Positions 1-64,000 of a DNA stretch of 64,000 nucleotides are shown here, one piece after another. The translations under genes were made by a program, and so were the position numbers. The stretch is from an uncultured Candidatus Saccharibacteria bacterium (GTDB lineage Bacteria > Patescibacteriota > Minisyncoccia > Sungbacterales > HO2-52-23): contig CAZPDF010000001.1 in NCBI GenBank assembly GCA_964585475.1, positions 1,441-65,440 of the forward strand, given 5' to 3'. The first letter of the stretch is position 1; each line of letters starts with the position of its first letter. The notes beneath the pieces were generated by a model that saw nothing but the letters and a program-made list of their open reading frames with translations, did not search any database and was not told where the DNA came from.

Positions 1-1225
1 CCGGAGGCAACATGTCTTCCATTGCCCTTTTCACCTCATTCATTATTTCGTAAATAATTTCACCGCGGATGATGCGGATATTTGAGTTTTCTGCCAATTC
101 CCGCACCGCGGGATTCACTTTCACGTTGAATCCGACAATGGTGACAAGGTTGGTTGCTTGAGCAAGTTTAACGTCGGACTCGTTTATGTCGCCCGCCTCG
201 CTCCGCAAAATCCTGACCCTGATTATTTCCGAGTCGAGTTTCTTCAGGGAGTCCTCCAGCGCTTCTTTTGATCCGGCGACGTCCGATTTTAGAATTATAT
301 TGAATACGGGTTTGTTGACATCGCTCGTCGGCGAGCCCGCCTTTTCCTTGGCGGTATCTTCCGGCAATGAAGCTATAAAATCTTCTGCGGCTTCTTTGGA
401 GTGGAACGTTTTAAACGTGTCGCCGGCGCCCGGGGCCCCAGAGAGGCCAGCAACGAGTATCGGGGATGAAGGTCCGGCTTCATCAATGCCGCGACCGAGA
501 AAATCCTCCAAAATTCGTATGGTTTCAACCGATTTTCCAATCGCCACAATATCGCCTTTTTTCAACGTTCCGTCCAAGATGAGCAACGTCGCACTAATGC
601 CTCGTTTCGGATCAATGTTGGTTTCGACAACCGTTCCCTCGGCCGGTTTCAAGGGGTCTGCCTTGAGTGCTTCAAGGTCCGCCAGGAGCAGAAGTATTTC
701 AAGGAGCGCATCCATATTTTTGCCGCCCTTGGCGCTCACCTCTGCTGCAGGAACCTTGCCTCCATATCCTTCAACCAGAACCCCCGTTTCGGCTAACTGA
801 GATCGCACCCGCTCGGAATTGGCCTCCGATTTATCGATTTTATTTATAGCGACCGCAAAAGGCAGATCGTTTTTCAGGATGATGTCAATCGCCTCTTTGG
901 TTTGCGGCTTTACGCCTTCATCCGCGGCCACCACCAGTACGGCGATATCCGCGGCTTTGGCGCCCCTAGAACGGAGGCGCGAAAATGCTTCGTGGCCCGG
1001 AGTATCAATAAACGTGATTCTTTTCCCTTGGTGCGTCACTTCGTAGGCGCCGATGTGCTGGGTGATTCCGCCGGATTCCTCCTCCACCACTTTGGTTTTC
1101 CTGTACCAATCTAGAAGCTTGGTTTTGCCATGATCAATGTGGCCCATCACAACCACAATGGGGGGCCTTACTTGGACATGTTCTTTTTGGGATCTCGTTG
1201 TCTTACTTTTTATTGTCATAGCCAT
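1..1225 (-). CDS. infB: translation initiation factor IF-2, N-terminal ~408 aa; the C-terminus lies beyond the window edge
   Basis: Reverse-strand translation from the ATG at 1223-1225 gives MAMTIKSK...VVVMGHIDHGKTKLLD...DTPGHEAF...NKIDK, the GTPase G1/G3/G4 motifs of IF-2. The frame stays open to position 1. It is missing from the ORF track because it is truncated by the window edge. Confidence 0.9.
   Translation of the reverse strand, partial: MAMTIKSKTTRSQKEHVQVRPPIVVVMGHIDHGKTKLLDWYRKTKVVEEESGGITQHIGAYEVTHQGKRITFIDTPGHEAFSRLRSRGAKAADIAVLVVAADEGVKPQTKEAIDIILKNDLPFAVAINKIDKSEANSERVRSQLAETGVLVEGYGGKVPAAEVSAKGGKNMDALLEILLLLADLEALKADPLKPAEGTVVETNIDPKRGISATLLILDGTLKKGDIVAIGKSVETIRILEDFLGRGIDEAGPSSPILVAGLSGAPGAGDTFKTFHSKEAAEDFIASLPEDTAKEKAGSPTSDVNKPVFNIILKSDVAGSKEALEDSLKKLDSEIIRVRILRSEAGDINESDVKLAQATNLVTIVGFNVKVNPAVRELAENSNIRIIRGEIIYEIMNEVKRAMEDMLPP
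186..800 (+). other. spurious ORF antisense to infB
   Basis: Low-complexity S/A/P-rich translation that lies fully inside the infB coding region on the opposite strand. Confidence 0.1.
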
Positions 1226-1226
1226 C

Positions 1227-1293
1227 CGCCGATAAGTCGCTGATAGTTACGCTGATTAAACGCCGATCAAGAATGATCAGCGACTTATCGGCG
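1227..1293 (-). promoter_or_regulatory. 18-bp perfect-stem hairpin ending 2 nt before the infB start codon
   Basis: CGCCGATAAGTCGCTGAT (1227-1244) pairs with ATCAGCGACTTATCGGCG (1276-1293), enclosing a 31-nt loop. It covers the expected ribosome-binding region of infB. Confidence 0.4.
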
Positions 1294-1310
1294 TAGTAAT
1301 CAGCGTCGTA

Positions 1311-1775
1311 TCAGCGGTTAATGGTTTCTTCCAGCACCTTCTTTTCTTCCTCCGATAGAGGATGTTTTGATTTTCCCGCCTCAATTTTTTTGGCGTATAT
1401 TCTTATCCCATCGCGCATATAGAGTGAGGAAATTACGACGCCATTGTCTTCATGATCAAGTAGCGCGAGGATAAAACTTTGATCGCTTCCGGTGTCCTGA
1501 AATGGGTTGAACCTTAAAAATCCTATTTTCTGAACGCTGATTTTGGAAATTTCTTCAACCGATTTAAGACGCGGTTCAAATTCCTCAAATTTCGCCTCTA
1601 GCCGAGCGAGGCGCCTTATCAGGTCTTTTTGAAAATCCGGCGGGGTTTCTTTATCTCCTCCCAGAATCGCGGTGACCTTCTTTTTTAGATCAAATACTTG
1701 CCAAGCCGTTATCGCAAAGCTGGCAATGAGTAGGCCTAGCAAAATAAAAAATTGGTATTGATTAATCCAGTTCAT
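1311..1775 (-). CDS. DUF4446-family membrane protein (N-terminal TM; RFNPF and DxGxDQSF motifs)
   Basis: ORF with the MNWINQYQFFILLGLLIASF TM helix and FLRFNPFQDTGSDQSFILALL. The start at 1775 is preferred over 1886 because the longer form overlaps the GNAT gene. Confidence 0.55.
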   Translation of the reverse strand: MNWINQYQFFILLGLLIASFAITAWQVFDLKKKVTAILGGDKETPPDFQKDLIRRLARLEAKFEEFEPRLKSVEEISKISVQKIGFLRFNPFQDTGSDQSFILALLDHEDNGVVISSLYMRDGIRIYAKKIEAGKSKHPLSEEEKKVLEETINR

Positions 1776-1815
1776 GGTGGTCGCAATTAATTTTTGCTTG
1801 AGAATATTCCGATAT

Positions 1816-2241
1816 TCATGTCTTTTTCCTGTCCTTTTCCATTTCAGCAGTTTCAACCGCATAGACTGCCTTATGCAGTCTTCCATTTTCTAAGTCGGTG
1901 GGAAGGTTATAGCCGTAACAACTTGAGCCTGGTATTACTGGTTTCCACCCCGCCTTTTCGTATATGGAGTAGGCAGGATCATTTTCGGCAATTGAATTGA
2001 ATAGGAGACCCGCCTTTTTCCGTAAATCAAGAAAGTGATTAAGTTCGTTGAGAATATCTTTCCCAAATCCTTGGTTTCTCGCGTGTGGTAAAACAAACAC
2101 CAGTTTTATGTAATAAAACGGGAATGGGCTGTTTCTATATTCTAAATTTGCGAAGCCGACCATATCGCCTTCTGTCTGTAGTTCAATACGATGTATTTTC
2201 CCCTCTGTCGCGGGAGGTTTAAGGTGTTCAAATTCTTTCAT
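1816..2241 (-). CDS. GNAT-family N-acetyltransferase
   Basis: 141 aa with acetyl-CoA-binding-like RNQGFGKDIL and a typical GNAT length. Confidence 0.75.
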   Translation of the reverse strand: MKEFEHLKPPATEGKIHRIELQTEGDMVGFANLEYRNSPFPFYYIKLVFVLPHARNQGFGKDILNELNHFLDLRKKAGLLFNSIAENDPAYSIYEKAGWKPVIPGSSCYGYNLPTDLENGRLHKAVYAVETAEMEKDRKKT

Positions 2242-2406
2242 AATTTTTTAGCCAATTAGGCCTCTCGACAAAAAGTTATTTACCGGCGAGGGGAGGATTC
2301 GAACCTCCGGTACCATTGTTGGTACACCTGTTTTTTCCCGATTTGTCCAAAATTTCGATTCAATTTGAAGAAGAAATTTTGGCAACAAATCGCAATCCCG
2401 TTCAAA

Positions 2407-2723
2407 ACGGAGGCGAGAGGATTTGAACCTCTGAGGGGATTTCGGTTGCCTTCTCGGCAAACCCCAGGGCCGACTTTTGTAAAACGTTCGCAAGGCGCAC
2501 TTAAATAAAGTAGTCGGCCCGCGAAACGATCGGTAATCGTTTCGCCCAGCCGGTTTCTTGCCCCGCACTAAAATTTGGATTTTCGGAAGCGGGAGGATTC
2601 GAACCTCCGATACGGTTTCCCGTATAACGGTTTTCGAGACCGTCCCATTCAACCACTCTGGCACGCTTCCAAATTTTTAGTGCGGGGTCGAGACCGGCGC
2701 TTTAGACCACTCAGCCACGCCTC
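2407..2723 (-). pseudogene. interrupted tRNA-Ser(CGA)-like gene (5' exon-like 2687-2723; 3' part 2407-2555) hosting the intact tRNA-Ser
   Basis: The 5' part GGAGGCG TG GCT GAGTGGTCTAA AGC G CCGGT CTCGA is canonical through position 36. The 3' part AAACCGG ... CAGAGG TTCAAAT CCTCT CGCCTCC G has a perfect 7-bp acceptor pairing. An extra ~90 nt, possibly a second insert, sits between the anticodon stem and the variable/T arm. Confidence 0.5.
2584..2669 (-). tRNA. tRNA-Ser(CGA), type II with long variable arm; no encoded CCA
   Basis: GGAAGCG TG CCA GAGTGGTTGAA TGG G ACGGT CTCGAAA ACCGT TATACGGGAAACCGTATC GGAGG TTCGAAT CCTCC CGCTTCC G. It is flanked by the inverted repeats 2560-2577 and 2668-2686. 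Confidence 0.85.
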
Positions 2724-2934
2724 CGTTTTGTCCGGGACGAGACCGTCCCATTGTTTTGCCTTCGTCGGCAAAACCCAGGGAAATTTTTTACGTTCGCACG
2801 GCTCCGCCGGCTCGCTAAATTTCCCGCGAAAGTCTATAGCTTTCGCCCACTCTGGCATCCCGCCAAATTTTTAGTGCGGGGTCGAGACCGGCGCTTTCAA
2901 TCGGACTCAGCCACCCCACCCCAAGGCGCTAGCT

Positions 2935-2963
2935 CAAAATAGCATTTTTTTCTTGAAAATTCA
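2935..2963 (-). promoter_or_regulatory. candidate sigma70-like promoter for the minus-strand tRNA-Ser array (TTGAAT-17-TATTTT)
   Basis: Reverse complement of 2935-2963 reads TTGAATTTTCAAGAAAAAAATGCTATTTT, placed immediately upstream of the first tRNA-like 5' half. Confidence 0.4.
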
Positions 2964-3032
2964 ACCGGCCGCCCTGCCGAAGGCACGGCTACGGCCGCCT
3001 TGGGGCGACCTGCCTCTAACGGGGTCAATGTA

Positions 3033-3058
3033 AAACCCCGTGCTGTGAGGACGGGGTC
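3033..3058 (-). terminator. rho-independent terminator after the 3066-3938 gene
   Basis: Minus strand: CCCCGTCCTCACAGCACGGGG followed by TTTTACATTG. Confidence 0.7.
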
Positions 3059-3065
3059 GTAAGTA

Positions 3066-3938
3066 TTACTTGAATTCCCAGATAATGCCGGCGCCGATTT
3101 CCATCTCTCGCTTGTTCCCATGGTTCTCGTTAAGTTTGCCGCTCGGGTCAAGGTTTAGCAGGAAACTGTAGTTTCCGCTCAAGCGTAGCGCCAAGCCGTT
3201 AAGGCCTTTGGGAAAGTGGAGGTGCTTACCGAGGTAATATGTAGCGGCAGGAGAGATGCCTATTCGCCGCATCTCAAGGGACCGGTCAAGGTATGCGGAA
3301 GGAGCCAGCGCAAGTTCGATATACTCGGTCGGCCGATAGTAACTGCGGAGCCCCACTTCCATGGTCATGGGGTTTTTATGCTCGGTGGTGGTTATATTGG
3401 TTGCCGGCATGTCGGAGATGATATGGTAGCGGCCGCATCCGTCAATGAGAAAATCTGGGCTGCCAAGAAGTTTCGCACAGGCGCCGATCCAGTGGGTTTT
3501 CGCCCCCCAATCCGGGTTTTTCTCGCCGATATTGTGCATTCTGCGGGTTCCGAGCTCCAGCCGCACCATTTTGAGGAATGCGGGAGTATAGCCGAGTTCT
3601 CCGCCCCAATCAATGCGGTCCGGTGCGTCTGTGCCGGTCAGGAGAGCGAGATCAATGTATGCCTCGAATTTACCCCACTGCGGATCCTCAAAGAAGCGAT
3701 ACTGCGTCTGCATTCCAAGTTTACGGGTCGGGCTCTTTTGGGCATCTCTAACTTTGGTATCAAGCTGTAGCATCCGGTTGTTAAAGACGGACCACTCGTG
3801 GGAAAGTTCGAAACGAAGCGCAGGATCCTGATCCCACCTAATCCCAGAGTATGGCTCGTATGCCGAGGTGTTCGAAAAGGCCAGCAACACGGCCAAAACA
3901 GCGAAAATCGAGGCAAAACGAAGGTAATTCTTGCTCAC
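3066..3938 (-). CDS. secreted hypothetical protein (signal peptide; C-terminal IIWEFK)
   Basis: 290 aa with N-terminal MSKNYLRFASIFAVLAVLLAFS and an aromatic-rich C-terminus. No recognisable catalytic motif. Confidence 0.55.
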   Translation of the reverse strand: MSKNYLRFASIFAVLAVLLAFSNTSAYEPYSGIRWDQDPALRFELSHEWSVFNNRMLQLDTKVRDAQKSPTRKLGMQTQYRFFEDPQWGKFEAYIDLALLTGTDAPDRIDWGGELGYTPAFLKMVRLELGTRRMHNIGEKNPDWGAKTHWIGACAKLLGSPDFLIDGCGRYHIISDMPATNITTTEHKNPMTMEVGLRSYYRPTEYIELALAPSAYLDRSLEMRRIGISPAATYYLGKHLHFPKGLNGLALRLSGNYSFLLNLDPSGKLNENHGNKREMEIGAGIIWEFK

Positions 3939-4164
3939 TGCTTAACCTCGTCTGTAGTGATCTAGCCCATTCGTTGCATATAGGGGGACTTAAGTCAAGT
4001 TTTCTAAAACATTCTGTTTTCCACAGTTTTGGGAAACCCCGCCCCTACTCTACTGCGGAATTCTTACCCTTACTACAAGGATACTGCAGCTTGACCCTTG
4101 TCTTTAATAATTCAACTACGAGGTAGAGTAGGGGGAGCGGGGTAAACAAAATGGACCAGTATTT

Positions 4165-5064
4165 CTACTTGGTCCGAGACGAATTGATGGTGATTGCCCG
4201 TATCCATTTTGAATCCCGGGTCACATATTCATAGCCGCGTTCTTCAAGAAGTTTCTGCATATAGAGAGTGTGGTACCAGCCGTATTTAAGACATGCGGTC
4301 ACGGGCTTAGAACTTTGAAGGGGGTTTTGAAGGAGATTATCAAGCACTTTTAACGCCTCTTCATCGCGTTCCCGGGTTACGAAGTCGCGTACGGGCTTAC
4401 GAAGATCCCGGTATTCGATAAATGCGGTTCTCATCCATTTCTCAAATTCGGGTTTGGTTGCATTCCCCGCTTCCACTTTTGAGAAAAATTCGTGGGAGAG
4501 GGCGGCAAATTCAATGCGCGAAAGTACCGGAGAGGCAGAGGCGATTTCTTGCAAAGATTTCCAGAAATTGCGCCAGCCATTTTTCTCTTGCCGCATATAC
4601 CAAACCGCATCTCCGGAAACCCAGTTTGGCTGTTGATAATCAAAAGCAGTTCGTTCGTCCCACCAGCCAAAGATGGAGCGGAAAGTGGGATGTGAAATCA
4701 GATCGGCGATGGCGAAAAATCTGTCAAAATCCTCCCCGAAAAGTTTGGGTTTCTGAATAAGCTCGCGATACCAATAGAGCTCCGGGCTTTCGGGCGCAAG
4801 TTTCTCCGCAAGCGGCCCCTCGTAAATTACGTAGTCGCACTGGCGAAGTATTTCGCGAAGATGGAGATAGTAAGCGGGATCGGCCTGATGAATGGTTCCG
4901 ACAAGTATGATTGTCCGCTTGTCGCGCGGATGCCAGAAGTAATTGACCTTGGTTGAGATGGCCTGAGGTTCAATGAGCAGTCCTTTCGGTACCGGCTTGG
5001 ATTCCCAGGGCGGTTCTTGGCAGGCAAAGAAGAGTGTTGCAACACAGACAATGGTTTTTAACAT
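4165..5064 (-). CDS. TraB/GumN-family protein, probable lipoprotein
   Basis: 299 aa. N-terminus LFFAC has a lipobox-like Cys. LVGTIH resembles the TraB/GumN GTxH motif. Confidence 0.5.
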   Translation of the reverse strand: MLKTIVCVATLFFACQEPPWESKPVPKGLLIEPQAISTKVNYFWHPRDKRTIILVGTIHQADPAYYLHLREILRQCDYVIYEGPLAEKLAPESPELYWYRELIQKPKLFGEDFDRFFAIADLISHPTFRSIFGWWDERTAFDYQQPNWVSGDAVWYMRQEKNGWRNFWKSLQEIASASPVLSRIEFAALSHEFFSKVEAGNATKPEFEKWMRTAFIEYRDLRKPVRDFVTRERDEEALKVLDNLLQNPLQSSKPVTACLKYGWYHTLYMQKLLEERGYEYVTRDSKWIRAITINSSRTK

Positions 5065-5236
5065 TTTATCCGTCCTCTACGGCTGTAAGCGAGCTGTTTA
5101 GAAAATAGCACTTTCCATAAAATTTGTCAAACCAGTTAGAAAAACGGCGGAGATGTATGAAGAATTAAATTATTTGCGGCGTCAGCGGAATTTAACAGCA
5201 ATTTGGATTCAGCAGTTTTTCTCTAACGGGGTCAAC

Positions 5237-5258
5237 AAAAAAATCCGCCGAGGGCGGA
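5237..5258 (-). terminator. rho-independent terminator
   Basis: Minus strand: TCCGCCCTCGGCGGA followed by TTTTTTTG. A second hairpin, CCCGGCCGAAGCCGGG (5314-5329), lies directly after the hydrolase gene. Confidence 0.65.
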
Positions 5259-5336
5259 CTTGGAAATAGGGAATGGCGTAAGTAACCGATTTGGGTGTGC
5301 AGTAATAATAAATCCCGGCTTCGGCCGGGAGAAAAG

Positions 5337-6365
5337 TTAATTAAGGATTTTCCGGAAAAATTCCATCATTTTCCTGGGCGTATAACTAAGGTTGAGAACC
5401 GTCGTCGAAATAAAAGACGTCTTGTGTCCGTGTAGGAAAGTAATTCGCTCCGGTTCTCCCGCGGCATGCCAAAATGCTTCTCTGCCAGAATAAGGAATAT
5501 ATTCATCGAATTTGGCATCCACATAGAGTACGCGCGAAGAATCTAGATTCGCCGCATAGCGCACGGGTTCGATATCCCAAAAAAGCGGCTTGAGAATTCT
5601 TTGCAGTTCTTCGGCGGTTTTGCCGGAATGGCGTATAACGGTATCTCGGATCTTTTTAATGCGGGGTTCTTGCGCATAAGCAAACATCTCATCCAGATTC
5701 CCTCCGCCCATAAAAATTGCGCCAGCGGCAATCCGTTCATCAACGCCCATGGCAACACCGGCAACTAACGCGCTCGTACTCAAACCGACCAGCCCAACAC
5801 GCTGTATATCAATCTCCTGCTCACTTTCCGCCCAATCCGTGAGGCGACGGATGCCGATAACTGCGCGCTGGAATCTTGCCTTTGAATCTCGAAGGGCCGC
5901 AAGCATTTCCTCTTCCGTCGATACGGCCACAAGCGCATCAAGATCAAGGGGGTCGTCGCCTGCATGCTCCTGAAGATAGAGAACGTTAAAATCCGCATAC
6001 GGATTCCAGAGCGCAAAGTGTGAAGCAACAAAAACCGCGGGAAGCTCGTGCTTTCCATAGAGAGGAAGTATAATAATCAGCCTCTTTTTTCCGGTGGCCC
6101 TGCTCCGGTAGTACGTCGCCTCAATACGATTTTCTGGCGTAGAAAGCTCTAAGTAAAAGGTTTGATATAGATCGTTTCCTTCTGAAGGAAGTTCGTCCAG
6201 AAAGACGGTGCTTTTCTCCGGCTTATATGCGAAAAAGGAAGAATTATCTGGGTGATGCCGGGGATTGGGTACGGCGCCGCGATAGGGCAAAACCATCGTT
6301 GTACAGGCGCTCGCAAAAGATGCTATAGCCAACAATCCGAAGATACGATGCATTACGGAGAGCAT
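5337..6365 (-). CDS. alpha/beta-hydrolase-fold lipoprotein (S9/dienelactone-hydrolase-like)
   Basis: 342 aa. Signal peptide with FASAC lipobox. Nucleophile-elbow-like VGLVGLSTSALVAG. Confidence 0.55.
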   Translation of the reverse strand: MLSVMHRIFGLLAIASFASACTTMVLPYRGAVPNPRHHPDNSSFFAYKPEKSTVFLDELPSEGNDLYQTFYLELSTPENRIEATYYRSRATGKKRLIIILPLYGKHELPAVFVASHFALWNPYADFNVLYLQEHAGDDPLDLDALVAVSTEEEMLAALRDSKARFQRAVIGIRRLTDWAESEQEIDIQRVGLVGLSTSALVAGVAMGVDERIAAGAIFMGGGNLDEMFAYAQEPRIKKIRDTVIRHSGKTAEELQRILKPLFWDIEPVRYAANLDSSRVLYVDAKFDEYIPYSGREAFWHAAGEPERITFLHGHKTSFISTTVLNLSYTPRKMMEFFRKILN

Positions 6366-6573
6366 GAGAAGTATTGTCCTTTTTTGCAGGTGCTATCCTT
6401 AATTATATTCACTCTTATTTTTTCTTCAAGAGTTGATCCTCAAGGTAGTTAGGACGAGAGTAGCGAGAATGGTGATATTTTTCAAGAGCGATCTTTCAAA
6501 TGCACCGCCTTGAAAACTTGCCTGTTTCAGCTACCTTAGATGAAAGGAAAGGCCGCCTATTTCGTCTTAAATT

Positions 6574-7095
6574 ATGAACACCGGAGAACAGAATAGTTTT
6601 CTTAAGGCATACGAAGATTTTTCAGACGCAATCTTCCGGTATTGCTATTTTCGGCTTTATCACCGGGAACTTGCGAAGGATCTCGCGCAGGAGACATTTA
6701 TAAAGACTTGGGAATACATTGCCAAGGGAGGGAAAGTGCAGAATATACGCGCGTTTTTATACCGCGTGGCGCGAAACCTCATTATCGATGAGTCAAGGAA
6801 AAAGCGGATGTTCTCTTTGGATTTATTGCGAGAAAAAGGGTTTGATCCGGCTGTATCCATGGAGGAGGAGATACAGTCCCACGCAGGCGTAAGGGATGTA
6901 ATGAAGTTTCTTTCGGATCTTGAGCCGAAATACCGCGAAGTAATTATCTTGCGCTTCGTTGAGGACATGTCACCCAAAGAAATTGCGGAGGCGATTGGTG
7001 AATCGGAAAATAATATATCGGTACGACTCCACCGCGCAATTAAAAAAGTGCGGGAGCTAATAGAGAAGGAATCTCGCCATCATGAATCCCGTTAG
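6574..7095 (+). CDS. RNA polymerase sigma-70 factor, ECF subfamily
   Basis: 173 aa with sigma2 (ETFIKTWEY) and sigma4 HTH (PKEIAEAIGESENNISVRLHRA) regions. Confidence 0.85.
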   Translation: MNTGEQNSFLKAYEDFSDAIFRYCYFRLYHRELAKDLAQETFIKTWEYIAKGGKVQNIRAFLYRVARNLIIDESRKKRMFSLDLLREKGFDPAVSMEEEIQSHAGVRDVMKFLSDLEPKYREVIILRFVEDMSPKEIAEAIGESENNISVRLHRAIKKVRELIEKESRHHESR

Positions 7096-7202
7096 AAGCC
7101 GCGATCGCATATCAAAAATAACAAATATCTCTATGTGCAACATTTTAGGTATAAATAATCCATGTAGATCGGATCACCTGATCGCGATCTGCTTCTAACG
7201 GG

Positions 7203-8348
7203 ATGAAGCCTAATTTCGAAGAACTTATACGACTGGCAAAATCCGCCGGTCTTACGCGTGAGGAAAAGGACTCGATGAGGCGGGCGATCTTAGCATTTAT
7301 TGAATCCAGTCCTGTAAGAGTTTCGGTTTGGTCCCGTCTTCATTTTTATATTGCGGTCGAAGCGGAAAGAATAGGAGTTCTTTTCGCAAGGCCGGCGGTG
7401 AAAGCCGTGCCAATAGCTATAATTATTGTATTAATTCTGGGGGGCGGCGTTTCATACGCCGCAGAAGGGGCGCTTCCGGGAGACATACTTTATCCCGTGA
7501 AGGTTTCGATAAATGAAGAAGTTCGCGCTCGTTTTGCAATTTCTCCCGAATCCCGCGCGGCATGGGAGGCGAAAATTGCAGAAAGGCGGCTTGAAGAGGC
7601 AGAGGATCTCGTTTCCGAGGGGCGCATGAGCAGGGAGACCGCAGCGAAAATTGCGGAAAAATTTGACGCGCATGCCGAGCGGGTAAACGAACGTATTTTG
7701 GCGCTGGGCGCAGCCGATAAGGTTGAGGTGGCCGCCGATTTGAGCTCGAACTTCGAAACATCCCTTAAGGCGCACGACCGGATCCTTTGGCGTATCGCCG
7801 AGGGGCAGGAAGAAGCTAGTTCCTCGGTTAGGGAGATCCGCGAGAAGGTAAGGGCCAACGCCCGGAAGTTTATGAAAATCCGTTCTGAAAATGAGGAGAA
7901 AGTTTCCGCGTCTCTGGAAGTAAAAGCGCGAGCCGCGGCCACTGCCAAGCTGAATTCTGCGGAAGAGAAAATAAGCGAAACGAGGAAATATGCGTCTAGG
8001 ATCAAGGCACTATTGGGTGAGGTGTCTCTTGCCAGTATAGAAATGCGGCTTGAGGTTGCAACCAGGGTTCTCGCGGACGGTAAGGCGCGGTTTGAAGCAG
8101 GGGCGTACGGCGAGGCGTTTTCACTCGCCCAGAAAGCAGAGCGCATTGCTAAAGAAGCAAAACTTCTTGCGGCGGCGCGAAATGAGTTTAGAATAAATGT
8201 AGATTTTGATGAGCGCGCCGCGGCTGAGGGACTTCATAGGGATTCTGCCGCGGCATCCGATACTGAAGATAATTCTGGGGCCCACGACGATAATGATTCC
8301 GAGGATGAAAATATCCGCGATGGCGTAAAAAAGAAGGAGCAGAGATAA
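7203..8348 (+). CDS. DUF5667-domain membrane protein (anti-sigma-factor-like partner of the ECF sigma)
   Basis: 381 aa with a single TM (VPIAIIIVLILGGGV) followed by LPGDILYPVKV and a long coiled-coil ectodomain. It sits immediately downstream of the ECF sigma gene. Confidence 0.6.
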   Translation: MKPNFEELIRLAKSAGLTREEKDSMRRAILAFIESSPVRVSVWSRLHFYIAVEAERIGVLFARPAVKAVPIAIIIVLILGGGVSYAAEGALPGDILYPVKVSINEEVRARFAISPESRAAWEAKIAERRLEEAEDLVSEGRMSRETAAKIAEKFDAHAERVNERILALGAADKVEVAADLSSNFETSLKAHDRILWRIAEGQEEASSSVREIREKVRANARKFMKIRSENEEKVSASLEVKARAAATAKLNSAEEKISETRKYASRIKALLGEVSLASIEMRLEVATRVLADGKARFEAGAYGEAFSLAQKAERIAKEAKLLAAARNEFRINVDFDERAAAEGLHRDSAAASDTEDNSGAHDDNDSEDENIRDGVKKKEQR

Positions 8349-8378
8349 GATAAAGGTCGAGTTTAAGTTAACTGCGTA

Positions 8379-8987
8379 TTGTATGCCAATATGGAGAACC
8401 TGAAAAAATCAGCATTGATATTCGGGATTATGGCCGTAGCGCTTGCGCTTGTATTCAGCGCGACTATGTCGGTGCGCGCCGATTCGGACGATAACGACTT
8501 GGAGGATTTGTTTGAAGGAAAGGGAGCGTTTAAGTTTGATAAGTTCCCGCCGGGGCTTGATAAAAAGCGCGATCTTCCCAAGGGTCCGAGTTTCACCGTA
8601 AATCCGCAGGGCCGAGTGTTAATTAGCGCGGGGGAAGTTACCGAAGCGAATTGGCCGAATCTCAAAGTTAAGGTGTGGGGTCTTTCGTTGAGTGTTCACG
8701 TTATGCCGAATGCGGTTATCCACGGAGCAGCCGCACCGGTCGTAAATACGAGCACTTCAACCGCAACGACCACTCCCCCTACAACTACGGGTGGGGTATC
8801 GGTAGGCGACAAAGTGGATATTTTGGGGGAGATGGAGTCCTCGACCGGCCTGATCCACGCGCTTCATTTCAAGAACCGTTCGCAAACTGACCATACGATT
8901 AATGCGCTCCAGCAGAGAATCCAGGAACTCTTGAAGGAGATTGAGAAAATCCGCCAGAGTCTTAAGGATATCCGGAAGGGACTGTAA
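8379..8987 (+). CDS. secreted hypothetical protein (Thr-rich linker)
   Basis: 202 aa with signal peptide LIFGIMAVALALVFSA, a TSTSTATTTPPTTT linker and a C-terminal helix. Confidence 0.5.
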   Translation: MYANMENLKKSALIFGIMAVALALVFSATMSVRADSDDNDLEDLFEGKGAFKFDKFPPGLDKKRDLPKGPSFTVNPQGRVLISAGEVTEANWPNLKVKVWGLSLSVHVMPNAVIHGAAAPVVNTSTSTATTTPPTTTGGVSVGDKVDILGEMESSTGLIHALHFKNRSQTDHTINALQQRIQELLKEIEKIRQSLKDIRKGL

Positions 8988-8997
8988 TTTGTTGCAT

Positions 8998-9038
8998 CGA
9001 GAAAAACGAATACGCCACCCGGGTGGCGTATTCGTTTT
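8998..9038. terminator. bidirectional rho-independent terminator
   Basis: AAAAACGAATACGCCACCC GGG TGGCGTATTCGTTTT, a 15-bp stem with U-runs on both strands. Confidence 0.7.
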
Positions 9039-9159
9039 GGTGGGCAGTGAAGGAATCGAACCCCGTAGCAGAACCTTCGGTTCGCTACGGGGCAGGCCTA
9101 CGGCCTTCGCGGTGTAAACGCGACGCTCTTCCGGGGATTCTTCTATTTCGAGTGTAAAT
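9039..9159 (-). other. tRNA-Val-like element with genomically encoded 3' CCA (fragmentary or unusual tRNA)
   Basis: Minus strand contains a second copy of the Val anticodon arm TCGCG TTTACAC CGCGA, a GGCCGTAGGCC hairpin, a 9-bp hairpin CCCCGTAGC..GCTACGGGG, a T-loop-like GGTTCGATTCC and ...CACTGCCCACCA. No cloverleaf 5' acceptor partner was found. Confidence 0.3.
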
Positions 9160-9231
9160 TGGGCGCTCAAGGGATCGAACCTTGGGCCTTCTCGGTGTAA
9201 ACGAGACGCTCTACCACTGAGCTAAGCGCCC
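9160..9231 (-). tRNA. tRNA-Val(TAC)
   Basis: GGGCGCT TA GCTC AGTGGTA GAGC G TCTCG TTTACAC CGAGA AGGCC CAAGG TTCGATC CCTTG AGCGCCC A. Confidence 0.85.
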
Positions 9232-9235
9232 AAAA

Positions 9236-9667
9236 TTATTCTCCGGTCCAGCTTAATATCCAGCGCGGCTTGATTTTTAAAGTCACTCGGGAGCCGGCCT
9301 CCAGCAGCTCCTTAAAATATTTCCCCGCTTTTTCTTTTGGCAAGTACTTATATGCGAGCCGTTCTAAAAGCTTTCCTTCCGGGTCGTCCTCCATGGTGAC
9401 ATCTCCGTAACCGACAACCGCAGCATAAGGTAGAGAGTGTTCAGCAATAGAAAACCCCGCCTTGGGATCCTCCTTTAAATTTCTCGTCTTTTTACGTCCC
9501 GGGGTGGTGCTGACCAAAAAGTTTTCTCCATCATACTCAAACCACACCGGAGTTACATGAGGATATCCTTCCGGCGTAATTGTCGCAATATCCATCAGGA
9601 CAGGACGCTGAAAAAATTTTTTCATTTGTTCCGGAGTCATCCCCGGAGTTACTGGATTTGAAGACAT
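9236..9667 (-). CDS. pyridoxamine 5'-phosphate oxidase-family (FMN-binding split-barrel) protein
   Basis: 143 aa with MDIATITPEGYPHVTPVWFEYDGENFLVST, typical of the PPOX/general-stress-protein-26 fold. Confidence 0.7.
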   Translation of the reverse strand: MSSNPVTPGMTPEQMKKFFQRPVLMDIATITPEGYPHVTPVWFEYDGENFLVSTTPGRKKTRNLKEDPKAGFSIAEHSLPYAAVVGYGDVTMEDDPEGKLLERLAYKYLPKEKAGKYFKELLEAGSRVTLKIKPRWILSWTGE

Positions 9668-9668
9668 A

Positions 9669-9740
9669 TGCGCGCTGAGGGGATTGAACCCCCGACCTAC
9701 TCTACGTCAAAGAGTCGCTCTACCACTGAGCTACGCTCGC
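9669..9740 (-). tRNA. tRNA-Val(GAC); two acceptor-stem mismatches
   Basis: GCGAGCG TA GCTC AGTGGTA GAGC G ACTCT TTGACGT AGAGT AGGTC GGGGG TTCAATC CCCTC AGCGCGC A. A4:G69 and G7:A66 do not pair. Confidence 0.55.
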
Positions 9741-9822
9741 AAGTGTAACGGGGCAAGCTACCGCCTAATTTGATGAATTAGGCGAGCCTCGCTCAGCTTT
9801 GATGAGCGGGAGCCAAACGCCC

Positions 9823-10011
9823 TTATGATTTCTTCAATTTTTTAAGTTCTTCAAGTTCCGCCTGAAGATTGGCGCGTAGTTTTTCCTGCTCTTCCGGCGT
9901 TAAATCCGAAATAATATTTTTCCAGAATTTCAATTCTTCCGCATCTTCGCCAAGAAGGAGCAGTTCGTCAATGGTTGCCCCGATGTCATTATTTTTTACG
10001 CCATCGATCAT
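9823..10011 (-). CDS. small acidic hypothetical protein
   Basis: 62-aa ORF whose stop overlaps the start of the upstream gene (ATGA). Confidence 0.35.
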   Translation of the reverse strand: MIDGVKNNDIGATIDELLLLGEDAEELKFWKNIISDLTPEEQEKLRANLQAELEELKKLKKS

Positions 10012-10592
10012 ATCATTGCAGGTCCCGGCTCTAGTTCGTTGAGATATTCTTCTGCCTGTTTCCCCATTCGGCGCACGCCTTGGATAAATTGTTCTCGCTT
10101 GTCCATAAAGTATGACGCAGTTTTTTCAAGGAAAGCAGCTGGCTTTGGAAATTTGTCCTTTGTTTTTTGCGCGATTTCCTGCATCATTTCCGGGCCGAAT
10201 TCTATTTTGGCGATAAAGCTCGAAGCGCTTCGCGCGGCAAGCGCTGCCTCCGGCGTGCCGAATGCCGCTAATGCGTAGGAGAGCGCGATCCCGCCGCCGA
10301 TAAGCATATGGTCGAAGCGCTGCCTTGATGTTAATTTTTCGTTGCTTAAGGTTTTCCCGAGCATACCCTCGATCGCGAGTTTGGGAGCATCAATTCCCGG
10401 CACGAAGTTTGCGGCAATATCAATCGTTCGCGAAGTTACCATGTCTTTCAAGAGCCCGAGGCGCCCCTTTTTATGCCGCTCCATCGTCTCTTGGTATTCT
10501 GGAACGAGTATCGATTCCGTGCCCTGGGCCACCGATTCCGCGGGCGGTATCTCGGCTTCTTCAACGGGATTAATGTTTTCAAATGATGGCAT
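10008..10592 (-). CDS. hypothetical protein
   Basis: 194-aa ORF with coding-like composition; no recognisable motif. Confidence 0.45.
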   Translation of the reverse strand: MPSFENINPVEEAEIPPAESVAQGTESILVPEYQETMERHKKGRLGLLKDMVTSRTIDIAANFVPGIDAPKLAIEGMLGKTLSNEKLTSRQRFDHMLIGGGIALSYALAAFGTPEAALAARSASSFIAKIEFGPEMMQEIAQKTKDKFPKPAAFLEKTASYFMDKREQFIQGVRRMGKQAEEYLNELEPGPAMI

Positions 10593-10791
10593 AAGAAATC
10601 AAACCAAAATTTTTTAAAGATGTCTTTTCCGATCGCTATGGTTCCGAAGCCCGTCATGGCGGGCGCGGGAAGTCGGGTTAAGTACTTAGACCCTGCAAGC
10701 AGTATAAGGCTTTTTCGGAGATTTTTCTACTGGCGAGCGTAAGCTATAAGAAAAGCACGTTAATTTCGTGCTTTTGTTTCGCGGTCTATAT

Positions 10792-11562
10792 TTATGGGGA
10801 TTGAATTTTTATGGCGTACGCGTGTTGCTTAAGCGTTTGGGCCGCTGACTTCAGCTTTTCTTGGTGGTGAGGGAAAAGATCTTTTAGGATTTCGGGATCA
10901 AGCTCAAAAATGAGCGCTGCATGCCCCACTATCGGCGCGGCATATGAAGGGTACATTTCCAGCGTTGCTGAATTGGTTGGAACGAACTCGTCTTTTTCGG
11001 CGCGTATCTGAAGGAGCTTCCGGGGATTATTTTGGATATCCTCCCGGAGTTTTGCCAGCCATTTCGAGTCCGGTCGGATTTGGCGCGCGGCCTCATGCCA
11101 GAAGACGAAACGCGCAAGGGATGATCCTCGAAAAGGCGTGCCTGCGGTGACTACCTGGAAGTGCATAAGCTCCGGGTCGCGTGCTTGAGCGGCAAGGATT
11201 ATGAGTCCTCCCATGCTGTGCCCCAAGAACACGAGGTCTTTTTCAAGGTCAGTAAGCCGCAGGCCGTATTTTTGATGCAATCTCTCTTCTTGTTTCGTGA
11301 GAAATTTGTCAAAGCGTGCTGTGAGGGTATCAATGTCTTTTCTCGCCCAGCCGGTGTCGGCGATGACCACATTAAACCCCGCATTCCCCAGCCGCGCACG
11401 CAACGGAAGCATGACCGACGGAGTTCCTCCGAGGCCATAGGCCAGAATTATATTGGGCCTTGTCGGATCAAGCTCGTTTTCTGGAATTGGTATAAGGGAG
11501 CCCGGAAAAAGGAGCAGGAGATACGAGAAAATATAGACCGCTTCTTTAATCCACTCAAACAC
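10792..11562 (-). CDS. alpha/beta hydrolase (lipase/esterase, GHSMGG nucleophile elbow)
   Basis: 256 aa. N-terminal TM/signal, then LAYGLGGTP and the GHSMGG (GxSxG) motif. Confidence 0.75.
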   Translation of the reverse strand: MFEWIKEAVYIFSYLLLLFPGSLIPIPENELDPTRPNIILAYGLGGTPSVMLPLRARLGNAGFNVVIADTGWARKDIDTLTARFDKFLTKQEERLHQKYGLRLTDLEKDLVFLGHSMGGLIILAAQARDPELMHFQVVTAGTPFRGSSLARFVFWHEAARQIRPDSKWLAKLREDIQNNPRKLLQIRAEKDEFVPTNSATLEMYPSYAAPIVGHAALIFELDPEILKDLFPHHQEKLKSAAQTLKQHAYAIKIQSP

Positions 11563-11629
11563 CGTGTTTCTCCTTTGAGAGTGCGTAGTTTATTAGTAGA
11601 GGAAATTAAGTCCGAGGTCAAATTAAATC

Positions 11630-11779
11630 ACCACCCTAGGAGGTTGTCCCAAAACTATAAAAACAACACTTTCGTCATTCTGAGCGAAGCGAAGAATCTC
11701 GTATTTAAGCCATTTCTAAACAGTGGAGATTCTTCACAAAGTTCAGAATGACAGTTTTTAGACAGCCCCCTAGGGGTGG
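11630..11779. repeat. MITE-like nested inverted-repeat element, family A, copy 1
   Basis: Outer IR CACCACCCTAGG/CCTAGGGGTGG. Inner IR CGTCATTCTGAGCGAAGCGAAGAATCTC / GAGATTCTTCACAAAGTTCAGAATGACAG. A second copy is at 49495-49620. Confidence 0.7.
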
Positions 11780-11788
11780 AAACTACAA

Positions 11789-11976
11789 TGGCCCCAATGG
11801 GATTCGAACCCATGTACTGGGCTCTTGCCCTCCCACTTTTTTGTTTGCCGCCACCGGGATTCGAACCCGGGTACCGGGCTTGAAAAGCCCGTGTCCTAGA
11901 CCAAGCTAGACGATGGCGGCGTCAAAAGTGGGAGGGTGAAAAAAGCCCATGTCCTAGGCCTCTAGACGATGGGGCC
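11789..11976 (-). repeat. nested tRNA-Glu locus: Glu-type tRNA-like gene split in the anticodon loop (5' half 11937-11976, 3' half 11789-11824) by an IR-bounded insert carrying the intact tRNA-Glu
   Basis: 5' half GGCCCCA TC GTCT AGAGGCCTA GGAC A TGGGC TTTTTTCA. IR CCCTCCCACTTTT / AAAAGTGGGAGGG, then CAAG A. 3' half GCCCA GTAC ATGGG TTCGAAT CCCAT TGGGGCC A, with a perfect 7-bp acceptor pairing between the halves. Confidence 0.6.
11846..11920 (-). tRNA. tRNA-Glu(TTC)
   Basis: GCCGCCA TC GTCT AGCTTGGTCTA GGAC A CGGGC TTTTCAA GCCCG GTAC CCGGG TTCGAAT CCCGG TGGCGGC A. Confidence 0.85.
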
Positions 11977-12083
11977 AAAATTAAGTTAAAAGCATAAAGT
12001 CAAAAGTTCAAAGTCAACGAACTAACTATATCAAAAATTTGGTAAAATTTCAAATGAAAAAACCCAACTCGACAAGAGTTAGG

Positions 12084-12395
12084 TTAGAAATCTTTGCAGG
12101 CGCCTATAGATGCGGCTTCCTCAAAATCGGTAGGGCTGCCGTCCACCAAGTCTTTAGTATCCTGAACCGGACCTACGAATATGCCGGAGAGTATGCCGGC
12201 AAGGGCATAAAATGGTGCTACCACCACCATCCCTGTGGCTTTTGCCACTTTCATCGCTGGTTGATCTTGGTGATTCAGCAGTGCTTTGGCCGGGCAAGTC
12301 ACAATGGCAGCTGGGCTAGTAACAATCCTGGTAGCCGTGGCACATCCCTGAACGAGAACTGCAGCGACGATCAAAGAACCGACGATTTTTCTCAT
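12084..12395 (-). CDS. small putative lipoprotein
   Basis: 103 aa with signal peptide and LVQGCATA lipobox. Preferred over the overlapping plus-strand ORF 12039-12428. Confidence 0.4.
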   Translation of the reverse strand: MRKIVGSLIVAAVLVQGCATATRIVTSPAAIVTCPAKALLNHQDQPAMKVAKATGMVVVAPFYALAGILSGIFVGPVQDTKDLVDGSPTDFEEAASIGACKDF

Positions 12396-12499
12396 GGGTC
12401 TCTCCTATTCGGGTACCGGATCCATTAGTTGCAAACCCGCGACTTTTTGTCAATAGGCGCGGTCTTTTTTCATCCCCGATTTTATGTTATTTTCTAGGC

Positions 12500-14035
12500 A
12501 TGCGGTACGAAGTTGTCATAGGCCTCGAAATCCACGCGGAGCTCAAAACCAAAACCAAGATGTTTTGCTATTCTTTGAATGACCCGAACGAGAAGCACCC
12601 GAATATAAATGTGTGCCCAATTTGTATGGGGCATCCCGGAACTCTGCCGGTAATAAATGAGGAAGCGGTGAAAAAAGTTATTACGGTGGGGCTTGCTTTG
12701 GGCGGCGAGATTCCCGAATTTTCGCAATTTGACCGCAAGAATTATTTTTATCCCGACTTGCCTAAGGGATACCAGATATCGCAGTATCAACACCCCCTCG
12801 TTCAAGGAGGATATCTTGAACTCCAAATCCCAAATCCCAAATTCCAAATCTCAAACAAATCTCAAATTCCAAATTCTAAGTCCGAAACGCGAGGGATACG
12901 AATCCAGAGAATTCATCTCGAGGAAGATACGGGACGCCTCATACATGATAAAGCGTCCGGCGCTTCGCTAGTTGACTTCAATCGCGCTGGGGTGCCGCTC
13001 ATGGAGTTAGTGACCGAGCCGGATTTGCGATCCGGGGAAGAAGTGAAGAAATTCGGGGAGGAGCTGCAGCGAATCTTGCGTTACCTTGGCGCATCGGACG
13101 CGGATATGGAAAAAGGCCAGATGAGGGTGGAGGTGAATATTTCACTCCGTGAACTACCAACTACCAACGACCAACGACCAACGACCTTAGGCACGAAGGT
13201 AGAAATTAAAAACATCAACTCCTTCAAATATGCCGCTGATGCGGTGGAGTATGAGACCAGACGGCAGAGCGAACTCTTGGAGCGCGGCGAAAAAGTAATT
13301 CAGGAGACGCGGGGGTGGAATGAAAAAAAGCAAGAGACTTTTTCACAGCGTTCCAAGGAAGAAGCGCATGACTACCGCTATTTTCCGGAACCGGATCTCC
13401 CGCCGCTCAAAATTTCGCGGGAATTGGTTGAAGAGCTGCGGGCACGTCTTCCCGAACTGCCGGAGTCAAAAAAGACCCGGTTGGTAAAAGAATACGGGTT
13501 GGAACAGGGCGTGATTGAGATTCTCATACGCGAAAAATCGCTTGCCGATTATTTCGAGGCGGTCGCAAGTGAGCTTATGCAGCACGATAAGGAGACGCCC
13601 GAGAAGTCATCCAAAAATCCAGTTGCTATTGCCGCCTCATTTCTAACGGGCGACTTCCTGCGGATTCTTAATGAAAGCGGGGCGCAAGCAAATGATACTC
13701 GTGTAACTGCAGAAAATTTTGCGGAGCTTGTGATATATTTTGCCGAGGAGAAAGTCTCAAATCTTACCGCGAAGCAAGTCCTTGAGGAAATGTTTCGATC
13801 GGGCGAAGATCCCTCCGATATCATCGATCGCCTGGGGTTATGGCAGATGAGCGATACTGCGGATTTAGAGAATATTGCGGGGCACATTATTGAGGAGAAT
13901 CCCAAAGCGGTTGAGGATTTCCGACGGGGGAAAGAGGCCTCGCTTCAATTTTTGGTGGGGCAGGTGATGAAAGAGACCAGGGGAAAGGCAAATCCGAAGG
14001 TTGTGCTGGAAATATTAAAGAAGCTCATGAGTTAA
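12500..14035 (+). CDS. gatB: aspartyl/glutamyl-tRNA(Asn/Gln) amidotransferase subunit B, carrying two in-frame low-complexity insertions
   Basis: 511 aa. MRYEVVIGLEIHAELKTKTKMFC...CPICMGHPGTLP...IQRIHLEEDTGRL...GVPLMELVTEPD...VEVNISLR...VEIKNINSF, plus the C-terminal YqeY-like tail. Confidence 0.95.
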   Translation: MRYEVVIGLEIHAELKTKTKMFCYSLNDPNEKHPNINVCPICMGHPGTLPVINEEAVKKVITVGLALGGEIPEFSQFDRKNYFYPDLPKGYQISQYQHPLVQGGYLELQIPNPKFQISNKSQIPNSKSETRGIRIQRIHLEEDTGRLIHDKASGASLVDFNRAGVPLMELVTEPDLRSGEEVKKFGEELQRILRYLGASDADMEKGQMRVEVNISLRELPTTNDQRPTTLGTKVEIKNINSFKYAADAVEYETRRQSELLERGEKVIQETRGWNEKKQETFSQRSKEEAHDYRYFPEPDLPPLKISRELVEELRARLPELPESKKTRLVKEYGLEQGVIEILIREKSLADYFEAVASELMQHDKETPEKSSKNPVAIAASFLTGDFLRILNESGAQANDTRVTAENFAELVIYFAEEKVSNLTAKQVLEEMFRSGEDPSDIIDRLGLWQMSDTADLENIAGHIIEENPKAVEDFRRGKEASLQFLVGQVMKETRGKANPKVVLEILKKLMS

Positions 14036-14037
14036 GT

Positions 14038-14763
14038 ATGCGCTATTCTCATGCGATAAAAATTTATCGGAAGCGCTGGCATCTCGGAGTGACATTTCTC
14101 GTCATAGTTTTGCCATTCGTTTTTATTTTAGTTTTTTCGCAAGTTACGGGAGTTGACGCCATGCGCGTCTTTATCGATCTTGGCGCATCTTTCGTGCGCG
14201 TCTTAGTCGCTTATCTTATCTCGATCATTCTGGCAATTTTATTTGCGGTGCTTCTCGGGCAAGGAAAGGTTGGAAATTTTTTCCTGCCGGTATTTGACGT
14301 TTTGCAGAGTTTTCCTGCGTTTGCTCTTCTCCCGCTTCTTACCTTGTGGTTCGGCATAGGCAGCTGGGCGGCGATATTTTTTCTTGTGGCGACCATGCTC
14401 TGGCCGATTCTTTTCTCAACGCTCTCGGCGATCCATATGTCACGAACCGATCTTGCCGAAGCCGCGTTTATCTTCGGCGCCAAGGGAATAAAAAAGTTTT
14501 TTGCCTTTACCGTACCCATTGCTTTCCCCGGGCTTGTCGTGGGTTCTATAGTCGGAATAGGAGAAGGGTGGGAGGCGATCGTCGGTGCGGAAATTATTGG
14601 TATAACTCCCGGCATTGGGGGCTTTCTTAATACAGCATCAACCCAAGCCAATATCCCCGTGCTTACTTTCGGGATAATTGCGCTTCTTCTTTTCTTATTC
14701 ACGTTAAATAAATTAATATGGCTTCCGTTGCTTAAGAAGAGCCACGACTATTCCCATGAATGA
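14038..14763 (+). CDS. ABC transporter permease (NitT/TauT, SsuC-like)
   Basis: 241 aa, six TM segments, EAA-like loop. Overlaps the downstream ATPase gene by 8 nt. Confidence 0.8.
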   Translation: MRYSHAIKIYRKRWHLGVTFLVIVLPFVFILVFSQVTGVDAMRVFIDLGASFVRVLVAYLISIILAILFAVLLGQGKVGNFFLPVFDVLQSFPAFALLPLLTLWFGIGSWAAIFFLVATMLWPILFSTLSAIHMSRTDLAEAAFIFGAKGIKKFFAFTVPIAFPGLVVGSIVGIGEGWEAIVGAEIIGITPGIGGFLNTASTQANIPVLTFGIIALLLFLFTLNKLIWLPLLKKSHDYSHE

Positions 14764-15502
14764 TAAAAATGTAATCAGATCAGACAAAATAAGCCATGTT
14801 TTTTTAACCGAGGACAAAAAACGGATTGAAGTGCTTCGTAATGTGTCGTTTGAAGTGGAGCGGGGGGAGTTTTTTACAATTTTGGGCCCTTCCGGATGCG
14901 GGAAATCAACGCTTTTGAGAATTATCGCCGGTATGGTAAAACCGACCAAGGGGGTTGTTGAGTTTTCGAGCTCCGAAGCCGGAAAGGATTTTGCCATGGT
15001 CTTCCAGTCCTTTGCGATTTTCCCCTGGCTTACGGTGTATGAGAATGTTGAGTTTGGCTTGAAGATGCGTGGTGTCGCAGGAAACGATCGTGAAAATGTT
15101 GCCCGCGAACACATTCAAGAAATCGGGCTTGCTGGCTTTGAGGATACATATCCCAAGGATCTTTCCGGAGGAATGAAACAGCGCGTTGGAATCGCGCGGG
15201 CCCTGGCAATTTCTCCCAAACTTCTTTTGATGGACGAGCCGTTTTCCGCGTTGGATGCTTTCACCGCAGAAAAGCTGCGAAAAGAAGTTCTTGGCCTTTG
15301 GCTAAAAGATAAGATGACTATTGTAATGGTTACGCATTTGGTGGACGAGGCGATTGAGATGTCGGATCGCGTGTTGGTCATGACTCCCCGGCCGGGACAG
15401 GTTGAGGCGGTTCTGCCGATAGAACTTCCTCGGCCGCGCAACAGGAGATCCAAGGATTTTTTTGATGTCGTGGATAAAATTACCGAATTCGTTAAGGTCT
15501 AA
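14756..15502 (+). CDS. ABC transporter ATP-binding protein (NitT/TauT, SsuB-like)
   Basis: Walker A GPSGCGKST, signature LSGGMKQR, Walker B LLLMDEPFSALD. Confidence 0.9.
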   Translation: MNDKNVIRSDKISHVFLTEDKKRIEVLRNVSFEVERGEFFTILGPSGCGKSTLLRIIAGMVKPTKGVVEFSSSEAGKDFAMVFQSFAIFPWLTVYENVEFGLKMRGVAGNDRENVAREHIQEIGLAGFEDTYPKDLSGGMKQRVGIARALAISPKLLLMDEPFSALDAFTAEKLRKEVLGLWLKDKMTIVMVTHLVDEAIEMSDRVLVMTPRPGQVEAVLPIELPRPRNRRSKDFFDVVDKITEFVKV

Positions 15503-15504
15503 GT

Positions 15505-16113
15505 ATGGCGGAGCTTCCCATCGCATTTATTTTTCTCCCGCTTGATTCCGCAACCGCGCTTTATGCGGCCCTGTTTCTAATTTTAATTTTATCCGGCCTC
15601 GGCCTCCCGGTTCCTGAAGAGATAACGCTTCTTTTCGGGGGTTATCTTGCATATCTTGAATTCATCCATTTCTGGCCAACGGTGTATGTTTTAATTCTTG
15701 GAATTGTGGTTGCGGATGCGGCCGGTTATTTTTTGGGCCGCTTTGCGGGCGATTGGGTGTCGCAGAGGATTTCTCGGATCCGGCATCTCTCGCTCTTACT
15801 TGAGAAGGCAAAATTTTATTTCGAGAAACACGGAGAAAAAGTGGTGCTTTTTTCCCGGCCCCTTATCGGGGTGCGGGTGGCGGTGCCGATACTGGCCGGC
15901 CACTTCAAGATGAATTTTGTAAAATTTCTGCTTTTTGATACTATGGCCGCGATTCCCTGGACATTCTTTTTGGTCTCAATCAGTTATTATCTCGGCTCGG
16001 GCCTTGATCTCGTAACCGGAATCAAGGAGGTTAAACATTTCATCTTCATCCTGATTTGGTCCGCGATCGTGGTTTATGCGGTTAGGTTGGTGAGAAAAAT
16101 CAGTCCTCACTAA
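15505..16113 (+). CDS. DedA-family membrane protein
   Basis: 202 aa, multi-TM, DedA core GYFLGRFAG...LFSRPLIGVR. Confidence 0.75.
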   Translation: MAELPIAFIFLPLDSATALYAALFLILILSGLGLPVPEEITLLFGGYLAYLEFIHFWPTVYVLILGIVVADAAGYFLGRFAGDWVSQRISRIRHLSLLLEKAKFYFEKHGEKVVLFSRPLIGVRVAVPILAGHFKMNFVKFLLFDTMAAIPWTFFLVSISYYLGSGLDLVTGIKEVKHFIFILIWSAIVVYAVRLVRKISPH

Positions 16114-16130
16114 ATGTGCATCCGATTTAT

Positions 16131-16201
16131 GCGGGATTAGTACAGTGGTAGTACGCTTGCTTCCCAAGCAAGAGACGCCAGTTCGATTCTGGTATCCCGC
16201 T
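16131..16201 (+). tRNA. tRNA-Gly(CCC)
   Basis: GCGGGAT TA GTAC AGTGGTA GTAC G CTTGC TTCCCAA GCAAG AGAC GCCAG TTCGATT CTGGT ATCCCGC T. Confidence 0.9.
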
Positions 16202-16270
16202 TTTCTGACTTGACAAAACAATACACTTTTGCTACTAATGTTGTTAGTTCTACCAAGGAGAAAAAGGGTT

Positions 16271-16747
16271 ATGGACGGAATCAAGGCCGCTTTCACGCAG
16301 CCATTAGACCCCAGTCTGGAAGAAAGAAAACAGCAGAGAGAAGATGAAAAGAAGCGTTTGGCGAAAAACATTTTGAGCATTTGGAGAATCCAAGCGAAAG
16401 GACCCGTGATTTCAGATGAAGAACTGGCAACCATCAGAAAGCGTGCAGCATGTAGCGAGGATCTGAGTCCGGACGAGGTCAGACGACTGGTACAAACGAT
16501 TGATGCGGCTCGACTAGGTTTCGCTCATGGCATTCTCAAGGATTTTCCGCCACTATTTAGCAGGGTCTACGAGCACGGTGGATGGGAAGATGTTTTTGAT
16601 GGAGAGGTTATCGCACATCTGCCAAATGGTCGCATTAGGGTCAAGACTATGCATGGTGGCGAATTCGTCGAAGAAACATGGTCGAATTGGTTCAACGAAG
16701 AAGAGTTCGTTGAGATGTTTGGAGAAAAACCAGTACGTAACTGGTAA
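16271..16747 (+). CDS. hypothetical protein
   Basis: ORF starting MDGIKAAF; charged N-terminus; no motif recognised. Confidence 0.4.
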   Translation: MDGIKAAFTQPLDPSLEERKQQREDEKKRLAKNILSIWRIQAKGPVISDEELATIRKRAACSEDLSPDEVRRLVQTIDAARLGFAHGILKDFPPLFSRVYEHGGWEDVFDGEVIAHLPNGRIRVKTMHGGEFVEETWSNWFNEEEFVEMFGEKPVRNW

Positions 16748-16818
16748 GAAGAAGGTCATCAACACCGTTTGGCTTCGCCATACGGTCTTTTTTTATCCAA
16801 AACTTGGTACCAAAAACC

Positions 16819-16847
16819 AAAAAGCCGTAACTCGTTACGGCTTTTTG
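16819..16847 (+). terminator. rho-independent terminator
   Basis: AAAAAGCCGTAACTCGTTACGGCTTTTTGG. Confidence 0.7.
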
Positions 16848-17159
16848 GTGTGGACCCGGCGGGACTTGCACCCGCTTTCTCGCTTACCAAAGGCGAAATT
16901 TTACTCCATAAACTACAGGCCCAGGGTCCACAGAATAAAGGTAAAACAAAAGAAGCCCCTTTTCAAGGACTTCTTTTGTTTGGTAAGCGAGGACCCGCAA
17001 TTTATGCGAATTCCGCCTTGTGACTCCATTATACTCTTGCCAACTTTTATGTCAATAGGAAGTATTAACAGTAAAATTTGGTATCAATAAGCCCTTCACC
17101 CCGATTACGGCGGTTCGAGCGATCGCCCATCCGAAGCTCAAAGAACGAAGAAGAGTTGT

Positions 17160-17312
17160 GACATAACCCGCTCAGGTTTACATCTTAAATTTAATATTTA
17201 AAACCTGAGCGAAGCTCGCCCAGTCAAACTGGGCGGCTAACGTCGTGTACTGACCCGCTTCTGGAAAACACCGCTTATTCAAGCGGTTGTTTTTGTTGCG
17301 GGTAAGGGGGAG
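17160..17312 (+). ncRNA. candidate small structured RNA (three hairpins closed by an ACCCGC/GCGGGT helix, ending in a terminator-like hairpin plus U-run)
   Basis: Hairpins CGCTCAGGTTT..AAACCTGAGCG, CGCCCAGTCAAACTGGGCG and CCGCTTATTCAAGCGG followed by TTGTTTTTGTTG. No ORF spans the region. Confidence 0.25.
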
Positions 17313-17385
17313 ATAGAACTACTTGCGTTAGAAATAAGAAAGTGCTACTAATTAGTAGGTTGGATAAGTTCTTGGGGAGTTACAA

Positions 17386-17604
17386 ATGAAAGAACGAGAC
17401 GAACTGCATATCCATCGTCTGGGAAACCGACGCACAGTATCAATTTTACAGAGAAATGGACTTTTTGGGGAATGGAATGAGGTGAATGTAGCATTCTCGC
17501 AAGTCAAACCGCTCATGGCGGCTCTTTCAAAAATCACTACGCGTGGCGCACAAAGAAAAGTAGCTTACAAGATCGGGAAAACATTACAAGAAGACAAAAG
17601 TTAA
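17386..17604 (+). CDS. small hypothetical protein
   Basis: 72-aa ORF in an AT-richer segment. Confidence 0.3.
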   Translation: MKERDELHIHRLGNRRTVSILQRNGLFGEWNEVNVAFSQVKPLMAALSKITTRGAQRKVAYKIGKTLQEDKS

Positions 17605-17696
17605 ATAATAAACAGCGATTCCGCTTGGTCATCAATCGGAATTTTTTTATCCAAAACTCGGCACAAAAGAAGTTTGACTTCCCAAACCAACCATAA

Positions 17697-17732
17697 CAAC
17701 ATTCCAACATTCTCAAGAATGTTGGAATGTTG
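17697..17732. promoter_or_regulatory. perfect 17-bp-arm palindrome CAACATTCCAACATTCT-CA-AGAATGTTGGAATGTTG (ArsR-type operator candidate)
   Basis: It shares the core ATTCT-CA-AGAAT with the palindrome upstream of the ArsR gene at 25453-25478. It lies upstream of ORF 17951-18268. Confidence 0.5.
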
Positions 17733-17950
17733 TGTACATATGAAACTGGTTCCCACCTAGTTAAACTGGGTGAGGCCCCCGTTTTAGCAAGAGCGAGGCC
17801 CGCCCCGATGGGCGGCGCCCAAATATTTTTTGTGTGGCTAACTTCACACGCTAACTCGCTCGTCAGTAGAAAGAAAACCGAAAGTTGTAAAAGGAACATC
17901 GGTGTGCTACTTTTGTTTTTAGTTCTGGCAAGCAATTTAGAGGAAAGCGA

Positions 17951-18268
17951 ATGCGACATTGGACGCACGACGAACTGCACGTTTTGATGAATAGCAGTCT
18001 GTCCTTGAAGACAAAATCCGACAGAGTGCATTCGTTTCCGCAAGTCAGTTCGGAACAAAAAGAGCAGGGTAAACTCCAAATGATGGAGATATATGCAGAA
18101 GCAATAGATTGCAAGCAGGCCGATGCGGCAAAAGAATTCGTCAAAAAAGCGTTCTCACATATGAAGCAGAAATTGGAACTGGATGATATCCGCGAAGAGT
18201 ATGCCTCACAAAAATTGTGCCATTCTCCGCTTGGAAATGATTATATGTGCTTTTGCGATGAAAGGTAG
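17951..18268 (+). CDS. hypothetical protein
   Basis: 105-aa ORF downstream of the palindrome. Confidence 0.35.
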   Translation: MRHWTHDELHVLMNSSLSLKTKSDRVHSFPQVSSEQKEQGKLQMMEIYAEAIDCKQADAAKEFVKKAFSHMKQKLELDDIREEYASQKLCHSPLGNDYMCFCDER

Positions 18269-18379
18269 ACGGTGTAGCAAACCTACCCGTTTTTATTTAC
18301 CCAAAATTCGGCATCACAGGGGCATAAATTTTGACTATCTCTAGAAAACGCGGTAAGCAGGAGATAGTTTCCTTGATTT

Positions 18380-19321
18380 TTGCGAGGGGAGATTCCCGTG
18401 CGCTGGATGCGTATTGGATGGGGGGTGATTTTGACGCTCGTAGGCCTTGTTTTAAGCATTCCCTTGGTACCCGGCCCTGGCAGTATAATTTTATTTTGGG
18501 GGATTGGTGTTTTGGCGCGTGAAGTACCTTGGGTTAAAAGATTTCTCGCTGGTGCGAAAGATTGGACAATGCGGAATCTCCCCGTCGTCTATAGATTTGG
18601 CGTATGGGCAAAGAATTTTCTCGATAGACACCGCCTCTTAAAGAAGGCCGCAAAAATAATTTTCTGGATCCTGCCCATTCTTTATTTTTTGTTGTTCTAT
18701 GTGTATATAGCAGCGGGGCACGAAATTGTTAAGCGGCCGTCCGCCCATCAGAGATGGGCGAGGCCAGCCTCGCCAAGCGGGCCCCAGGATCTTCGCGGTT
18801 CTCCGGAATCGCTGGCCAAACAAAATAAAGTTGCCGATCTTTGCAAGCTTTCGCGGTTTAAAGATGACCGCGAACTGCAAAGTTTTATCGCGAGGAAATT
18901 GCTTGTACGGGTGCAGGACTGGACAGAAACGTACTACGTAACCACCGAAGAGAGATTTCGGTATCTACGTCCGTGGGCAAAGGATTTTCTTGAGGGCCTG
19001 GCCAAGAAACATAACGCCACTTTCGGGAAACATCTAAAAGTAACGTCTCTCGTGCGTACCGAGGCGTATCAGCGGATGCTTGTTAAGCGCGGAATATCCG
19101 ATGCCGACGGCGAAACCGAAGATCGACGTTCCGCGCATCTTACCGGTTCCGCCTTTGATGTGTCTCGGCGCGACATGTCTTTTCTCGAAAGGGCGTGGAT
19201 GAGATGGGAGCTATGGTCTTTGAAACGGAAGGAAGTTATTGAGGCGGTAGAGGAAGGGCGGCACAACAATACTTTTCATATCATGGTAGTTCCGCCTTGC
19301 TACCGAAACAGGCAGAAATGA
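18380..19321 (+). CDS. membrane-anchored peptidase M15 (VanY/D-Ala-D-Ala carboxypeptidase-like) domain protein
   Basis: 313 aa. N-terminal TM region with PGPG. C-terminal RSAHLTGSAFDVS matches the M15 SxHxxGxAxD zinc-binding motif. Confidence 0.5.
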   Translation: MRGEIPVRWMRIGWGVILTLVGLVLSIPLVPGPGSIILFWGIGVLAREVPWVKRFLAGAKDWTMRNLPVVYRFGVWAKNFLDRHRLLKKAAKIIFWILPILYFLLFYVYIAAGHEIVKRPSAHQRWARPASPSGPQDLRGSPESLAKQNKVADLCKLSRFKDDRELQSFIARKLLVRVQDWTETYYVTTEERFRYLRPWAKDFLEGLAKKHNATFGKHLKVTSLVRTEAYQRMLVKRGISDADGETEDRRSAHLTGSAFDVSRRDMSFLERAWMRWELWSLKRKEVIEAVEEGRHNNTFHIMVVPPCYRNRQK

Positions 19322-19345
19322 AAAACCCCGAAATCTTCGGGGTAT

Positions 19346-21442
19346 TTAATTTTTGCGACTATCGTCAGATTTTTCCGATTCTTTCAACTCTTGTTCAAAG
19401 AGATTCGGTATTTTTATATATTCCTGCCACTCTTTTGATTCCTCAAGGAATGGACGGGGTTCAGCATCCTGATACCAGCGTTCAAGCGCAAATTTTAAAG
19501 CGGGAAGCGCCGTTTCTGCTCCGGTTTCTCGCTCACCCAAAGATTTGGTGTAGTCATCCGGTCCGCCTATCCATACGCCGAAGGTGGCATCGGGGGTGAA
19601 ACAGAAGAGCAGCGCATCTGTATAGTTTTCAGTCGTTCCGGTTTTGCAGGCGATAGGTTGTTTGAGCGCGTTTAACCGGGTGGCCGTGCCGTATTTTACT
19701 GCGCCGCGCAGTGCTTCAAGCATTATTCGTGCCAGCACATCTGAGATGGCCGGCTCGGCTTTTTCCCACGATTTTTTTTCGAAGACCACTTCGCCTTTGG
19801 CGCCCGTTGCCTTAGCGATTATGTAGTTTTCGCGCAGGAACCCTTTATTGGGGATTACGGAATAGGCACCCGTAACTTTAATTAGCGGATGAGAGGATAC
19901 GCCAAGGGCCGAAGGTAGATACGGCGGTATGGGATCTTTCAACCCCAGGCGGCGAGTCATGGCGCTCACGCGCGGATCGAGTCCGCATCTGCTTACTCGC
20001 GCGGTGTGCACTGCGGGGCGGTTTATGGATTTAGCGATGGCAAATCTTCTGGTATAGGCGTTTTTCTGGTATTTCTCCTCGTCAAAATTTTTCGGCTCCC
20101 ACCAGTCCGCCGGGTTTTTCGGATCGGCCCCGCGTCTTACGGGGCAGCGGATTTTTTCATTGGAGACAATGCGATCGAGGATCCGTGCCGGATCCGCCCC
20201 TTCGCTAAGCTCCTGTTCAAACCGCGACAGATATACAAAGGGTTTGAAAGCCGAGCCGATCTGGCGTTTGGCGGGCCCAACCGCATTATTAAATTGGTGG
20301 CGTGAATAGTCCTTGCCTCCTACGAGCGCAAGAATCGCCCCGGTAGCATTTTCAATCGCGACGAACGCACCTTCGGCGTCAATGGCATTCTCCCCTTGGC
20401 GCTTTTCATATTCGGATAGCGTGAAGCGGATTCCTTGTTGGGCCAGGTCCTGCAATTCTTCATCAAGCGTGGTAGAGACGCGAAGGCCAAACCACGCGTC
20501 GTTTTTCCCGGCCTCGTCAAAATAGATTCCGAGTTCTTTCTTGAGAATTGAGCGTGCATAGTCAATTGCATGCGGAGCGCGCTGGCAGGATTTCTCAAAT
20601 TCCTTGCTCGTCTCGATCGGCGCATCAATTGCGGCGCGATACGCTTCCTCGGTTATGCGGTATGCCGTTTCTTGGCTGACGGGCTCGCCGAGTTCAAGGT
20701 AGGCTTTCGTCAGGGACTGGTTTCGTGCCTCGCGCGCGCGATCCGGATGCTTTTTAGGGGAAAGTTCTTCGGGCGATTTGATGGTGCCGGCCAGAATTCC
20801 CATATCGGAAAGAGTAAGTTCTGCTGCACTTTTATGGAAGTATAGCCGCGCTGCGGCTTCAACTCCGTAGCGCTGGTGTCCGAAGTAGGCCTCGTTTAAA
20901 TATAGAGCAAGAATTTGGTCCTTGCTGAAATTCTGGATGAGACGTCTTGCCAATAAGTATTCTTTAATTTTTCTGGCGACGCTCTTTCGCGAACGCTCGT
21001 ATGGCTGGAGGAGTTGCTTAACTAATTGTTGAGGGATGGTAGATCCGCCTTCGACGACCCGTCTTGCCCCGACATTTCTAAGAATTGCCCTCCCCGTGGC
21101 TTTTAAATCAATCGCCAGATCCCGCTCAAAGAACCGGCGGTCTTCCACCGCAACAATTATTTGCGCTATGGGCTGGCTACGGATATTCTCCGCTTCTATA
21201 ACGTCCCTCCACTCGCGCGCGACGCATCCGACCACTTCTCCGCTTTTGCCGTAGAAGTAGGCGGTCTGATACGGGCGATAATTATTTAAGGAATCGAGGC
21301 TGGGAAGATCGAAAATTTTCTCCCAGAAAATAAGCCAGAAAACAAGGGACAGTACTCCGATTACGACAAGACCGCTTACTCCCAGCGCGCTCCATTTGAG
21401 TACACCAAGTAGCCACGTAAATACTCTTTTCAGCTCCTTCAC
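19346..21442 (-). CDS. mrcA: penicillin-binding protein 1A (bifunctional transglycosylase/transpeptidase)
   Basis: 698 aa. N-terminal TM. GT51 motifs (EDRRFFE, GGSTIPQQLVKQ). Transpeptidase region with a SAFKP-like motif. Confidence 0.9.
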   Translation of the reverse strand: MKELKRVFTWLLGVLKWSALGVSGLVVIGVLSLVFWLIFWEKIFDLPSLDSLNNYRPYQTAYFYGKSGEVVGCVAREWRDVIEAENIRSQPIAQIIVAVEDRRFFERDLAIDLKATGRAILRNVGARRVVEGGSTIPQQLVKQLLQPYERSRKSVARKIKEYLLARRLIQNFSKDQILALYLNEAYFGHQRYGVEAAARLYFHKSAAELTLSDMGILAGTIKSPEELSPKKHPDRAREARNQSLTKAYLELGEPVSQETAYRITEEAYRAAIDAPIETSKEFEKSCQRAPHAIDYARSILKKELGIYFDEAGKNDAWFGLRVSTTLDEELQDLAQQGIRFTLSEYEKRQGENAIDAEGAFVAIENATGAILALVGGKDYSRHQFNNAVGPAKRQIGSAFKPFVYLSRFEQELSEGADPARILDRIVSNEKIRCPVRRGADPKNPADWWEPKNFDEEKYQKNAYTRRFAIAKSINRPAVHTARVSRCGLDPRVSAMTRRLGLKDPIPPYLPSALGVSSHPLIKVTGAYSVIPNKGFLRENYIIAKATGAKGEVVFEKKSWEKAEPAISDVLARIMLEALRGAVKYGTATRLNALKQPIACKTGTTENYTDALLFCFTPDATFGVWIGGPDDYTKSLGERETGAETALPALKFALERWYQDAEPRPFLEESKEWQEYIKIPNLFEQELKESEKSDDSRKN

Positions 21443-21684
21443 CCCCTATTCGGTTATCAAGGAAGCTCGGTCTATCCCCAAAATACTCTCGTCTGGCGGC
21501 GAGTCAAATTGTATTTTTTGTTGACGGTAAAGATGTATAATTGAGAATGAGGTGGATCTTTAAAAAGGGGAGAGAAGAAATGACGGAAGGGAGCTTCCTT
21601 TGACTTCGCTTGGTATACGCCGCTCCGTTCAGCTACCCGCCGTTTTACAGACAGGCGCGTTTTTCTTATCATTCATAATATGAT

Positions 21685-23142
21685 ATGAAAACTACCATAC
21701 TTGTTGCTGCGGCCGTTCTTGCGATTGCGCTATCCGGTCTTGCCGGATGGCAATTGTTTTTGCCGAATGAGGTTTTGGTTACGCTTGGTGAGAATCAAAA
21801 TGAGCCGCCAGCCAAACCCGCAAAAACGAAAGAGGAGATGATTGAAGAGGCGCTTGCTAAATCGAGCAATGTAAAAGGGCTTTATATGACCGCGGACGTG
21901 GCAAGCGATCCGGGGGTGGGTGCCGCCAGGATACGAAATAAGCTCATCCGTCTTGCGACCACCACTGAAATAAACGGTTTTGTCATTGATGTGAAAGAAG
22001 CATGCGGGCCCGATTATGATGAGAGTCGCATCCGGGAGTTGATTCGTACTCTCCATGAAAATAACATTTGGGCGATTGCGCGGATAGTGACGTTTAGCGA
22101 CTCATCGCGTATCAATGTAAACCCGGACTGGTATCTTACGCGGAAAAATAAGAAAGCGGTCGGCGTATCCTGCGCCAATAAGAGACACCTCGTTCTCAAA
22201 TCTTCGGACGGGTCCAAGCCCAGCGTAGTCTTCTGGCAGGACAAAGCGGGCCGCTATTGGATGGATCCCACGCATCCTGAAGTACGAAAGTATCTCGCAG
22301 AATTCTCGAAGACGATGATTGATTTAGGTTTTGACGAGCTTCAGTATGACTATATCCGTTTTCCTTCGGACGGCGACATAGAAAACGCAAACTATCCTTC
22401 CTGGAATGGGAAGTCCTCAAAATGCGGGGCGATGCGTGATTTCTTCCGCTATCTTAGCCGGGACCTGAAAGCATATAAACCCGATATCATTCTTTCGGCG
22501 GATCTTTTCGGCTATGCATCCGTAGGACTTGATGCCGGCATCGGCCAGTGTCTCGATGCCCTGGAAGACAATTTCGACTATATCTCTTTCATGACGTATC
22601 CGTCGCACTACTATTCAGGTTTTCACGTGCCGAGTTTGCGCGGCCTTCCGGCGATTTCTTACCGCAATTTGGCCGAGGCCCGGGCGCATCCTGATACAAT
22701 CGTCGAGCGCTCGCTTATTTTTGCACGCGATTTCTTTGATGGAAAAATAGACCTTCGGGGGAACCCCGCAACTACTACCCAAGCAACTTCGACCCCGCCG
22801 GCAACCTCAACGGCCGAAGTTTTGCAGGAGCCAGAGTTACCGAAACCGCGTTCCAAAGCTCGCCTTCGTCCCTGGATTGAAGATTTCTTCCATGAACAGG
22901 ACTGTTTGGCTAAACGCCCGTGCAACGAAAAAAAAGTCCGCATGCAAATTGAGGCGACAGAGCAAACAGAAAACCATGGGTGGCTTCTCTGGAATGCTGC
23001 GAATGTGTACACGGAAGGCGCTTTGAAAAAAATGAATAAAAACCCGTCGGTCGACGGGTTTTTTCTGTACGTTGTGGCACTGCGCGGTGTCCTCGGCTAT
23101 TGCGATTTCAGACATGACTTCCGCTTCGGAACGCGCCTTTGA
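21685..23142 (+). CDS. secreted glycoside-hydrolase-like protein (GHL10/DUF4015-type TIM barrel)
   Basis: 485 aa. Signal peptide; KGLYMTADVA...LIRLATTTEINGFVIDVKE...DELQYDYIRFP pattern. Confidence 0.55.
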   Translation: MKTTILVAAAVLAIALSGLAGWQLFLPNEVLVTLGENQNEPPAKPAKTKEEMIEEALAKSSNVKGLYMTADVASDPGVGAARIRNKLIRLATTTEINGFVIDVKEACGPDYDESRIRELIRTLHENNIWAIARIVTFSDSSRINVNPDWYLTRKNKKAVGVSCANKRHLVLKSSDGSKPSVVFWQDKAGRYWMDPTHPEVRKYLAEFSKTMIDLGFDELQYDYIRFPSDGDIENANYPSWNGKSSKCGAMRDFFRYLSRDLKAYKPDIILSADLFGYASVGLDAGIGQCLDALEDNFDYISFMTYPSHYYSGFHVPSLRGLPAISYRNLAEARAHPDTIVERSLIFARDFFDGKIDLRGNPATTTQATSTPPATSTAEVLQEPELPKPRSKARLRPWIEDFFHEQDCLAKRPCNEKKVRMQIEATEQTENHGWLLWNAANVYTEGALKKMNKNPSVDGFFLYVVALRGVLGYCDFRHDFRFGTRL

Positions 23143-23195
23143 AAAACTTCGCGAAATCCCACCGAGATTTCGTTCATCACGGGTCGGCCTCGCTC

Positions 23196-23221
23196 CCCCC
23201 TCTTTTCGATCGAAAAGAGGG
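23196..23221. other. perfect 26-bp palindrome CCCCTCTTTTCGATCGAAAAGAGGGG
   Basis: Self-complementary with no flanking U-run, so it could be either a hairpin or a protein-binding site. Confidence 0.4.
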
Positions 23222-23357
23222 GAACCATGGCCGTTCGGCCTCCCAGTATTTTCAAGAGCGCATTCCTCTCTTAAATTTCTGCAATCGCAATGGCCTCCCG
23301 CGCTATGTGGATGTTTAGGGATCCTCAAAAGCACGTTGATTAGCTATCCCGGCAAGT

Positions 23358-23386
23358 TTGACAAATCACTGTAAATCATATATAAT
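23358..23386 (+). promoter_or_regulatory. consensus sigma70 promoter TTGACA-17-TATAAT
   Basis: TTGACAAATCACTGTAAATCATATATAAT, then GGAGG, then the ATG at 23412. Confidence 0.7.
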
Positions 23387-23411
23387 TGAGAGTAGAGAAA
23401 GGAGGAGCACA

Positions 23412-23744
23412 ATGCATCTTACCAACGAAGGGGCTGCGATGTTGCTCAAAAGTCTGTTTGATCCCGCCACGATGTGCACTTCCTGTGGCCGCTCCCTTGA
23501 GAGGGTGGCCAGCTACTGCACGTGGTGCGGAGCGAAAAACCCCGAGTTTGATGAGTGTGAACTTGTCTACCGCGCCGGGAAGACGCTCCGCGAAGCGCAA
23601 GAGGATTGTTGCAACGGCCATCCGGAAAAATTGGCTGCCATTCGTGAGGACATCGCGAGGATCATCCCCGAATCATTTCCTGAGCTCGTGAACAAACCCT
23701 ACGATCAGCCGTTCTGCATGCACTGCGGAACGCAGGTGGCTTAA
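23412..23744 (+). CDS. zinc-ribbon protein (three CxxC pairs)
   Basis: CTSCGRS...CTWCGAKN...CCNGH...CMHCGTQ. Start placed at MHLTNEG after the promoter and RBS. Confidence 0.5.
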   Translation: MHLTNEGAAMLLKSLFDPATMCTSCGRSLERVASYCTWCGAKNPEFDECELVYRAGKTLREAQEDCCNGHPEKLAAIREDIARIIPESFPELVNKPYDQPFCMHCGTQVA

Positions 23745-23756
23745 AGGAGGCCAGCT

Positions 23757-24116
23757 ATGAAACTGACAAAGTGTGATTGGCTGCTCATCATCTCCTGCCT
23801 CGTGATCACTCTTTACTCCTGGGCCGTGATGTTTACGGGCGTCGCAAACAACTGGCCTTTCGGCAGCGGTGGAGGATGGTTCGGGTCGCTTTCCTCGGTT
23901 TTAGTCGGCGCGCTCCTGCTTTCCTTCTGGCTAATCCTTGCGGTGGTGAGAGCGGCAACGCTGTTATATCGGGAATACGCCGATCTCACACCAGGGGAGA
24001 AGAGCATCGTAGGCCGAATAATGAGCAGGGCGGCTGAGGAGTTGATCAAGAAGTTGAGGCGCCGCCAAGACAGGGTCGGAAAAATCATCCGGCTCGGCGA
24101 CAGAATGAGAAAGTAG
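23757..24116 (+). CDS. small membrane protein (2 TM)
   Basis: 119-aa ORF with two hydrophobic helices and a basic C-terminus. Confidence 0.45.
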   Translation: MKLTKCDWLLIISCLVITLYSWAVMFTGVANNWPFGSGGGWFGSLSSVLVGALLLSFWLILAVVRAATLLYREYADLTPGEKSIVGRIMSRAAEELIKKLRRRQDRVGKIIRLGDRMRK

Positions 24117-24502
24117 ATGTAGAAGTTCGGGTCCTGCCGTAAAGGCGGGGCCCAAATTTTTAAAAGATGTGGAAAATAAGTATTTGACATTTCAAAATGG
24201 CCCTGTATCCTTATATTGTATGAACGTATGCAGCAACTTAATTACTACTTTGGTTACGGAAGCTGGCTTAACTCCGGAAGAGATTAAACTGTGGGAAGAA
24301 ATTTCAGGAAATATACCCGAAAAATTATGCACCGACCTCTATGATACCCTAAAATCGGTACCGGGCGCGGTGCGCGCAGCAACTGACAGTTTAAAAGAGA
24401 AAAAACCAGCGCTACAGAGCGGTGATATCAAAAAGTGGGGGGAAATTTTGAGCAGAGAGAACGATCTCCTTCTCTCATTTATCAAAAAGTAACAAAAATA
24501 AA

Positions 24503-25051
24503 ATGAAAGGCCCCGAACAAGAACGACCCAAACCAAGTAAAGGGATCGTACCGGAAAAAGGTAAAGAGTTTCCGGTTGTTGATATAATCAAAGGAAAAAT
24601 TGGAGAGATGATCGACAAGCAGATAGGAAAGAAAACAGGGATAGACGTAAAGAAAATATTAGAAGCGGCCAAGCCCCCGATAATGCATGCGGCAGAAGGT
24701 GAAACTGCTGAAGGTGGAACCGAGGGAATTATGGAGAAAATTCTTAATAATCCTAAAGCTGTTCGTGCGGGAGCAGCAGTCACGCTTGCTGCGTTAGAGA
24801 GATGGACGAGATTTTGGTCAACTTTCATGGAACCGCCCATACCAGGTTTTCTTAAGTCTAAAGAGGAGAAAGAGCAGGAAAAGAGAGATAAGGAGGGCGG
24901 TGGCGAAACCTTTTTGGAACAAGCCCGCAGGTACTATGAGTTTGGCGGCCGGCTGGAAAACGCCGTACTTAAAGGGGAGTGGGATGAACTTCTAAAGAAA
25001 AAGGCGACAGCTAGAAAGGGTGGTGGAATTCCTGATGGCAAAGCCGCCTAG
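24503..25051 (+). CDS. hypothetical protein (K/E-rich)
   Basis: 182-aa ORF; no motif recognised. Confidence 0.4.
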   Translation: MKGPEQERPKPSKGIVPEKGKEFPVVDIIKGKIGEMIDKQIGKKTGIDVKKILEAAKPPIMHAAEGETAEGGTEGIMEKILNNPKAVRAGAAVTLAALERWTRFWSTFMEPPIPGFLKSKEEKEQEKRDKEGGGETFLEQARRYYEFGGRLENAVLKGEWDELLKKKATARKGGGIPDGKAA

Positions 25052-25163
25052 GAATGCGGCTAATGTGTAGAAGAGGGGGCATTAAAAAAAGATTAAAAAC
25101 TGCCGCGAGGCAGTTTTTAATCTGCCTATAAGAAGATATTGTCGGCTATAAATCCGCGTATTT

Positions 25164-25433
25164 CTATTCTAATGTTCTTAAGAATTTGAGAATAGATATT
25201 CCGGTGGAAGTAAGTTTGTGCCGGATTGAAGTTCCATCCGACCGCTTCATTAAAAGACCCGCAATGCCAAGCCGCCGTATATGTTCCGAGATGGTTTTGA
25301 AGTTTACGTCAAGCTTCTCGGAAATTTCCGAAACCGAAAGTTCCGGCTCCCGCCCCAGGAGCTGCATGATCTCAATTCTTCTATGGTTCGCGAATCCCTT
25401 CACGATCCGCTCAAGTTCCCTTGTCTTTTTCAT
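25164..25433 (-). CDS. ArsR/SmtB-family transcriptional regulator
   Basis: 89 aa with winged HTH: RRIEIMQLLGREPELSVSEISEKLDVNFKTISEHIRRL. Confidence 0.8.
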   Translation of the reverse strand: MKKTRELERIVKGFANHRRIEIMQLLGREPELSVSEISEKLDVNFKTISEHIRRLGIAGLLMKRSDGTSIRHKLTSTGISILKFLRTLE

Positions 25434-25452
25434 TCCTTTTTATGATACTTTA

Positions 25453-25478
25453 TTCTAATATTCTCAAGAATATTAGAA
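25453..25478. promoter_or_regulatory. operator-like palindrome TTCTAATATTCT-CA-AGAATATTAGAA upstream of the ArsR gene
   Basis: Perfect 12-bp arms, about 20 nt upstream of the regulator's start codon. A degenerate copy lies at 25164-25196. Confidence 0.6.
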
Positions 25479-25563
25479 TAAGAGTTTTATCACATGTTCC
25501 GTGGCATTTTTTATATTTCTTTCCGTATCCACAGGGAGTTAATTTGTAACGCGCGGAAAAATA

Positions 25564-28092
25564 TTATTTCAGGTCCTCGGAGGACAATGAAAACTCGCTC
25601 CCCGGTTTTATCTCGCCCTTGATGATCTTATCGGCGATTTCTTTTTCTATTTTGTCTTGAATAAAGCGCTGCATCGGCCGCGCGCCAAAAGCCGGATCAT
25701 ATCCGCCTTTCGCGGCCGCATCAACCAATCCGTCCGTTATTTTTAAAATTATATTCTGTGATTTCAAGCGCGATGTCAGTTTCTCGAGCATCAGGCGCGC
25801 GATTTTCTGTAATACCTCTTTGCCGAGCGGCCTGAAAATAATTACGGCGTCAAAGCGGTTCAAAAGCTCCGGGCTCATTATTTTTTCTTTCTGGATATAC
25901 TCGATGATTTGCCGCTCCATGCTTGAGGGATCTTCTCCGCGGTTGGTTAGTTCCCAAATAAGTTGGGATCCGGCGTTGGAGGTTGCAATAATGATGGTGT
26001 TTCGCATGTTCACGCGCTCTCCCAAGTAGTCTGAAAAGAAGCCCTCATCCAGAACCTGCAGGAAGAGGTTTTTTACTTTGAGGTTTGATTTCTCAAATTC
26101 ATCCAGAAGTACCACGCCGTAAGGATAGGAGCGGATTTTGCTTGCTAAGATTCCCGGCTCGTTTTTCTCAAAAGATCCGAGAAGCCGCGTTACGTCCTCA
26201 TCTGTTTGGAACTCGGTCATGTCTAGTCGCACCGTGGCTTCCTCGTTTCCGAAGTAGCTCTCGGCGAGCGCCTTGGCGGTCTCTGTTTTTCCGACGCCGG
26301 TTGGCCCCAGAAAAAGAAAAGTGCCTATGGGACGCTTCGGATTTCGGGTGCCCGCGCGCGCGCGGCGGACGGCATCGGCAATCGCCTGGATCGCCATTTC
26401 CTGATCAATTACTCGCTTGTGGAGTATATCTTCGAGAGCAAGCAGTTTCTCCTTTTCTTCTCCCGTAATTTCCCCAAGCGGCATTTTGGTTTTTCGTTCT
26501 AGGATGGCAAGCACTAGCTCCGGTCCCACCATGAATATTTTTTGGGCAACCGCCTCATTCGCTACTTCCTCCAATAAATCAACCGCGCGTTTGGGCATGG
26601 CGCCGGTAACAAGGAAATTTGTTGCGCCTTCACCTATTTTCTCAAGCGCGGGGTAAGTGAAGATAATTTTTCCTCCGCGTGAGGCCTCGGTTGCCGGAAT
26701 TATGTCCTCCAGAATTTTAAATAGTGCGTTTCCGGCCGGCTCCGCAATTTCAATTTTGGAAAAATGTTCCATCAGGCCCTTATTCGTTTCGAGGATTCTC
26801 CGGAAAGGCAGGGTGTCTGCGAGAGCAATAATATGAATATCTGAACTTCTAAGATAAGGCTGTAGGAGTTCATTTGCGCTAATACCTAAAGCCGTGAGGG
26901 AGGCGGTAAATTCCGGGAATTCGTCTATGGCGAGTATTATGTTCCCGGCCTTTACAGCTTCGTTTAGCAAGCGGAGGAGGAGTGACTCTGTTTCTCCTTT
27001 GGTTTTTCCGGAGGCGACAACGCCAGAGCCAAATAGTTCAAGAATGCGTTTGTGTTCAAGTTCCGGGAAAATGTTGCCGTGCGTAATCATCCGCGTAAGC
27101 CCGAGAAGAATTGTTCGCTTGCCTGTGCCGGGTTCCCCCACCAGAACCAGGTTTGCCCCGGATTTTTTAAGAAGGGAGGATTCAAGAAGTTTGATCTCGC
27201 GATCGTGTCCGATAATTTCTTCTTCGGCCCCCAGCGCTTCATAGGCGAGGTCTCTCGCAAATTTTTCAAGAAAGGCCGTGTGTCCGTACGCCCAGTCTTT
27301 GGCAAATCCCGGAATGCGGCCCAGCCTGACCCTAGTCCACCATCTGCGTTTTGCATCACCTTGCGAAAATTTTTCTTCCTGCCATTCGGCCGCCCCGCGC
27401 AGGGTAACTGGCGTTACGCCATTGGCCATGAGGTAATCGCGGAACGGCTTGGATGTTTCAAAAAGGGCCGTCATGAGGTTGGCGAAAGTTATATCCTTAT
27501 CGGCGTCAATGTTTTTTTCAAGATAGCCCAAGAGGGTATTGATATTTCCGTCTACATCGCCGGCCGAAATAATGGTTTGCAGGAGATTTTTATATTCTTC
27601 GTTTTCAACTCCAAGACGCCAAATAAGTTCCTGGCCGATATCGGTCCTGGGCAGCGTTTCAAATAATCGAGATAGGGTTATTGTGCCGGCGGGGGAAGAT
27701 GCGCGGTACCAAACCTGGGCCGCATATAAATTTAAGCGGCACAAGATATTGGAGTGCGGCGCTTCTCCTGGTTTGTCGGCGGTCTTTGAATTGAAAAACC
27801 CGTCAAGCGCCCCAAGGAGTAGACGCGGGGCGGTGAGAAGAAATAAGGCCCCGATCAAAAAATTTTGATCAATTCCCGGTATCTCCGTCGGCAGTCGGAT
27901 CTCTATGCCGTATGCATGCGTTCCCGCGACCTGCCGCGCCAGCAGAGAATAAAAAATTAGCGCGAGGTTAACCAAAACCATTTTGTCAAGAACTCGCGCG
28001 ATGGAATTTCGAAAACGGCGCGGGAAAACGTTTTCAAGGGCGAGCGCCCCGATGAATTTATTTTCGAAGATGTGGGGATAAGGCGTAGGCAT
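25564..28092 (-). CDS. membrane-anchored double-AAA+ Clp/Hsp100-like ATPase (degenerate Walker A in D1, canonical D2, no ClpB M-domain)
   Basis: 842 aa. N-terminal hydrophobic segments. D1 GEPGTGKRT (Arg where Ser/Thr is expected). D2 GPTGVGKTE, sensor-2 GARPMQRFI. Confidence 0.75.
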   Translation of the reverse strand: MPTPYPHIFENKFIGALALENVFPRRFRNSIARVLDKMVLVNLALIFYSLLARQVAGTHAYGIEIRLPTEIPGIDQNFLIGALFLLTAPRLLLGALDGFFNSKTADKPGEAPHSNILCRLNLYAAQVWYRASSPAGTITLSRLFETLPRTDIGQELIWRLGVENEEYKNLLQTIISAGDVDGNINTLLGYLEKNIDADKDITFANLMTALFETSKPFRDYLMANGVTPVTLRGAAEWQEEKFSQGDAKRRWWTRVRLGRIPGFAKDWAYGHTAFLEKFARDLAYEALGAEEEIIGHDREIKLLESSLLKKSGANLVLVGEPGTGKRTILLGLTRMITHGNIFPELEHKRILELFGSGVVASGKTKGETESLLLRLLNEAVKAGNIILAIDEFPEFTASLTALGISANELLQPYLRSSDIHIIALADTLPFRRILETNKGLMEHFSKIEIAEPAGNALFKILEDIIPATEASRGGKIIFTYPALEKIGEGATNFLVTGAMPKRAVDLLEEVANEAVAQKIFMVGPELVLAILERKTKMPLGEITGEEKEKLLALEDILHKRVIDQEMAIQAIADAVRRARAGTRNPKRPIGTFLFLGPTGVGKTETAKALAESYFGNEEATVRLDMTEFQTDEDVTRLLGSFEKNEPGILASKIRSYPYGVVLLDEFEKSNLKVKNLFLQVLDEGFFSDYLGERVNMRNTIIIATSNAGSQLIWELTNRGEDPSSMERQIIEYIQKEKIMSPELLNRFDAVIIFRPLGKEVLQKIARLMLEKLTSRLKSQNIILKITDGLVDAAAKGGYDPAFGARPMQRFIQDKIEKEIADKIIKGEIKPGSEFSLSSEDLK

Positions 28093-28110
28093 AAGAGGCT
28101 GGGACTAAAT

Positions 28111-28527
28111 TTAAAAAATGAAGGCGAGTCCCGTAAAAAATAGCGCGGGAAGGAGGATCGGGAAAAATATCCATACGGCCAATATGGCGGTGGTGGCGAT
28201 GATTACGGCGCCCTCGAAAATTATTCCGATAATTAAAACAATGGTTCGGAAGAGAAACCCGACTACGCGCGAAACGGTGTTGGCCACAATATTTTCTAAG
28301 AGCGCCTCAAGGGCGACGACGCCTTTAGACTCCTCCCGGATGCGGTAAAACGGCGCAAAAAGCGTTTTTAACAGGAGTTCCAGGGAAAAGAGATAATACC
28401 CGAACCAAAGAAAATTTTTCCCTAGTTCCCAAATGTCGCGGAGCGCTTGCCCGTAGTGCCAGGTGATGTATTCGCCGAGAAAAATCGCAATACCCATTAA
28501 GTTCATTATAAATGAAAGGGGCGACAT
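28111..28527 (-). CDS. small polytopic membrane protein, upstream in the same operon as the AAA+ gene
   Basis: 138 aa with four predicted TM helices. Confidence 0.5.
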   Translation of the reverse strand: MSPLSFIMNLMGIAIFLGEYITWHYGQALRDIWELGKNFLWFGYYLFSLELLLKTLFAPFYRIREESKGVVALEALLENIVANTVSRVVGFLFRTIVLIIGIIFEGAVIIATTAILAVWIFFPILLPALFFTGLAFIF

Positions 28528-28568
28528 GGCGCAATCGGAGAAAATCTGCTAGATTATATGGCATAAGT

Positions 28569-28750
<182 letters not shown>

Positions 28751-28751
28751 T

Positions 28752-29090
28752 ATGGGAATCTATCGTCATACGCAGGAAACATTTGCGGATCGTAGCGGCA
28801 CCATAATTGAGGCCGATCTCCTGGGCACCATTGATACAGAGAGCCCTGAATATCAGGAGGCGTATCTCGGTTTTCTCAAACGCAACCGGGCAGTGATTGA
28901 GAAGAAACTTCGAGGGGAGCCGATATCGCGTGAGGAAGATGAGCATCTTTTTTCTGAAGCGGAAGAGCTTGTGGTGACGTTTCCGCCTGACGACCCAATC
29001 AAACCGGAACATGCGGTCTTGCGTGATTTGCGTGAGGCGATGCTTGATCAATTTGAGCTTGTTTCCGAAAAAGACATGGATCGCCTTTAA
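28752..29090 (+). CDS. hypothetical protein
   Basis: 112-aa acidic ORF. Confidence 0.4.
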   Translation: MGIYRHTQETFADRSGTIIEADLLGTIDTESPEYQEAYLGFLKRNRAVIEKKLRGEPISREEDEHLFSEAEELVVTFPPDDPIKPEHAVLRDLREAMLDQFELVSEKDMDRL

Positions 29091-29102
29091 ATTTTTTCGT
29101 GC

Positions 29103-29351
29103 GTGGGTAGTCCGCTCGACCGACTTTTTGGCGCCGACATTCTAATCCGGGTCGGCAGTAAGGAACCTAAAAAGAAACCGAGGCCTCTTACTTTTGATTT
29201 GACGGTACGGCGCGCGAAAACCGGAACGAAGGCTGACGTTCTAATCAAGGATCTGCCGGACCCGGATTTACAGGAGAAGGAGTACCTTAAGGCCATGGGT
29301 GGAGCGGCTCATGACGCTTTTAGAATTTATCTTCGCAGGAGCAGAAATTGA
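29103..29351 (+). CDS. hypothetical basic protein
   Basis: 82-aa ORF, K/R-rich. Confidence 0.35.
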   Translation: MGSPLDRLFGADILIRVGSKEPKKKPRPLTFDLTVRRAKTGTKADVLIKDLPDPDLQEKEYLKAMGGAAHDAFRIYLRRSRN

Positions 29352-29388
29352 TTTTGTAAAACGACGCATACCATGCTAGAATAAGGAC

Positions 29389-30484
29389 ATGGAAGAATTA
29401 CGGAAACGATTCAACGATCTGGAATTTAAGATCCGCGGCCTCGCGGACCGGCTTTGATATCTCAAAAAAACGGCAAGAAATTTCCGAAATTGAGCGCGGG
29501 ATGCAGAGTGTTGATTTCTGGAAGGACAAGGAACGCGCCTCGGGGTTTTCGCGAGAGCTTGCGGCTCTGAAGCGCGAAGTCGAGCGGTATGAAGCACTGG
29601 CGCGGGAGTTGGACACACTTTTTAAGATGGTCGACCTGGCTGAAAGTGATGAGGGCATCCGCAAAGAACTTGAATCAGAAGTTAAAGCCCTCCAAAAAGA
29701 AGTTAAAAAAATAGAAACCGAGCTTTATTTTTCCGGAAAATACGACAAGGGTAATGCCGTTCTCTCGGTTTATGCCGGTGCTGGCGGGAAAGACGCAGAG
29801 GACTGGGCGGCGCTTTTGATCCGCATGTACCGCCGTTTTTCCGAAGAACGGGGATGGATAGCCAGAACCATTCATGAGCATTGGGGCGAGTCCAACGGTC
29901 CTGCCGGCTGGGGGATCAAGAATGCCACGATACTTATCGAGGGTGCTTATTCCTACGGGTATTTGAAAAAAGAATCGGGCGTGCATCGTTTGGTCCGGAT
30001 CTCGCCCTTCTCTTCGCAATCCCTTCGTCACACCTCTTTTTCACTGGTTGACGTTATGCCGGAATTGGTCGCGCCGGAAGAGGTGGAAATAAAACCGGAG
30101 GATTTGAAAATAGATTTTTTCCGCTCATCTGGCCCGGGGGGACAGAACGTCAATAAACGAGAGACCGCTGTCCGAATCACGCATCTGCCCACAGGAATTC
30201 AGGTGGCAGCGCAAGTGGAAAGGACGCAGGAAAGAAACCGCGAAATCGCGATGGAGATTCTTCGCTCGCGACTCTATAAATTTGAATTAGTGAAACAAGA
30301 AAAGGAGCGCCAGGGAGTTCGACAGGAAAAGGTTGCCATTGAATGGGGCAGCCAGATCCGTTCCTACGTCATGCATCCGTACCAGATGGTAAAGGACCAT
30401 CGCACTGACGTTGAGACCTCACAGATAGATAAAGTGCTGGATGGGGGGCTTGAGGAGTTTATCGAAGCAGAAGTGAAGATATAA
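29389..30484 (+). CDS. prfB: peptide chain release factor 2, requiring the programmed +1 frameshift at CTT TGA (29452-29457)
   Basis: Frame 1 reads MEELRKRFNDLEFKIRGLADRL then TGA. The +1 frame continues DISKKRQEISEIERGMQSVDFWKDKERA...SPFSSQSLRHTSF...RSSGPGGQNVNK, including the GGQ motif. Confidence 0.9.
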
Positions 30485-30494
30485 TTTTAGGCGC

Positions 30495-33400
30495 ATGAAG
30501 CGTATAAAAAAACACATCAAAAACCACCACATTATCTCTGCATTGGCAGCAGGCGGCATTGCTTTTGCGGCGTTCAACTTTAACGGTACGCCGCTTTTTA
30601 ATAATCTTGATAACTTCGTTCTCTTTGCGAGTGAAGAAATACAGATAGAACAGGGAACACAGGTTTCTTCGGGCGACCTCGGTTCCAACGGGAAAATTGA
30701 TATTGAAAAAGACGTTATCATAAACGGCAACCTTTTTGCGAATGAAATCACGATAGACAAAGATTCCACCATAAACGGTAACGCCTCTTTTAATAAACTC
30801 AAACCCCATAAAAATTCACGGATTCTTGGAACGCAAACCAAACCGGTACAACTTCCGATAGCGAACATCCCCAATGTTTCCGAATTTCAGATCGGCACGC
30901 AGGATTTCAGATTTGAAGGAGCAACTAACACGCTTTCCGTCGGAAGCTACCGTGATATTATCCTCGAGAAAAACGCCCGCCTAAACCTTTCGGGCGGAGC
31001 TTACAATTTGCGGAAACTCGAACTCAAAGAAAACTCCACGTTCATTTTCAACGGCTCAACCACGATAAACATTCAATTCAAGCTCAAAGGGAAAGATAGG
31101 GTATCAATCCTCCCCGGACAAAATATCAAACCCGACGACCTAACAATCAATTACCTCGGCCTTCGTCCCAGAAACGAAAAGGAAGAAAAGGAAGATGATG
31201 ACAACGAAATTGATTCGGAAATGGACAACCAAGAAAAGAAAGATCACAAAGCCAGTAAAATCGGCCGACCAATTGTTTTTGGCAAAAATTCTTTCCTCAA
31301 CTTTAAACTCCTTGCTCCAAAGGCGAGTGTTCATATTGGAAAGGAATCAACCGTGAGGGGCCAGATTTTGGCAAGGAAGATAAAAATAGAAAAGAATTCT
31401 ATATTGAGCAGAGAACAAACCGGATTCAAGATTGCCAAACCGGAAGACATCATTACCGATCCCGACGGAGGCGTTTATCCGATCAATGAATTGCTGGTTT
31501 CTTTAACTCCGGAAGCGACCATCTTAGACGCTCAAACCATAGCCGCAAGCGTCAACGGCCGGATTATCGGCATTGTTTCTTCGATTAACCTTTATCAAAT
31601 TGGGGTTCCCGCAGGATCAATTCAGGAGTTAGAAAATTTGATTAGCATTTTACGGAGCAACCCTAAAGTCGAAGGGGTATTTAGGAATTTTGTTGTTCCA
31701 AAGCAGTTTTTTCCAGTGGATCGGGTTGAGACACTATCCAAGATCGATAACGAGTTTAAAATAGCGCCCTCAGTGGTGTACCTTATTTTTGCTACACCTA
31801 TGTATCGAATTTTATTCTTCGCGGCTACTCTCTTACTGGCCCTTTACTTATACCTAAAACGGCATCAACTCAGAAAGTTCAGCATCATCAAAGATAAATT
31901 ATTCTACAGTTCTTCGCATCTGGCATGGTTTGCTGTCTTATCAATAACATTTCTTTTGTTCCCTCTGACGTGGTTGGTTCGGTGGATAGCGCCCTATGGT
32001 CGAGGTGGCTCTATCGGTATTCCTTTTATCACCTTCGGCGGTAGTACTTACGAATTCGGATTTAGTATAGTCGGCATCCTGGGGAATATATTATTTGTTT
32101 ATATCCTTACCTTAGTAGTCGCGTATCTCAAAAGAAATTTTAGGAAACATGGCAGTTTGATAATTCTCTTGGTACTCGCCCTTTTGATAACCGGCAGTAT
32201 ATTTTTAGTATTTGTGCGATTTGTGAGAGAGGGAGCACCTTTTATGCCGTCACCAATACTATTAAGAATTCTCGGACACGAAGCATATGCAGCGCCGCAG
32301 ATAAAATACGATTTAGAGAATCTTAGAAATCAGTTCCCCCCATTCACAAAAGCTTATGACAATATCAAAATCCAACAGGCGTGGGAGGTTATAACAAGCG
32401 TTACACCTCTGCTATCGCCGCCTATTATTGGAATTGTTGATTTCGGTGTTGAGGCAACCCATCACGAATTTAATACACCCGAAGTAAATTTCGGTTCGGT
32501 CAATCGTTCGCTCCTAGAAGATTTTATAGAGTCCACCTTTCTAGATCCGGTTGGCGGCCATGGCACTCAAGTTGCCGGAATTATCGGTGCGAATAACGTT
32601 TCTAGAATAAACCCTCTAGCGCAAGATAGTCCTCAAATGAATGGCATACTTTCGGGGGTTCTTTCAGAAAATCAGTACACTTTGGAGTTTAAGCCAATCG
32701 GTGGTCCTAAAAATGCTGCTACCTCAACCTTTATACAAGTTGCCGGCGCCCTAGAAGCAGCTATAGGAGGGAGTTCCAGGGTTGTTAATATGAGTTTTGG
32801 TGGCGCACTTTGTTCTGCGCTCTCGATTTTCAGTGGACGAGAATGCTATAAAACAGATCAAGAGTTTCTTGACGCCTTTGGCGTTTATCAAAGACAGTTT
32901 CAACAAGCTTCAACGACTTTATTTGTCGCCGGTGCGGGAAATGATGATATTGATGCTTCCCACTCTTTGCCAGGTGCCTTGAGTCTGCTGGATAATGTAA
33001 TGACCGTCGGAGCTACCGATTTAGATGATAAAAGAGCAGAATTCCTCTTTCCGGAAAAGAGCAATTTTGGGTCTAGTGTAAACATCTCTGCTCCAGGTAC
33101 AGATGTTTATGCTCCCGCTCCAAACAACGAATACGATTCCGACTTCTCTGGCACCTCCGCCTCCGCCCCTATGGTTACCGGTGTTGCAGGGCTTTTGAAA
33201 GCCCTTGAACCGGAGTATCAGAAATTCACTCTAGGGCTTGTGATGAATCCTGCAAAAATAAAAGAAATTCTAATTAAGTCTGCTGATCCGATAAATACCG
33301 GAGAACTAAATAAACCCCTAGGCAAAGATTGTTTCAATTTCAATACCTTTATTCATAACGGCTGCCGGGAAAATGCTCACAGAGCCGTGGCCTGGCAATT

Positions 33401-35384
33401 TCCTCCGAAATCGGTTGAAAATCTGACGACCTCAAATATAACTTCAAGTTCCATAGCTCTGAATTGGACAAGATCGTCTGATTTTGATTTTCAAAACCCA
33501 GATTTTGATTCGTATAAAATCTTCCGCAGCACAACTGCAGGAGTCAATACCAGCAATACTCTTATTGCCACAATCACTGGCTCAACCACAACAAGTTTTG
33601 TCGATTCCGGCTTAACTCCCACTACCGCCTTCTTCTACAAAGTCTTCGTCTTTGATCGAGCCGGTCTTTCTTCCGGCAGCAACGAGGTTTCGGCAACTAC
33701 GCAGCCCTCGGTTCCGTCTTTCCCCGGCCCCCAGCCCGGTCCTAATGTGGGGGATACCATTTCAATTCCCATGCTCTCCGGAGGCATTCTGGGAATAGGG
33801 ACGGAAATGGATATTACCGGAGTTGCGGTTGCGGCTGACGGCGTGAACGCCGTGGTTGCCGAAAGCTCCGGAGATCTCTCAAGGGTAAATCTTGCAACCG
33901 GCCAGGTAACTACCATTGCATTCGTAAGCGCGGGCGGCATTGCCAGTCCGGTAATCGAGCCGGGAGGTGAGACCGTGCTTGTCGTTACTGCTCCGCGCGG
34001 CGGGGGGCCGTCCGGCGGAATTGCGCGCGTGAATCTCACGACCGGAGCTGTAAATACCATTTTGGCTAGCGGCATTGACCACGCCGCTGCCATGGCTCTG
34101 GATTCCCAAGGAAGATTCGCTTATGTCACTGGATCGGAAGGAGGGCTTTTCAAGATTGACCTTGAGGCCCGCACCGTAAGCGTGATTTCGGGGATTGGAG
34201 GATTTGGCCTTGCGCTCGAATCAAACAACACCACCGCATTAGTGCCTGCTGGCGGTCCCGCCGGCGGAGTATTTAGCTGCAACCTCATGCGGATAGATCT
34301 TGTGACAGGAGACGTAACCCCTATTGCCTCGGTATGCCTTTTCGGAGGAGTCCCAGTAAGTGTTGCCATAGAACCCGGAGGCCAAACCGCCCTGGTTGCC
34401 ACTACCGGCCAATTCGCCGGGGCTTCCGGAGTCATAGCTAGGGTCACTCTTGCCACCGGGGCGGTCAGAACGCTCTCCTCATGCCAGGGATGCGGCTGGC
34501 CCCACCTTACTATGGAGCCATCTGGAACCAGCGTACTTTATCTTGGCGATCTCGATCAATCCATCATCCGATTCAATATCGCAGATAACACCCAGACCAC
34601 CCTGGCGCGATCAGACAGCCCCCAAGGTATGGCGCTTTCTTCAGACGGCCAAACGGCGTTTACGGTTTCCGACGAATTCCGCTTTACAAGCAAGCTCTCG
34701 CGAATTTCGCTTGACACCGGAAAAGTGGATAAACTCGTAACCACCGGCCGCGCGGGCGGCGGGATTATTCTTGGAAACGGAGACACTTCTGCCTTCTTTA
34801 CCGCTCTTGATCCCGTAAATTTCAGTACTCCGACCATCCAAAAAGTTGATCTTTCCACACTCCGAGCAAGCACCACAAGCGTACTTCCCGATTTTGGACA
34901 CGGAATTGCGAGAGAAGCAAACGGCAATACCGTCTTGGTAGCTGTTAATGACGGCCGAAGTCTTTTGCGTGTAAACTTAATATCAGGAGCCGTTGGTCTC
35001 ATCTCCGACCAGCTTTCAAGCCCCGTGGCAGTTGCCGTAGAAGAGGAGGGGGTATCGGCGCTGGTGGTTGAGGGACGCGCCAACGTCTCCCTTTCCCGCG
35101 TTGACCTCCAAACTGGCGGCGTTACGGTAATTGCGAGCGATCTTGCAGCAATCGGTTTTGGACGAATAGGAGGTGTGGCGCGTGAACCCAGTGGCCAAAC
35201 CGCGCTTGCTGCCATAGGAGGGGCGCTCATCAGAGTGAATCTTCTTTCGGGCGCGCTTACCACGCTTGCCTTTCCGATCTGCGGTTTGGGTAACGGACTT
35301 TCTGGAGTAATCATTGAGGGTGGAGGAAATACCGCATTGCTTTCCCATGAGGTATGCGGGATATTAAGAATAAGAATACGCTGA
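30495..35384 (+). CDS. giant multidomain surface protein: N-terminal ice-binding-like beta-helix (DUF3494-like), 4-5 TM helices, peptidase S8 (subtilase), fibronectin-III, C-terminal YVTN-type beta-propeller repeats
   Basis: 1629 aa. FVLFASEEIQIEQGTQVSSGDLGSNGKIDI repeats. TM cluster at aa ~430-590. S8 motifs IVDFG, HGTQVAG, GTSASAPMVTG. An FN3-like region follows, then repeated ...GGxxA/TAL/V... propeller blades. Confidence 0.85.
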   Translation: MKRIKKHIKNHHIISALAAGGIAFAAFNFNGTPLFNNLDNFVLFASEEIQIEQGTQVSSGDLGSNGKIDIEKDVIINGNLFANEITIDKDSTINGNASFNKLKPHKNSRILGTQTKPVQLPIANIPNVSEFQIGTQDFRFEGATNTLSVGSYRDIILEKNARLNLSGGAYNLRKLELKENSTFIFNGSTTINIQFKLKGKDRVSILPGQNIKPDDLTINYLGLRPRNEKEEKEDDDNEIDSEMDNQEKKDHKASKIGRPIVFGKNSFLNFKLLAPKASVHIGKESTVRGQILARKIKIEKNSILSREQTGFKIAKPEDIITDPDGGVYPINELLVSLTPEATILDAQTIAASVNGRIIGIVSSINLYQIGVPAGSIQELENLISILRSNPKVEGVFRNFVVPKQFFPVDRVETLSKIDNEFKIAPSVVYLIFATPMYRILFFAATLLLALYLYLKRHQLRKFSIIKDKLFYSSSHLAWFAVLSITFLLFPLTWLVRWIAPYGRGGSIGIPFITFGGSTYEFGFSIVGILGNILFVYILTLVVAYLKRNFRKHGSLIILLVLALLITGSIFLVFVRFVREGAPFMPSPILLRILGHEAYAAPQIKYDLENLRNQFPPFTKAYDNIKIQQAWEVITSVTPLLSPPIIGIVDFGVEATHHEFNTPEVNFGSVNRSLLEDFIESTFLDPVGGHGTQVAGIIGANNVSRINPLAQDSPQMNGILSGVLSENQYTLEFKPIGGPKNAATSTFIQVAGALEAAIGGSSRVVNMSFGGALCSALSIFSGRECYKTDQEFLDAFGVYQRQFQQASTTLFVAGAGNDDIDASHSLPGALSLLDNVMTVGATDLDDKRAEFLFPEKSNFGSSVNISAPGTDVYAPAPNNEYDSDFSGTSASAPMVTGVAGLLKALEPEYQKFTLGLVMNPAKIKEILIKSADPINTGELNKPLGKDCFNFNTFIHNGCRENAHRAVAWQFPPKSVENLTTSNITSSSIALNWTRSSDFDFQNPDFDSYKIFRSTTAGVNTSNTLIATITGSTTTSFVDSGLTPTTAFFYKVFVFDRAGLSSGSNEVSATTQPSVPSFPGPQPGPNVGDTISIPMLSGGILGIGTEMDITGVAVAADGVNAVVAESSGDLSRVNLATGQVTTIAFVSAGGIASPVIEPGGETVLVVTAPRGGGPSGGIARVNLTTGAVNTILASGIDHAAAMALDSQGRFAYVTGSEGGLFKIDLEARTVSVISGIGGFGLALESNNTTALVPAGGPAGGVFSCNLMRIDLVTGDVTPIASVCLFGGVPVSVAIEPGGQTALVATTGQFAGASGVIARVTLATGAVRTLSSCQGCGWPHLTMEPSGTSVLYLGDLDQSIIRFNIADNTQTTLARSDSPQGMALSSDGQTAFTVSDEFRFTSKLSRISLDTGKVDKLVTTGRAGGGIILGNGDTSAFFTALDPVNFSTPTIQKVDLSTLRASTTSVLPDFGHGIAREANGNTVLVAVNDGRSLLRVNLISGAVGLISDQLSSPVAVAVEEEGVSALVVEGRANVSLSRVDLQTGGVTVIASDLAAIGFGRIGGVAREPSGQTALAAIGGALIRVNLLSGALTTLAFPICGLGNGLSGVIIEGGGNTALLSHEVCGILRIRIR

Positions 35385-35388
35385 TATT

Positions 35389-36069
35389 ATGATTTTTTTC
35401 GATAACGTTTCTAAAATCTATAACCATAATTCCGTCGCGTTGAAAAACGTGACTCTTCGGATTGAGCCGCGCGAATTTGTTTCCATCGTGGGTTCTTCCG
35501 GGGCCGGAAAAACAACGCTTTTGAAGCTTTTGATCAGGGAAGAGGAGCCGACCGACGGCAAAATTTATCTTGACGGTTTTGATATAACTATCGTTCCGAA
35601 AAGCGAGATTCATCACGTGCGCAGGCGCATTGGGATCGTATTTCAGGATTATAAATTGCTTCCAACCAAAACCGCCCATGAAAATGTCGCATTTGCCATG
35701 GAGGTGGCCGGAAGATCGGATGCGGAGATCGCCGAGGATGTTCCGCAGGCGCTGGAACTCGTCGGGCTTGCCGATAAGATTAATAATTTTCCACACCAGC
35801 TCTCCGGTGGAGAGAAACAGAGAGTAGCTATTGCGCGCGCTTTGGTCAATCGGCCGGACGTTATTTTGGCGGACGAGCCGACCGGAAATTTGGACCCCAT
35901 AAATACGTGGGAGATCATAAAACTTTTGCAGAAAATAAACATGCTTGATACGACGGTGGTCTTGGCCACGCACGACAAAGAAATTATCAACGCGATAGAC
36001 AAGCGGGTGGTGGTGCTGGACAAAGGGGAAGTAATATCGGATAAAGAAAAGGGGAAGTATTTGGTATAA
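35389..36069 (+). CDS. ftsE: cell division ATP-binding protein FtsE
   Basis: 226 aa. Walker [10 protein letters not shown], signature LSGGEKQR, Walker [12 protein letters not shown]. Confidence 0.9.
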
Positions 36070-36072
36070 CGA

Positions 36073-36223
36073 ATGTTTTTTCGGTACGCCTATCGCTTGC
36101 CCCGGCGAGGCAAGCTCGCTCCAGCGCTCGGTTTCGCTCTCCTCGCATACGCTCGGAACCGTGCCCGCTCAACCTCGCGAGGCCCTCAAAAACATTCGTT
36201 ATACCAAATGAAGAAAGACAAAC
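36073..36223. other. structured 150-nt spacer between ftsE and ftsX, closed by the 12-bp inverted repeat ACGAATGTTTTT/AAAAACATTCGT
   Basis: Terminal IR plus an internal hairpin GCTTGCCCCGGCGAGGCAAGC. ftsE and ftsX are normally contiguous. Confidence 0.45.
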
Positions 36224-37132
36224 ATGCTGAAGGTAACCTTAAAACGTATATTAAAAGCCGGTTATTTGAGCTTTCGGCGGAATGGCTGGCTTTCTACGGC
36301 TACGATTTTGGTAATGGTGCTCGTGCTTTTTGTTTTGGGGAATCTGGTGTTTTTGAGTGCGATTGCAGCGACCGTGGTTGGGACGCTTGAATCCAAGATC
36401 GATATTAGCGTCTATTTCGTCTCTGACGCCTCGGAGGAAAATATCCTTGCCGTAAGGCGTGAAATCGAAGCCCTCCCCGATGTTGCCGGAGTGGCCTATG
36501 TGTCAAAAGATGAGGCGCTTGCCGACTTCAGGGAAAAACATAGCGGCAATGCTTTAATTGCCAACGCCTTGGACGAACTTGGAGAAAACCCGCTTGAAGC
36601 AAGTTTAAATATCAAAGCCAAAGACCCGGCCGATTACGGATCAATCAGCAATTTTCTGCTTCATAAAAACTATGCCGTCGTGGACAAAATCAATTATTTT
36701 GAAAATCAAATGGTAATTGAGCGGCTTGGAGCAGTTCTTACCACGGTGCGAAGTTCGGGTGCCGTTCTTGCAATCTTTCTTGCGTTTGTCTCGGTTTTGG
36801 TCGCGTTCAACACGGTGAGATTAGCAATTTACACCATGCGGGAAGAGATCGGGATTATGCGTCTGGTGGGGGCAACCAAGTGGTTTATCCGGGGGCCGTT
36901 TCTTTTGAACGGCGTATTCTACGGCGCGATTGCCGCACTCGCCGCGATATTTATATTTTTCCCTCTTACTTGGGCGGCGTCTCCCAAGCTTGCTCTGGTT
37001 GTTCCGAATTTCGAGCTTTTTCGGTATTTTCTTGATAATTTCTGGGAGTTTTTCGGCGTCATGCTTTTTGCCGGAGTTTTTCTTGGTGTTGTTTCGAGTT
37101 TCATCGCAATCAGGCGGTACCTCGATGCATAG
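36224..37132 (+). CDS. ftsX: cell division permease FtsX
   Basis: 302 aa. N-terminal TM, periplasmic domain, three C-terminal TM helices; adjacent to ftsE. Confidence 0.85.
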   Translation: MLKVTLKRILKAGYLSFRRNGWLSTATILVMVLVLFVLGNLVFLSAIAATVVGTLESKIDISVYFVSDASEENILAVRREIEALPDVAGVAYVSKDEALADFREKHSGNALIANALDELGENPLEASLNIKAKDPADYGSISNFLLHKNYAVVDKINYFENQMVIERLGAVLTTVRSSGAVLAIFLAFVSVLVAFNTVRLAIYTMREEIGIMRLVGATKWFIRGPFLLNGVFYGAIAALAAIFIFFPLTWAASPKLALVVPNFELFRYFLDNFWEFFGVMLFAGVFLGVVSSFIAIRRYLDA

Positions 37133-37190
37133 CCATTTCTCAATTTTTGTGTTATGTTTAAAATCGCCTATAGGGCGATTTTAAGTTTAT

Positions 37191-37261
37191 TCCGGGGTCG
37201 TCTAACGGTAGGACACATGCCTCTGGAGCATGGTATCTTGGTTCGATTCCAGGCCCCGGAG
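37191..37261 (+). tRNA. tRNA-Gln(CTG)
   Basis: TCCGGGG TC GTCT AACGGTA GGAC A CATGC CTCTGGA GCATG GTAT CTTGG TTCGATT CCAGG CCCCGGA G. It is followed by TTTTGTGCGGGAG, which resembles the CCCCGCAC repeat terminus. Confidence 0.85.
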
Positions 37262-37833
37262 TTTTGTGCGGGAGACGCGGAAATTGGGGGCAAAACGCAA
37301 AATGCTTTGCGTTTTGCGGGACTGCTACATTAAATCCGCGAGCTAACGAGCGTAAAAAATAAAGGCAGTCCCGGGAATTTGTGAAGGAACAAATTGATTC
37401 TCTGTCCCGGAGTTTTATGATAGAACTTATCTATGGAAAACCCAATTGAAAAAGGCCCTGAACGGATCCTGACAAAAGAAGACGTCATGGAGGTTATTGC
37501 TCGTCATGCGGAAAATGCTATCCTCGTTCGAGAGTTGTCTGACGAGCAGGGACTCTACTTACTTGAAGTAAAAGTAGAAGGCAAAGAGTCCGATGAAATT
37601 ATCCAATATCAATATATGAGGAAAGGAAGGTTCCCAAACCACAACGAAGCATCAGAAACTGCTATTCATGCTGTGTATTATCAAGGTGAAACGCCAGTTG
37701 GTGGAGATAAAATTGCTGTTTATAAATCTGAAATGGGGGGCTGGGAAGAAGTAGAATAAGTTCCAACATCGTCCCACAGCCGTAGAGCCCTTGCGATTCC
37801 TACCGAGATGGGTCATGCGCTATATCCACAAAA

Positions 37834-38541
37834 ATGGCAACTGATTTTTCTTCAAAACAGTTATCCGAAACATACTCTGAAGGGGTAACGGCCGAAGGGC
37901 TCAGTTTACGGCCAGTAGTTTTGGAATTAGTTGGAGATGTGCGGGAAAAAGAGGTGCTGGATATAGGTTGCGGCGATGGCCGTTATAGCATCGTCTTTGG
38001 AGAGAATGGGGCTAAGGTTACCGCAATTGATCTTTCACCTCATCAAATAGCGATAGCGATGCAGAAGCATTCACACCCTAATATCAACTACAGTACCGGA
38101 GATGTTACGAGCGACATTGTCGAAGATAATTCTATAGATTTAGTCTTTGCTAATTTAGTTGTTCCAGACCTAGATAATTTAGAAAAGCTGGGCAGGTTAT
38201 TTTTTCTTTCCAGGCGAGTACTAAAAGTGCAGGGCAGGTTGATTTTCTCGGTCCTTCATCCCCTGTATCTTTGTTCAGACCAAGATAATTTTGATAAAGC
38301 GGTTAGCTTTGATCCCAAAGGTTATTTCAACGAAGGAAGCAACTACCGTGCGGAGGCCCTGACGAATGCCGGAAATAAAATGACGTTCGATGAGACGCAT
38401 TTCAGCCTGACCTTTATTTCTAAATTGCTCAGAGAACAGAACTTTTTAATTCGATCCATATCGGAAAGTCGTCAAGTTCCTGAAAAGGGAATGTTTCTCC
38501 CGAAGTATCTTGTTTTTGAATGTATTCCAGCTGAAAAGTGA
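37834..38541 (+). CDS. class I SAM-dependent methyltransferase
   Basis: 235 aa. Motif I VLDIGCGDGRYS. AT-rich relative to its surroundings; it sits just downstream of tRNA-Gln. Confidence 0.7.
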   Translation: MATDFSSKQLSETYSEGVTAEGLSLRPVVLELVGDVREKEVLDIGCGDGRYSIVFGENGAKVTAIDLSPHQIAIAMQKHSHPNINYSTGDVTSDIVEDNSIDLVFANLVVPDLDNLEKLGRLFFLSRRVLKVQGRLIFSVLHPLYLCSDQDNFDKAVSFDPKGYFNEGSNYRAEALTNAGNKMTFDETHFSLTFISKLLREQNFLIRSISESRQVPEKGMFLPKYLVFECIPAEK

Positions 38542-38890
38542 GACGCAAGGCGTCTAGCCTTTTGAGGGCCTCATTTAAGTTAAAATAACCCCTACCAAGA
38601 CCCCCGCCTTCGGCGGAAGGTACCTGATTCACCGTTAATCGATACTTGAGGAGGCCAGTCGGATCTAGTTTTAAAATATGTGGGAAGATTTTTTAGCAAA
38701 TTATCTCGCTTCGCTCGCATCGGCCCTCACCTTGGCGCTTCTTGGTTTCGGGTCGTATAAAATTTATAAGAGGAGGAAGCGGGGTGCGGGGAAATATTAA
38801 TAGATGAGGTAACCCTTAAATCGCTGATTGAACTTTGTTTTTTGGCTCCCGGATATGATAGGATGGAATCGGGGTGGCGCTTGACTACTT

Positions 38891-40435
38891 ATGTTTTACC
38901 GAAAACCCTTATTCATTGTTTTAGCATTTGCGGCCCTTGGCGTTTTCGCCGGAGGGTATGTTTATTTTGGACGCTCGTCCAAAGAGGCCCCCGCGGTCGT
39001 AAGCGTAAAACGTGCAGACATCGTTCAGGAAGTAAACGTGACCGGGAGAGTGAAACCCGCGTCCGAGGCAAATCTTGCTTTTGAAAAAATTGGCAAAGTT
39101 ACGAGCGTATACGTCAAAGTGGGGGAACGGGCTCTGGCCGGACAGGTGCTGGTAGTACTTGATAATGCCGAGATCCTCGCGTCTCTGGCGGATGCCGAGG
39201 CGAATGTTCGCGCTAAAATCGCGAAACTCGACGAGCTAAAACGCGGCACCAGGTCCGAGGAGATCCGTATACAAGAGGTTAAGGTGGAGAACGCGAAAGT
39301 AGCGGTGGAAGATGCGAAGCGAAATCTTCTCGATAAGATCCAAGATGCGTATACAAAATCGGACGATGCCGTACGAAATGATGCGGACCAATTTTTTTCT
39401 AACCCCCGAAGTTTAAATCCCCAGCTTACATTTGTGAATGTTGATACGGGACTCAAAGCCGATCTTGAACGGGAGCGGCCGATTCTCGAGACGATGCTGA
39501 ACTCCTGGAGTGCATCGCTTGCGGCTTTAAGCGTATCGCAAGACCTTCTTTCTTATGCGAAAGCCGCCCGGGAAAATCTGGGGCGGATAAAATCATTTTT
39601 GGATAAGGCCTCGCTTGCGGTAAACGTGCTTACGCCGACCTCAAATCTTTCCCAGACAACCGTTGATGCGTGGAAGACGGCAGTGTCTGGCGCCCGCGCG
39701 GATATTAATACTGCCTTAAGCAATTTGACCGTTGCGGAGGAGAAGCGTCGGGGTGCCGACTCCAATCTTGCTGTCGTGGAAAATGAGTTGGCGTTGAAGC
39801 TGGCAGGTGCTACGCCGGAAGAGATCGCGGCACAGGAAGCGGAAGTCGAGCGCGCACGCGCCAGCGTACTCACGATCCGCGCCCAGATTTCTAAAACCGA
39901 ACTCCGGGCGCCTTTTCGCGGAATCATAACGGAACAAAACGCCAAAGTGGGTGAGATTGCTGCTGCCAATAGCGCCCTTGTCTCTCTTATCTCGGAGACG
40001 CAATTTGAGATTGAAGCCAATGTTCCCGAAGCGGATATTGCCAAAATAAAAATTGGAAACTCCGCGCGAGTGACACTGGATGCCTATGGGAGTGACATCG
40101 GTTTTGACGCGTCGGTCGTATCTATAGACCCCGCGGAGAAAATTATTGACGGCGTGGCAACGTACCGCATCACGCTTCAATTTGCCAAAGAAGATATGCG
40201 GATCAGATCCGGCATGACCGCCAATATCGATATTGTAGGCGATCGGAGGCATAATGTTCTCGCCGTCCCGCAGCGGGCGATCAGTATCCGCAACGGCGAA
40301 AAAACAGTCCGCATACTTAAAGGAGGTGCGGCGCAAGAGGTGCGGGTGGGTACGGGGCTTCGCGGATCGGATGGCAATGTCGAGATAGTCCAAGGCCTTG
40401 AGGAGGGCGATCAGGTTATTCTCTCAAACGACTGA
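38891..40435 (+). CDS. efflux transporter periplasmic adaptor subunit (HlyD/MacA family)
   Basis: 514 aa. N-terminal TM, lipoyl/beta-barrel segments and a long coiled coil; precedes the ABC ATPase and permease genes. Confidence 0.8.
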   Translation: MFYRKPLFIVLAFAALGVFAGGYVYFGRSSKEAPAVVSVKRADIVQEVNVTGRVKPASEANLAFEKIGKVTSVYVKVGERALAGQVLVVLDNAEILASLADAEANVRAKIAKLDELKRGTRSEEIRIQEVKVENAKVAVEDAKRNLLDKIQDAYTKSDDAVRNDADQFFSNPRSLNPQLTFVNVDTGLKADLERERPILETMLNSWSASLAALSVSQDLLSYAKAARENLGRIKSFLDKASLAVNVLTPTSNLSQTTVDAWKTAVSGARADINTALSNLTVAEEKRRGADSNLAVVENELALKLAGATPEEIAAQEAEVERARASVLTIRAQISKTELRAPFRGIITEQNAKVGEIAAANSALVSLISETQFEIEANVPEADIAKIKIGNSARVTLDAYGSDIGFDASVVSIDPAEKIIDGVATYRITLQFAKEDMRIRSGMTANIDIVGDRRHNVLAVPQRAISIRNGEKTVRILKGGAAQEVRVGTGLRGSDGNVEIVQGLEEGDQVILSND

Positions 40436-40446
40436 AACCTCAAAAT

Positions 40447-41166
40447 ATGGCGTTGATTGAAACGAGGAATCTCGAAAAAATATACTCTGGCGAAAGTGTA
40501 GCAACTCCGGCGCTCCGCGCCGTATCTTTTTCTATTGATCGCGGGGAGTTCGTGGCCATCATGGGCCCTTCCGGATCGGGCAAATCAACCCTGCTTCATA
40601 TTTTGGGATTTCTTGACCGCCAAACCGGCGGCGAGTATCGTTTTGAGGGAAAAACCAGCGAGGATTATTCAAAAGCAGAAATAGCCCACGTGCGGAATAA
40701 AAAAATGGGGTTTGTGTTTCAGGCGTTTAATCTTCTGGCGCGGACTACGGTACTCGAGAATGTAAAGCTGCCGCTTCTTTATTCGGATGTCCCGGAATCG
40801 CATTGGGACGGCTTGGCAAAAAAAGCGATTGAGGCGGTCGGTCTCTCGCATAGGATTCAGCATGTGCCTTCCCAGCTTTCGGGCGGGGAGAAACAGCGAG
40901 TTGCGATTGCGCGCTCTCTCGTCAATAACCCCGAAGTAATTTTTGCAGATGAGCCGACCGGGAATCTTGATTCGAAATCCGGAAAGCAAGTGATGGAGAT
41001 TATACAGAATTTGAATCAAAAAGACGGGCATACCATTATTTTGATTACACACGAGACCTATACCGCGGAGCACGCCGGAAGGATCATCCGGTTGCTTGAC
41101 GGAAAAATAGAGAGCGACTCTCTCGTGAATCATCGGAGGAGGGCTGAGGACCAATTTATAAAATAG
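40447..41166 (+). CDS. ABC transporter ATP-binding protein (MacB/LolD-like)
   Basis: [35 protein letters not shown]. Confidence 0.9.
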
Positions 41167-41190
41167 TTTTTTTCGGAGGAGCCAAAATCC

Positions 41191-42429
41191 ATGCGTTTTA
41201 CACATAATTTCAAAACCGCGTTTACCGGGCTTAAGACCCATAAATCCCGGTCTATTCTTACTATTCTCGGGATTGTGATTGGAATTACCGCCATCATTTT
41301 GGTCATGGCGGTGGGGCAAGGCGCCCAAGAATTGATTATTGGCCAAATTCAGGGGCTTGGGTCGCGTACCATAGCCGTGGTCCCGGGAAGACAGCCACGG
41401 GGGCCTTCCGACTTCGCGCAGATTTTCAGTGACTCACTTAAAGAAAAAGATTTGACGGCCCTCGAGCGTAAAGAGAATGTGCCGACCTTAAAGGAGATTA
41501 TGCCGGTGGTATTCGGGGGGGAGTCCGCCTCATACGAGGGCGAAACGTATCGGCTTACCATATTCGGCGCATCGGAGCTCATTTCAAAAATTTTTGATCT
41601 AGTCCCTGCCGAGGGTCGATTTTTTACTGATGACGACATAAAAAGCCGGGCCGATGTCGTGGTGATCGGAGCCAAAGTAAGGGACGAGCTTTTCGGCTCG
41701 TCAGATGCAATCGGTCAGAAAATAAAGATCAAGGAGAAAAGTTTTCGGGTGATAGGCATACTACCGAGAAAGGGACAAGTTTCTTTTTTCAATTTCGATG
41801 ATATGGCGATTGTGCCCTATACGACTGCTCAGCAGCTAATTTTTGGAATCAAGCACTTCCACCGTTTTATCATAGAGGCCGACTCTGAAGAAAATATCGC
41901 GCGGACCGTAAGAGACGTGAAGGAAACTCTGCGAAGTTCCCACGGCATTACCGATCCTCTGAAAGACGATTTCTTTGTTGAGACGCAAGCGGATCTTGTC
42001 GGCCGCCTGTCCACCGTTACTAACGTTCTTACCATACTTCTCGTCTCGGTTGCCGCGATCTCACTTCTTGTCGGCGGCATAGGCATCATGAATATAATGC
42101 TTGTTTCCGTAACCGAGAGGACGCGGGAAATTGGCCTGCGCAAGGCCGTGGGCGCAACCGAGAAAAATATTTTGACCCAATTTCTGCTTGAAGCGGTCAT
42201 GCTTACCGTAAGCGGCGGGATCGTCGGGATTGCGCTGGGAGCGCTTCTCTCCCTTGCGGCTTCCTTTATCTTGAGCCAATTCGTCGGCTTGAGCTGGAAA
42301 TTTACTTTTCCGATTTCAGCCGCACTGATAGGCCTGGCGGTCTCGACCTCTATCGGGATAATTTTTGGTATCTATCCTGCCCGTCAGGCCTCTTTAAAAA
42401 ACCCCATTGAAGCGCTACATTATGAGTAA
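41191..42429 (+). CDS. ABC transporter permease (MacB/FtsX-like, 4 TM)
   Basis: 412 aa. N-terminal TM, large periplasmic domain, three C-terminal TM helices. Confidence 0.85.
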   Translation: MRFTHNFKTAFTGLKTHKSRSILTILGIVIGITAIILVMAVGQGAQELIIGQIQGLGSRTIAVVPGRQPRGPSDFAQIFSDSLKEKDLTALERKENVPTLKEIMPVVFGGESASYEGETYRLTIFGASELISKIFDLVPAEGRFFTDDDIKSRADVVVIGAKVRDELFGSSDAIGQKIKIKEKSFRVIGILPRKGQVSFFNFDDMAIVPYTTAQQLIFGIKHFHRFIIEADSEENIARTVRDVKETLRSSHGITDPLKDDFFVETQADLVGRLSTVTNVLTILLVSVAAISLLVGGIGIMNIMLVSVTERTREIGLRKAVGATEKNILTQFLLEAVMLTVSGGIVGIALGALLSLAASFILSQFVGLSWKFTFPISAALIGLAVSTSIGIIFGIYPARQASLKNPIEALHYE

Positions 42430-42441
42430 TCTCTACATTAG

Positions 42442-43080
42442 ATGGAATATTTTATAGGAATAGATCTTGCAGGGCTAATCGAAACCGTTGGCTATATCGG
42501 TATTTTTGCAATTGTATTTGCCGAATCAGGACTCCTGATAGGTTTTTTCCTGCCCGGTGACTCCCTGCTTTTTACGGCGGGGATTCTTGCATCGCAGGGA
42601 TATTTCAATATCGCGATATTGACGTTTCTTTGTTTTGCGGGAGCAGTTTTGGGCGATTCTTTTGGGTATGCTTTTGGCAGAAAAGCCGGACCGAAAATTT
42701 TTACGAAAGAGGATTCAATTCTTTTTCACAAATCTCATCTTGAGCGAGCCCGGCGGTATTATGAGAAGCATGGCGGGAAAACGATTATTCTTGCGCGTTT
42801 TGTACCGATCGTCCGTACGTTTGCGCCGATTCTCGCGGGAGTTGGCGGCATGCACTACAAGACCTTTCTGTCGTACAATGTTTTCGGCGGCCTTATCTGG
42901 GGGGCTGGCCTCACGCTCCTTGGGTATTTTCTCGGGAGCGTGATTCCGGACGTTGACCGCTTTTTTTTTCCTCTTATTGCCTCGATTATAGTTTTATCAT
43001 TCCTTCCGCCGGTTATACATGTGCTGCGTGATAAAGAGGAGAGGAGACAGATTTTAAAATTTTTAAAAATGAGAAAATAG
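42442..43080 (+). CDS. DedA-family membrane protein (second copy)
   Basis: 212 aa. GYAFGRKAGPKIF...LARFVPIVRTFAPILAGV. Confidence 0.75.
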   Translation: MEYFIGIDLAGLIETVGYIGIFAIVFAESGLLIGFFLPGDSLLFTAGILASQGYFNIAILTFLCFAGAVLGDSFGYAFGRKAGPKIFTKEDSILFHKSHLERARRYYEKHGGKTIILARFVPIVRTFAPILAGVGGMHYKTFLSYNVFGGLIWGAGLTLLGYFLGSVIPDVDRFFFPLIASIIVLSFLPPVIHVLRDKEERRQILKFLKMRK

Positions 43081-43267
43081 ATTACTATTTAGGTGGCCCA
43101 CGCACTAATTTCGTAAAGATGTTTATCTTATTGCGGTTAAACATTCGTGGTATCGCCTCCGGCTTACCTAGAGGCCAATAAATACTTATTGCTAAAATTA
43201 GTGCGGGGCATAAGTTTTGTATCCAAAATTTCTTCGCTTAAGGGCTTTAAATTTTGGACAAAGCCTT

Positions 43268-44512
43268 ATGGATCACGAGGAAGCAAAAAAGCCAACCAAA
43301 TTTTTCGGACTTTCCCGGAACGTAATCTCCATGGGCGCGGTGAGTTTTTTAAACGATCTTTCCTCGGACATGATTTTTCCTTTTATTCCGATTTTTCTCA
43401 CAACGGTCCTTGGTGCCAGCGCTACATTTATCGGACTCATAGAGGGGATCGCGGATGCCACCGCCAGCATTTTGAAAATAGTTTCCGGCCGCCTCTCGGA
43501 TAAATGGAGGATTAGAAAACCATTTGCGGTTTTTGGCTATAGCTTGTCGGCGGCAGCAAAGCCCATTTTAGCTTTGGCTTCCGCACCCTGGCACGTTTTG
43601 GCAGTGCGGTTTTTGGATCGAGTGGGCAAAGGTACGCGCGACGCTCCGCGAGACGCGCTCCTTTCACTCTCGGCGGAGAAGCGGCATATCGGCCGTGCAT
43701 TCGGGTTCCACCGCGGAGCTGATACTTTAGGGGCGGCGCTCGGACCGCTGATCGCCTTTGCCGTTTTGCCATTTCTTGGAGGTGAGAGCGAGTCGGGGTT
43801 TCGCAATCTTTTTCTTCTCTCATTTGTAGCGAGCTTTTTTGCGGTACTTATTCTTAAGTTTTCGGTCCGTGAAGTTCGTAATAATATCGATGGCAAAGAA
43901 CCGCTTTTTCCGCCGAAATTTAGATTTAAGTATCTCGGCGTACCCTTTCTTATTTTCCTCGCTGCGGCAACTATTTTTTCTCTGGGAAAGGCCTCGGAGG
44001 CGTTTTTGCTACTCCGCGCGCAGGGACTGGGCGTTGCGATAATGCTTCTTCCGATAATTTATTTTGTGTATAACATCACTTTTGCTCTTTTCTCCACTCC
44101 TGCCGGTATGCTCTCGGATAAAATTGGGCACCGCAATACTTTTATGATCGGGATGCTTATTTTTTCCGGGACTTATTTTTTGTTCGCCCAAGCCACCTCG
44201 TCTCTTGCCATGTGGATTCTTTTCGCTGTCTACGGGTTTTATAGCGCATTTACCGAGGGAGTGGGGCGCGCCATAGTAGCGGATCTTGTGGAGGAAAAAT
44301 TCCGAGCAACCGCCTACGGAATGTACAGCGCCTTCACCGGTTTTGCGCTTCTGCCGGCAAGTCTGGTTTTCGGCATTTTGTGGGATCGCTTCGGGCCCAG
44401 CGTTTCATTCCAGTACGGCGCAATCCTCGGCCTTATCGCGTTCGTAATATTTCTTTTCCTGCGTTTGAAAAATCATCAGAAAGAGATGAATGCCGCATCA
44501 ACACGAAGCTAA
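43268..44512 (+). CDS. MFS transporter
   Basis: 12-TM pattern with the MFS loop motif GRLSDKWRIRKP. Start placed at MDHEE. Confidence 0.75.
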   Translation: MDHEEAKKPTKFFGLSRNVISMGAVSFLNDLSSDMIFPFIPIFLTTVLGASATFIGLIEGIADATASILKIVSGRLSDKWRIRKPFAVFGYSLSAAAKPILALASAPWHVLAVRFLDRVGKGTRDAPRDALLSLSAEKRHIGRAFGFHRGADTLGAALGPLIAFAVLPFLGGESESGFRNLFLLSFVASFFAVLILKFSVREVRNNIDGKEPLFPPKFRFKYLGVPFLIFLAAATIFSLGKASEAFLLLRAQGLGVAIMLLPIIYFVYNITFALFSTPAGMLSDKIGHRNTFMIGMLIFSGTYFLFAQATSSLAMWILFAVYGFYSAFTEGVGRAIVADLVEEKFRATAYGMYSAFTGFALLPASLVFGILWDRFGPSVSFQYGAILGLIAFVIFLFLRLKNHQKEMNAASTRS

Positions 44513-44530
44513 GGTTAGAATAACAAAGTT

Positions 44531-45271
44531 ATGGATAAGGATAAAATTTATCAACAAATCCTGAAAGAGGCAGAATCTGATTCCGACGTCATCGGCTTTG
44601 TGCTTGGTGCTGGTAGGGGCAAAGGAATTGTTGGTGAGTACTCAGACTATGATATTGCTATTATTGTTTCTGATGAGTTGAAAGCTGAGTATGTAGAAAA
44701 GTACGAAAAGAAATACCACCAGACCGAGATTATCGATATTGGAGTTTATTCCTTGACTGACTATAAGAATTACGCACAATGGGGCGCTCCCGATGCTCCC
44801 CATCGGTACAACTTTGCTTATCTGAAAGCTGTAATAGACAGAACAGGTGAAATTCAAAAAATAATCGACGCCAAAGGGGTAATACCGCCGGACAAAGTTA
44901 AAGAGTTCGTTGCCGCAGAACTGGATGGTTACATGAACTACTATTATCGAGCCGTTAAAAATTATCGTGATGGTAATATGACCGCCAGCCGATTAGACGC
45001 CGCCGAATCGATGGTCCCGCTCCTAGTGACATTATTCGGAGCAGAAGGTAGATTACGACCCTATAACAAGTATCTCGAATGGGATCTTAAAAATCACCCT
45101 TTAAAATTTTTGCCGTGGCCAGTAGACGAATTTATAGAAAAGATAATAAAAATCATGACGACGGGCGACATCAAAACCCAAAAGGAAATTTTCGAGAAAG
45201 TTTGCGAATTATTCAGAGCTCAAGGATACGGTGAGGTTATTGACGGATGGAAAGGGTACTATTTGGGTTAA
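44531..45271 (+). CDS. aminoglycoside 6-nucleotidyltransferase-like protein (ANT(6)/AadK family)
   Basis: 246 aa. N-terminal nucleotidyltransferase motif GFVLGAGRGKGIVGEYSDYDIAIIV. AT-rich gene. Confidence 0.6.
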   Translation: MDKDKIYQQILKEAESDSDVIGFVLGAGRGKGIVGEYSDYDIAIIVSDELKAEYVEKYEKKYHQTEIIDIGVYSLTDYKNYAQWGAPDAPHRYNFAYLKAVIDRTGEIQKIIDAKGVIPPDKVKEFVAAELDGYMNYYYRAVKNYRDGNMTASRLDAAESMVPLLVTLFGAEGRLRPYNKYLEWDLKNHPLKFLPWPVDEFIEKIIKIMTTGDIKTQKEIFEKVCELFRAQGYGEVIDGWKGYYLG

Positions 45272-45438
45272 AGCTGGTCTCTGCTGAGACCCCTCAATAA
45301 GTAGGAGTGAGTAGGGGGTCGCAGTTTGCCGCTTATTCAATAGAACTGTTATAAGCTTCATGTGCGAAAGACCCCTTGTGGGGTTTAAATACTTTATATA
45401 TAATCGGACTATAACTATCCGAGTACTATAAGAATACT

Positions 45439-45726
45439 ATGAAAAGAAAGTTTGATTATGCACTAGTTCTTGTTGAATGCCTCAAGAAAAGAAGCGGTGA
45501 ATTTATAGGCGTAAAGACGGTCGCGAAAGAATTTCGGCTTCCCGAAGCATACCTTGAGAAAGTGGCACAGGAGCTCAAGCGCGCCGGATGGCTTGAGGGG
45601 CGGAGAGGTGCTGGCGGAGGATATCGGCTTTTAAAGGATCCCGCCGCTGTTTCAGTGGAGAACCTGATCAATTTCTACGAGCCCGTTTACTCGTTTTGCC
45701 CGCTTCTTAGGGAGCTAAAAAAATGA
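45439..45726 (+). CDS. Rrf2-family (IscR-like) transcriptional regulator, short form
   Basis: 95 aa. HTH VKTVAKEFRLPEAYLEKVAQELKRAGWLEGRRGAGGGYRL. It sits directly upstream of the cysteine desulfurase gene. Confidence 0.7.
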   Translation: MKRKFDYALVLVECLKKRSGEFIGVKTVAKEFRLPEAYLEKVAQELKRAGWLEGRRGAGGGYRLLKDPAAVSVENLINFYEPVYSFCPLLRELKK

Positions 45727-47042
45727 GAGAAGTATACTTAGACCATGCCGCTACTACTTATTTGGACCCACGGGTAAAGGAAGCGATGGAGCCATATTGG
45801 ACGGAGGACTTTGGTAATCCATCAAGCTTGTATAGAGGCGGGAGGCGTGCCAAAGAAGCGTTGGATAAAGCGCGCGAAACCATTGCGCAGATTTTGAATT
45901 GCAAGCCCGAGGAGCTGATTTTTACAGGAGGAGGAACTGAGGCAATAAACTTGGCGATCTTTGGATCGGCTAAGCAATACGGACTCCCGTTCCAGACTAA
46001 GTCTGGAACGGATGGCAGACTTAGTCCGGAACGCAGGGGTAATCTCGTAACTTCAAAAATTGAGCATCATGCCGTCCTGCATAGCATGGAGGCCTTGGGC
46101 AAGGAGGGGTTTGAAATAACCCATCTTGATGTTGACGAATATGGGCTGGTCAACCCGGAGCATGTGAGAGAAGCAATCCGGCAGGACACGATTTTAGTTT
46201 CTATAATGTATGCGAATAACGAGATCGGGACGATCGAGCCGATCGAGGAAATAGGAAAAGTGATTAAAGAAGCGCGCGAGGCGCGAAAGAAGGAAGGAAA
46301 CGCGACTCCGATTTTTTTCCATACCGATGCTTGCCAGGCCGCAGGGGCACTGGATTTAGACGTCCAGAAACTAGGGCTAGATCTACTTGCGATCAACGGC
46401 TCAAAAATTTACGGGCCAAAAGGGGTGGGCTGCCTTTTTATCCGCAGAGGAGTGCGCGTTAAGCCCCTGATTTACGGCGGAGGACAGGAGAATAATTTGC
46501 GGTCCGGCACAGAAAATGTTCCGGGAATTATCGGTTTTGCGAAGGCCCTGGAACTTGCGCACATGGAACGAGAAAAAGAAAACGCTCGTCTCAGTGAATT
46601 GCGGGATTATCTTCTGGTACGGCTTCTAAAAGAAATTCCCAAAACGGTTCTCAACGGCCATCCAGCGAAGCGGCTTCCCAATAACATAAATGTGTCAGTG
46701 CTCGACATTGAAGGGGAGGCGGTTATTCTTTATCTGGATGCCAAAGGAATTTATGTTTCCACCGGATCCGCCTGCGCATCCACCAGCCTTGATCCCTCGC
46801 ATGTCATTTTGGCGATAGGCCGGCCGTATGAATACGCCCACGCGTCGCTGCGCTTTACGCTTGGTAGGAGAACTGCCAAAGAAGATCTGGATTATGTTAT
46901 GGAAGTTTTTCCTGGAGTTGTGGAGAAATTACGAAAAATTAGTCCCCTGCGAATAGAAGTAGGACAGATGACGGTGAGTCATCCGGAAGCATTTGCGGGG
47001 CAAGGGTCGAAAGTGAAAGTTGGAGGGAAGAATTATAAGTAA
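45723..47042 (+). CDS. iscS: cysteine desulfurase (IscS/NifS)
   Basis: 439 aa. PLP-lysine region INGSKIYGPKGVGCLF. Active-site loop SSGSACAS. Contains a ~30-aa insertion (QTKSGTDGRLSPERRGN). Confidence 0.9.
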   Translation: MREVYLDHAATTYLDPRVKEAMEPYWTEDFGNPSSLYRGGRRAKEALDKARETIAQILNCKPEELIFTGGGTEAINLAIFGSAKQYGLPFQTKSGTDGRLSPERRGNLVTSKIEHHAVLHSMEALGKEGFEITHLDVDEYGLVNPEHVREAIRQDTILVSIMYANNEIGTIEPIEEIGKVIKEAREARKKEGNATPIFFHTDACQAAGALDLDVQKLGLDLLAINGSKIYGPKGVGCLFIRRGVRVKPLIYGGGQENNLRSGTENVPGIIGFAKALELAHMEREKENARLSELRDYLLVRLLKEIPKTVLNGHPAKRLPNNINVSVLDIEGEAVILYLDAKGIYVSTGSACASTSLDPSHVILAIGRPYEYAHASLRFTLGRRTAKEDLDYVMEVFPGVVEKLRKISPLRIEVGQMTVSHPEAFAGQGSKVKVGGKNYK

Positions 47043-47106
47043 AGGGCTTTCTCTAAATTTTCGAGTTCGTAGAACGAAGAAAATTTAGCTAGAAAACCTT
47101 TACCGA

Positions 47107-47368
47107 GCACTCAATTTATTCTGCTATGTATTATGTCTATGTGATTCGTAATCGGAAGTCGCGGGAAACCTATATCGGTTATTCCGACGACTTGAAACGG
47201 AGGTTACGAGAACACAAGGATAAAAATCCGGAGCTTCTGTATTACGAAGCATACAAAAGCGAGAAGGATGCAAGGATACGGGAGAAAAAGCTGAAGCAGC
47301 GGGGGACAAAGCATCCGCTGGCTCAAAGAAAGATTGAAGTACAGTTTAGCAGAATAAATTGAGTGCTC
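47107..47368 (+). mobile_element. GIY-YIG nuclease ORF bracketed by perfect 21-bp inverted repeats
   Basis: GAGCACTCAATTTATTCTGCT (47107-47127) and AGCAGAATAAATTGAGTGCTC (47348-47368) flank the 78-aa ORF. Confidence 0.5.
47126..47362 (+). CDS. GIY-YIG nuclease-family protein
   Basis: MYYVYVIRNRKSRETYIGYSDDLKRRLREH, the GIY...YIG motifs with conserved Arg and Glu. Confidence 0.75.
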   Translation: MYYVYVIRNRKSRETYIGYSDDLKRRLREHKDKNPELLYYEAYKSEKDARIREKKLKQRGTKHPLAQRKIEVQFSRIN

Positions 47369-47721
47369 GGTGCTCAATGCTGTTACCAAATTTTCTTCAC
47401 CGTTGGTTCGAAAATTTGGACATCATTGGCAAATAATAAAAAAGAGGGGCATGTCGCCCCTGAGTTTAGTGGAGATAGGATCCGAGGTCTTTCTCGCGGA
47501 AATGCTTCGTGAGGTCGCTCTCCGACGTGATGACAAAATTGGCGAGGCGCGGATTTTTTTCCTTGATTTTCACCCCCGCAACGGCAGCAGCGATTTCTTC
47601 GACGGCTTCCTCAAGTTCTCGCCACGCCCGCTCGAATCTTTCCTGAAGCATTTCGCGTGTGAAAGAATTCGGAAGCGGCGGTTTATTCTTCCAGATGACG
47701 TACTCGTACGGGGCCGTCACG

Positions 47722-48153
47722 TTAATCCGGTATCAGATGCGTCCGATGCTCGCCATCGCAGCAGGGGCGCACGCACGTTTCCGTACCCGGCGTATCTTCC
47801 GGATCTTTTTCAGGAATCAATTGTGCCGAAGCAACTTCTCGCTCGTCATCCAGAAGCCCGACGTGAGTAAGGTACATAGAAAGAATGGTTGCGGAAGGCA
47901 TACCGGCTCGGAGTCCTTTACAGTCGATACTTTCTGGAATGTGGCTGTGCAGGGCGAAGAGTGTGCTCTTGGGCATGGTAATTCTGAAAGTTTCTGTCTC
48001 CGCCTCCTTCACTACTTCTATGCCGAGACGCTGTTTTCCCGAAAGATCCGGGAAAAAAGGAACGAACTGCAGCTTGAATTCGTCTTTCCTGCGGAGAGTC
48101 ACCCTGACCCCTACTTTTGCGGTATCCATCAGTCCCTCCTTGGCGAGAAACAA
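47722..48153 (-). CDS. hypothetical protein (may belong with the downstream ORF 47466-47720)
   Basis: 143-aa ORF. Its stop is followed 2 nt later by a GTG-initiated 84-aa ORF in another frame. Confidence 0.3.
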   Translation of the reverse strand: MFLAKEGLMDTAKVGVRVTLRRKDEFKLQFVPFFPDLSGKQRLGIEVVKEAETETFRITMPKSTLFALHSHIPESIDCKGLRAGMPSATILSMYLTHVGLLDDEREVASAQLIPEKDPEDTPGTETCVRPCCDGEHRTHLIPD

Positions 48154-48218
48154 GCTTATAAAAGGATACCATGTAAGCTATAGAAAGTCAATTTTATTTA
48201 TAACAAACAAATAAAGAT

Positions 48219-48911
48219 ATGAGTCCAGAAGAAAAAGGAACATCACCGGTGACGAAGCCGAAAGTCGATACGAAGGCAGATGTGATAAACCAATTCACCG
48301 GAGAAAAGTGGTACTACACGGATATCGTAAAGGAGCATTTTTTTAATCCCCGGAATTTGATGTTGGAAGATCCGGACGAGTCGCAGTATGACGCGGTGGG
48401 AATGGTCGGGAGCGCTGCCTGCGGAGACATGATGAAGATGTGGCTGAAGATTGAGCCGGAAACGGAAAAAGTAAAAGAAATGAAGTGGCGTACTTTTGGT
48501 TGCGGCAGTGCGATTGCCGCGACCTCGATGTTTAGTGTGATGGTCACGGAAAATGGAGGCGTTCCGATCGGTGAGGCATTAAAAATAAAGCCCCAGCATA
48601 TTATGGAGCGCCTCGGCGGCTTGCCCAATCGTAAAATCCATTGCTCGGTTCTGGCTGACAAAGCTTTCCGCAAAGCCGCGAACGAATATTTCCGCAGGAC
48701 AGGACAAGTCGGTCGTATTATAATAGAAGGAGCGCGTGTGATTGACCCTAAACTTAACATGACGGATAAGGATATTGAGGAGGCGGTTTTAGAAGGCGCG
48801 ACAGATTTAGAATCTGTGCAGAAAAAATTAAAAATCGGGATCGGGTCCCCGGAGATCATTCCGGAAGTCGAGCAACTTATCAGATTTTATAAAGAGAAAT
48901 ATTATGGTTAG
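48219..48911 (+). CDS. Fe-S cluster assembly scaffold protein (IscU/NifU N-terminal domain with C-terminal extension)
   Basis: NPRNLMLEDPDES...GSAACGDMMKMWLKI...FGCGSAIA. The three IscU cysteines and Asp are conserved. Confidence 0.75.
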   Translation: MSPEEKGTSPVTKPKVDTKADVINQFTGEKWYYTDIVKEHFFNPRNLMLEDPDESQYDAVGMVGSAACGDMMKMWLKIEPETEKVKEMKWRTFGCGSAIAATSMFSVMVTENGGVPIGEALKIKPQHIMERLGGLPNRKIHCSVLADKAFRKAANEYFRRTGQVGRIIIEGARVIDPKLNMTDKDIEEAVLEGATDLESVQKKLKIGIGSPEIIPEVEQLIRFYKEKYYG

Positions 48912-48962
48912 TCATAATATTTCTTGTAAATTAAAATGACAGCCCAGCGGCTGCCAAGTATA

Positions 48963-49424
48963 CTATGACGCAGAGAGTATGGCGATATCGCCTTTTATAG
49001 TATTGCGAATTGCGGTTTTGTCGCTTTCCGGATCTTCAAGTTCTCGAATACGCCTTTCAAAAGTCGGTATGTAGCGGATTACCGACGGAGGGTTTGAGGC
49101 CAGCGCCTGAAGGACCCTTCCCGCATGCGAGGAGTCAAGGGCGTCAAGTTTTTTCAGCACCTCATAAAGCCGCCCGCAGTTTTCAAGATTCGAGGATGAT
49201 CCGAGGTCGAAGACATACTCCATTGAATATCCAAGATACTTAAGGTTTTCCGGATTCTCTTTAGCCATCGCGATAAGACTGTCTTGATTAGGTAGCCACA
49301 CGTCTAAGACGTAGAAAGGATCAAATATAAATGCTTTAAGTATATTTATAGGCCAGCCAGCATTAAATTCCTCTAGCGCCTTGAGTATTGAAAAGAGCTT
49401 ATCGCATTTTTGGAAAGTAACCAA
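48963..49424 (-). CDS. hypothetical protein
   Basis: 153-aa ORF. Confidence 0.4.
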   Translation of the reverse strand: MVTFQKCDKLFSILKALEEFNAGWPINILKAFIFDPFYVLDVWLPNQDSLIAMAKENPENLKYLGYSMEYVFDLGSSSNLENCGRLYEVLKKLDALDSSHAGRVLQALASNPPSVIRYIPTFERRIRELEDPESDKTAIRNTIKGDIAILSAS

Positions 49425-49494
49425 GGGAAATCACCCCGTCTTTCCCAATTTATCAGTAGACCAGCGTGCTTAATCCAGATTAGCATGTTAATGA

Positions 49495-49620
49495 ACTGGT
49501 AGCGAGTAAACCCACAAACGTCATTCTGAGCGTAGCGAAGAATCTCTATATTTGTGTCTAAGAGATCCTTCACTTCGTTCAGGATGACAGCTAGAAATGT
49601 CGTGTTACTCGCTACCAGTT
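49495..49620. repeat. MITE-like nested inverted-repeat element, family A, copy 2
   Basis: Outer IR AACTGGTAGCGAGTAA/TTACTCGCTACCAGTT. Inner IR CGTCATTCTGAGCGTAGCGAAGAATCTC / GAGATCCTTCACTTCGTTCAGGATGACAG. Confidence 0.7.
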
Positions 49621-49627
49621 CAATAGA

Positions 49628-49891
49628 ATGGATCAAGATCCAGCCGAAAATCTACAGGAATCCAAAAAACCCCTCAAGATAGGGAAGATTGTAGTTGATA
49701 GAAATTTGTGTATTGGCGCGGCATCCTGTATTGCCGTTGCTCCCGGAGTGTTCGAGCTTGATTCCGAAAATAAGGCAATCGTGTATAATGAAAAAGGAGC
49801 GGATGATGAGACCATACTTTTGGCCGCAAAGTCCTGCCCCACGCAAGCTATATTGGTGTTTGATGAGGAAGGCAATCAAATATTTCCTTAG
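49628..49891 (+). CDS. small ferredoxin (single 4Fe-4S-type Cys cluster)
   Basis: 87 aa with CIGAASCIAVAP...KSCP. Confidence 0.65.
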   Translation: MDQDPAENLQESKKPLKIGKIVVDRNLCIGAASCIAVAPGVFELDSENKAIVYNEKGADDETILLAAKSCPTQAILVFDEEGNQIFP

Positions 49892-49894
49892 AAG

Positions 49895-49962
49895 TAACGA
49901 ATTTCCGCGAATTCGAAACGAATTTACACGAATCACGAATTATTCGCGTTGATTCGTTTAAA
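49895..49962. promoter_or_regulatory. cluster of CGAAT-containing palindromes upstream of sodA (operator candidate)
   Basis: ACGAATTTCCGCGAATTCGAAACGAATTTACACGAATCACGAATTATTCGCGTTGATTCGTT, with nested palindromes CGAATT..AATTCG and CGAATAATTCG. Confidence 0.4.
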
Positions 49963-49966
49963 AAGT

Positions 49967-50599
49967 ATGTACGAAGCAAAAAATTTCGACCATCTTTTAG
50001 GAACTGCCGGTTTTAGCGACACGCTGCTTAAGAATCACTTCACTCTCTATCAGGGTTACGTTACGAACACCAATAAATTATCCGACACACTACAGGAAAT
50101 GGTAAAAACCGGAAAAATAGGAACGCCGGAGTACGCGGAACTGAAGCGAAGATTCGGCTGGGAATTTAATGGGATGCGGCTTCACGAACTTTATTTTGGC
50201 AACATGAGGCATGCGAATAGCGCGCCTCCGCCTAGCGGCTCCGGCAATGCGAATGAGCCCATGCGAATGGATGCGGTGTTGGATTCGGAATCAGCGTTAA
50301 TGAAAAAAATCGTGGAGGACTTTGGAAACTACGAGAACTGGGAGAAAGATTTTAAAGGTACGGGTGCTATGCGCGGCATTGGCTGGACCATTCTTTACTA
50401 TGACCCGGAAGCCAATCGCATGTTCAATGTTTGGATAAATGAACACGACTTCGGGCATCTTGCTGGCTGTAAAACGCTCTTGGTGCTCGATGTTTTTGAG
50501 CATGCATATGTGCTTGATTATGGCCTCAAACGCGCCGACTATATTGAAGCGTTCTTTAAGGCGATCGACTGGCAGGCGGTAACAGAACGATTTAAGTAA
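49967..50599 (+). CDS. sodA: superoxide dismutase (Fe/Mn family)
   Basis: MYEAKNFDHLLGTAGFSDTLLKNHFTLYQGYV...LHELYFGNM...DVFEHAYVLDY. Confidence 0.85.
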   Translation: MYEAKNFDHLLGTAGFSDTLLKNHFTLYQGYVTNTNKLSDTLQEMVKTGKIGTPEYAELKRRFGWEFNGMRLHELYFGNMRHANSAPPPSGSGNANEPMRMDAVLDSESALMKKIVEDFGNYENWEKDFKGTGAMRGIGWTILYYDPEANRMFNVWINEHDFGHLAGCKTLLVLDVFEHAYVLDYGLKRADYIEAFFKAIDWQAVTERFK

Positions 50600-50866
50600 A
50601 AAGTTGCTTTTTAGTAATTAATATGTTATAATAGAAATATGGAATCTTTAAGACCTAAAAATCCGGGAGAGCGGCACGAGACCCCGTTTCAAATAGATGC
50701 CGTCTATAAGGAGCCAGGCCAGGACATGATTGATATTATGAAGCGGGAGCTTGCCAAGAAAAGATCAACGCCAGGGCGGAGTGTTAAACCTGAAGATATA
50801 AGTGACGAAGAAGCGTCCCAGGCCATTTATAAAGAGCGAAAGATTGGCTTGCGAGAAAATGCTTAA

Positions 50867-51085
50867 ATGATCGAGCAGATCGAGAAAGCTTTGGAAGAGA
50901 TTCGCCCGATGCTGGCACGCCACTTGGGCAACATTGAATTTGTGAAATTTGAAGAGGGAGTGGCCTACGTCCGGTTTCTTGGCACCTGCCACGGATGCCC
51001 GCTTTCGCAATTGACTCTTAAAGCCGGAGTAGAGGAGGTTTTGAGATCAAAAATTCCCGAGGTTGCAAGGGTGGAAGCGGTGTGA
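50867..51085 (+). CDS. NifU-like (Nfu-type) Fe-S cluster protein
   Basis: 72 aa. GTCHGCPLSQLTL CxxC motif. Confidence 0.65.
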   Translation: MIEQIEKALEEIRPMLARHLGNIEFVKFEEGVAYVRFLGTCHGCPLSQLTLKAGVEEVLRSKIPEVARVEAV

Positions 51086-51479
51086 TATACTGCATTCAGA
51101 TCCAACTGGAGAAAAGAATATGTTTGGCAATGAGCGCGTGAGGCATTGGCCTAATCCTGGCGGGAGTCCTGGTGACTTCGGTTTCGGCAAGACCAAACCC
51201 AAGAAGAGGCGGCTGTTGAAACTAACTCTTGAAAGGTTGAGTAATGTTCAATAACGAGCGCGTGCGGCATGATGAGGGTGGCATCGTTGTTGCCTGTCCA
51301 CACTGTAAAGCCAAGGTATTTAAGCCGATCAGGATAGGCGGAGTTTCTTGTTGCCCACTGTGCAAGACCCCATTATTTAGATAGTAAGCCGACGATCTCT
51401 GACCGTTCGGTTTTTTATTTGTTTGTCCAAATTTTTGAGCAAGATGTGCGATGAAAATTTGGTTCACAAACAAATAACC

Positions 51480-51630
51480 CCTCACCAATTTTGCCAAGTA
51501 TTACAGAATGGGGTCGATGGGTATACCCAATCGAGATCCACCCGCGAAGCGCGCGTGCCGAATAGGCACATCCCTAATGGGCGAAGCGTTTCGCTCTCTA
51601 CTACTTTGTAAAATTGGTGACGGGGTTGAT
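51480..51630 (+). repeat. IR-bounded ~150-nt element, family B, copy 1 (upstream of htrA)
   Basis: Termini CACCAATTTTGCC/GTAAAATTGGTG. Core GCGCGTGCCGAATAGGCACATCCCTAATGGGCGAAGCGTTTCGC, near-identical to the inverted copy at ~56420-56560. Confidence 0.6.
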
Positions 51631-51639
51631 TTTAGAATC

Positions 51640-51667
51640 TTGACGAATTGATTCCCAGTTATATAAT
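51640..51667 (+). promoter_or_regulatory. sigma70-like promoter TTGACG-16-TATAAT for htrA
   Basis: TTGACGAATTGATTCCCAGTTATATAAT. Confidence 0.55.
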
Positions 51668-51873
51668 TTGAAGGAAAGGCGCGAAGTCGAGTTCAGCTCG
51701 ACCAAGCGCTACTTTAAGAAAATGCAGCGAGCGAGTGTAATTCTATTTAGAGACAATGGGAGGAGCGATTTGCTTGGTTCCGCGCAATCGCGGAAAATCG
51801 CGACGACCCTTAGCGAGGCCGCCGCAGGAGCGGCCGAGTCGTGTCGAGAAATAGAATTACCGAGCAAACGGTT

Positions 51874-53133
51874 ATGGACGAGAACCAACCCACAACCCGG
51901 CAAATAGTGCTTTTTACAGTTGTTTTAAGTTTTATTGTCTCGATAATCGGGACTGTTTTGACTTTGGGAGTTTTTGGTCCGCTTTTTGGGGGGGACGAAG
52001 GGGGAGGGCCTATTCTTTTTAACCGTCCGAAGATTTTGGAAAAAATCACCGAGCGGGAAACCACCGAACGCGTTCTGCGGCAGGACGAGCTTGCGGTGAA
52101 AGTCGTGGAAGAAGCGTCTCCGGCAGTAGTCAGCATTATTGCTTCAAAAGACGTACCGGTAATTGAGCAATTTTTTACCGATCCCTTCGGGGACGACCCG
52201 GTTTTTAAGCAATTTTTTGGAGATCAGGGATCCGGCTTTCGTATTCCGCAGTTTCGGCAGAAGGGCACCGAGAAGCAAGAGGTTTCCTCCGGCACCGGCT
52301 TTATTGTCTCTTCGGACGGCCTCATTATTACGAATAAACACGTAGTGTCTGATCTTGAAGCGTCTTATACGGTTTTCATGAATGACGGTCGGCATCTGGG
52401 AGTGAAGATCTTGGCACGTGATCCGTTTCAGGACTTGGCGGTATTAAAAATTGAAGGCGGCAATTTTCCTTCGGTGCGGCTTGGCGATTCATCCCGAGTA
52501 AAAATCGGTCAGACCGCAATTGCGATCGGGAACGCCTTGGGCGAATTTAGAAACACGGTTTCCGTAGGCGTTATCTCCGGTCTCCATCGCTCGGTGGTGG
52601 CTTCCGGTGCTCCGGCCGGCCCCGAGACATTGCAGGAACTAATCCAGACCGATGCGGCCATAAATCCGGGCAATTCCGGCGGCCCGCTTCTTAATCTTTC
52701 GGGAGAAGTAATCGGGATTAATACCGCCATGGCGCAGGGCGCGGAGAACATCGGCTTTGCCATTCCGATAAATAAGGCGAAGCGTGATATAGAAAGTGTC
52801 CAAAAACAAGGAAAAATTGTGTATCCGCTTCTGGGAGTGCGCTACGTTCCCATTACCAAAGAGCTGGCCGAGAAAGATAAGTTGGGGCGGGATTACGGCG
52901 CGCTCTTGATTTCTAGCGCGAATGATCCGGCTATTGTTTCAGGTGGCCCGGCAGATAAAGCCGGACTCAAAGAAAAAGATATACTTCTTGAGCTAAACGG
53001 CGAGCGGATTGACGCGGAGCATACGCTTGCCTCTCTCATTCAAAAATATCAGCCGGGAGACGAGGTGACGTTTAAAGTATTCCGCGACGGAAAGGAATTT
53101 GAGGCGAAGGTAAAATTTGATGAGAGAAAATGA
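51874..53133 (+). CDS. htrA: serine protease HtrA/DegP family (trypsin domain plus PDZ)
   Basis: TM anchor, catalytic His/Asp/Ser (ITNKHVV, DLAVLK, GNSGGPLL) and a C-terminal PDZ domain. Confidence 0.85.
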   Translation: MDENQPTTRQIVLFTVVLSFIVSIIGTVLTLGVFGPLFGGDEGGGPILFNRPKILEKITERETTERVLRQDELAVKVVEEASPAVVSIIASKDVPVIEQFFTDPFGDDPVFKQFFGDQGSGFRIPQFRQKGTEKQEVSSGTGFIVSSDGLIITNKHVVSDLEASYTVFMNDGRHLGVKILARDPFQDLAVLKIEGGNFPSVRLGDSSRVKIGQTAIAIGNALGEFRNTVSVGVISGLHRSVVASGAPAGPETLQELIQTDAAINPGNSGGPLLNLSGEVIGINTAMAQGAENIGFAIPINKAKRDIESVQKQGKIVYPLLGVRYVPITKELAEKDKLGRDYGALLISSANDPAIVSGGPADKAGLKEKDILLELNGERIDAEHTLASLIQKYQPGDEVTFKVFRDGKEFEAKVKFDERK

Positions 53134-53237
53134 TTTATCATGCGCGAGAGCGTGTCCGGCCCCCTTCTTTAGCGAACCCAACTTGGAAACCCCGTTTCCA
53201 AGTTATGCGGGACTGGCGAAAGCATAAATGAAAGATC

Positions 53238-53270
53238 AAAAAACCAGCCGCATCAATCGGGCTGGTTTTG
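53238..53270. terminator. bidirectional terminator
   Basis: AAAAACCAGCCGCATCAATCGGGCTGGTTTTGG. Confidence 0.65.
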
Positions 53271-53627
53271 GTTTGCGCGGTTTTTCCAGAGCGTAAAACA
53301 TCCGCAGAGAAAAGAGATAAGAAAAAATCCATACATGAGCTGCGCCCCCAGCGGATGTTCAAGTACTTGAAAGGTAAATGCAATCACTATGACGCCAACT
53401 GAATACCCCAGTACTGACCCGCAGTTGATGCCAAAGATATGTCGCCGGAAAGTCATCGCCGCCAAGTAGCCGACCAGAAGCGATATGAGCATCCACCCCA
53501 TTAAGATTAGCCGACTTAGCACTTCAAAATTATTGTGGATTAGCACGATTCCGCCTAAATAGGGAATGGGGATCAAAATAAGACATATTCCCGCCAGACG
53601 CCTTTTCCATATGACGGTCATATTCAT
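53253..53627 (-). CDS. small polytopic membrane protein
   Basis: 124 aa, four TM helices. Confidence 0.45.
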   Translation of the reverse strand: MNMTVIWKRRLAGICLILIPIPYLGGIVLIHNNFEVLSRLILMGWMLISLLVGYLAAMTFRRHIFGINCGSVLGYSVGVIVIAFTFQVLEHPLGAQLMYGFFLISFLCGCFTLWKNRANQNQPD

Positions 53628-54358
53628 CGCAATCCTCCGGTGCCACCCCTTAACCGCATTTTGAACGTTTCATTGTCTCGCCAGGAGACCAGTTTTTCCT
53701 GCAGGCCTTTATAGATCAGCCGATCGAATTTTTTCCCTTTGAAAACGATGAGATAATGATCCGCAAAATCAAGCGCGGGAATTTCTTCCAGCTTTTTCGC
53801 ATCGCGGAAGAAGAGATGAATCTTGGCCCTCCATAGCCAGAGAGCGACACTCTCGGGCAAGGGACTATGCATAATAGAAAGGAGCATGGAGGTATCATTG
53901 AAGTCGGCGATCGAGCGCTCTAGAAATTCAAAGATCCTTCTGCCTTCTCTATCCAGAAATCCTTCCGGCACAAATCCGCCCTTTATCATTTTTTCTTCAG
54001 CTTGAGCAAGATCGGCCAGTGTTCGCATCTCGCCAAGATTTTGCAGAAACGGCCTCCAGGTGTCGAGCCCCTCACTTTGGAAATGGATCTCCGGCCGTTC
54101 TTCGATGAGGCGGTCGCAAGTTACACCGACGCACTCTTTAGAGTATTTTGCGAGCGCGCGGGCGGTTTCTTGGCAAATGCGTGAAGGAGCATAGAAAACT
54201 TTATCAAAAGGATATTGATCAAATTCCATCCGCACGAGATCTTTTAGATATCGTTCTCCTTTATCCTCTTTTTTTAGTCCGGCATCGGGGTCGTTTGAGG
54301 CGCGTTCCCCAAAACGCATGAGACTCACGCCTATAAGCTGGTCGGAGTTATTCGCCAT
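53624..54358 (-). CDS. hypothetical protein (weak histidine-phosphatase-like RFGE motif)
   Basis: 244-aa ORF. LMRFGERAS resembles RHG only loosely. Confidence 0.4.
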   Translation of the reverse strand: MANNSDQLIGVSLMRFGERASNDPDAGLKKEDKGERYLKDLVRMEFDQYPFDKVFYAPSRICQETARALAKYSKECVGVTCDRLIEERPEIHFQSEGLDTWRPFLQNLGEMRTLADLAQAEEKMIKGGFVPEGFLDREGRRIFEFLERSIADFNDTSMLLSIMHSPLPESVALWLWRAKIHLFFRDAKKLEEIPALDFADHYLIVFKGKKFDRLIYKGLQEKLVSWRDNETFKMRLRGGTGGLR

Positions 54359-54412
54359 AGTTCCCCACGTTTTTCTGGAACTGGATATAGTATAAATATG
54401 ATGTCGGCTTTG

Positions 54413-54562
54413 GTCAACCCCGCACCTTTTATGCGCTAGGCCACCTCGCGAGCACCGGATTCTTATACCTATTCGGCACTTACTCTATACAGAGTTAATC
54501 TCGGCATACAGTGTACCTGTGAGGTGGCTGGTGCGATGCGGCGCATAAAAGGTGCGGGGTCA
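54413..54562. repeat. MITE-like element with perfect 24-bp terminal inverted repeats (GTTGACCCCGCACCTTTTATGCGC)
   Basis: Arms at 54413-54436 and 54539-54562. Inner IR GCCACCTC/GAGGTGGC. The termini contain the CCCCGCACC motif shared with the tRNA-locus repeats. Confidence 0.65.
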
Positions 54563-55075
54563 ACTAATCCCTTGGTTTGACGAAAATTCATTGTAGGTTT
54601 ACTTTTGAAGCAAGACCCTTTGGAGTAAAAGAAGATGAATGGGGCAAAGATCTTCTGCCTTCGATGCGAGAAAGAAATAAGTTCAGCGAATCATGAGTGT
54701 GATTTCGAAGCCGCGACAGGTTTTTCCATAGTGAGTGCGTTTAAGGACTCATTTTCACATCGTCCCCTGAAGCCAAAATCAATATGGAAGTTCTTTGTGG
54801 TTTTAGGGATCCTCGGCATCCTTGCTTTGCTTATTGGTGTATTATTCTGATCTGGCGAGTTTCCCGGACTGCCGTAGCAAATTTTCCTTCACTTAGGCCC
54901 TTAGCAGATAGTTAAACTTTGGACAGGCAACTCGCTTGTCTTTTTGTATTTTGTTTCCTGCGATATCCACACGCCTTCCAAGAGCCGGTTGAGGCAATGG
55001 TTGGAAACGCTGGCGTGGGTTCCGAAACGCGCCGAAGCAAGAATCCCGCAGGGGCCTTAAAGTTTTCCAGAGACA

Positions 55076-55103
55076 GGCAGTCGAAATCTGGCTGCCTTTT
55101 TAT
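55076..55103 (+). terminator. rho-independent terminator
   Basis: GGCAGTCGAAATCTGGCTGCC TTTTTATTT. Confidence 0.55.
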
Positions 55104-55104
55104 T

Positions 55105-55262
55105 TACCCCGTTACAAGAAAGCCACGGGTGTAAGCCCGTGGATGAATTGCGCCGTTCCTGCCAGCCTTAAGATAAAATGCCACGAGCGTAAGCTCGTGG
55201 TCGCCTTGTAACGGGGTTTACCGGGAAACCCCGCACGAAGTGCGGGGAGGGTGTCATTTAAT
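55105..55262. other. structured non-coding element: 12-bp closing helix CCCCGTTACAAG/CTTGTAACGGGG, twin hairpins with YGTAAG loops, then CCCCGCACGAAGTGCGGGG hairpin
   Basis: CCACGGGTGTAAGCCCGTGG and CCACGAGCGTAAGCTCGTGG hairpins inside the closing helix. No ORF. Confidence 0.4.
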
Positions 55263-55335
55263 ACCTTTTTAACTCTTGACTTCGATACCGACTATATGAT
55301 AAGATTTTAACGGTACTCTTATAATAATAGGGTGT

Positions 55336-55776
55336 GTGATGCAAAAGATCGTGTTCATTGCGTTTGGACTGATGCTGTCAATGGTGGTAGCTGCTAACGT
55401 TTCTGCGGAAGAATACGGTGATATCGGCATCAAGTGGGGCGTTGCAACTGGATTACAGACCGATCCCGCCACAGGAGAAAAAAAGAGCGTAGTCGCGAGC
55501 GTTTTCATTACCGATATTGCCCCAGGAGGTCCGGCGGAACGAGCTGGAGTTCCTGAGAGGGGTACCCTGATTTCTGTGGATGGAAAGAAAATCACGGAGA
55601 TGCCCATAACGAATAATCGCATACATCTCGGTATTCGCGGGCCCGTGGGCACCGCGGTGACGATTGAGATTTTCACACAAAGGGTAAAGAACGGGGTGGT
55701 TCACCTTGGCCTGAAGAAGTTTACGATTACCAGAGAGAAGCTCAATACCCTCGACAAAAATTCAGCGGAAAAATAG
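55336..55776 (+). CDS. secreted PDZ-domain protein
   Basis: 146 aa. Signal peptide, then a PDZ-like FITDIAPGGPAERAGV...GTLISVDGKKI. Confidence 0.55.
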   Translation: MMQKIVFIAFGLMLSMVVAANVSAEEYGDIGIKWGVATGLQTDPATGEKKSVVASVFITDIAPGGPAERAGVPERGTLISVDGKKITEMPITNNRIHLGIRGPVGTAVTIEIFTQRVKNGVVHLGLKKFTITREKLNTLDKNSAEK

Positions 55777-55923
55777 ATCGAGATCCGACCCGGTAGTCGG
55801 ATCTTTTTTCTTTTGACTTTTTTTGAGCTCATGTTATAATTAACGGCACTGGGGCTTCCTTGGCCTGAAGGAGTACCCCAGTATTTGGGTTCTAAACGAG
55901 AGACGACGACGAGGAGGATGACG

Positions 55924-56268
55924 ATGGCAAGATCAAAGATTGTGGTTAAATACTTCAGCGACCCGAACTTCAGAGAGTACCACGTGAGCAAGGAGATCTC
56001 TCTGTCTCACGAGATTTTCAAGAGACCGCTCCGCCCCCGATCCAATGAGTATCTGAAAAGGGTCGGCAAGGTAGGCGCAGAGCTCGTGAGGGATATCATC
56101 GCAGTGCCGGGTGTCGCTTCGGTCGGCATCGAGTCCTACCACCTGTGGGTGTCGAAGGGACATGCCTTCGAGTGGGCGGAGATCGAGTCCTATGTAGTTA
56201 ACGCCCTCAAGCAGGCAGTCGGTACGGATGTCGAGGTCGTTGAGCCAACGCCCTTCCCTTACCGTTAA
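55924..56268 (+). CDS. hypothetical protein
   Basis: ORF starting MARSKIVVKYF; no motif recognised. Confidence 0.4.
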   Translation: MARSKIVVKYFSDPNFREYHVSKEISLSHEIFKRPLRPRSNEYLKRVGKVGAELVRDIIAVPGVASVGIESYHLWVSKGHAFEWAEIESYVVNALKQAVGTDVEVVEPTPFPYR

Positions 56269-56419
56269 GTTGTCGGGTTAGAATACAAGTGGCGTTCAGG
56301 CCCGCCGCTCGTGTTCGCCCCGCCGAAACAGCCAGTCGTAACTAAGGGGAGGCCGCAAGGTCCCCCCTTCCTAATTATGCTCTTGATTTCCGTAAAAAAT
56401 TTTGGTATACTAGAGGTAT

Positions 56420-56560
56420 TAGTAGCCTTCCCGCCCTAATTTTGCTAGATAAAACAAGCGCAAGACGCTTCGCCCGTTGAGGGATGTGCCTATCCGGCAC
56501 GCGCGTCTTGTTAGGATTTCCGGGTGTGTACTTTGCTGGGGTTTATACTTTTTGATAGGG
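56420..56560 (-). repeat. IR-bounded element, family B, copy 2 (upstream of clpB, inverted relative to copy 1)
   Basis: Reverse complement reads CTAATTTTGCC...GCGCGTGCCGGATAGGCACATCCCTCAACGGGCGAAGCGTCTTGCGC...GCAAAATTAG. Confidence 0.6.
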
Positions 56561-56630
56561 CAAAATTAGAGCGGGATGGTCATAATTTCAGCGAAAATTT
56601 GTTCGCTGAAACTCCAAATTTTCGGAAATT

Positions 56631-59306
56631 ATGCCACCTTTTCAACAATTCACCATCAAAGCCCAAGAGGTCTTGAAAAAAGCGCATGACCTTGCGCTGG
56701 AAAGATCACATCATCAAATTGATGTGCTGCATTTGCTTACCGGATTGATCTTGCAGGAGGAGGGGACGGTGGACGCGATTTTGGAAAAACTTGAGATAGA
56801 TGTTTCCATGATTGCTGACCGGCTTCTGGAAACTCTGGACTCGATGCCTCGCGGGGCAATGATCGCGACCCCTCTCGGGCAGGTCTATTTGACGCAGGAT
56901 TTGGCAAAAGTGATCGAGCAGGCGCATAGGGAAGCGGCGCAATTGAAAGATGAATTTATTTCAACCGAGCATCTCTTCTTGGCATTGGTTGAGGTACCTT
57001 CCAGGGCCAAAGAAATGCTTGAGCGGGAGGGCCTGAATAAAGAGATGATTTTACGCGCTTTAGCCGAGCTTCGAGGCGGGCAGAGGATTACCGACCCCGA
57101 ACCAGAAACTAAGTATAATGTCATTGAAAAATACGCGCGTAACTTGACGCGCCTGGCGCGTCAGGAAAAACTCGACCCCGTGATTGGGCGCGAGAACGAA
57201 ATCAGGAGAGTCATGGAAGTTTTATCCCGCCGCACGAAGAATAACCCTGTCCTTATCGGAGAAGCGGGGGTGGGGAAAACAGCCATTGCCGAGGGATTGG
57301 CGCAGAGGATAGTTTCCGGCGACGTGCCGGAAACCCTGAAGGATAAGGACCTTATTTCCGTGGATCTTGCCGCAATTGTAGCGGGCACCAAATACAGGGG
57401 AGAATTTGAGGATCGGGTGAAAGCGATTTTACGCGAGATCGAGAGAGCGCAGGGTAAATACATAATTTTTATTGACGAGCTGCATACGATTGTCGGCGCC
57501 GGGGCCGCGGAAGGCGCGATTGACGCCTCCAACATGTTAAAACCGGCGTTAGCGCGCGGAGAACTCCATGCTATTGGCGCTACCACCCTCAAAGAATATC
57601 AGCGCTATATCGAGCGCGATCCGGCCCTCGCTCGCCGCTTCCAGCCGGTATACGTGGATGAGCCAAGCGTGGAAGACACCGTTGCGATACTGCGGGGGCT
57701 CAAACCAAAATATGAGGCGCATCACGGGATTAAGATCACCGATGGCGCTATTGTGGCTGCCGCCAATCTTTCGTCGCGCTACATAACTGATCGTTTTCTG
57801 CCGGATAAAGCGGTGGACCTAGTTGACGAGGCATCATCTTCCCTGCGTCTTGAGATGGACAGTCTACCCAAAGATCTGGATGACACGCGGAGGAGAATTA
57901 TGAAGCTTGAAATTGAAAAGGAGGCCATCAAAAAGGAGATTGACAGAAAAAGTAAGGAGCGGTTGAAAAAACTTGTGAGTGAAATTGCGGAGCTGCAAGG
58001 TGGCACGCAAGCCATGGAAGAAGCGTGGAAGCAGGAGAAAGAAACCATTGTCGGGATCCGCGCCATGAAAAAAGAGTTGGATACTGCGCGTCAGGAATCG
58101 GATATTGCCGAGAGAGCGGGAGAATTCGGGAAAGTAGCCGAACTTCGCTACGGAAAAATTCCGCAGACCGAGACCAAGCTTGACGAGGCCGAAAAACTTC
58201 TTAAGAAACTTCAGAATTCTCGGCATCTTGTGCGCGGGGAAGTTACGGAGGAAGATATCGGTTCCGTGGTCGCCCGCTGGACCGGAATTCCGGTAACGAA
58301 GATTCTTGAAACCGAAGCCGTGCGCTTGACGAAGATTGAGGAAGAGCTTAAAAAGCGAGTCATCGGGCAGGGAGAGGCCGTTGAGAAAATTGCGAATGCG
58401 GTGCGCCGCTCAAGAGCCGGCATTGCCGAGGAAAATCGTCCCATCGGCTCCTTCATATTCTTGGGCCCCACCGGAGTAGGAAAAACCGAGCTTGCCAAAA
58501 CCCTGGCTGAGTTTTTATTTTCGGACGAGAAGGCCTTGATTCGCGTGGATATGTCCGAATACATGGAGCGACACACGGTTTCCAAATTCATTGGCTCTCC
58601 TCCCGGATACGTAGGGTATGAGGAGGGGGGCCAATTGACCGAGCTTGTGAAGCATCGGCCCTATTCGGTAATACTTTTTGATGAGATAGAAAAAGCGCAT
58701 CCGGAGGTCTTCAATGTTCTTTTGCAGATTCTGGATAACGGGCGTTTGACCGATGCCAAAGGCCGCATGATTAATTTCAAAAACACGATAATTATAATGA
58801 CTTCCAATATCGGCGGGGAGTATGCGCAAGAGATGGGGAAAATAGGATTTGCGAGCGGAGACGAGGATACCAGGGAACGGAAAGAAGGCGACATGAAAGA
58901 TAAGATAAGAAAGGCCCTTGAGCGTCATTTCCGGCCTGAGTTTTTGAATCGCCTGGATGAAATAATAATTTTCTCCTCGCTTACGCCGGAAGTCATCCAA
59001 AAAATTGTTGAAATACAACTCGAGCGCGTGGTTAAGCGTATGGCCGGGCGCGAAATATCTGTTTCATTCACCGGAGAGGTCAAGAAATTTATCGCGGAGA
59101 AGGGTTACGACCCGACTTACGGAGCGCGGCCCCTGAAGCGCGCGATCCAGACGCATATTCTTGATATGCTCGCGCAGGAAATTATTGCGGGGAAAATCGG
59201 GGAAGGGGATGCGGTTTTGGTTGACGCCAAAGACGGGAAGGCGGTTTTTGGGAAAGGAGTTAAAAGAGTTGGAGGGAAAAGAGCGGTGGTAGTGGCGAAA
59301 AGTTAA
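56631..59306 (+). CDS. clpB: ATP-dependent chaperone ClpB
   Basis: 891 aa. Clp-N domain. D1 [10 protein letters not shown]. Long coiled-coil M-domain. D2 GPTGVGKTE. Sensor GARPLKR. Confidence 0.95.
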
Positions 59307-59557
59307 GGCGCGGTTTCTTCTTTATTGGGCAGGCCTCGGCATATCGCCTCGAAAAGACGCTCGCCGCGCTTAAACTTTTAAACATTTAAACTTTCCCGGC
59401 TCGCTAAGGTTCCGGCCGCCATGAATTAGTTACCAGTTACCATTTGTTATTCGGGCGGCCTCCATATTCTTTTCTCGGCAACATGCCTCGACCTGCGCGA
59501 TTGTTCGACCGCGCCAAACCATCCGTCTATGTTAATAAACTAGGATAGAAGTAAGAG

Positions 59558-59597
59558 AAAACCGCCCCGACTTGAGTCGGGGCGGTTTTGTTTTTTA
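59558..59597. terminator. bidirectional rho-independent terminator
   Basis: AAAACCGCCCCGACTTGAGTCGGGGCGGTTTTGTTTTTT. Confidence 0.8.
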
Positions 59598-59665
59598 AGT
59601 TTTAAAAATCGAAGGAGCGGAGACGCTTGCGCGCATCCGCTCCGGGACTGCAACGGCGAAAAGGG

Positions 59666-60457
59666 TTATTCAACCTCGGTCGTCGTTTTGATTCTGACAA
59701 CCCCATCGAGACGCTGCATGTTGCCCATGAGCGACCCGATAGAGTGGAGGATCTCGGGAGTTCTACGCGCCGTGACCGTCATCTCCATTGTGATTTTGAC
59801 TACTCTTGTGAGTGGCGATTCGGGCTCGGGCTGGATTGGGGCGTCGGGCTCGACCGGAACTATGGCATCAGGCAATGCAGTAGGTGGAGTGATTTGGTGA
59901 GCGGGTTCTGCGGCAGGCACTGGGCGTTCTCTATGAGTCCAGGGGGTTTGTATAATCCGTTCCTTGAAGTTGGCGAGTTCCACGAAATTGAACTCGGTTT
60001 CAAAGAGCGGGTCGAGCGAACGACTAAGCATTGACCTCCCCTCATGGTCTAACCCCCGGGTCGCGACCCACCAGATCTTGATGCCTTTTTTTGCTTTCTC
60101 TGAGAGAACCGGCGCGTAGTCCTGGTCGGCGGTTACGATCACGATATCCGAAACTTCGGAGGGCTTAAGTTTTCTTATTGTATCGATGATCAATTGATCA
60201 TCGGCCCCGTTGATGGTCGAAGTGATGAACGCATCGAATCCTGCGGATTCAAATCTCTTAGCTAGGCTTTGGGGGTAGGGGACGTTTGAAGATATCGTCC
60301 ATAGCGGTTTTGGGTGAATCTTGGAGGCCGTCCCTATCTCCTCTGTTAGTATTTTGAAAAGAACATGGTACTTGACGTGGTCTATGCCGAGGATCGGTCG
60401 CATGAAGGAAAACGAGGGGCCGTCAACAAACACCGCTTTCGCCTTCTTCTTTGGCAT
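59666..60457 (-). CDS. NYN-domain (LabA/YacP-like PIN-fold) protein with Pro-rich C-terminal extension
   Basis: 263 aa. AVFVDGPSF...GADDQLIIDTI...IVIVTADQDY. Confidence 0.7.
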   Translation of the reverse strand: MPKKKAKAVFVDGPSFSFMRPILGIDHVKYHVLFKILTEEIGTASKIHPKPLWTISSNVPYPQSLAKRFESAGFDAFITSTINGADDQLIIDTIRKLKPSEVSDIVIVTADQDYAPVLSEKAKKGIKIWWVATRGLDHEGRSMLSRSLDPLFETEFNFVELANFKERIIQTPWTHRERPVPAAEPAHQITPPTALPDAIVPVEPDAPIQPEPESPLTRVVKITMEMTVTARRTPEILHSIGSLMGNMQRLDGVVRIKTTTEVE

Positions 60458-60529
60458 CTTCTGCCTCCCTTGTATGAAATTTTACTCCTGTTAAAGTATA
60501 GCAGATTTTATATGTTCTGTCAAATTAAA

Positions 60530-61040
60530 TTTTAATCACGCGTTCTGCGTTCAAAAATTTAGGTAGAGTCCTTAAAAAGAGTGCGGCCGGATCCAGAAGG
60601 ATCGGCCGCATGTTGAGGAAGAATATGTGTTCGCGCTTTTTTTCGCGCGTGAATTGTTGGGAAGGAACGGAAATCTGGTGGAGAGTCGGCGCAAGGTCCG
60701 AAGAGGGCGATTGGTTCGCCCGGGGCCGTGGTTCTTTGAAAACCGACAGATCAGCTTGCAGGCGCCGACCCTCCAATGATTAATTTTGCGCCGCTACATC
60801 GCTAGCCGCAAGTGTTGGTTATCCACAGGGCTTTGTCCAAAATTTGGAGTGAGTACGCGCGAACAAATTTTGGTTACAAAACCTGTGCCCCGCTCTAATT
60901 TGAGTAATGAACATGTTTTGTCGTTGAGTAAGCCGCAGGCGTTACCGTGGGTTAAGCCAGGAAATGCTGCTCAAGCCTCAGACGAAATTAGGGCGGGGCT
61001 AAGGGCTTTGTTGAAATTCCGGCAAAGAAAAAAGAGATCT
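60530..61040. ncRNA. ~500-nt GC-rich structured non-coding region, candidate ncRNA of unidentified class
   Basis: Nested helices GGAGAGTCGGCGC..GCGCCGACCCTCC, GCGGCCGGATCC..GGATCGGCCGC and GGGCGATTGGTTCGCCC. Only low-complexity ORFs overlap it (60786-61085, 60525-60776). No RNase P, tmRNA or SRP consensus was recognisable by eye. Confidence 0.3.
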
Positions 61041-61075
61041 TTTAGATCTCTTTGGTTTGGAAATAGTTTGCGATG
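61040..61075 (-). terminator. rho-independent terminator after nth
   Basis: Minus strand: AAAGAGATCTAAAAGATCTCTTT followed by TTTCTTTG. Confidence 0.65.
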
Positions 61076-61100
61076 GCTTCGATGAAGTCAGGATCCGCTT

Positions 61101-61769
61101 CTACCTTTTCTGAAATCTTGGAAATTTAAATGCTGAAGGGCAAATATCACTTAAGGGGCACAAATCACACCTCGGGTCTTTGGCCTTACAGATCGCGCGG
61201 CCGTGGTCAATCAGAAGATACGTAAATTTAAACCAATCTTTTTTGGGAATAAGTCGCATTAAATCCCGCTCTATTTTTACCGGATCATCGTTTGAGGATA
61301 AGCCGAGGCGTTGGGATAGCCGCCGGACGTGCGTATCCACCGCAATCCCTTCCACAACCCCGTATGCGTTGCCAAGAACCACGTTTGCGGTTTTTCTCGC
61401 AACGCCGTGAAGCGTTAGCATTTCAGCCATCGTTCGCGGGATCTTGCCTCCGAACTTTTCCTTGATGATTTTGGCGCTGGCCAAAATATTTTTGGCCTTG
61501 GCGCGGTAAAATCCGGTCGGCCGGATCATTTGTTCAAATTCCTTCGGGTCGGCCCCTACGTAGTCATCAAGCGCTTGGTATTTTTTGAAAAGTTCCGAGG
61601 TAACCTCATTTACTTTTTTGTCGGTGCACTGCGCCGACAAAATCACGGCAACCAAAAGTTCCCAGTTATTTGAAAACTTCAAGGCGATCTTGGCGTTGGG
61701 ATATTTTGTCTTGAGGCGCTTTATGACTTCCCTGCTCCGGCGCTGCTTTTTTCTCAAAGACTCGTTCAT
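61101..61769 (-). CDS. nth: endonuclease III
   Basis: 222 aa. HhH-GPD motif LHGVARKTANVVL. Catalytic Lys and Asp. C-terminal [4Fe-4S] cluster CxxxxxxCxxCPxxxxC. Confidence 0.9.
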   Translation of the reverse strand: MNESLRKKQRRSREVIKRLKTKYPNAKIALKFSNNWELLVAVILSAQCTDKKVNEVTSELFKKYQALDDYVGADPKEFEQMIRPTGFYRAKAKNILASAKIIKEKFGGKIPRTMAEMLTLHGVARKTANVVLGNAYGVVEGIAVDTHVRRLSQRLGLSSNDDPVKIERDLMRLIPKKDWFKFTYLLIDHGRAICKAKDPRCDLCPLSDICPSAFKFPRFQKR

Positions 61770-61832
61770 TATTAAACTCTGACGACCGTCAAGAAATCAG
61801 AACGGTATTTTTAAAAGCCGTCCGTCCCCAAT

Positions 61833-62534
61833 TTAGCAGATGAGTTTAATCTTGAATGTTCCTGTTTCTTGCCCGGCTTCAATTTCAATCTTTGCCTCTT
61901 CCGCGATATCGGCCGGGCATGATTCGCCCTGTTGGGTTTTGAGAAGTTGGATGAAGGCCTTGCCGTCCTCTTTTTTCGGCAGAATTTTAACGTTGAATTT
62001 GGTCTCAAGTCCGGTCAAGGCCCTCATTCGGCGCACCACCTCAAGCGGAGGGGTAAATCCCTGAACGATAAAATCCTTCACCCCAAGGTCGCGCGCGGCG
62101 TTCTCATGTTCTTGAAGGCCGCGGTGAGAGGAGATCGCAACCGGAATTTTCGCAAATCGAGCATCTTTTTTCATCGCTCCGATCAGTTCAAATCCGCTCA
62201 TGTTAGGCATGTTGATTCCGGTAAATACGACGTCGGGAAGGTAGGCCTCTTTCTTAACTCCTTGCAGGATTTGCATCGCTTCAAGTCCGTCCCGAGCAAC
62301 CACCACTTCAAAATTAGCTTCCCGGAACACAGCCGTATAAATATCAAGCAGGGTTGCATCGTCGTCAACGACGAGAATTTTCTTCTTCTCCGCAGTAGCG
62401 GCGCTTTTTATCGGCGTTTCCGTAACGGCTGGCGCGGGCGCTTTTTGGATAATTTTTGGCTCGAGCCGTCCGGATTCTTCCGGCGCGGCCCCCCCGACTT
62501 CAAGCGCCGCCTTTTTTTCTTCTGCAGTGCTCAT
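61833..62534 (-). CDS. response-regulator receiver-domain protein with uncharacterised C-terminal domain
   Basis: 233 aa. KILVVDDD...phospho-acceptor Asp...NMPNMSGFEL...K receiver motifs. No DNA-binding output domain recognised. Confidence 0.65.
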   Translation of the reverse strand: MSTAEEKKAALEVGGAAPEESGRLEPKIIQKAPAPAVTETPIKSAATAEKKKILVVDDDATLLDIYTAVFREANFEVVVARDGLEAMQILQGVKKEAYLPDVVFTGINMPNMSGFELIGAMKKDARFAKIPVAISSHRGLQEHENAARDLGVKDFIVQGFTPPLEVVRRMRALTGLETKFNVKILPKKEDGKAFIQLLKTQQGESCPADIAEEAKIEIEAGQETGTFKIKLIC

Positions 62535-62556
62535 TTATTTTAAAATTTTGTTAAAC

Positions 62557-62689
62557 CCCGTCACCAAAATTTCGACTAATCTTTAGTGCCGTCTTCATGT
62601 ATTGCAAGGCCAGCCGTCCCCGCAGAACCCAGTAGTACACTAACGTACTCCGAGGGATTAATAAACGGCAGTCGAAATTTGGTGCGGGG
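62557..62689. repeat. MITE-like element with CCCCGCAC-type terminal inverted repeats, overlapping the 3' end of the DUF2905 gene
   Basis: CCCCGTCACCAAAATTTCGAC (62557-62577) and GTCGAAATTTGGTGCGGGG (62671-62689). The last 11 codons of the 62658-62900 ORF lie inside the right arm. Confidence 0.55.
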
Positions 62690-62900
62690 TAAAGATTAAA
62701 AACAAAATTGAGAAGAGGGTACTTAAAATTATGCTCGTTCCGATTGGAAAATAAAACGTAAAGTTTTGCCGCTCAATCAAGATGTCCCCGGGAAGTTTCC
62801 CCAAAGACCCCGCCTTTCCTGTAACATCCAGCCCGAGGATAATGAATAGTACCCCCAAGAATATAAGAAGAATACCCAAGAAACTCATACTTAATATCAA
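62658..62900 (-). CDS. DUF2905-family small membrane protein
   Basis: 80 aa, two TM helices, GKLPGDI motif. Confidence 0.55.
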   Translation of the reverse strand: MILSMSFLGILLIFLGVLFIILGLDVTGKAGSLGKLPGDILIERQNFTFYFPIGTSIILSTLFSILFLIFTPHQISTAVY

Positions 62901-62996
62901 GTATACTCCCTATGGTAAAAAAGCGAAGTGGGACGGATCTCGCATTTTTTAAAGAAAAATTGTATAATTAGCCCAAAATTATAGCAGAGTAGAGAT

Positions 62997-63434
62997 ATGC
63001 GAAGGGGCTGGTTTCTAGTTTTTCTGGTTCTTCTTTCGGTAACTTCCGCTTTTGCGCACGATGCCTCCCAGATGCCAACCGGAGCATCACCACCGGATTG
63101 GTCTCTCTGGGAGTGCAAGGATCCGGAGGCGGATCCTTCCGGTTTTATCGAACAGCAGGATTGCCGTAATCCGGGGAGTAAGAAATTCGATCGCGCGATT
63201 TATCGCATGGCAGGATCGCCTAAGCCCTTTATGCTACTCATCGGATACGACGAATCCGCGAAAAACCCCATGGTAAATGCGCAGCTGATCCTCGAAGTGG
63301 AAGATGGGGTGTGGGTGACCGGCATGCGCGGAAAGGAATTTTTTGCGGTTGAGAACCCCCGTGGCGTATTCCACTTTTCTATAAAGATCTCCGGCGGGAA
63401 GATAGCAAGGCGAACCGTCCGCCCGATCTACTAG
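62997..63434 (+). CDS. secreted hypothetical protein
   Basis: 145 aa with a signal peptide. Confidence 0.45.
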   Translation: MRRGWFLVFLVLLSVTSAFAHDASQMPTGASPPDWSLWECKDPEADPSGFIEQQDCRNPGSKKFDRAIYRMAGSPKPFMLLIGYDESAKNPMVNAQLILEVEDGVWVTGMRGKEFFAVENPRGVFHFSIKISGGKIARRTVRPIY

Positions 63435-63471
63435 CGAAAAAATACGCTCCGCGAAATCTTGCGGAGCGTTT

Positions 63472-64000
63472 TCACTCAAATACATTCCCGCCGCCGTCTA
63501 CGTAGTCGGATACGCCATCTGTTCCAATGTGGACTTTGTTATTTCGGAAAGTGGTGTTTTGAATGGTCGGTGATGAATTTACCAGAAAAATTCCGTAAGA
63601 GAGCTCATTCGGCGTAGGAATGTTCGGCTCCCGATGGTCCTGTATTAATGAATTGGAGATGGTGGTTGAGGCCGAATTTTCAAGCCAAACGCCGACAAAA
63701 TAGCTTTTTTCAATGACCGCCGCATCAACTGCAACTGAAGCGTATGCTATCCGTAGCGCTCCTTTCTCCGGGCTTGGCCCCCAAGTAGTCCCTCCGTAGC
63801 GGACGATGACGTGCGAGAGAGATGATTCATCGGATCCAGCACCAAACGATATATTAGTCCAATCGCCGTCCTGCGGTTGGGTGGTCGTCCCGTTAGTATC
63901 GCCGCCGTACTCGTCGTCGTTAAGGGATGTGAAAACAATTTTGTTATCTGGCGCTCCGTCCGCAAGAAGCCGCCCCAGGACCGACATGGATCCTAGGCCC
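63472..64000 (-). CDS. right-handed beta-helix-like repeat protein, C-terminal part (N-terminus probably beyond the window edge)
   Basis: ORF open to the window edge. G/T/N/S-rich beta-helix-like repeats NTTFRNNKVHIGTDG. Confidence 0.45.
   Translation of the reverse strand, partial: GLGSMSVLGRLLADGAPDNKIVFTSLNDDEYGGDTNGTTTQPQDGDWTNISFGAGSDESSLSHVIVRYGGTTWGPSPEKGALRIAYASVAVDAAVIEKSYFVGVWLENSASTTISNSLIQDHREPNIPTPNELSYGIFLVNSSPTIQNTTFRNNKVHIGTDGVSDYVDGGGNVFE

Follow-up and report, generated by a model that had tools for sequence, protein, structure and literature searches.

On the minus strand between positions 2284 and 2922 of the window (the whole 64,000-nt stretch of contig CAZPDF010000001.1 analysed here), one intact tRNA-Ser(CGA) gene, layer D, lies within the remains of three older tRNA-Ser genes, layers C, B and A. 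The pieces follow one another in the order A5' B5' C5' D C3' B3' (Table 1) and are strictly nested, not head-to-tail as in a tandem tRNA duplication or pseudogene array. Nests of this type are probably the fossil layers of nuclease-associated, tRNA-replacing cassettes, of which only D would still function here. Such nesting is common among the tiny-genome Sungbacteria and apparently undescribed; the first-pass annotation of this DNA knew of no bacterial system with one tRNA embedded in the anticodon loop of a same-isotype tRNA, and we found none in the literature searched.

The unit formed by layer D, its flanking repeats and CAAG (the alpha unit) splits layer C after A36. When the CTCGA that ends the C 5' half is joined to AAACCGG, a legal CTCGAAA loop results on a CCGGT/ACCGG stem, as in the uninterrupted gene at the related locus L017, and the C acceptor strand CGCCTCC (T-arm and acceptor at 2433-2409) pairs 7/7 with GGAGGCG. 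Layer C in turn sits in the anticodon loop of layer B, after CTCG, and this beta unit splits B after G35 (35/36). Because C is bounded by a different inverted repeat together with hairpin Y, there are two junction types, and they alternate. Layer B has an acceptor identical to that of the functional tRNA-Ser(CGA) of L008, and the second segment of its 5' part matches the corresponding stretch of D at 15/15 positions; in its 3' part the anticodon-stem strand is degenerate (3/5 pairs), Rfam recognises a T-arm-like fragment only, and the acceptor pairs 6/7 (one G-U) with GGCGGGA at 2864-2858. For layer A no 3' half was found, as neither a matching repeat nor a T-arm lies downstream of layer B. 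A minimum-energy fold of the whole 643 nt shows the same nesting (z = -9). A scan of 2150-3150 for promoters and terminators gave nothing above shuffled expectation, and the context genes in the window (ECF sigma, IF-2, RbfA) are bacterial.

The sequence elements described in the first-pass annotation, from the C 5' half, the repeat and its upstream copy behind another Ser-like 5' half to the inner tRNA, the inverted repeat with CAAG, the remainder of the outer gene and the orphan 3' piece, were all located on the minus strand where it had placed them. Its IR-bounded unit holds for the alpha repeat around D, but the B/C junction carries the different pair TCCCGGACAAAAC / GTTTTGAACGGGA plus Y. 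The outer 3' part is present, though the ellipsis in its description concealed the 110-nt X2, and the Ser-like 5' start assigned to the downstream 3' piece exists but has a D-loop interrupted by X1. Elements X and Y were absent from that account, as was the wide spread of nesting, also elsewhere in the window.

Table 1. Components of the tRNA-Ser nest, listed in the 5' to 3' direction of the minus strand (window coordinates).
Feature	Position	Strand	Description or evidence
Layer A, orphan 5' half of tRNA-Ser(CGA)	2882-2922	-	Anticodon stem CCGGT; ends ...CTCGA (position 36)
Alpha leader copy 1, CCCCGCACTAAAAATTTGG	2863-2881	-	Final GG = first two bases of layer B
Layer B 5' part 1, GGCGGGATGCCAGAGTGG	2847-2864	-	Acceptor and D-stem/loop to G19
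X1, three-hairpin element in layer B D-loop	2753-2846	-	Fold and covariance-model match
Layer B 5' part 2	2738-2752	-	D-stem 3' strand, anticodon stem ACGGT, CTCG; break after G35
Beta leader, TCCCGGACAAAAC	2725-2737	-	Pairs with beta trailer, lengthening the acceptor stem of C
Layer C 5' half, GGAGGCGTGGCTGAGTGGTCTAAAGCGCCGGTCTCGA	2688-2724	-	Acceptor GGAGGCG, anticodon stem CCGGT; ends CTCGA (position 36)
Alpha leader copy 2, CCCCGCACTAAAAATTTGG	2669-2687	-	GG overlap with D
Layer D, sole intact tRNA-Ser(CGA), presumed functional	2583-2671	-	ARAGORN; Rfam RF00005, 57.5 bits
Alpha trailer, CCAAATTTTAGTGCGGGG (2561-2578), and CAAG (2557-2560)	2557-2578	-	Inverted leader copy and conserved 4-nt end
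Layer C resumption, AAACCGG (positions 37-43)	2550-2556	-	Inspection of sequence
X2, diverged X copy in layer C variable region	2440-2549	-	110 nt; alignment with X1, fold, covariance model
Layer C 3' end	2409-2439	-	Rest of variable arm, T-arm AGAGG/CCTCT, acceptor CGCCTCC
Beta trailer, GTTTTGAACGGGA	2396-2408	-	First G = discriminator base of C
Y hairpin, TTGCGATTTGT...ACAAATCGGGA	2336-2395	-	Belongs to beta-type insert
Layer B 3' part	2284-2335	-	Variable arm, T-arm GGAGG/CCTCC, acceptor CCTCGCC

Comparison with related genomes, which the first-pass annotation had proposed as a way of finding empty sites, revealed both empty and filled alleles. In the relatives compared, all Candidatus Sungbacteria, the locus is plain or carries a nest of its own: the syntenic site upstream of DUF4446-IF2-RbfA holds a plain single tRNA-Ser(CGA) in L008, L011, L013, L014 and L017 and a one-level tRNA-Ser nest in L009. 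Boundaries are exact where an empty tRNA-Ser(CGA) (L017) is set against the filled layer C, and an empty tRNA-Leu(TAA) in L008 against its filled counterpart in L009 shows a precise insertion with the ends CCCCGCAC...GGGGCAAG. We then deleted segments and used ARAGORN to seek junction-spanning tRNAs, with 8 plain tRNAs as controls; the controls gave 0 such tRNAs and the nests many. For the L009 Leu(TAA) gene there was one unique cognate solution, which removes exactly the segment between these ends and leaves the uninterrupted L008 sequence, GGGACT joined to TAAAATCC. The outer Ser gene of L009 likewise had one unique solution, whereas no single excision restores a 7-nt loop to the Val-TAC and Glu outer genes. 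No target duplication was seen at the Leu and Ser junctions.

The layers are not most closely related to each other. Each has as its nearest relative a gene of another species rather than the neighbouring layer in the nest: layer A shares 87% identity with the outer 5' half of the L009 nest, the B 5' half (X1 removed) 86% with L008, the C 5' half 89% with the functional gene of L017, and D 86-92% with the L008 gene (3' part 92%). Decay grows outwards. In a Val(TAC) nest the outer gene is intact in L014, has a non-complementary 3' acceptor in L011 and lacks its 3' half in L008; outer copies are thus dispensable and their decay is lineage-specific. Together with the empty and filled relatives, the exact Leu(TAA) ends and the GIY-YIG genes of related cassettes described below, these relationships bear out the first-pass proposal of serial insertion of tRNA-Ser units into a cognate anticodon loop. 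A blastn census of cognate fragments around 66 tRNAs was too insensitive because inner and outer copies have diverged, with 7-14% control matches arising from T-loops, and was not used.

The junctions recur far beyond tRNA-Ser. Across 7 related loci and ~12 unrelated metagenome contigs, the same motifs surround Leu, Val-TAC, Val-GAC, Val-CAC, Glu, Thr, Cys, Phe, Arg and Ile tRNAs, and the window itself holds three further tRNAs with such junctions. The alpha repeat occurs in 3 copies (0.04 expected by chance), and an alpha-type leader also precedes the inner tRNAs Leu (L009), Arg-CCG (L036) and Ile (L020). The conserved CAAG junction, in the form ...GGG(G)CAAG, was found again in L009 Leu, L014 Val, the window Glu and L008 Glu. 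The alpha inverted repeat measures 18/19 nt and the beta repeat 13 nt, both abutting inner tRNAs; around the beta leader and trailer a 20-nt inverted repeat is 90% complementary and pairs in the same way in the fold. The beta leader is homologous to TCCCACACAAAAC in L009, where 29 nt at the beta trailer, CCTCCGTTTTGAACGGGATTGCGATTTGT, are also identical. End families beginning CCCCGCAC, CCCCGTTAGA and CCCTCCCAC frame different cargo tRNAs, and D-loop and anticodon-loop nests use the same two ends, flipped. The anticodon-repeat junction TCGACCCCGCACTAAAAATTTGG had no match in JGI metagenomes.

X1 and X2 belong to a family of ~100-nt elements with compensated hairpins and >25 copies. X1 (fold z = -4.7) gives a covariance-model match of 102.8 bits (E = 3e-25) and X2 (z = -4.5) one of 42.7 bits (E = 4.5e-9), and the two align with compensatory stems. 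Only the central hairpin was recovered with MAFFT/RNAalifold because the outer hairpins are out of register; these were scored per copy with ViennaRNA. X always lies sense to the tRNA and uses G-U pairs, and one copy was found inside another X. No X was found on viral contigs. A first X pattern, TGCGAACGTN{5,25}CCCTGGGNTTTGCC, matched once in viral contigs and once in GTDB genomes, in each case by chance within coding sequence; the GTDB representative set searched with it does not have the source genome among its members. X is an unclassified, well-structured RNA-like family that deserves a study of its own. The Y hairpin (fold z = -4.9) also occurs 3' of the L009 Ser nest and of tRNA-Cys in L009 and L011. 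A further element, Z, forms part of the direct repeat CTTG-Z-AAAAAC that borders nuclease cassettes; since Z also occurs in frame within IF-2 and one further coding region, its value as support for an RNA intron is weakened. Z-like hairpins on four viral contigs bear no relation to tRNAs or GIY-YIG genes.

Cassettes of this kind retain, in related genomes, a small GIY-YIG gene immediately upstream of the inner tRNA. At 10/10 loci examined (L034 and L042-L050), the interrupted tRNA-Ser gene contains a member of a family of ~85-aa GIY-YIG nucleases; one of these is an 88-aa PF01541 protein inside the L034 Ser(TGA) nest. Of the five GIY-YIG ORFs in 268 kb, three stop 7-36 nt before an intact tRNA in the same orientation, and in all 9 contexts of 4 homologues (9/9) the ORF occupies an interrupted tRNA-Ser and closely precedes an intact one; the complete genome CP066690 has a multi-level nest with two nuclease genes. 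All nest-related nuclease genes in L034, L009, L008 and L042-L050 belong to PF01541. The nest proteins, 72-134 aa long, match the GIY-YIG catalytic domain alone, and the sequence-specific DNA-binding domain of characterised homing endonucleases was not found in them. A 148-aa Phage_integrase fragment adjoins one cassette (L047). The window has a single GIY-YIG gene (47126-47359); with 27% identity to the nest family and no adjoining tRNA, it was rejected as the engine of the window nest.

These observations suggest that one original tRNA-Ser(CGA) gene took up DNA insertions at least three times in succession, leaving a fossil stack. Each cassette would be a complete tRNA-Ser(CGA) gene between the arms of a short leader/trailer inverted repeat, inserting after position 35 or 36 in the anticodon loop of the cognate gene already in place. 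Because a working replacement would arrive as the resident gene was split, the insertion would cost the cell nothing, and a sloppy deletion could not undo it. The next cassette would then strike the replacement, so that B split A, C split B and D split C, leaving outer halves as decaying and presumably inactive relics colonised by small elements such as X1 and X2. The GIY-YIG gene upstream of the inner tRNA in related cassettes makes nuclease-driven homing the most likely engine: the nuclease would cut uninterrupted cognate alleles, repair would copy the cassette in with the outer halves serving as homology arms, and the nuclease gene would be lost once the cassette was fixed. The anticodon stems alternate through the layers (A CCGGT, B ACGGT, C CCGGT, D ACGGT), as do junction type and insertion site, and this alternation suggests two cassette lineages, each perhaps bearing an allele immune to its own nuclease and open to the other's. 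Several observations sit less easily with homing. The window nest contains no nuclease ORF (indeed no ORF); the nest nucleases, whose cleavage activity is putative, are bare catalytic domains; terminal inverted repeats are present at every inner tRNA though homing does not need them; and the CTTG-Z-AAAAAC repeats resemble single-crossover integration more than double-strand-break repair. Perfect outer stems, kept in window layer C (7/7 and 5/5), the L009 Ser, the L014 Val and the window Glu outer genes, also weigh against it, since they require either recent insertion or selection.

The same perfect stems would be expected if the outer genes were functional and each insert, made up of leader, inner tRNA, trailer and any X present, were an unusual intron, removed from the RNA by a protein enzyme and a ligase. 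One transcript could then yield several tRNA-Ser, and the intron-borne GIY-YIG protein might be the cutting enzyme. Consistent with this, removal of the alpha insert leaves a perfect 7-nt loop in both window layer C and the L009 Leu gene, the L048 outer Ser(TGA) is restored by excision from the left Z start to the right Z end, and the leader-trailer helix seen in the fold would draw the outer halves together, much as happens in archaeal split tRNAs. Loops (D, anticodon, variable and T) are where X and the inserts are found, as is the case for the multiple introns of Thermoproteales tRNAs, and the sense orientation and G-U pairs of X also suit an RNA function. We nevertheless consider splicing of the outer genes unlikely. 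An Rfam cmscan of 2100-3200 on both strands at E <= 10 found no intron or ribozyme family, in agreement with the first-pass statement that the inserts lack the P1-P9 structure of group I introns; a group I intron is further rejected because the last base of the 5' exon is A36 (layers A and C) or G35 (layer B), not U. The alpha insert itself ends in G (CAAG). A bulge-helix-bulge intron fails on geometry, because 5 nt (CUCGA) and 6 nt (CAAGAA) rather than a 3+4+3 arrangement separate the anticodon stem from the leader-trailer helix, with no 4-bp central helix between them. The Val-TAC and Glu outers defeat any single excision, outer halves are truncated or mismatched by lineage (L011, L008, window A and B), and the outer gene is redundant given the inner one. 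ARAGORN in intron mode (0-500 nt), a check that the first-pass annotation had named, detected no outer gene. The excised intron-like inserts that it had offered as an alternative are not supported. We know of no tRNA splicing endonuclease in bacteria, and GIY-YIG enzymes are, to our knowledge, DNA nucleases. Very unlikely is the stronger proposal that the outer tRNAs are live and that Sungbacteria possess a protein-dependent tRNA splicing new to bacteria, in which GIY-YIG proteins or X RNA could help to cut; were it true, introns would comprise a leader-trailer helix around a whole tRNA as well as X-type inserts in D, variable and T loops, and each locus would give several tRNAs.

Transposition offers another route to nesting, though one we regard as distinctly unlikely. 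The units would be non-autonomous terminal-inverted-repeat elements, either MITE-like or derived from ssDNA-hairpin IS200/IS605 elements, moved by a transposase encoded elsewhere into single-stranded loops of tRNA genes, with the GIY-YIG genes as fellow travellers; only insertions into cognate tRNAs would survive because the cargo complements the damage. Terminal inverted repeats of 18/19 nt and 13 nt, end families shared between cargo tRNAs and ends flipped between D-loop and anticodon-loop nests fit this proposal, as does the invariable choice of loops as insertion sites, and X and Z act like small mobile palindromes (X inside X; Z in frame in IF-2). IS200/IS605-type elements insert without target duplication and have a fixed 3' tetranucleotide, which the nest junctions with their CAAG resemble. 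Among the called genes of the fetched loci, however, there is no transposase, neither in nor beside any nest across ~300 kb, and the 5' flanks vary (ending GACT, TCGA or CTCG), so there is no common target tetranucleotide. The GIY-YIG nuclease is the only protein consistently tied to nests (10/10 loci), and cargo for about ten isoacceptors would have had to arise independently, which co-conversion during homing explains more easily.

The nest region is identical in a second long contig. An independent k=31 Logan assembly covers only 1-2434 and 2996-4116, broken at repeats, and one of its contigs gives independent support for the right third of the nest; the middle, 2435-2995, is covered by a single assembly lineage. 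That no mobile element was involved, and that the locus is debris of local duplications, hairpin-mediated template switching, recombination between tRNA-Ser paralogues, with incidental nesting, or an assembly artefact, is highly improbable: A5'-R1-B5' and C5'-R2-D5' do share a 56-nt stretch with 89% identity, the B5'-X1 junction could have formed when a duplicated C[D] unit lost the segment between two TGG and the k=31 assembly does break here, but repeats of <=56 nt cannot mislead a k=139 assembly, and against local debris stand the strict 5'-5'-5'-5' ... 3'-3'-3' nesting with matching acceptors in C and B, layers nearer to genes of other species than to one another, the same architecture and junctions for many isoacceptors in independent assemblies and a complete genome, and empty and filled alleles with exact boundaries.

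Understood as replacement cassettes, the nests are a new form of free-standing homing-endonuclease biology. The strategy would be new for a selfish element: the element disrupts a tRNA gene that is essential and present only once while supplying a complete spare, so that insertion is harmless and hard to lose, whereas introns and inteins splice themselves out and integrating phages restore a gene end. Repeated rounds would leave a readable stratigraphy of past invasions, and the alternating alleles may reflect an arms race of nuclease specificities against tRNA sequence. There are practical consequences as well. Patescibacteria tRNA loci are full of tRNA halves and ~100-nt structured inserts, which fragment short-k assemblies and lead tRNA annotation and pseudogene counts astray, and an inner tRNA may be a recent immigrant, which matters for tRNA phylogeny and codon-usage inference.

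Among known systems, one parallel is the integration of phages and genomic islands into tRNA genes by tyrosine integrases, in which the incoming DNA brings a copy of the tRNA end that it displaces. As in the nests, the tRNA gene is the landing site, the damage is neutralised by tRNA sequence brought in and the displaced fragment stays as a relic; the CTTG-Z-AAAAAC repeats around nuclease cassettes resemble attL/attR. Unlike these elements, the cassettes supply a whole tRNA, span 130-500 nt and leave both halves of the old gene flanking the complete new one, and the window nest contains no integrase gene.

Group I introns in tRNA anticodon loops, with the 35/36 site enriched in Patescibacteria, are ribozymes that follow a U (PMC13011429). 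They share with the nests the phylum and a target at or near 35/36 of the anticodon loop, and in both cases annotation tools see the host gene as 'missing' or broken. The nests, in contrast, have no P1-P9 ribozyme and a 5' exon ending in G or A; their inserts are mostly tRNA, and rescue would come from a spare copy, not from splicing. Archaeal split, permuted and multi-intron tRNA genes, which are processed at bulge-helix-bulge motifs (PMC3978253, PMC4090602), are interrupted in D, anticodon, variable and T loops as the nested genes are. Complementary leaders and trailers could join halves as in archaeal split tRNAs, and the inserts look mobile and share sequence between sites. The nests differ from bulge-helix-bulge genes in their bacterial genome, in the lack of that motif, in the complete cognate tRNA within the insert and in the decay of the outer halves.

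In 'fractured genes', a free-standing homing endonuclease gene interrupts an essential gene whose product is restored by split inteins (PMC2677866). Both cases have a nuclease gene within an essential gene and a built-in means by which the host stays viable; there the halves are rejoined by protein trans-splicing, whereas here a spare gene copy would serve and the halves are abandoned. In phage T4, the free-standing GIY-YIG gene SegB lies between tRNA-Arg and tRNA-Ile, targets the tRNA region and spreads by intronless homing (PMC2988022). The nests resemble the T4 seg genes (PMC2988022, PMC13096335) in having a GIY-YIG gene among or within tRNA genes and no intron ribozyme, and in relatives that hold both empty and filled alleles; by analogy, they may spread by cutting nuclease-less alleles and co-converting flanking DNA, here the replacement tRNA. 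Unlike the T4 genes, the nest nucleases are bare ~85-aa catalytic domains with putative activity, and inverted repeats flank the inner tRNAs. The nests lie in cellular (CPR) rather than phage genomes, and the cassette sits inside a tRNA gene instead of between genes and brings a full cognate replacement, from which the nesting results.

On the minus strand at 2922-2284 lies an ordered series of tRNA-Ser(CGA) layers, here called A (outermost) to D (innermost), which bears out the first-pass annotation of tRNA-Ser genes nested one within another (Table). The inner tRNAs are framed by two types of leader/trailer inverted repeat, alpha and beta, and no inverted repeats of the region rank above these pairs; three copies of the alpha repeat are present against 0.04 expected, and a minimum-energy fold of 643 nt recovers the nested dolls (z = -9). 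Three features alternate strictly from layer to layer: anticodon stem (CCGGT/ACGGT), site of insertion (36/37 vs 35/36) and junction type (alpha/beta). Layer D alone among the layers is recognised as a tRNA by Rfam, and no Rfam intron or ribozyme family matches the nest region at E <= 10. Upstream of layer A are GC-rich hairpins and CCCCGTTAGAGG, a leader type also found around other inner tRNAs; these may be the remains of another layer or of an element like Z, the small hairpin described below.

IF-2, encoded just downstream of the nest, assigns the contig to Candidatus Sungbacteria (Patescibacteria), its nearest homologue being only 68% identical. Six relatives have tRNA-Ser(CGA) at the same site, upstream of DUF4446-IF2-RbfA. 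In five of them (L008, L011, L013, L014 and L017) this is one gene, accompanied in L008 and L013 by remnants: a fragment of GGCGGGATGCCGGAGTGG plus hairpins, and a flipped beta-type leader/trailer. The sixth, L009, has a one-level nest. Its outer 5' half shares 87% identity with layer A; after it come TCCCACACAAAAC, the intact inner gene and GTTTTGAACGGGATTGCGATTTGT...AAATCGGGA, which is the same beta trailer plus hairpin Y with 29 nt identical to the window, and an outer 3' half (acceptor 7/7) completes the nest.

Features of the nests and associated elements
Feature	Locus	Position	Strand	Detail
Layer A	window	2922-2882	minus	tRNA-Ser 5' half, ends ...CCGGTCTCGA
Alpha leader	window	2881-2863	minus	19 nt, CCCCGCACTAAAAATTTGG
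Layer B, start	window	2864-2847	minus	second tRNA-Ser, GGCGGGATGCCAGAGTGG
X1	window	2846-2753	minus	three-hairpin element, 94 nt
Layer B, continuation	window	2752-2738	minus	AATGGGACGGTCTCG, broken after G35
Beta leader	window	2737-2725	minus	TCCCGGACAAAAC
Layer C	window	2724-2688	minus	third 5' half, ends CTCGA
Alpha leader, second copy	window	2687-2669	minus	
Layer D	window	2583-2671	minus	sole intact tRNA-Ser(CGA) of nest; ARAGORN; Rfam 57.5 bits
Inverted alpha trailer and CAAG	window	2578-2557	minus	CCAAATTTTAGTGCGGGG, preceded by AAAAT
Layer C, resumption	window	2556-2550	minus	AAACCGG
X2	window	2549-2440	minus	diverged X copy, 110 nt
Layer C, end	window	2439-2409	minus	T-arm and acceptor CGCCTCC, 7/7 with GGAGGCG
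Beta trailer	window	2408-2396	minus	GTTTTGAACGGGA
Y	window	2395-2336	minus	60-nt hairpin
Layer B, 3' part	window	2335-2284	minus	T-arm intact, acceptor 6/7, anticodon stem 3/5
CCCCGTTAGAGG and hairpins	window	2925-3060	minus	
Val(TAC)	window	9159-9232 (region 9034-9765)	minus	then 3' two-thirds of second Val(TAC), insert in T-loop
Val(GAC)	window	9668-9741 (region 9034-9765)	minus	before gene, outer D-arm remnant GGCGGTAGC broken before TTGCCCCGTTACACT
Glu(TTC)	window	11846-11920; outer 11789-11976	minus	outer acceptor 7/7 (GGCCCCA/TGGGGCC); junctions TTTT then TTCACCCTCCCAC, and GTGGGAGGGCAAG then A
tRNA	window	16851-16922	minus	matched by Rfam (42 bits), missed by ARAGORN
Thr(CGT)	window	28618-28691; outer ~28569-28750	plus	outer acceptor 6/7; leader/trailer CCCGTTAGAAA / TTTCTAACGG
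Region after tRNA-Gln(CTG)	window	37263-37416	plus	TTTTGTGCGGGA trailer, X copy, 3' acceptor remnant of Gln-like tRNA
Third X copy	window	37293-37398		
GIY-YIG region	window	47102-47425 (ORF 47126-47359)	plus	78-aa ORF flanked by perfect 25-bp inverted repeat, then Y-like hairpin
Inverted pair	window	54419-54558		CCCCGCACCTTTTATGCGC / GCGCATAAAAGGTGCGGGG, ~130 nt apart
Leu-TAA nest	L009			
Val-TAC nest	L008, L011, L014			
Val-GAC nest	window, L008, L011, L014			D-loop insertion
Glu-TTC nest	window, L008			
Thr-CGT nest	window			
Cys nest	L008, L009, L011			
Phe nest	L009, L011			
Palindrome CCTGCCTGCCGGCAGGCAGG	L009	8860-9310	minus	20 nt, twice in one outer tRNA-Phe (D-arm, T-loop)
Z	L008	11261-11289		
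Z	L035	7135-7163		
Z	L034, L042-L048			
Phage_integrase-domain ORF	L047	2080-2526		148 aa

Inspection of the flanks of every tRNA in the window and in the relatives' loci showed that cognate halves also enclose intact tRNAs for Leu, Val, Glu, Thr, Cys and Phe. Inserts recurrently run from CCCCGCAC to GGGGCAAG or from TTCACCC to GGGCAAG, and those in D-loops have the reverse-complement ends, CTTGCCC to GGGTGAAG. An inverted pair elsewhere in the window also has the alpha leader's CCCCGCAC end; no tRNA was called between its arms. We deleted in silico each segment (i, j) around a tRNA and queried ARAGORN for a tRNA spanning the joint, which gave no match for eight plain control tRNAs and many for nests. 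For Leu-TAA of L009 there is a single cognate solution, removal of CCCCGCAC...GGGGCAAG, and the product, GGGACT joined to TAAAATCC, is the sequence of the uninterrupted L008 orthologue; the two are a clean empty/filled pair without target duplication. Likewise, once its insert is removed, layer C matches the plain gene of L017 exactly across the anticodon arm. Excision did not recover a 7-nt loop for the Val-TAC and Glu outer genes, where a constant 2-nt footprint stays, and none of the excisions tried on the window Thr nest gave a cognate tRNA.

The outer copies are dispensable. In the window, integrity drops outwards: D is intact, C is intact except for X2, B carries X1 and mispaired anticodon and acceptor stems, and A lacks its 3' half. 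The Val-TAC outer gene is perfect in L014; in the complete genome L011 its 3' acceptor is not complementary, and in L008 its 3' half is missing. If the outer genes were spliced at the RNA level, the exact alpha boundaries and the well-kept outer stems would be accounted for; however, we consider this unlikely in view of the lineage-specific decay, the nests that excision cannot restore, the redundancy of the outer genes and the lack of any known motif or enzyme.

X1 is homologous to X2, with compensatory stems, and both represent an element of ~100 nt and three hairpins that has no Rfam match. A scan of JGI metagenomes with the strongly conserved X core (GGGAAAUUUAGCGAGCCG-hairpin-GUGCGAGCGUUAAAAAUUUCCC) yielded 24 contigs; of the two hairpins that flank this core, one forms in 22/23 copies (21 distinct sequences) and the other in 23/23 (22 distinct sequences). 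About half of the metagenome copies sit in the D-loop of an outer 5' half, directly after G18G19, and these halves are succeeded by a leader of the alpha or CCCCGTTAG type and then by a cognate tRNA that is intact (Arg, Val-CAC, Ile, Leu or Ser-TGA); in about half of the contigs X is away from any detectable tRNA, and some copies are inserted inside another X. By covariance model the window contains three X copies, each sense to its neighbouring tRNA, the third being diverged (21 bits) and 3' of tRNA-Gln(CTG). Within tRNA genes, X has been seen only in outer, already redundant copies, the distribution one would predict if X targets tRNA loops and its insertion into a single-copy gene is lethal.

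The protein physically linked to nests is a GIY-YIG nuclease. In L034, an outer tRNA-Ser(TGA) (acceptor 7/7) encloses an 88-aa GIY-YIG ORF, with the intact inner tRNA 11 nt later; in L009, such an ORF lies with tRNA-Phe between outer Phe halves; and of the five GIY-YIG ORFs in the 268 kb covered, three stop 7-36 nt before an intact tRNA that reads in the same direction. Homologues of the L034 protein number 52, all of them bare PF01541 domains of 76-134 aa from Sungbacteria and Parcubacteria. The contexts of four homologues gave a common layout in 9/9 loci: the 5' half of an outer tRNA-Ser, interrupted at 35/36 (or 33/34), the 30-nt quasi-palindromic double hairpin Z (CCCGCCNNNGGCGGG TCCGCCNNNGGCGGA), the GIY-YIG ORF and an intact tRNA-Ser, after which CTTG-Z and the 3' half of the outer gene often follow. 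In the complete genome CP066690 a doll of several levels contains two nuclease genes, and in L045 two nuclease cassettes stand in tandem. Z flanks nuclease cassettes at tRNA position 35/36 and is also found in frame within IF-2 and one other coding region; its presence within IF-2 indicates that Z is itself a small mobile palindrome. The window's own GIY-YIG ORF has only 27% identity with the nest-associated family and no adjoining tRNA. In L047, a Phage_integrase-domain ORF overlaps the start of the nest GIY-YIG gene and might be relevant to cassette integration. That an unseen transposase moves inverted-repeat or hairpin elements would explain the inverted repeats, the choice of loops as targets and the CAAG end. 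It seems improbable, as no transposase was seen in any of the loci retrieved and the nuclease is the sole linked protein.

Across the nest locus another long contig, ERZ27284378, is identical. A Logan assembly made independently with k=31 supports 1-2434 (the B 3' part, Y, the beta trailer and the C T-arm) and 2996-4116, and its break between them is expected from exact repeats of at least 31 nt; the middle of the nest is thus supported by one assembly lineage. An assembly artefact is nevertheless very unlikely because the same architecture occurs in many independent assemblies and a complete genome. The closest relative of each layer is a gene of another species (A, the L009 outer gene; B and D, L008; C, L017), indicating that the layers arrived separately rather than by local duplication; these affinities, the nested order and the recurrence of the architecture make local rearrangement or artefact a most improbable origin.

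We propose that a cassette consisting of a GIY-YIG nuclease gene, an inverted-repeat-framed tRNA and small hairpins inserts into a loop of a cognate tRNA gene and that the tRNA it brings takes the place of the broken one. Most simply, the nuclease would cleave the empty allele, which would be repaired from the filled allele, in the way that T4 SegB and other free-standing endonucleases spread. Once the cassette had become fixed, its nuclease gene would decay, giving the state found in the window, and the inner gene, again offering an intact loop, could be invaded in turn, from which dolls would result. The strict alternation of stem, site and junction fits two cassette lineages, each with an allele that its own nuclease spares. 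The sequences themselves show the anatomy, the empty and filled alleles, their recurrence and the physical link to the nuclease; cleavage, immunity and homing are what we infer.

Full-text literature searches returned no description of a bacterial tRNA nested in a cognate tRNA. The nearest systems are group I introns at 35/36 in Patescibacteria (PMC13011429), T4 SegB (PMC2988022, PMC13096335), fractured genes with split inteins (PMC2677866) and archaeal disrupted tRNAs (PMC3978253, PMC4090602). We class the nests with free-standing homing endonucleases and tRNA-targeting mobile DNA, to which they add a complete replacement gene, nesting and stacking.

Follow-up and report, generated by a model that had tools for sequence, protein, structure and literature searches.

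Bacterial MITEs and hairpin repeats include Correia/NEMIS, ERIC, RUP and the REP doublets known as REPINs, which are mobilised by RAYT transposases. The elements described here lie in a 64-kb stretch of DNA (the window) from a tiny-genome CPR/Patescibacteria lineage (Parcubacteria/Sungbacteria-like) and are like these repeats in being short (60-150 nt) and non-coding, with inverted ends that fold into a long hairpin. They likewise occur as many diverged copies, solo arms and cargo-less hairpins lacking a transposase of their own, and 4-nt direct repeats flank three of the four copies outside tRNA genes. In contrast to such repeats, however, our tRNA-carrying cassettes bring a complete gene with them into tRNA genes that share its anticodon, end in an asymmetric 4-nt tail and show no target duplication. 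Their head is CCCCG or TCCCG rather than the GTAG of REP/REPIN-RAYT systems, and no RAYT is encoded by the window ORFs.

Archaeal tRNA genes are disrupted by multiple bulge-helix-bulge introns or are split or permuted. There too, inserts occur at several tRNA positions and complementary sequences flank tRNA pieces, but the present host is a bacterium, its junctions lack bulge-helix-bulge geometry and each insert holds a whole tRNA of the same anticodon. IS91/HUH rolling-circle elements make no target duplication, have asymmetric ends and abut a CTTG/CAAG tetranucleotide at one end, although that tetranucleotide belongs to the target, whereas here it travels with the element. Neither a Y2 nor a Y1 transposase was found among the window ORFs, none of which matched Y1_Tnp, and we offer the possible likeness to IS91 as a lead.

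In tRNA-dependent lysogeny of mycobacteriophages (Guerrero-Bustamante & Hatfull 2024, PMC10865867), survival hinges on a cargo tRNA, as it would here if the cargo complements the disrupted gene. That system involves a 40-60 kb phage, a tyrosine integrase and direct-repeat att cores, whereas ours is a non-autonomous hairpin cassette of ~130 nt, mostly tRNA, whose insertion appears to have been repeated to give nested shells. Group I introns in Patescibacteria tRNA genes (2026, PMC13011429) are self-splicing ribozymes of more than 200 nt that a group I model detects. They resemble our inserts in phylum, in interrupting the anticodon loop (35/36 included) and in being missed by standard tRNA annotation, but our insert consists of a tRNA with a plain helix, and no locus lacks an intact copy. 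Our literature search found no published description of nested bacterial tRNA genes.

A four-level stack of tRNA-Ser(CGA) genes

The tRNA-Ser(CGA) stack at 2284-2920 has four levels (Table 1). The innermost gene, D, is the working copy at this locus. The inverted arms that the original prediction placed around this tRNA are present (2561-2578 and 2669-2687), the first reading CCCCGCACTAAAATTTGG on the plus strand and the second having CCCCGCACTAAAAATTTGG as its reverse complement. The general form of the Ser(CGA) arms is CCCCGCACTAAAA(A)TTTGG, inverted, at 18 and 19 nt, and the cassette hairpin therefore has a one-base bulge. The left arm of this vehicle, V1, opens with CCCCG, and the tail end of the vehicle reads GGGGCAAG.

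A second tRNA-Ser(CGA), shell B, holds the cassette in its anticodon loop. The halves of shell B on either side read ...GGTCTCGA and AAACCGG..., and taking out 2557-2687 gives back the shell B loop CTCGA+AA. Shell B carries in its variable arm the second copy (2432-2553) of a three-hairpin element, el3; without the V1 cassette and el3, ARAGORN calls shell B as tRNA-Ser(cga). Its own vehicle is of a second type, with arms of 20 nt that are 90% complementary when the acceptor stem is counted in, and the same type surrounds a nested tRNA-Cys just outside the window (L081). The el-H hairpin next to its right arm has a near-identical copy in L086 (12443-12510). Shell C contains another el3 (~105 nt) in its D loop, ends at loop ...CTCG and lacks its 3' half; its acceptor and D arm recur in an intact tRNA-Ser(CGA) of the relative L082.

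Shell A is the ancestral resident gene. ARAGORN links it with Z as one tRNA with a 548-nt 'intron', and after excision the two read as tRNA-Ser(cga); they pair at 7/7 acceptor positions (two of them G-U), with one G-A mismatch in the anticodon stem. L114, whose orthologous tRNA-Ser is plain, shares the shell A acceptor GGTGGGG, and L086 has the similar GGTGGGA. A third, identical arm copy lies here as predicted, at 2863-2881 rather than 2862-2880. The prediction noted an 'inner' tRNA but missed the central point, the nesting of every cargo tRNA, up to four deep, within older genes of the same anticodon and orientation. A promoter search upstream of the stack gave no site above threshold.

Table 1. 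Hairpin-ended elements, arms and tRNA shells in the window, by locus
Feature	Positions	Strand	Details
Ser stack: shell A	2882-2920	-	5' half of outermost tRNA-Ser(CGA); ends CTCGA (loop 32-36)
Ser stack: V1 left arm within shell A	2863-2881	-	CCCCGCACTAAAAATTTGG; right arm lost
Ser stack: shell C	2738-2864	-	5' part of third tRNA-Ser; acceptor GGCGGGA
Ser stack: left arm, second vehicle type	2725-2737	-	TCCCGGACAAAAC; flanks shell B
Ser stack: shell B, 5' half	2688-2724	-	tRNA-Ser(CGA); ends CTCGA
Ser stack: V1 left arm	2669-2687	-	CCCCGCACTAAAAATTTGG; terminal GG = tRNA positions 1-2
Ser stack: D	2584-2670 or 2583-2671	-	innermost intact tRNA-Ser(CGA); ARAGORN; Rfam tRNA 57.5 bits
Ser stack: V1 right arm and tail	2557-2578	-	CCAAATTTTAGTGCGGGG + 4-nt tail CAAG
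Ser stack: shell B, 3' part	2408-2556	-	AA ACCGG ... CGCCTCCG
Ser stack: right arm of vehicle around shell B, then el-H	2336-2408	-	GTTTTGAACGGGA; el-H is a 60-nt conserved hairpin
Ser stack: Z	2284-2333	-	3' half of outermost tRNA-Ser
Outer tRNA-Glu shell	11789-11976	-	arms CCCTCCCACTTTT / AAAAGTGGGAGGG + CAAG (11924-11936, 11824-11840)
Outer tRNA-Thr-like shell, decayed	28569-28749	+	2 stem mismatches; arms CCGTTAGAAA / TTTCTAACGG
Val(UAC) locus	9038-9232	-	intact tRNA-Val(UAC) 9159-9232
Val(GAC) locus	9668-9822	-	intact tRNA-Val(GAC) 9668-9741
Gln locus	37191-37419	+	intact tRNA-Gln(CUG), then decayed right-arm-like motif 37262-37274
Element without tRNA	54414-54563		20-bp perfect inverted repeat ACCCCGCACCTTTTATGCGC; direct repeat TCAA flanks
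Element without tRNA, with short adjoining hairpin	55103-55247		arms ACCCCGTTACAAG, TTTA/TTTA flanks (55106-55217); hairpin CCCCGCACGAAGTGCGGGG
Element without tRNA	60888-60998		arms CCCCGCTCTAATTT / AAATTAGGGCGGGG; flanking direct repeat absent
Element without tRNA	62553-62693		arms CCCCGTCACCAAAATTTCGAC / GTCGAAATTTGGTGCGGGG; TAAA/TAAA flanks
Solo arm	3014-3028	-	TTGACCCCGTTAGAG; identical copy 5221-5235
Solo V1-like right arm, then el-H-like hairpin	43194-43214	+	AAAATTAGTGCGGGGCATAAG

Other loci in the window

The arms of the Glu locus enclose an intact tRNA-Glu(UUC) (11846-11920), their junction TTTTTCA/CCCC...GGGG/CAAGA recurs in L082, and the outer shell is preceded, at a distance of 48 nt, by a sigma-70-like site. 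At the Thr locus, an intact tRNA-Thr(CGU) (28618-28691) sits between the predicted arms, which were located at 28604-28613 / 28696-28705; this CCCCGTTAGAAAT vehicle carries tRNA-Val(UAC) in L086. After the intact Val(UAC) gene come the remains of an older one, its 3' two-thirds (9038-9127), into whose T stem/loop junction a cargo-less antisense hairpin, CCTG-CCCCGTAGC...GCTACGGGG (9061-9096), is inserted. Ahead of Val(GAC) lie a flipped vehicle arm, CTTG-CCCCGTTACACTT (9741-9757), and what is left of the 5' end of an older Val gene (9810-9822), an arrangement found in full, as a D-loop insertion, in L082 and L086. The Gln locus, where the motif foreseen 3' of the tRNA was confirmed, additionally has the third copy of el3 (37281-37406), and 24 nt of the tRNA-Gln 3' end recur there out of place (37396-37419).

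A vehicle consists of two inverted arms of 13-19 nt, each with a CCCC or TCCC start and then an A/T run. A tail of four nucleotides, CAAG or CAGG, completes it, and many vehicles carry one complete tRNA gene. Insertion is in a loop of the resident tRNA, mostly the anticodon loop from 34/35 to 37/38 and sometimes the D loop, and splits the resident gene. For the CCCCG[C/T]AC vehicle the element boundaries are fixed while the insertion position varies. The single family originally proposed resolves into several vehicles with different arms (CCCCGCAC-, CCCTCCCAC-, CCCCGTTAG- and TCCCGGAC-types), and a few of its listed members are lone motifs (38784 and the 55229 hairpin). Flanking arms are present at 3/7 tRNAs in the window and at 7/19 in three relatives.

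Elements are 110-150 nt long and non-coding, with inverted arms of 13-20 nt. Among those without tRNA, the one predicted at 54413-54562 exists (z = -6 to -10), but its perfect arms are 20 bp (54417-54436 / 54541-54560) rather than 24 bp, the outer bases being the direct repeat TCAA; the one predicted at 62557-62689 was found with its arms and with TAAA on either side. The elements at 55106-55217 and 60888-60998 were absent from the earlier list, and the hairpin listed at 55228 was recovered at 55229-55247. Three of the four elements without tRNA have 4-nt flanking direct repeats (TCAA, TTTA and TAAA) that may be target-site duplications; the tRNA-carrying copies have none. Cargo-less copies at non-tRNA sites also occur in L099 and L111. 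The looser motif relative reported at 3017 and 5222 proved to be identical TTGACCCCGTTAGAG arms on the minus strand, and the motif reported at 38777 corresponds to GGTGCGGGG near 38784, which is present but solitary, with no partner arm. In the window, CCCCGCAC is over-represented relative to shuffled controls, with 10 matches against 1.66 expected (0/100 shuffles reach 10), and CGGGGCA[AG]G has 6 matches against 0.8 expected (mononucleotide shuffles).

Relatives and metagenomes

At the tRNA-Ser site upstream of DUF4446/IF-2/RbfA, L086 and L114 have a plain gene, L088 one level of nesting, the window four levels, and L082 a fragment together with an intact gene; the syntenic site of L001, upstream of gatB, has a plain tRNA-Glu. 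Insertion polymorphism is found as empty orthologous sites in relatives (L001, L086 and L114) but not within the source population, where two independent assemblies (L081 and L115; 99.98-100% identical) show no presence/absence difference. The agreement of these assemblies indicates that the nested structures are not assembly artefacts.

In a metagenome scan, the V1 arm with its CAAG tail occurred in tRNA context in 17 independent contigs, carrying tRNA-Ser(TGA) or tRNA-Ile(GAT) and lying within host tRNAs of matching anticodon at four different loop positions. When arms and CAAG were removed, the host loop was exact: CTT/GAAA (L088) and TTT/GAAA (L098) for Ser(UGA), CTGA/TAA for Ile(GAU) (L096, L104 and L106) and GGTA/GAAC for a D loop (L095). 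Once the inserts are excised in this way, ARAGORN assigns the shells to tRNA-Ser, tRNA-Ser and tRNA-Ile. One cargo type, with acceptor GGAAGCG, was found in four different host genes, and CCCCGTTAG arms carry Val(UAC) or Thr. Cargo and host anticodons are the same in all of at least 19 nests, which span eight isoacceptors, as self-complementing disruption of tRNA genes would require; cargo and host are also co-oriented throughout, although a vehicle may lie in the opposite orientation to the cargo it carries.

In most shells the stems are perfect and the only damage is of the insertion type. Halves are missing in shell C, L108 and the L082 fragments, stem mismatches number three in the outer shell of L095 and two in the Thr shell, and extra cargo-less hairpins, some antisense, lie within shells. 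At one variable arm pair we counted seven matched and two mismatched combinations in a sample biased by the search pattern, which is suggestive of arm covariation. Among the 38 tRNAs at 80 GatB loci of other Patescibacteria (1.3 Mb), none is nested and none has real flanking arms; in the comparison of flanking arms, which counted 36 tRNAs, the four arm-like matches were A/T-only low complexity. The hairpin-ended elements are a real, lineage-specific family, some members of which carry complete tRNA genes.

Candidate mobilising enzymes

A Pfam scan of ~60 ORFs found no transposase, integrase, HUH or recombinase domain in the 64-kb window, in agreement with the original prediction that no transposase or integrase is visible there. 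The sole nuclease-like matches in the window were a 78-aa GIY-YIG protein (47126-47362), which adjoins no element, and an NYN-domain protein. Beside 13 metagenomic nests, no transposase, integrase, HUH or recombinase was recurrent; LAGLIDADG endonucleases were the only recurrent family and were set aside as mobilisers, being probably rRNA-intron genes beside tRNA-Ile. Small GIY-YIG ORFs adjoin nests in L082 and L088, an association too weak to use. A phage vector was also rejected: the V1 arm is absent from IMG/VR, and the matches to the V4 arm there were a single cargo-less hairpin and three that are due to chance. Neither the window nor ~200 kb of related loci contains an autonomous relative with the same ends and a transposase. 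Hence, although the predicted MITE-like family, with tRNA cargo in some copies, stands as a mobile hairpin-ended family, its membership of the MITEs is not established, because no autonomous partner is known.

Origin of the nests

We consider it probable that these elements are hairpin-ended, non-autonomous mobile cassettes, that each disrupted gene is replaced by the tRNA which the cassette brings, and that repeated invasion leaves decaying shells. Sequence comparisons support the view that they behave as mobile DNA, since the same arms and tail recur across genomes, cargos, positions and hosts while orthologous sites are empty. The cargo would take over the function of the destroyed gene, transcribed from that gene's promoter, and insertions that are non-cognate at single-copy genes or wrongly oriented are never seen, presumably because they would be lethal. 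Each later invasion would strike the only intact copy, namely the previous cargo, and thereby build a Russian-doll stack, while outer shells would decay by further insertions, deletions between repeated halves and point mismatches. Overwriting an essential gene while sparing the host, as the nested cassettes seem to do, looks like a strategy not described before for a mobile element.

Mobilisation would depend on an enzyme encoded elsewhere. Speculatively, this enzyme would act on single strands folded into hairpins, as suggested by the conserved one-base bulge and the asymmetry of the tail, by insertion without target duplication and by the bias towards tRNA loops. Recombinational homing, in which the outer halves would provide the homology, was rejected for V1 because its cassette occurs at 34/35, 35/36, 36/37 and in the D loop and the host stems differ. 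No single insertion scheme could be fitted to the TTCA...CAAG junctions of the Glu and Val vehicles. The form of the Glu and Val(UAC) junction is loop(32-35)+TTCA/.../CA(A/G)G+N38, so that excising the element leaves nine nucleotides in the loop, a result that could not be derived from one insertion event and that counts against the cassette reading.

Against mobility stand the lack of a mobilising domain in the window and of a recurrent one beside the 13 metagenomic nests, the uniformity of the source population and the missing target duplication at tRNA-carrying copies. Mobility also leaves unexplained that a single vehicle carries different cargos, yet the cargo always matches its target. 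Survivorship alone predicts some cargo-bearing cassettes at neutral non-tRNA sites, and none was seen, which counts against it in pure form. If replacement of this kind is confirmed, a minimal selfish element could find room in a very small, densely coding genome by substituting its own functional copy for an essential gene; the host would come to depend on it, and each invasion would bury the last in a datable stack of fossil genes. This would amount to a natural 'replace-as-you-insert' gene-drive logic in about 130 nt, and the fixed ends and tRNA-loop preference point to an undiscovered structure-recognising enzyme of possible use in genome engineering.

The inserts might instead be removed at the RNA level, as a new, protein-dependent class of bacterial tRNA intron, which we regard as unlikely. 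In the equally doubtful processing scheme that goes with this idea, RNase P and RNase Z would free the inner tRNA from a single precursor, while the arm helix would keep the outer halves together for trimming and religation; el3 and the small hairpins might, with no better prospects, belong to the same class, with outer and inner tRNAs both functional in a tRNA-in-tRNA operon. Excision does restore 7-nt loops exactly in the Ser and Ile cases, and inserts lie mostly in loops, the tRNA-carrying ones always in sense. The perfect stems and almost wholly insertional damage of most shells are expected of functional spliced genes and count against decay after mobile insertion. Pairing in the arms and el3 hairpins appears to be kept by compensatory changes (suggestive for the arms), a LigT-type 2'-5' RNA ligase gene lies near the locus of one relative, and tRNA introns are known to abound in Patescibacteria (PMC13011429). 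Nevertheless, half-shells lack partners and some stems are mismatched, as listed above, loops of 9 nt are left when the Glu and Val vehicles are simply excised, the splice position would vary while the element ends stay fixed, and the same vehicles occur outside tRNA genes. The interrupted genes are also redundant, because each encloses an intact gene of the same anticodon.

Known splicing mechanisms were rejected. Rfam, at the gathering threshold and at E<=5, returned tRNAs plus noise, without a group I or other ribozyme signature. Archaeal-type splicing was rejected because the window is bacterial (PBP1, GatB, ClpB and MacB) and inspection found no bulge-helix-bulge motif at the junction; drawn by hand, the shell B/cassette D junction has a 5 x 6 nt internal loop beside a continuous helix of at least 8 bp. 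Were splicing nevertheless true, it would imply an RNA-processing pathway new to bacteria and several functional tRNAs per Russian-doll gene.

An origin with no mobility at all, in which local tRNA duplications are inherited vertically and leader-trailer stems serve as RNase III-type processing signals, seems no more plausible than splicing. The arms begin exactly at tRNA position +1, where they would lengthen the acceptor stem, and identical arms sometimes recur in the inner and the outer gene, as do the anticodon and T arms in L096. Such stems are absent, however, from the tested tRNAs that have neither an outer shell nor a remnant of one (Gly, Val-UAC and Gln here, and 36 in other Patescibacteria). 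Identical 19-nt arms surround Ser and Ile, which are unrelated cargos, one and the same cassette is found at differing positions in differing host genes, and relatives have empty orthologous sites.

Slightly less credible still is that the nests are scars of larger integrative elements (phages or islands) that carried a tyrosine integrase and a same-isotype tRNA and were later mostly deleted. The displaced fragments beside intact genes (the Gln 3' end at 37396-37419, a perfect 50-nt repeat of tRNA-Leu in L086 and the L082 5' fragments) do resemble attL/attR duplications, and complementation by a same-isotype, element-borne tRNA is documented in mycobacteriophages (PMC10865867). Nest borders are nonetheless inverted repeats without direct-repeat att cores, no integrase is nearby, and the inserts are just 110-150 nt with identical boundaries in many genomes; deletion between repeated outer and inner halves, of which L108 is an intermediate, explains the fragments more simply. 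Chance resemblance among G+C-rich hairpins or terminators, suggested by short, solitary motifs (38784; the 55229 hairpin) and by several motifs at gene ends, is very improbable overall and already refuted for the core elements by the excess of CCCCGCAC, by perfect or near-perfect arms of 18-20 nt and by the identical arm and tail in the metagenomic contigs.

With insertion of cargo-bearing cassettes as the preferred reading, tRNA genes in these lineages would be horizontally replaceable, cassette by cassette. CPR tRNA annotation is unreliable at nested loci, where ARAGORN gave chimeric calls.

Nested tRNA genes in the window

The inverted arms originally predicted around the inner tRNA-Ser(CGA) gene were confirmed (table). 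On the minus strand, this focal cassette interrupts a second tRNA-Ser(CGA), shell B, within its anticodon loop: the 5' half of shell B is followed by the cassette with its CAAG tail, then AA ACCGG... and an acceptor end at 2408. Shell B is enclosed by arms (TCCCGGACAAAAC / GTTTTGAACGGGA) that differ from the focal pair, and these follow the CTCG of a third tRNA-Ser (shell C), again in the anticodon loop. Shell C in turn is preceded by a left arm that interrupts the outermost gene, shell A, behind its CTCGA. With long introns allowed, ARAGORN joined shell A to the 3' half matching it, and once the inserts were excised in silico it read both A and B as tRNA-Ser(cga). The integrity of the stack declines from the inside out: the innermost gene (D) shows no damage, the stems of B are perfect but it holds two inserts, C is half lost, and A carries a single mismatch and two G-U pairs. 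Glu, Thr and Cys genes are also nested, and the tRNA-Val(UAC), Val(GAC) and Gln genes are intact with displaced pieces of older copies retained.

The motif CCCCGCAC has 10 matches in the window against 1.66 expected, a count reached in 0 of 100 shuffles. The predicted element at 54413 exists, but its perfect inverted repeat is 20 bp rather than 24 and its outermost bases are a direct repeat (TCAA). The remaining predicted elements are present with minor corrections, and two further ones lie at 55106-55217 and 60888-60998.

Coordinates of features in the window and compared loci (L-numbers, loci from related genomes or metagenome contigs); in restored loops the slash marks the junction
Feature	Locus	Position	Strand	Remark
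Left arm, focal cassette, CCCCGCACTAAAAATTTGG	window	2669-2687	minus
Left arm, third copy	window	2863-2881	minus
Right arm, focal cassette, CCAAATTTTAGTGCGGGG	window	2561-2578	minus
tRNA-Ser(CGA), D	window	2584-2670	minus	intact; ARAGORN; Rfam 57.5 bits
Shell B, 5' half	window	2688-2724	minus	...CCGGT CTCGA
Shell C, third tRNA-Ser	window	2738-2864	minus	3' half lost
Shell A, outermost tRNA-Ser	window	2882-2920	minus
3' half matching shell A	window	2284-2333	minus
tRNA-Glu(UUC), intact	window	11846-11920		inside outer tRNA-Glu shell 11789-11976
tRNA-Thr(CGU), intact	window	28618-28691		inside decayed Thr-like shell 28569-28749
tRNA-Cys(GCA) in tRNA-Cys	same contig	just beyond window start
TTCA...CA(A/G)G-framed Glu, Val(UAC), Val(GAC) vehicles	window; L082; L086; L111	11824-11940; 6270-6425; 5170-5290; 3960-4000		CTTG...TGAA when flipped
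Ser(UGA) host	L088, L098	34/35		restored CTT/GAAA, TTT/GAAA
Ile(GAU) host	L096, L104, L106	35/36		restored CTGA/TAA
Ser(CGA) host	window	36/37		restored CTCGA/AA
Ile(GAU) host	L095	D loop		restored GGTA/GAAC
el3	window	2745-2852; 2432-2553; 37281-37406	-; -; +
el3	L082	2430-2550; 6156-6282; 7085-7207
el3	L086	5430-5561; 12519-12644
el3	L100	1446-1564
60-nt hairpin TTGCGATTTGTTGCCAAAATTTC...GAAATTTTGGACAAATCGGGA	window; L086	2336-2395; 12443-12510	- (window)	similar at window 43215-43260
GIY-YIG protein, stand-alone domain, 72-87 aa	window; L082; L088	47126-47362; 6564-6800, 17611-17829; 5969-6232	+ (window)

Cargo and insertion sites of the vehicle

A scan of metagenome contigs with the right arm and tail (CCAAATTTTAGTNCGGGGCARG) gave 18 loci, including one chance match inside a protein gene. 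The same arms enclose tRNA-Ser(UGA) in L097 and L098 (whose sequence is also that of L100) and tRNA-Ile(GAU) in ten loci, and where host shells are preserved in these loci, both anticodon and orientation are identical to those of the cargo. Across all nests (at least 19, covering eight isoacceptors) cargo and host share anticodon and orientation, although the orientation of the vehicle can be opposite to that of its own cargo. GGAAGCG-type cargo is present in four different host genes. Taking out exactly CCCC...GGGG+CAAG restored the host loop in each case at differing positions, so the element's ends are fixed while the host position varies; no target duplication was found at these insertions. 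Without cargo, the element occurs at non-tRNA sites (L099, L111) and within dead shells, some of these copies being antisense (window 9061-9096; L092, L095); with cargo, it was never seen at a neutral site. In L108, an intact tRNA-Ile is followed by the right arm and then by an older gene of which the 3' half is left, the product expected from deletion between repeated 5' halves, and such deletion explains the patterns of a fragment plus an intact gene.

These data are most simply explained by a family of hairpin-ended, non-autonomous cassettes whose insertion sites are the loops of tRNA genes. Under this account a cassette would survive only if its cargo, read from the promoter of the broken gene, replaced that gene, which would explain the anticodon match and constant co-orientation, and the next invasion could strike only the intact inner copy, which would explain why stacks are nested and why integrity declines outwards. 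Several observations stand against it: no mobilising enzyme was found, the source population shows no polymorphism, cassettes with cargo are missing from neutral sites, most shells are damaged only by insertions, the exchange of cargo between vehicles is left unexplained, and simple excision of the Glu and Val(UAC) vehicles results in a 9-nt loop. These two vehicles have a constant TTCA...CA(A/G)G frame that in effect substitutes for a CA dinucleotide of the target and is the same in a copy that lacks cargo and lies outside tRNA genes; none of the single insertion schemes tried fits this frame.

Most shells have insertions as their only damage and would become perfect tRNAs with all inserts removed (mismatches number three in the L095 outer shell and two in the Thr shell), as would also be the case if the inserts were spliced tRNA introns of a new kind. 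We nevertheless consider such introns improbable, as every interrupted gene is redundant, half-shells without partners exist, junction geometry varies and no ribozyme or bulge-helix-bulge signature was found.

The MITE-like family originally proposed is partly supported: the hairpin-ended elements behave as mobile DNA, with fixed ends at varied host positions. Target duplication is absent from the tRNA-carrying copies, and three of four window elements without a tRNA have 4-nt direct repeats at their flanks. The cassette, which is not assigned to any named family, is best described as a MITE/REPIN-like non-autonomous element with presumably self-complementing tRNA cargo and the cognate gene as its target. 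No mobilising enzyme was found among about 60 window ORFs or those beside 13 metagenomic nests. The nearest published concept, tRNA-dependent lysogeny, concerns phages that break an essential tRNA gene and supply a copy of their own (PMC10865867). For Patescibacteria tRNAs the literature searched yielded only group I introns (PMC13011429), and it contained no description of tRNA genes nested in one another in bacteria, or of hairpin elements with tRNA cargo.

Orthologous sites in relatives

The window proteins are bacterial, and homologues of GatB and DUF4446 assign the window to Patescibacteria, close to Candidatus Sungbacteria. It matches two independent assemblies of the same population at 99.98-100% identity, which shows that assembly artefacts do not account for these structures; this source population itself shows no polymorphism. 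Insertion polymorphism among related genomes is evident at the tRNA-Ser upstream of DUF4446/IF-2/RbfA, which is plain in L086 (complete genome CP066690.1) and in L114 (where the acceptor, GGTGGGG, is that of shell A), nested one level in L088, in L082 an intact gene with the acceptor of shell C accompanied by a 5' fragment, and four levels deep in the window. The tRNA-Glu upstream of gatB is plain in L001, the closest GTDB relative, and the tRNA-Glu of L082 is nested at its own locus with the same junction motif as in the window. Real flanking arms were found for three of seven tRNAs in the window and seven of 19 in three relatives, versus none of 36 in 80 loci from other Patescibacteria; arm-flanked nested tRNAs are confined to the window's lineage. 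In L001, the GatB match (377-2626) covers 2250 nt for a 511-aa query, which suggests an insertion (intein or intron) of ~700 nt.

Accompanying elements and minor observations

A three-hairpin element of ~110-125 nt, el3 (core GGGAAATTTAGCGAGCC...GCGAACGTAAAAAATTTCCC-TGGG-TTTCGCC-GAGGAG-GGCGAAA), was seen only in tRNA shells or next to them, at the D loop, the variable arm and the 3' region, and always in the sense orientation. Pairing in its first hairpin is maintained by compensatory changes at seven of nine pairs among nine copies, and el3 has no match in Rfam. The 60-nt hairpin is near-identical in two genomes whose adjoining proteins are only 56% identical, and both copies immediately follow an ...ACGGGA vehicle arm. 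In L086 (12689-12888), two REP-like hairpins (ACCCTGCAC..., ACCCAGCAC...) come after tRNA-Leu(UAA), and behind them the 3' half of the tRNA is repeated perfectly over 50 nt; this repeat reflects either an event of very recent date or gene conversion that is still going on.

The GIY-YIG nuclease-domain proteins directly adjoin tRNA nests in L082 and L088; the window copy has no element nearby. ORFs for LAGLIDADG endonucleases are found repeatedly next to nested tRNA-Ile(GAU) in metagenomic contigs (L091 706-1335, L095 1146-1775 and others) and are probably rRNA-intron homing endonucleases in an rRNA operon with tRNA-Ile and tRNA-Ala.

On the same contig just beyond window position 1 (L081 12610-12700 and 12890-12990), the D loop of the outer tRNA-Cys shell holds a second hairpin element, whose cargo is not a tRNA (TCCCGTTAGAAGT...ACTTCTAACGGGA), and tRNA-Leu is preceded by a CTTG-CCCCGTTAGAAAT...ATTTCTAACGGGG element whose cargo is A/T-rich and ~60 nt long. 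A tRNA at 16851-16922 (-), scored by Rfam (42 bits) without an ARAGORN call, has an unusual T loop (TGCAAGT), an apparent 9-nt anticodon loop (CTTTGGTAA) and an acceptor stem lengthened by flanking bases (GTGGACCC...GGGTCCAC). GC skew over window positions 1-6000 is negative to ~4 kb and then positive, and tRNA genes lie on the minus strand at 2-12 kb and on the plus strand from 16 kb on; a replication origin or terminus may lie near the window start.

Follow-up and report, generated by a model that had tools for sequence, protein, structure and literature searches.

A tRNA-Glu gene nested within a second tRNA-Glu gene in ultra-small bacteria: a candidate mobile hairpin cassette

On the minus strand of positions 11789-11976 of the window (the whole 64-kb stretch of DNA analyzed here, which belongs to a Sungbacteria-like genome of the Patescibacteria), a complete Glu-type tRNA, termed the shell, is interrupted in its anticodon loop by a 113-nt insert. 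This insert consists of a perfect 13-bp inverted repeat (IR), an intact tRNA-Glu(UUC), termed the cargo, and a CAAG tail. The nest arrangement recurs in many ultra-small groundwater bacteria and looks like a small mobile cassette that has not been described before. The explanation considered probable, with considerable room for doubt, is that a non-autonomous hairpin cassette was inserted at the DNA level without target duplication, in a repeatable process by which the resident gene is inactivated, its promoter is put to use and a working tRNA is provided. No description of a tRNA nested in a tRNA was found in the literature searched; what it yielded were group I introns in tRNAs of Patescibacteria, split or intron-bearing tRNAs of archaea, and the disruption of tRNA genes by integrases.

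Anatomy of the nested tRNA-Glu locus

The elements of the locus are given below in the direction of its reading.

12025..12053, minus strand: putative sigma-70-like promoter (TTGAAA-17-TATAGT, TG-extended), 48 nt upstream of the shell
11945..11976, minus strand: shell 5' half GGCCCCA TC GTCT AGAGGCCT AGGAC A TGGGC, tRNA positions 1-31 (acceptor 5' strand, D arm, anticodon-stem 5' strand)
11937..11944, minus strand: shell anticodon-loop remnant TTTTTTCA, with the TTC anticodon and A37 within it
11924..11936, minus strand: IR-L CCCTCCCACTTTT, left foot of the cassette hairpin, 13 nt, 100% complementary
11921..11923, minus strand: leader GAC, 3 nt, from IR-L to the cargo tRNA
11846..11920, minus strand: cargo, intact tRNA-Glu(UUC) (ARAGORN; Rfam RF00005, 62 bits)
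11841..11845, minus strand: trailer AACAA, 5 nt, from the cargo tRNA to IR-R
11828..11840, minus strand: IR-R AAAAGTGGGAGGG, complementary to IR-L
11824..11827, minus strand: CAAG tail, conserved asymmetric 4-nt cassette end (CRRG: CAAG, CGAG or CAGG)
11789..11823, minus strand: shell 3' half A GCCCA GTAC ATGGG TTCGAAT CCCAT TGGGGCC A (A38, anticodon-stem 3' strand, 4-nt variable loop, T arm, acceptor 3' strand, discriminator A)

The first-pass annotation had placed an intact tRNA-Glu(TTC) within a Glu-type tRNA-like gene whose outer halves pair at the acceptor and anticodon stems, and both statements are confirmed. ARAGORN in intron mode called the shell as c[11788,11977], a single tRNA with a 113-nt intron, and the pairing of its halves is complete in the acceptor stem (7/7), the anticodon stem (5/5) and the T stem (5/5). 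The cargo meets the criteria for a functional tRNA-Glu, having a canonical cloverleaf, a UUC anticodon, the tRNA-Glu D-arm signature and a 4-nt variable loop. Apart from the acceptor stem, it departs at only two positions, one in the D loop and one in the T loop, from the plain tRNA-Glu of the complete Sungbacteria genome CP066690.1. It is presumed to be the functional gene, its expression being inferred.

The two IR arms are complementary at 13/13 positions, lie 83 nt apart and are the only perfect copies of these sequences in the whole window. The annotation had described them as abutting the exon-like edges; the inverted repeat is indeed present, while the 3-nt and 5-nt spacers to the inner tRNA had been omitted. 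The whole 190-nt nest is predicted to fold at -98.9 kcal/mol (z = -7.3 versus shuffles) into the acceptor and T arms of the shell and a long helix formed by the anticodon stem and the IR. In this fold, the anticodon stem is continuously extended by 9 bp, followed by a 4x1 internal loop and then by the 13-bp IR helix. The promoter upstream of the shell is the sole promoter-like site in 11550-12150, and the insert itself has none. This promoter is presumed to drive a transcript of the whole shell and cargo, although no expression data are available.

Recurrence, layering and reassortment of nests

The window holds two further nests, of Ser and Thr type. The Ser nest is built of four layers; its innermost gene is intact, and the outer 3' halves lie far downstream. 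The proposed identity of the Glu and Ser architectures thus stands for the shared design, but does not extend to this layering. The Thr nest is decayed, and its CAAG is not at the equivalent position. The annotation had grouped the Ser, Glu and Thr inserts for a consensus of the CAAG junction; the Thr insert does not conform in this position, and a hairpin with CRRG is found at dozens of loci. ARAGORN mis-called nest-related sequences of the window as Cys, Phe, Leu and Ser.

Nests were recognized by a filter that required an outer tRNA, with halves outside any plain tRNA, enclosing a plain tRNA. The rule on the halves was added because ARAGORN intron mode alone produces false nests from neighboring tRNAs in arrays. 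This filter recovered all the nests of the window (3/3), while a control of ~2.2 Mb of other DNA with >1200 tRNAs yielded just 3 doubtful candidates, in which introns were long and isotypes differed. For the metagenomes, one strict exact pattern with two Glu D arms was used. It was adopted because a generic two-T-loop pattern, GGTTCGAATCC N25-55 GGTTCGAATCC, matched phage tRNA arrays in viral contigs, with no true nests among the matches listed. The exact pattern returned 62 loci, 49 of them having the second D arm within an intact tRNA-Glu (~40 distinct) and 9 that were not tRNA; the control scan of viral contigs gave 2 matches and 0 nests.

Nests of Val, Lys, Leu and Gln type occur on the same contigs as the metagenomic Glu nests, and a Val nest lies in the complete closed genome CP066690.1. 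Together with the distinct Glu nests, these loci bear out the claim of a recurring same-isotype tRNA-in-tRNA arrangement with an inverted repeat and a CAAG junction. Insertion into the anticodon loop was correctly described for the Glu locus, but it is not general: the insert lies in the T loop of L267, where shell and cargo are both Gln(CTG), and in the D region of L248 (Leu). The inverted arms of other nests measure 10-19 bp and vary by locus, yet they remain complementary. Nests of six or more isotypes are built on one chassis family, and the chassis family CCCGCCTAAATTT carries Glu-UUC, Glu-CUC and Lys cargos. The CRRG tail adjoins one foot in nearly all IR-bounded nests, as well as in cargo-less copies, so that the shared junction signature proposed as a test by the annotation proved to be common to dozens of independent loci. 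Most tRNAs in the nest-bearing genomes have no such IR stem.

Layering and shell decay were both observed. L244 shows clean nesting of the form A>B>C, with A = C, and the shell of L210 is identical to its cargo; the equality of shell and cargo in both implies that the events are recent. Shells range from perfect to heavily decayed. A perfect 3' half is found in the window and 17 metagenome loci, while the remaining loci have extra inserts, mismatches or missing halves. Shells also accumulate cargo-less copies of the hairpin with CRRG in their D, anticodon, variable and T loops, and such copies are present in intergenic DNA as well. Additionally, L210 and L229 differ by one additional 5' shell and IR-L unit that lacks a right-hand counterpart.

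The annotation had named orthologous tRNA-Glu loci in relatives as a further test, and this one was passed too. The nested tRNA-Glu next to gatB is present in four relatives (L232, L084, L290 and L291), and a plain tRNA-Glu is found there in two others, CP066690.1 (L081) and L001. The GatB of the window itself has no exact match in the collections searched, the best match being 76%. The shells of the window and L290 agree at 31/32 positions in the 5' half and at 29/31 comparable positions in the 3' half (29/34 when the stretch lost in L290 to a T-loop insert is counted), while their IR arms are ~50-60% identical and their cargos agree at 65/76 positions. In comparison with L232, the IR arms (13/16 and 15/18) and the cargo (69/75) are close, and the shell agrees at only 28/33 and 24/34 positions; both acceptor substitutions of the L232 shell give G.U. 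Judged by these alignments, shell and insert reassort, the shell of the window being shared with L290 and the insert with L232. In L211 and L215, which were compared by reading, cassette and cargo are nearly identical, and the shells differ in the D loop, anticodon stem and T stem. Between the window and L290, the shell is more conserved (97%) than the cargo (86%), and the flanking DNA cannot be aligned. Such conservation is unexpected in a pseudogene, unless insertion was recent or the shell had itself circulated as a cargo.

Proposed insertion model, possible mobility and alternative explanations

The borders of the shell do not support the exon-like wording of the annotation. The loop remnant TTTTTTCA contains 2 T in excess of what a clean insertion would leave, and whichever simple excision is made, the loop is left with 8, 9 or 11 nt or the anticodon is wrong. 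When three excision variants were submitted to ARAGORN, a Glu call was obtained only if 2 T were deleted as well. Because of these 2 extra T, no single contiguous excision gives a 7-nt loop in other class 1 Glu nests either, and shells elsewhere are decaying. The shell meets the tRNA-pseudogene criterion in that no canonical 7-nt anticodon loop is obtainable and relatives show decay, with the stems here all intact. An exact loop is obtained, once the hairpin and its CRRG tail are taken out, in the Ser nest of the window (36/37), in class 2 Glu nests (34/35) and in the L248 Leu shell (33/34). These insertions are seamless, and in class 2 nests both insert borders are directly opposite each other. 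The 8-mer junction TTTTTTCA is found also in L232, L290, L222 and L233, and is replaced by CTTTTTCA in L210 and L237. In three relatives, TTTTTTCA and CAAGA are 100% conserved, with the arms differing.

There is no target-site duplication at the Glu nest, where the flanks TTCA / CAAG-A do not form a direct repeat. The window, L210, L239 and the L081 Val nest were inspected by hand, and neither 2-nt (CA), 4-nt or 6-nt duplications nor serine- and tyrosine-recombinase overlap models explained both flanks. Left-flank 4-mers vary among nests (TTCA, TCGA, GTTC, GGTT), and 4-nt direct repeats flank two intergenic relatives of one IR family. No strand bias is seen among G.T and A.C mismatches of the IR arms (~5 of each), a result that is uninformative on RNA-level selection.

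Under the proposed insertion model, the cassette chassis would be a palindromic hairpin with 10-19-bp inverted arms, a CCC...GGG foot and the asymmetric 4-nt CRRG tail, with a complete tRNA gene in the hairpin loop. Such a cassette would insert into a resident tRNA gene for the same isoacceptor, at the single-stranded region of the anticodon loop, and would leave no target-site duplication. The shell thus interrupted would be dead as a tRNA, but could still give a promoter and a transcript context, and ordinary 5' and 3' tRNA-processing enzymes would cut the cargo pre-tRNA from the shell transcript to yield a working tRNA-Glu. In an essential, usually single-copy tRNA gene, an insertion would survive only with a cognate replacement in the right orientation, which may account for the same-isotype rule. 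In effect, the cargo would recreate an intact target, and the process could therefore repeat, building nested layers. The loss of shell function, the expression of the cargo from the shell promoter and the selection behind the isotype match are inferred in the absence of expression data. The 2 extra T of the class 1 Glu nests remain unexplained, since clean cut-and-paste insertion does not predict them.

How the cassette moves is a more tentative matter. The chassis may be moved in trans by a single-stranded DNA Y1/HUH transposase (IS200/IS605 or REP-associated) acting on cloverleaf loops, but this is no more than a lead, without binding or cleavage data. In L226, a Y1 transposase gene (Pfam Y1_Tnp, 94.7 bits) starts ~170 nt downstream of the nest, and the left-end hairpin foot of its IS, CCCCGCAC/GTGCGGGG, equals the foot of several nest IRs, including the Ser IR of the window. 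This transposase family has >1100 homologues, and the few with a source name are from Patescibacteria. The Patescibacteria IS200-like element, with ends defined from 10 copies, inserts without duplication. The nests have neither its 13-nt and 10-nt linkers nor its second hairpin, and are therefore not simple LE+RE derivatives of this element. An analogy to IS91-type rolling-circle elements, whose target words are CTTG and GTTC and whose end word is CTCG (PMC13181058), was also considered, these words being similar to the class 2 left flank and to the CRRG tail in complement. It remains a weak lead only, as the word in the nests is element-borne, on the wrong strand, and the end word is unlike the target word. 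Pfam searches of the ~70 ORFs of the window revealed neither a transposase or integrase nor a reverse transcriptase or RNA ligase. In the search for mobility or splicing genes, the scan noted only a GIY-YIG protein of 78 aa and a protein with an NYN domain, neither of them near the nests.

Several alternatives to the insertion model were weighed. The structure might be fixed, domesticated and non-mobile, originating from ancient insertions or duplications, with the shell halves and IR helix serving as a leader-trailer processing stem comparable to those flanking rRNAs, and with vertical divergence and compensatory change producing the present diversity. The very stable predicted fold, the complementarity kept by arms that differ among loci, the full conservation of TTTTTTCA and CAAGA in relatives with differing arms, and the sharing of a nest at one locus by several relatives would all suit such a history. 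It is nevertheless considered unlikely, since shell and cassette reassort among orthologous loci, the gene is plain at the same locus in two relatives, and most tRNAs of these genomes do without the stem. The equality of shell and cargo in L210 and L244 points to recent events, and neither the use of one chassis family by six or more isotypes nor the cargo-less copies scattered through shells and intergenic DNA fits a fixed structure. Less likely still, but not excluded, is an RNA-level process in which the cargo acts as an intron and both tRNAs of one transcript are functional: RNase P and a 3' maturase would free the cargo, while the IR helix, together with the tRNA stems, would hold the shell halves for trimming and ligation. 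The perfect stems of the Glu shell speak for this, as does the conservation of the shell between the window and L290 where the flanks are not conserved. Further points in its favor are the exact 7-nt loop that class 2, Ser and Leu nests regain without hairpin and CRRG tail, the confinement of further shell inserts to loops, as in multi-intron archaeal tRNAs, and the G.U outcome of both L232 acceptor substitutions. The loop lengths and anticodons left by excision from the Glu shell speak against it, and many shells have mismatches or no 3' half at all. The predicted fold contains no bulge-helix-bulge (BHB) motif, and neither a group I intron nor, by Pfam among the ~70 ORFs of the 64-kb window, a splicing endonuclease or RtcB-type ligase was found; the rest of the genome was not seen. 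Moreover, a spliced shell would duplicate the anticodon of the cargo, so nothing would maintain it, and the presence of the cargo is best explained by a dead shell.

Mere coincidence, meaning a decayed tandem or segmental tRNA-Glu duplicate around an intact copy with a chance or unrelated hairpin, is very improbable. In its favor, the window is rich in tRNA debris, around its Val genes for instance, but a symmetric perfect 13-bp IR would arise by chance at ~1e-5 per tRNA (own estimate, ~1,000 arm placements x 4^-13), and no further perfect copy of either arm exists in the window. The shell halves are also in register and mutually paired, and ~40 independent loci have the same architecture and CRRG tail. 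An assembly artefact, in which tRNA-Glu genes from two strains were joined into a chimera, is hardly credible at all, as the same nest is present in independent JGI, ENA, NCBI and Logan assemblies and the Val nest lies in a complete closed genome; the extra 5' shell and IR-L unit by which L210 and L229 differ could be a repeat mis-assembly.

Implications and comparison with known systems

If the insertion model is true, ultra-small bacteria with single-copy tRNA genes host a family of tiny mobile cassettes that enter essential tRNA genes, each bringing a spare tRNA copy. This would constitute a new route for tRNA evolution, in which alleles are replaced horizontally gene by gene, and would meet in another way the difficulty that homing introns and inteins overcome through splicing. 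The layered loci would represent a molecular fossil record of successive invasions. The hairpin-plus-tetranucleotide design and the preference for cloverleaf loops point to single-stranded DNA transposition that targets DNA secondary structure, and a possible partner enzyme, the Y1 transposase, is abundant in the same bacterial group. Should the shells be spliced instead, a new bacterial RNA-splicing pathway would be implied, with no ribozyme, no BHB motif and two tRNAs per transcript. On the practical side, standard tRNA finders detect the cargo and overlook the shells, while intron-mode tools mis-call shells as odd isotypes. Censuses of Patescibacteria tRNAs, pseudogene counts and claims of missing tRNAs thus need re-reading.

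Among known systems, REP/REPIN-RAYT and IS200/IS605 elements share with the chassis a short GC-footed hairpin and a conserved 4-nt word beside the foot. Like the nests, they are non-autonomous and hairpin-rich, make no target-site duplication, show some seamless insertions and use single-stranded loop targets. An IS200-type element of the same bacterial group has an 8-bp hairpin foot identical to that of nests. The nests meet the criterion for IS200/IS605-derived (PATE) or REP sequences, namely the absence of target-site duplication together with a conserved end tetranucleotide. However, their ends form a single long-range hairpin rather than one subterminal hairpin per end, IS linkers are missing, the left-flank word is not constant, and a tRNA gene is held in the hairpin loop of an element that itself lies within a tRNA gene.

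Integrase-type tRNA islands also target tRNA genes, often at the anticodon or T loop, and offset the damage by a replacement sequence. Such islands extend over kilobases, carry an integrase gene, renew no more than the 3' portion of the tRNA gene and leave direct repeats (attL/attR). In contrast, the Glu insert measures 113 nt, supplies a whole tRNA and is bounded by inverted repeats with no direct repeat, and the halves of the old gene are nested around the new gene, not repeated. The criteria for such islands are unmet, with no integrase by Pfam in the window and no attL/attR-type repeat at the Glu nest. Miniature inverted-repeat elements (MITEs) and Rickettsia palindromic elements (RPEs) are similar in being ~100-150-nt palindromic non-coding inserts within genes that spread in a lineage. 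MITEs, as derivatives of DDE-transposase elements, make target-site duplications and have no functional cargo; the Glu nest meets their criterion of terminal inverted repeats (13/13) but not that of duplication. RPEs are tolerated in the gene product, whereas nests are compensated by a spare gene.

Introns provide another comparison. A group I intron has a conserved ribozyme core (P3-P9) and a length of about 200 nt or more. In the window, Intron_gpI had no Rfam match at the gathering threshold or at E<=10, and other Rfam families tried as an explanation of the insert gave nothing. Group I introns are known in anticodon loops of Patescibacteria tRNA genes, including the unusual positions 35/36, and their host genes are missed by standard tRNA finders (PMC13011429). 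Bacterial group and target region are thus the same as for the nests, but the Glu insert contains a tRNA (75 of 113 nt) and the host loop is not restored. Archaeal BHB introns and split or permuted tRNAs resemble nests as genes in pieces, with several loop positions and halves joined by complementarity. The BHB motif consists of two 3-nt bulges with a 4-bp helix between them at the exon-intron borders. Unlike these systems, the nest has a bacterial host, a predicted fold without BHB geometry and no splicing endonuclease seen in the window. To our knowledge, there is no intron that is itself a tRNA. The recursive nesting of an element inside its own copy is shared with twintrons, and homing introns and inteins likewise persist in essential genes by making good the harm they do; the nests, however, do so by means of a second gene rather than by splicing.

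Structure of the nested tRNA-Glu gene

The first-pass annotation placed at 11789-11976 a tRNA-Glu(TTC) that lies, together with inverted repeats (IR), in the anticodon loop of a Glu-type tRNA-like gene, and ARAGORN, Rfam and the complementarity of the repeats confirm both the description and the coordinates. The nest lies on the minus strand and consists of an intact tRNA gene (the cargo) within an interrupted outer gene (the shell), in the following order:

11976-11945, minus: shell 5' half, tRNA positions 1-31, GGCCCCA TC GTCT AGAGGCCT AGGAC A TGGGC
Between shell 5' half and insert, minus: anticodon-loop remnant of the shell, TTTTTTCA
Between loop remnant and A38, minus: insert of 113 nt, reading 5' to 3' CCCTCCCACTTTT, GAC, tRNA-Glu(UUC), AACAA, AAAAGTGGGAGGG, CAAG
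11920-11846, minus: cargo within the insert, intact tRNA-Glu(UUC) (ARAGORN; Rfam, 62 bits)
3' end at 11789, minus: shell 3' half, A38 followed by GCCCA GTAC ATGGG TTCGAAT CCCAT TGGGGCC A

The pairing claimed for the acceptor and anticodon stems holds for the whole shell, in which all stems are perfect. The two IR arms, 13 nt each, are perfectly complementary, and no further perfect copy of either was found in the window. ARAGORN, run in intron mode, takes the two outer halves for a single tRNA interrupted by a 113-nt intron, and the 190 nt of the nest fold at -98.9 kcal/mol (z = -7.3). A sigma-70-like promoter is predicted 48 nt upstream of the shell, while none was found inside the insert. 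Directly 3' of the shell lies an imperfect palindrome of about 140 nt (11634-11775), including a 25-mer, GTCATTCTGAGCGAAGCGAAGAATC, of which a second copy with one mismatch occurs at 49520-49544.

Recurrence of nests and of their hairpin chassis

Metagenomes were scanned for two tRNA-Glu D arms 22-44 nt apart, a signature that occurs at 62 loci. An intact tRNA-Glu stands at the second D arm in 49 of these (about 40 distinct), four are multi-layer or truncated, and nine are not tRNA; both matches in viral contigs proved not to be nests. Nested Val, Lys, Leu and Gln genes are found on the same contigs as Glu nests, and the closed Sungbacteria genome CP066690.1 carries a tRNA-Val nest. At one locus, L267, a Gln(CUG) cargo lies in the T loop of a Gln(CUG) shell, which makes the same-isoacceptor rule independent of the junction in the anticodon loop. 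The suggestion that isotype identity, IR and junction form a repeated design was thereby borne out and extended to many loci and isotypes. L210 and L229, one locus in two samples, differ by an extra tandem 70-nt unit (shell 5' half, left IR arm and leader) with no matching right part, which is either real slippage or repeat mis-assembly.

When outer halves were required to belong to no ordinary tRNA, three nests (Ser, Glu and Thr) were retained in the window; applied to about 2.2 Mb of other DNA, in which there are more than 1200 tRNAs, the same filter gave three doubtful ones. The remaining nests and tRNA debris are:

2283-2925, minus: Ser nest, four layers A>B>C>D
28569-28749, plus: Thr nest, intact tRNA-Thr(CGT) at 28618-28691 in a decayed shell
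9040-9830, minus: Val region, comprising the next four lines in order
Upstream of tRNA-Val(GAC) at 9668-9741, minus: Val-like 5' piece with D-loop insert
9236-9667: PNPOx-family ORF between the two Val tRNAs
9159-9232, minus: tRNA-Val(TAC)
Last item of the Val region, minus: partial tRNA-Val(TAC) 3' piece with encoded CCA at its end

In the Ser nest, the innermost tRNA-Ser(CGA) (2583-2671) is the sole intact layer; layer B has no 3' half, and a decayed right arm of the first IR precedes the 3' half of layer A. Two different IR pairs are present, CCCCGCACTAAAAATTT (left arm twice, one right arm) and TCCCGGACAAAAC/GTTTTGAACGGGA. Moreover, an element of about 100 nt sits in the D loop and variable arm of the dead Ser layers (2438-2548 and 2744-2852, minus; 74% identical to each other), with a homologue in the T loop of the Glu shell at locus L290. 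Its layout is a hairpin, then ..TTTAGCGAGCCGG..CCGTGCGAACGT.., then the hairpin TTTGCC-GAnGAA-GGCAAA, and it may represent a small RNA or some other mobile element. The Thr nest has a 10-bp IR, CCGTTAGAAA/TTTCTAACGG; its shell, misnamed Ser or Leu by ARAGORN, has a single mismatch in the acceptor stem, another in the anticodon stem and no clean loop. A further tRNA (16851-16922, minus) was called by Rfam only (42 bits; none from ARAGORN), with an odd D region and an anticodon loop read by eye as TTTGGTA (Pro-UGG). Nuclease-like genes were seen only twice in the window, a 78-aa stand-alone GIY-YIG ORF (47126-47362, plus) and an NYN-domain (RNase-like) ORF (59666-60457, minus); neither adjoins a nest.

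The unit common to nests is a hairpin chassis with arms of 10-19 bp, a CCC...GGG foot, an A/T-rich inner part and, on one side only, a 4-nt CRRG tail (CAAG, CGAG or CAGG). Relative to cargo and shell it can face either way, being inverted at L267, at L208 and in a cargo-less hairpin with CAGG tail (9061-9096, plus) in the T arm of the partial tRNA-Val(TAC) piece. Cargo-less copies range down to 21 nt (CCCGTCATACGACGGGGCAAG) and others hold about 90 nt of different content; both kinds lie either in intergenic DNA or in dead shells, where they occupy the D, anticodon, variable or T loop. The genome is very hairpin-rich: the window holds 103 IR pairs with a GGG-ending right arm (arms of at least 9 nt, at most one mismatch, within 220 nt; any tail, no shuffle control), and seven when the CRRG tail is required, for which shuffled sequence has a mean of 0.66.

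Nests have no target-site duplication. Removal of hairpin and tail restores an exact 7-nt loop in the Ser nest (between 36 and 37), in class 2 Glu nests (GGTTC / ... CAGG / TCAT, between 34 and 35) and in the Leu shell of L248 (between 33 and 34). Class 1 Glu nests, including that of the window, give no such loop, since their junction, N32-N35 + TT + CA / hairpin / CAAG / N38, has two T in excess. The shell of L210 is otherwise identical to its cargo (CTTTTTCA versus CTTTCAA), so the excess T is not old decay; the excess differs by locus (0, +1 or +2). Direct repeats of 4 nt (TGAA..TGAA, TTTA..TTTA) border intergenic elements with a CCCCGTTAGA-type IR (7083-7207 and 55100-55222; also 3014-3024 and 5221-5231). 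The same IR family is found in the Thr nest, in the Val nest of CP066690.1 and in the T-loop insert of L232. At about 55225, one of the intergenic elements is followed by a tiny hairpin, GGGAAA-CCCCGCAC-GAA-GTGCGG.

Shells and cassettes at gatB and the state of the shell

The GatB protein of the window shares 69-76% identity with proteins of Sungbacteria and Parcubacteria, the source bacterium belonging to Patescibacteria. The Glu nest is on the strand opposite to gatB, immediately upstream of that gene. Absence at orthologous tRNA-Glu loci of relatives had been named as grounds for refutation, and nests were in fact found at the equivalent gatB position in L232, L084, L290 and L291; CP066690.1 and L001, the closest species-representative, have a plain tRNA-Glu near gatB. 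In L001, the GatB match spans 2250 nt (377-2626) for a 511-aa query, so this gatB seems to carry an insertion of about 700 nt (intein, intron or other).

The window and L290 have similar shells (31/32 and 29/31 comparable positions; the 3' half also scored 29/34, since part of it was lost to the L290 T-loop insert) and share the junction words TTTTTTCA and CAAGA, but differ in IR arms (about 50-60%) and cargo (65/76). The window and L232, in contrast, are alike in IR arms (13/16, 15/18) and cargo (69/75) and differ in their shells (28/33, 24/34). Read from sequences, L211 and L215 have near-identical cassettes in clearly different shells, and one arm family, CCCGCCTAAATTT, surrounds Glu-UUC, Glu-CUC and Lys cargos. 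No pair of compared gatB-linked loci has alignable flanking DNA. Shell and cassette thus have separate histories, a pattern that marks a mobile or recombining unit rather than vertical co-divergence.

Without expression data, the interrupted shell is inferred to be dead as a tRNA. Splicing at the RNA level, which would keep it alive, draws support from its perfect stems, from its being better conserved than the cargo between the window and L290, and from the restriction of further shell inserts to loops. Nevertheless, it is unlikely, though not excluded, as none of the simple excisions of the window insert yields a Glu anticodon loop, Rfam found no ribozyme in the window, BHB geometry is absent from the predicted fold of the Glu nest, and splicing or ligation genes were not found in the 64 kb. 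Perfect shell 3' halves occur at 17 metagenome loci besides the window, but other shells form a decay continuum of large inserts, mismatches or missing halves. If the interruption is lethal, what is needed is precisely a cargo of the same isoacceptor. The high conservation of the window shell is taken to result from invasions, recent and repeated, of a tRNA that evolves slowly or of a former cargo that was itself in circulation; L290 has, outside its shell, a further, heavily decayed shell of GGTCCCA type.

Possible mobilisation and relation to known systems

The explanation favoured here, with some reservation and no established mechanism, is that a self-compensating hairpin cassette would be inserted at the DNA level. 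Seamless insertion, a hairpin with an adjoining conserved tetranucleotide, preference for loops of cloverleaf-extruding sequence and the lack of any coding capacity all fit the IS200/IS605 Y1 transposases and REP-associated RAYTs, which act on single-stranded DNA hairpins. No Y1 transposase gene was found in the window. An IS200 TnpA sequence was used as a tblastn query against all retrieved Patescibacteria loci. Its one match was a Y1_Tnp gene (Pfam, 94.7 bits) at L226, whose start lies about 170 nt downstream of the nest. The left-end hairpin foot of this element, CCCCGCAC/GTGCGGGG, is also that of the window Ser IR and the L208, L251 and L084 nests. The gene (759-1205) has an in-frame TAG between its HUH and catalytic-Tyr halves, which may reflect a pseudogene, a sequencing error or recoding.

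More than 1100 homologues of this Y1 family exist, and the few whose source is named are Patescibacteria. The family occurs both as a single-copy gene in fixed context and as a multi-copy IS. For instance, the single-copy transposase P0182 (L269-L278) always follows yidC and jag/R3H in ten samples, is flanked by the hairpins CCCCGGAC/GTCCGGGG and CCCCGGGC/GCCCGGGG, and is RAYT-like in behaviour. The multi-copy IS, with ends defined from ten copies, runs from a T-run and CTATTCCAGGAAA-hairpin to hairpin-AGTAGGTCAT(T), without duplication. Nests as ordinary derivatives of this IS are ruled out, because they lack its linkers and form a single long-range hairpin where the IS has two local hairpins. 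In the absence of biochemistry, the Y1 link is a tentative lead only, and a rather doubtful one.

Related work describes tRNA genes of Patescibacteria that carry group I introns (PMC13011429), an archaeal tRNA gene disrupted through the action of an integrase (PMC3293823) and archaeal tRNAs that are split, permuted or intron-bearing; a full-text literature search found no description of a complete tRNA gene nested in a cognate one. Among known systems, nests are filed with hairpin-type non-autonomous mobile elements, their mechanism not being established. The novelty of the nests lies in a replacement tRNA as cargo, in the loops of the cognate tRNA as target and in the recursion that results.
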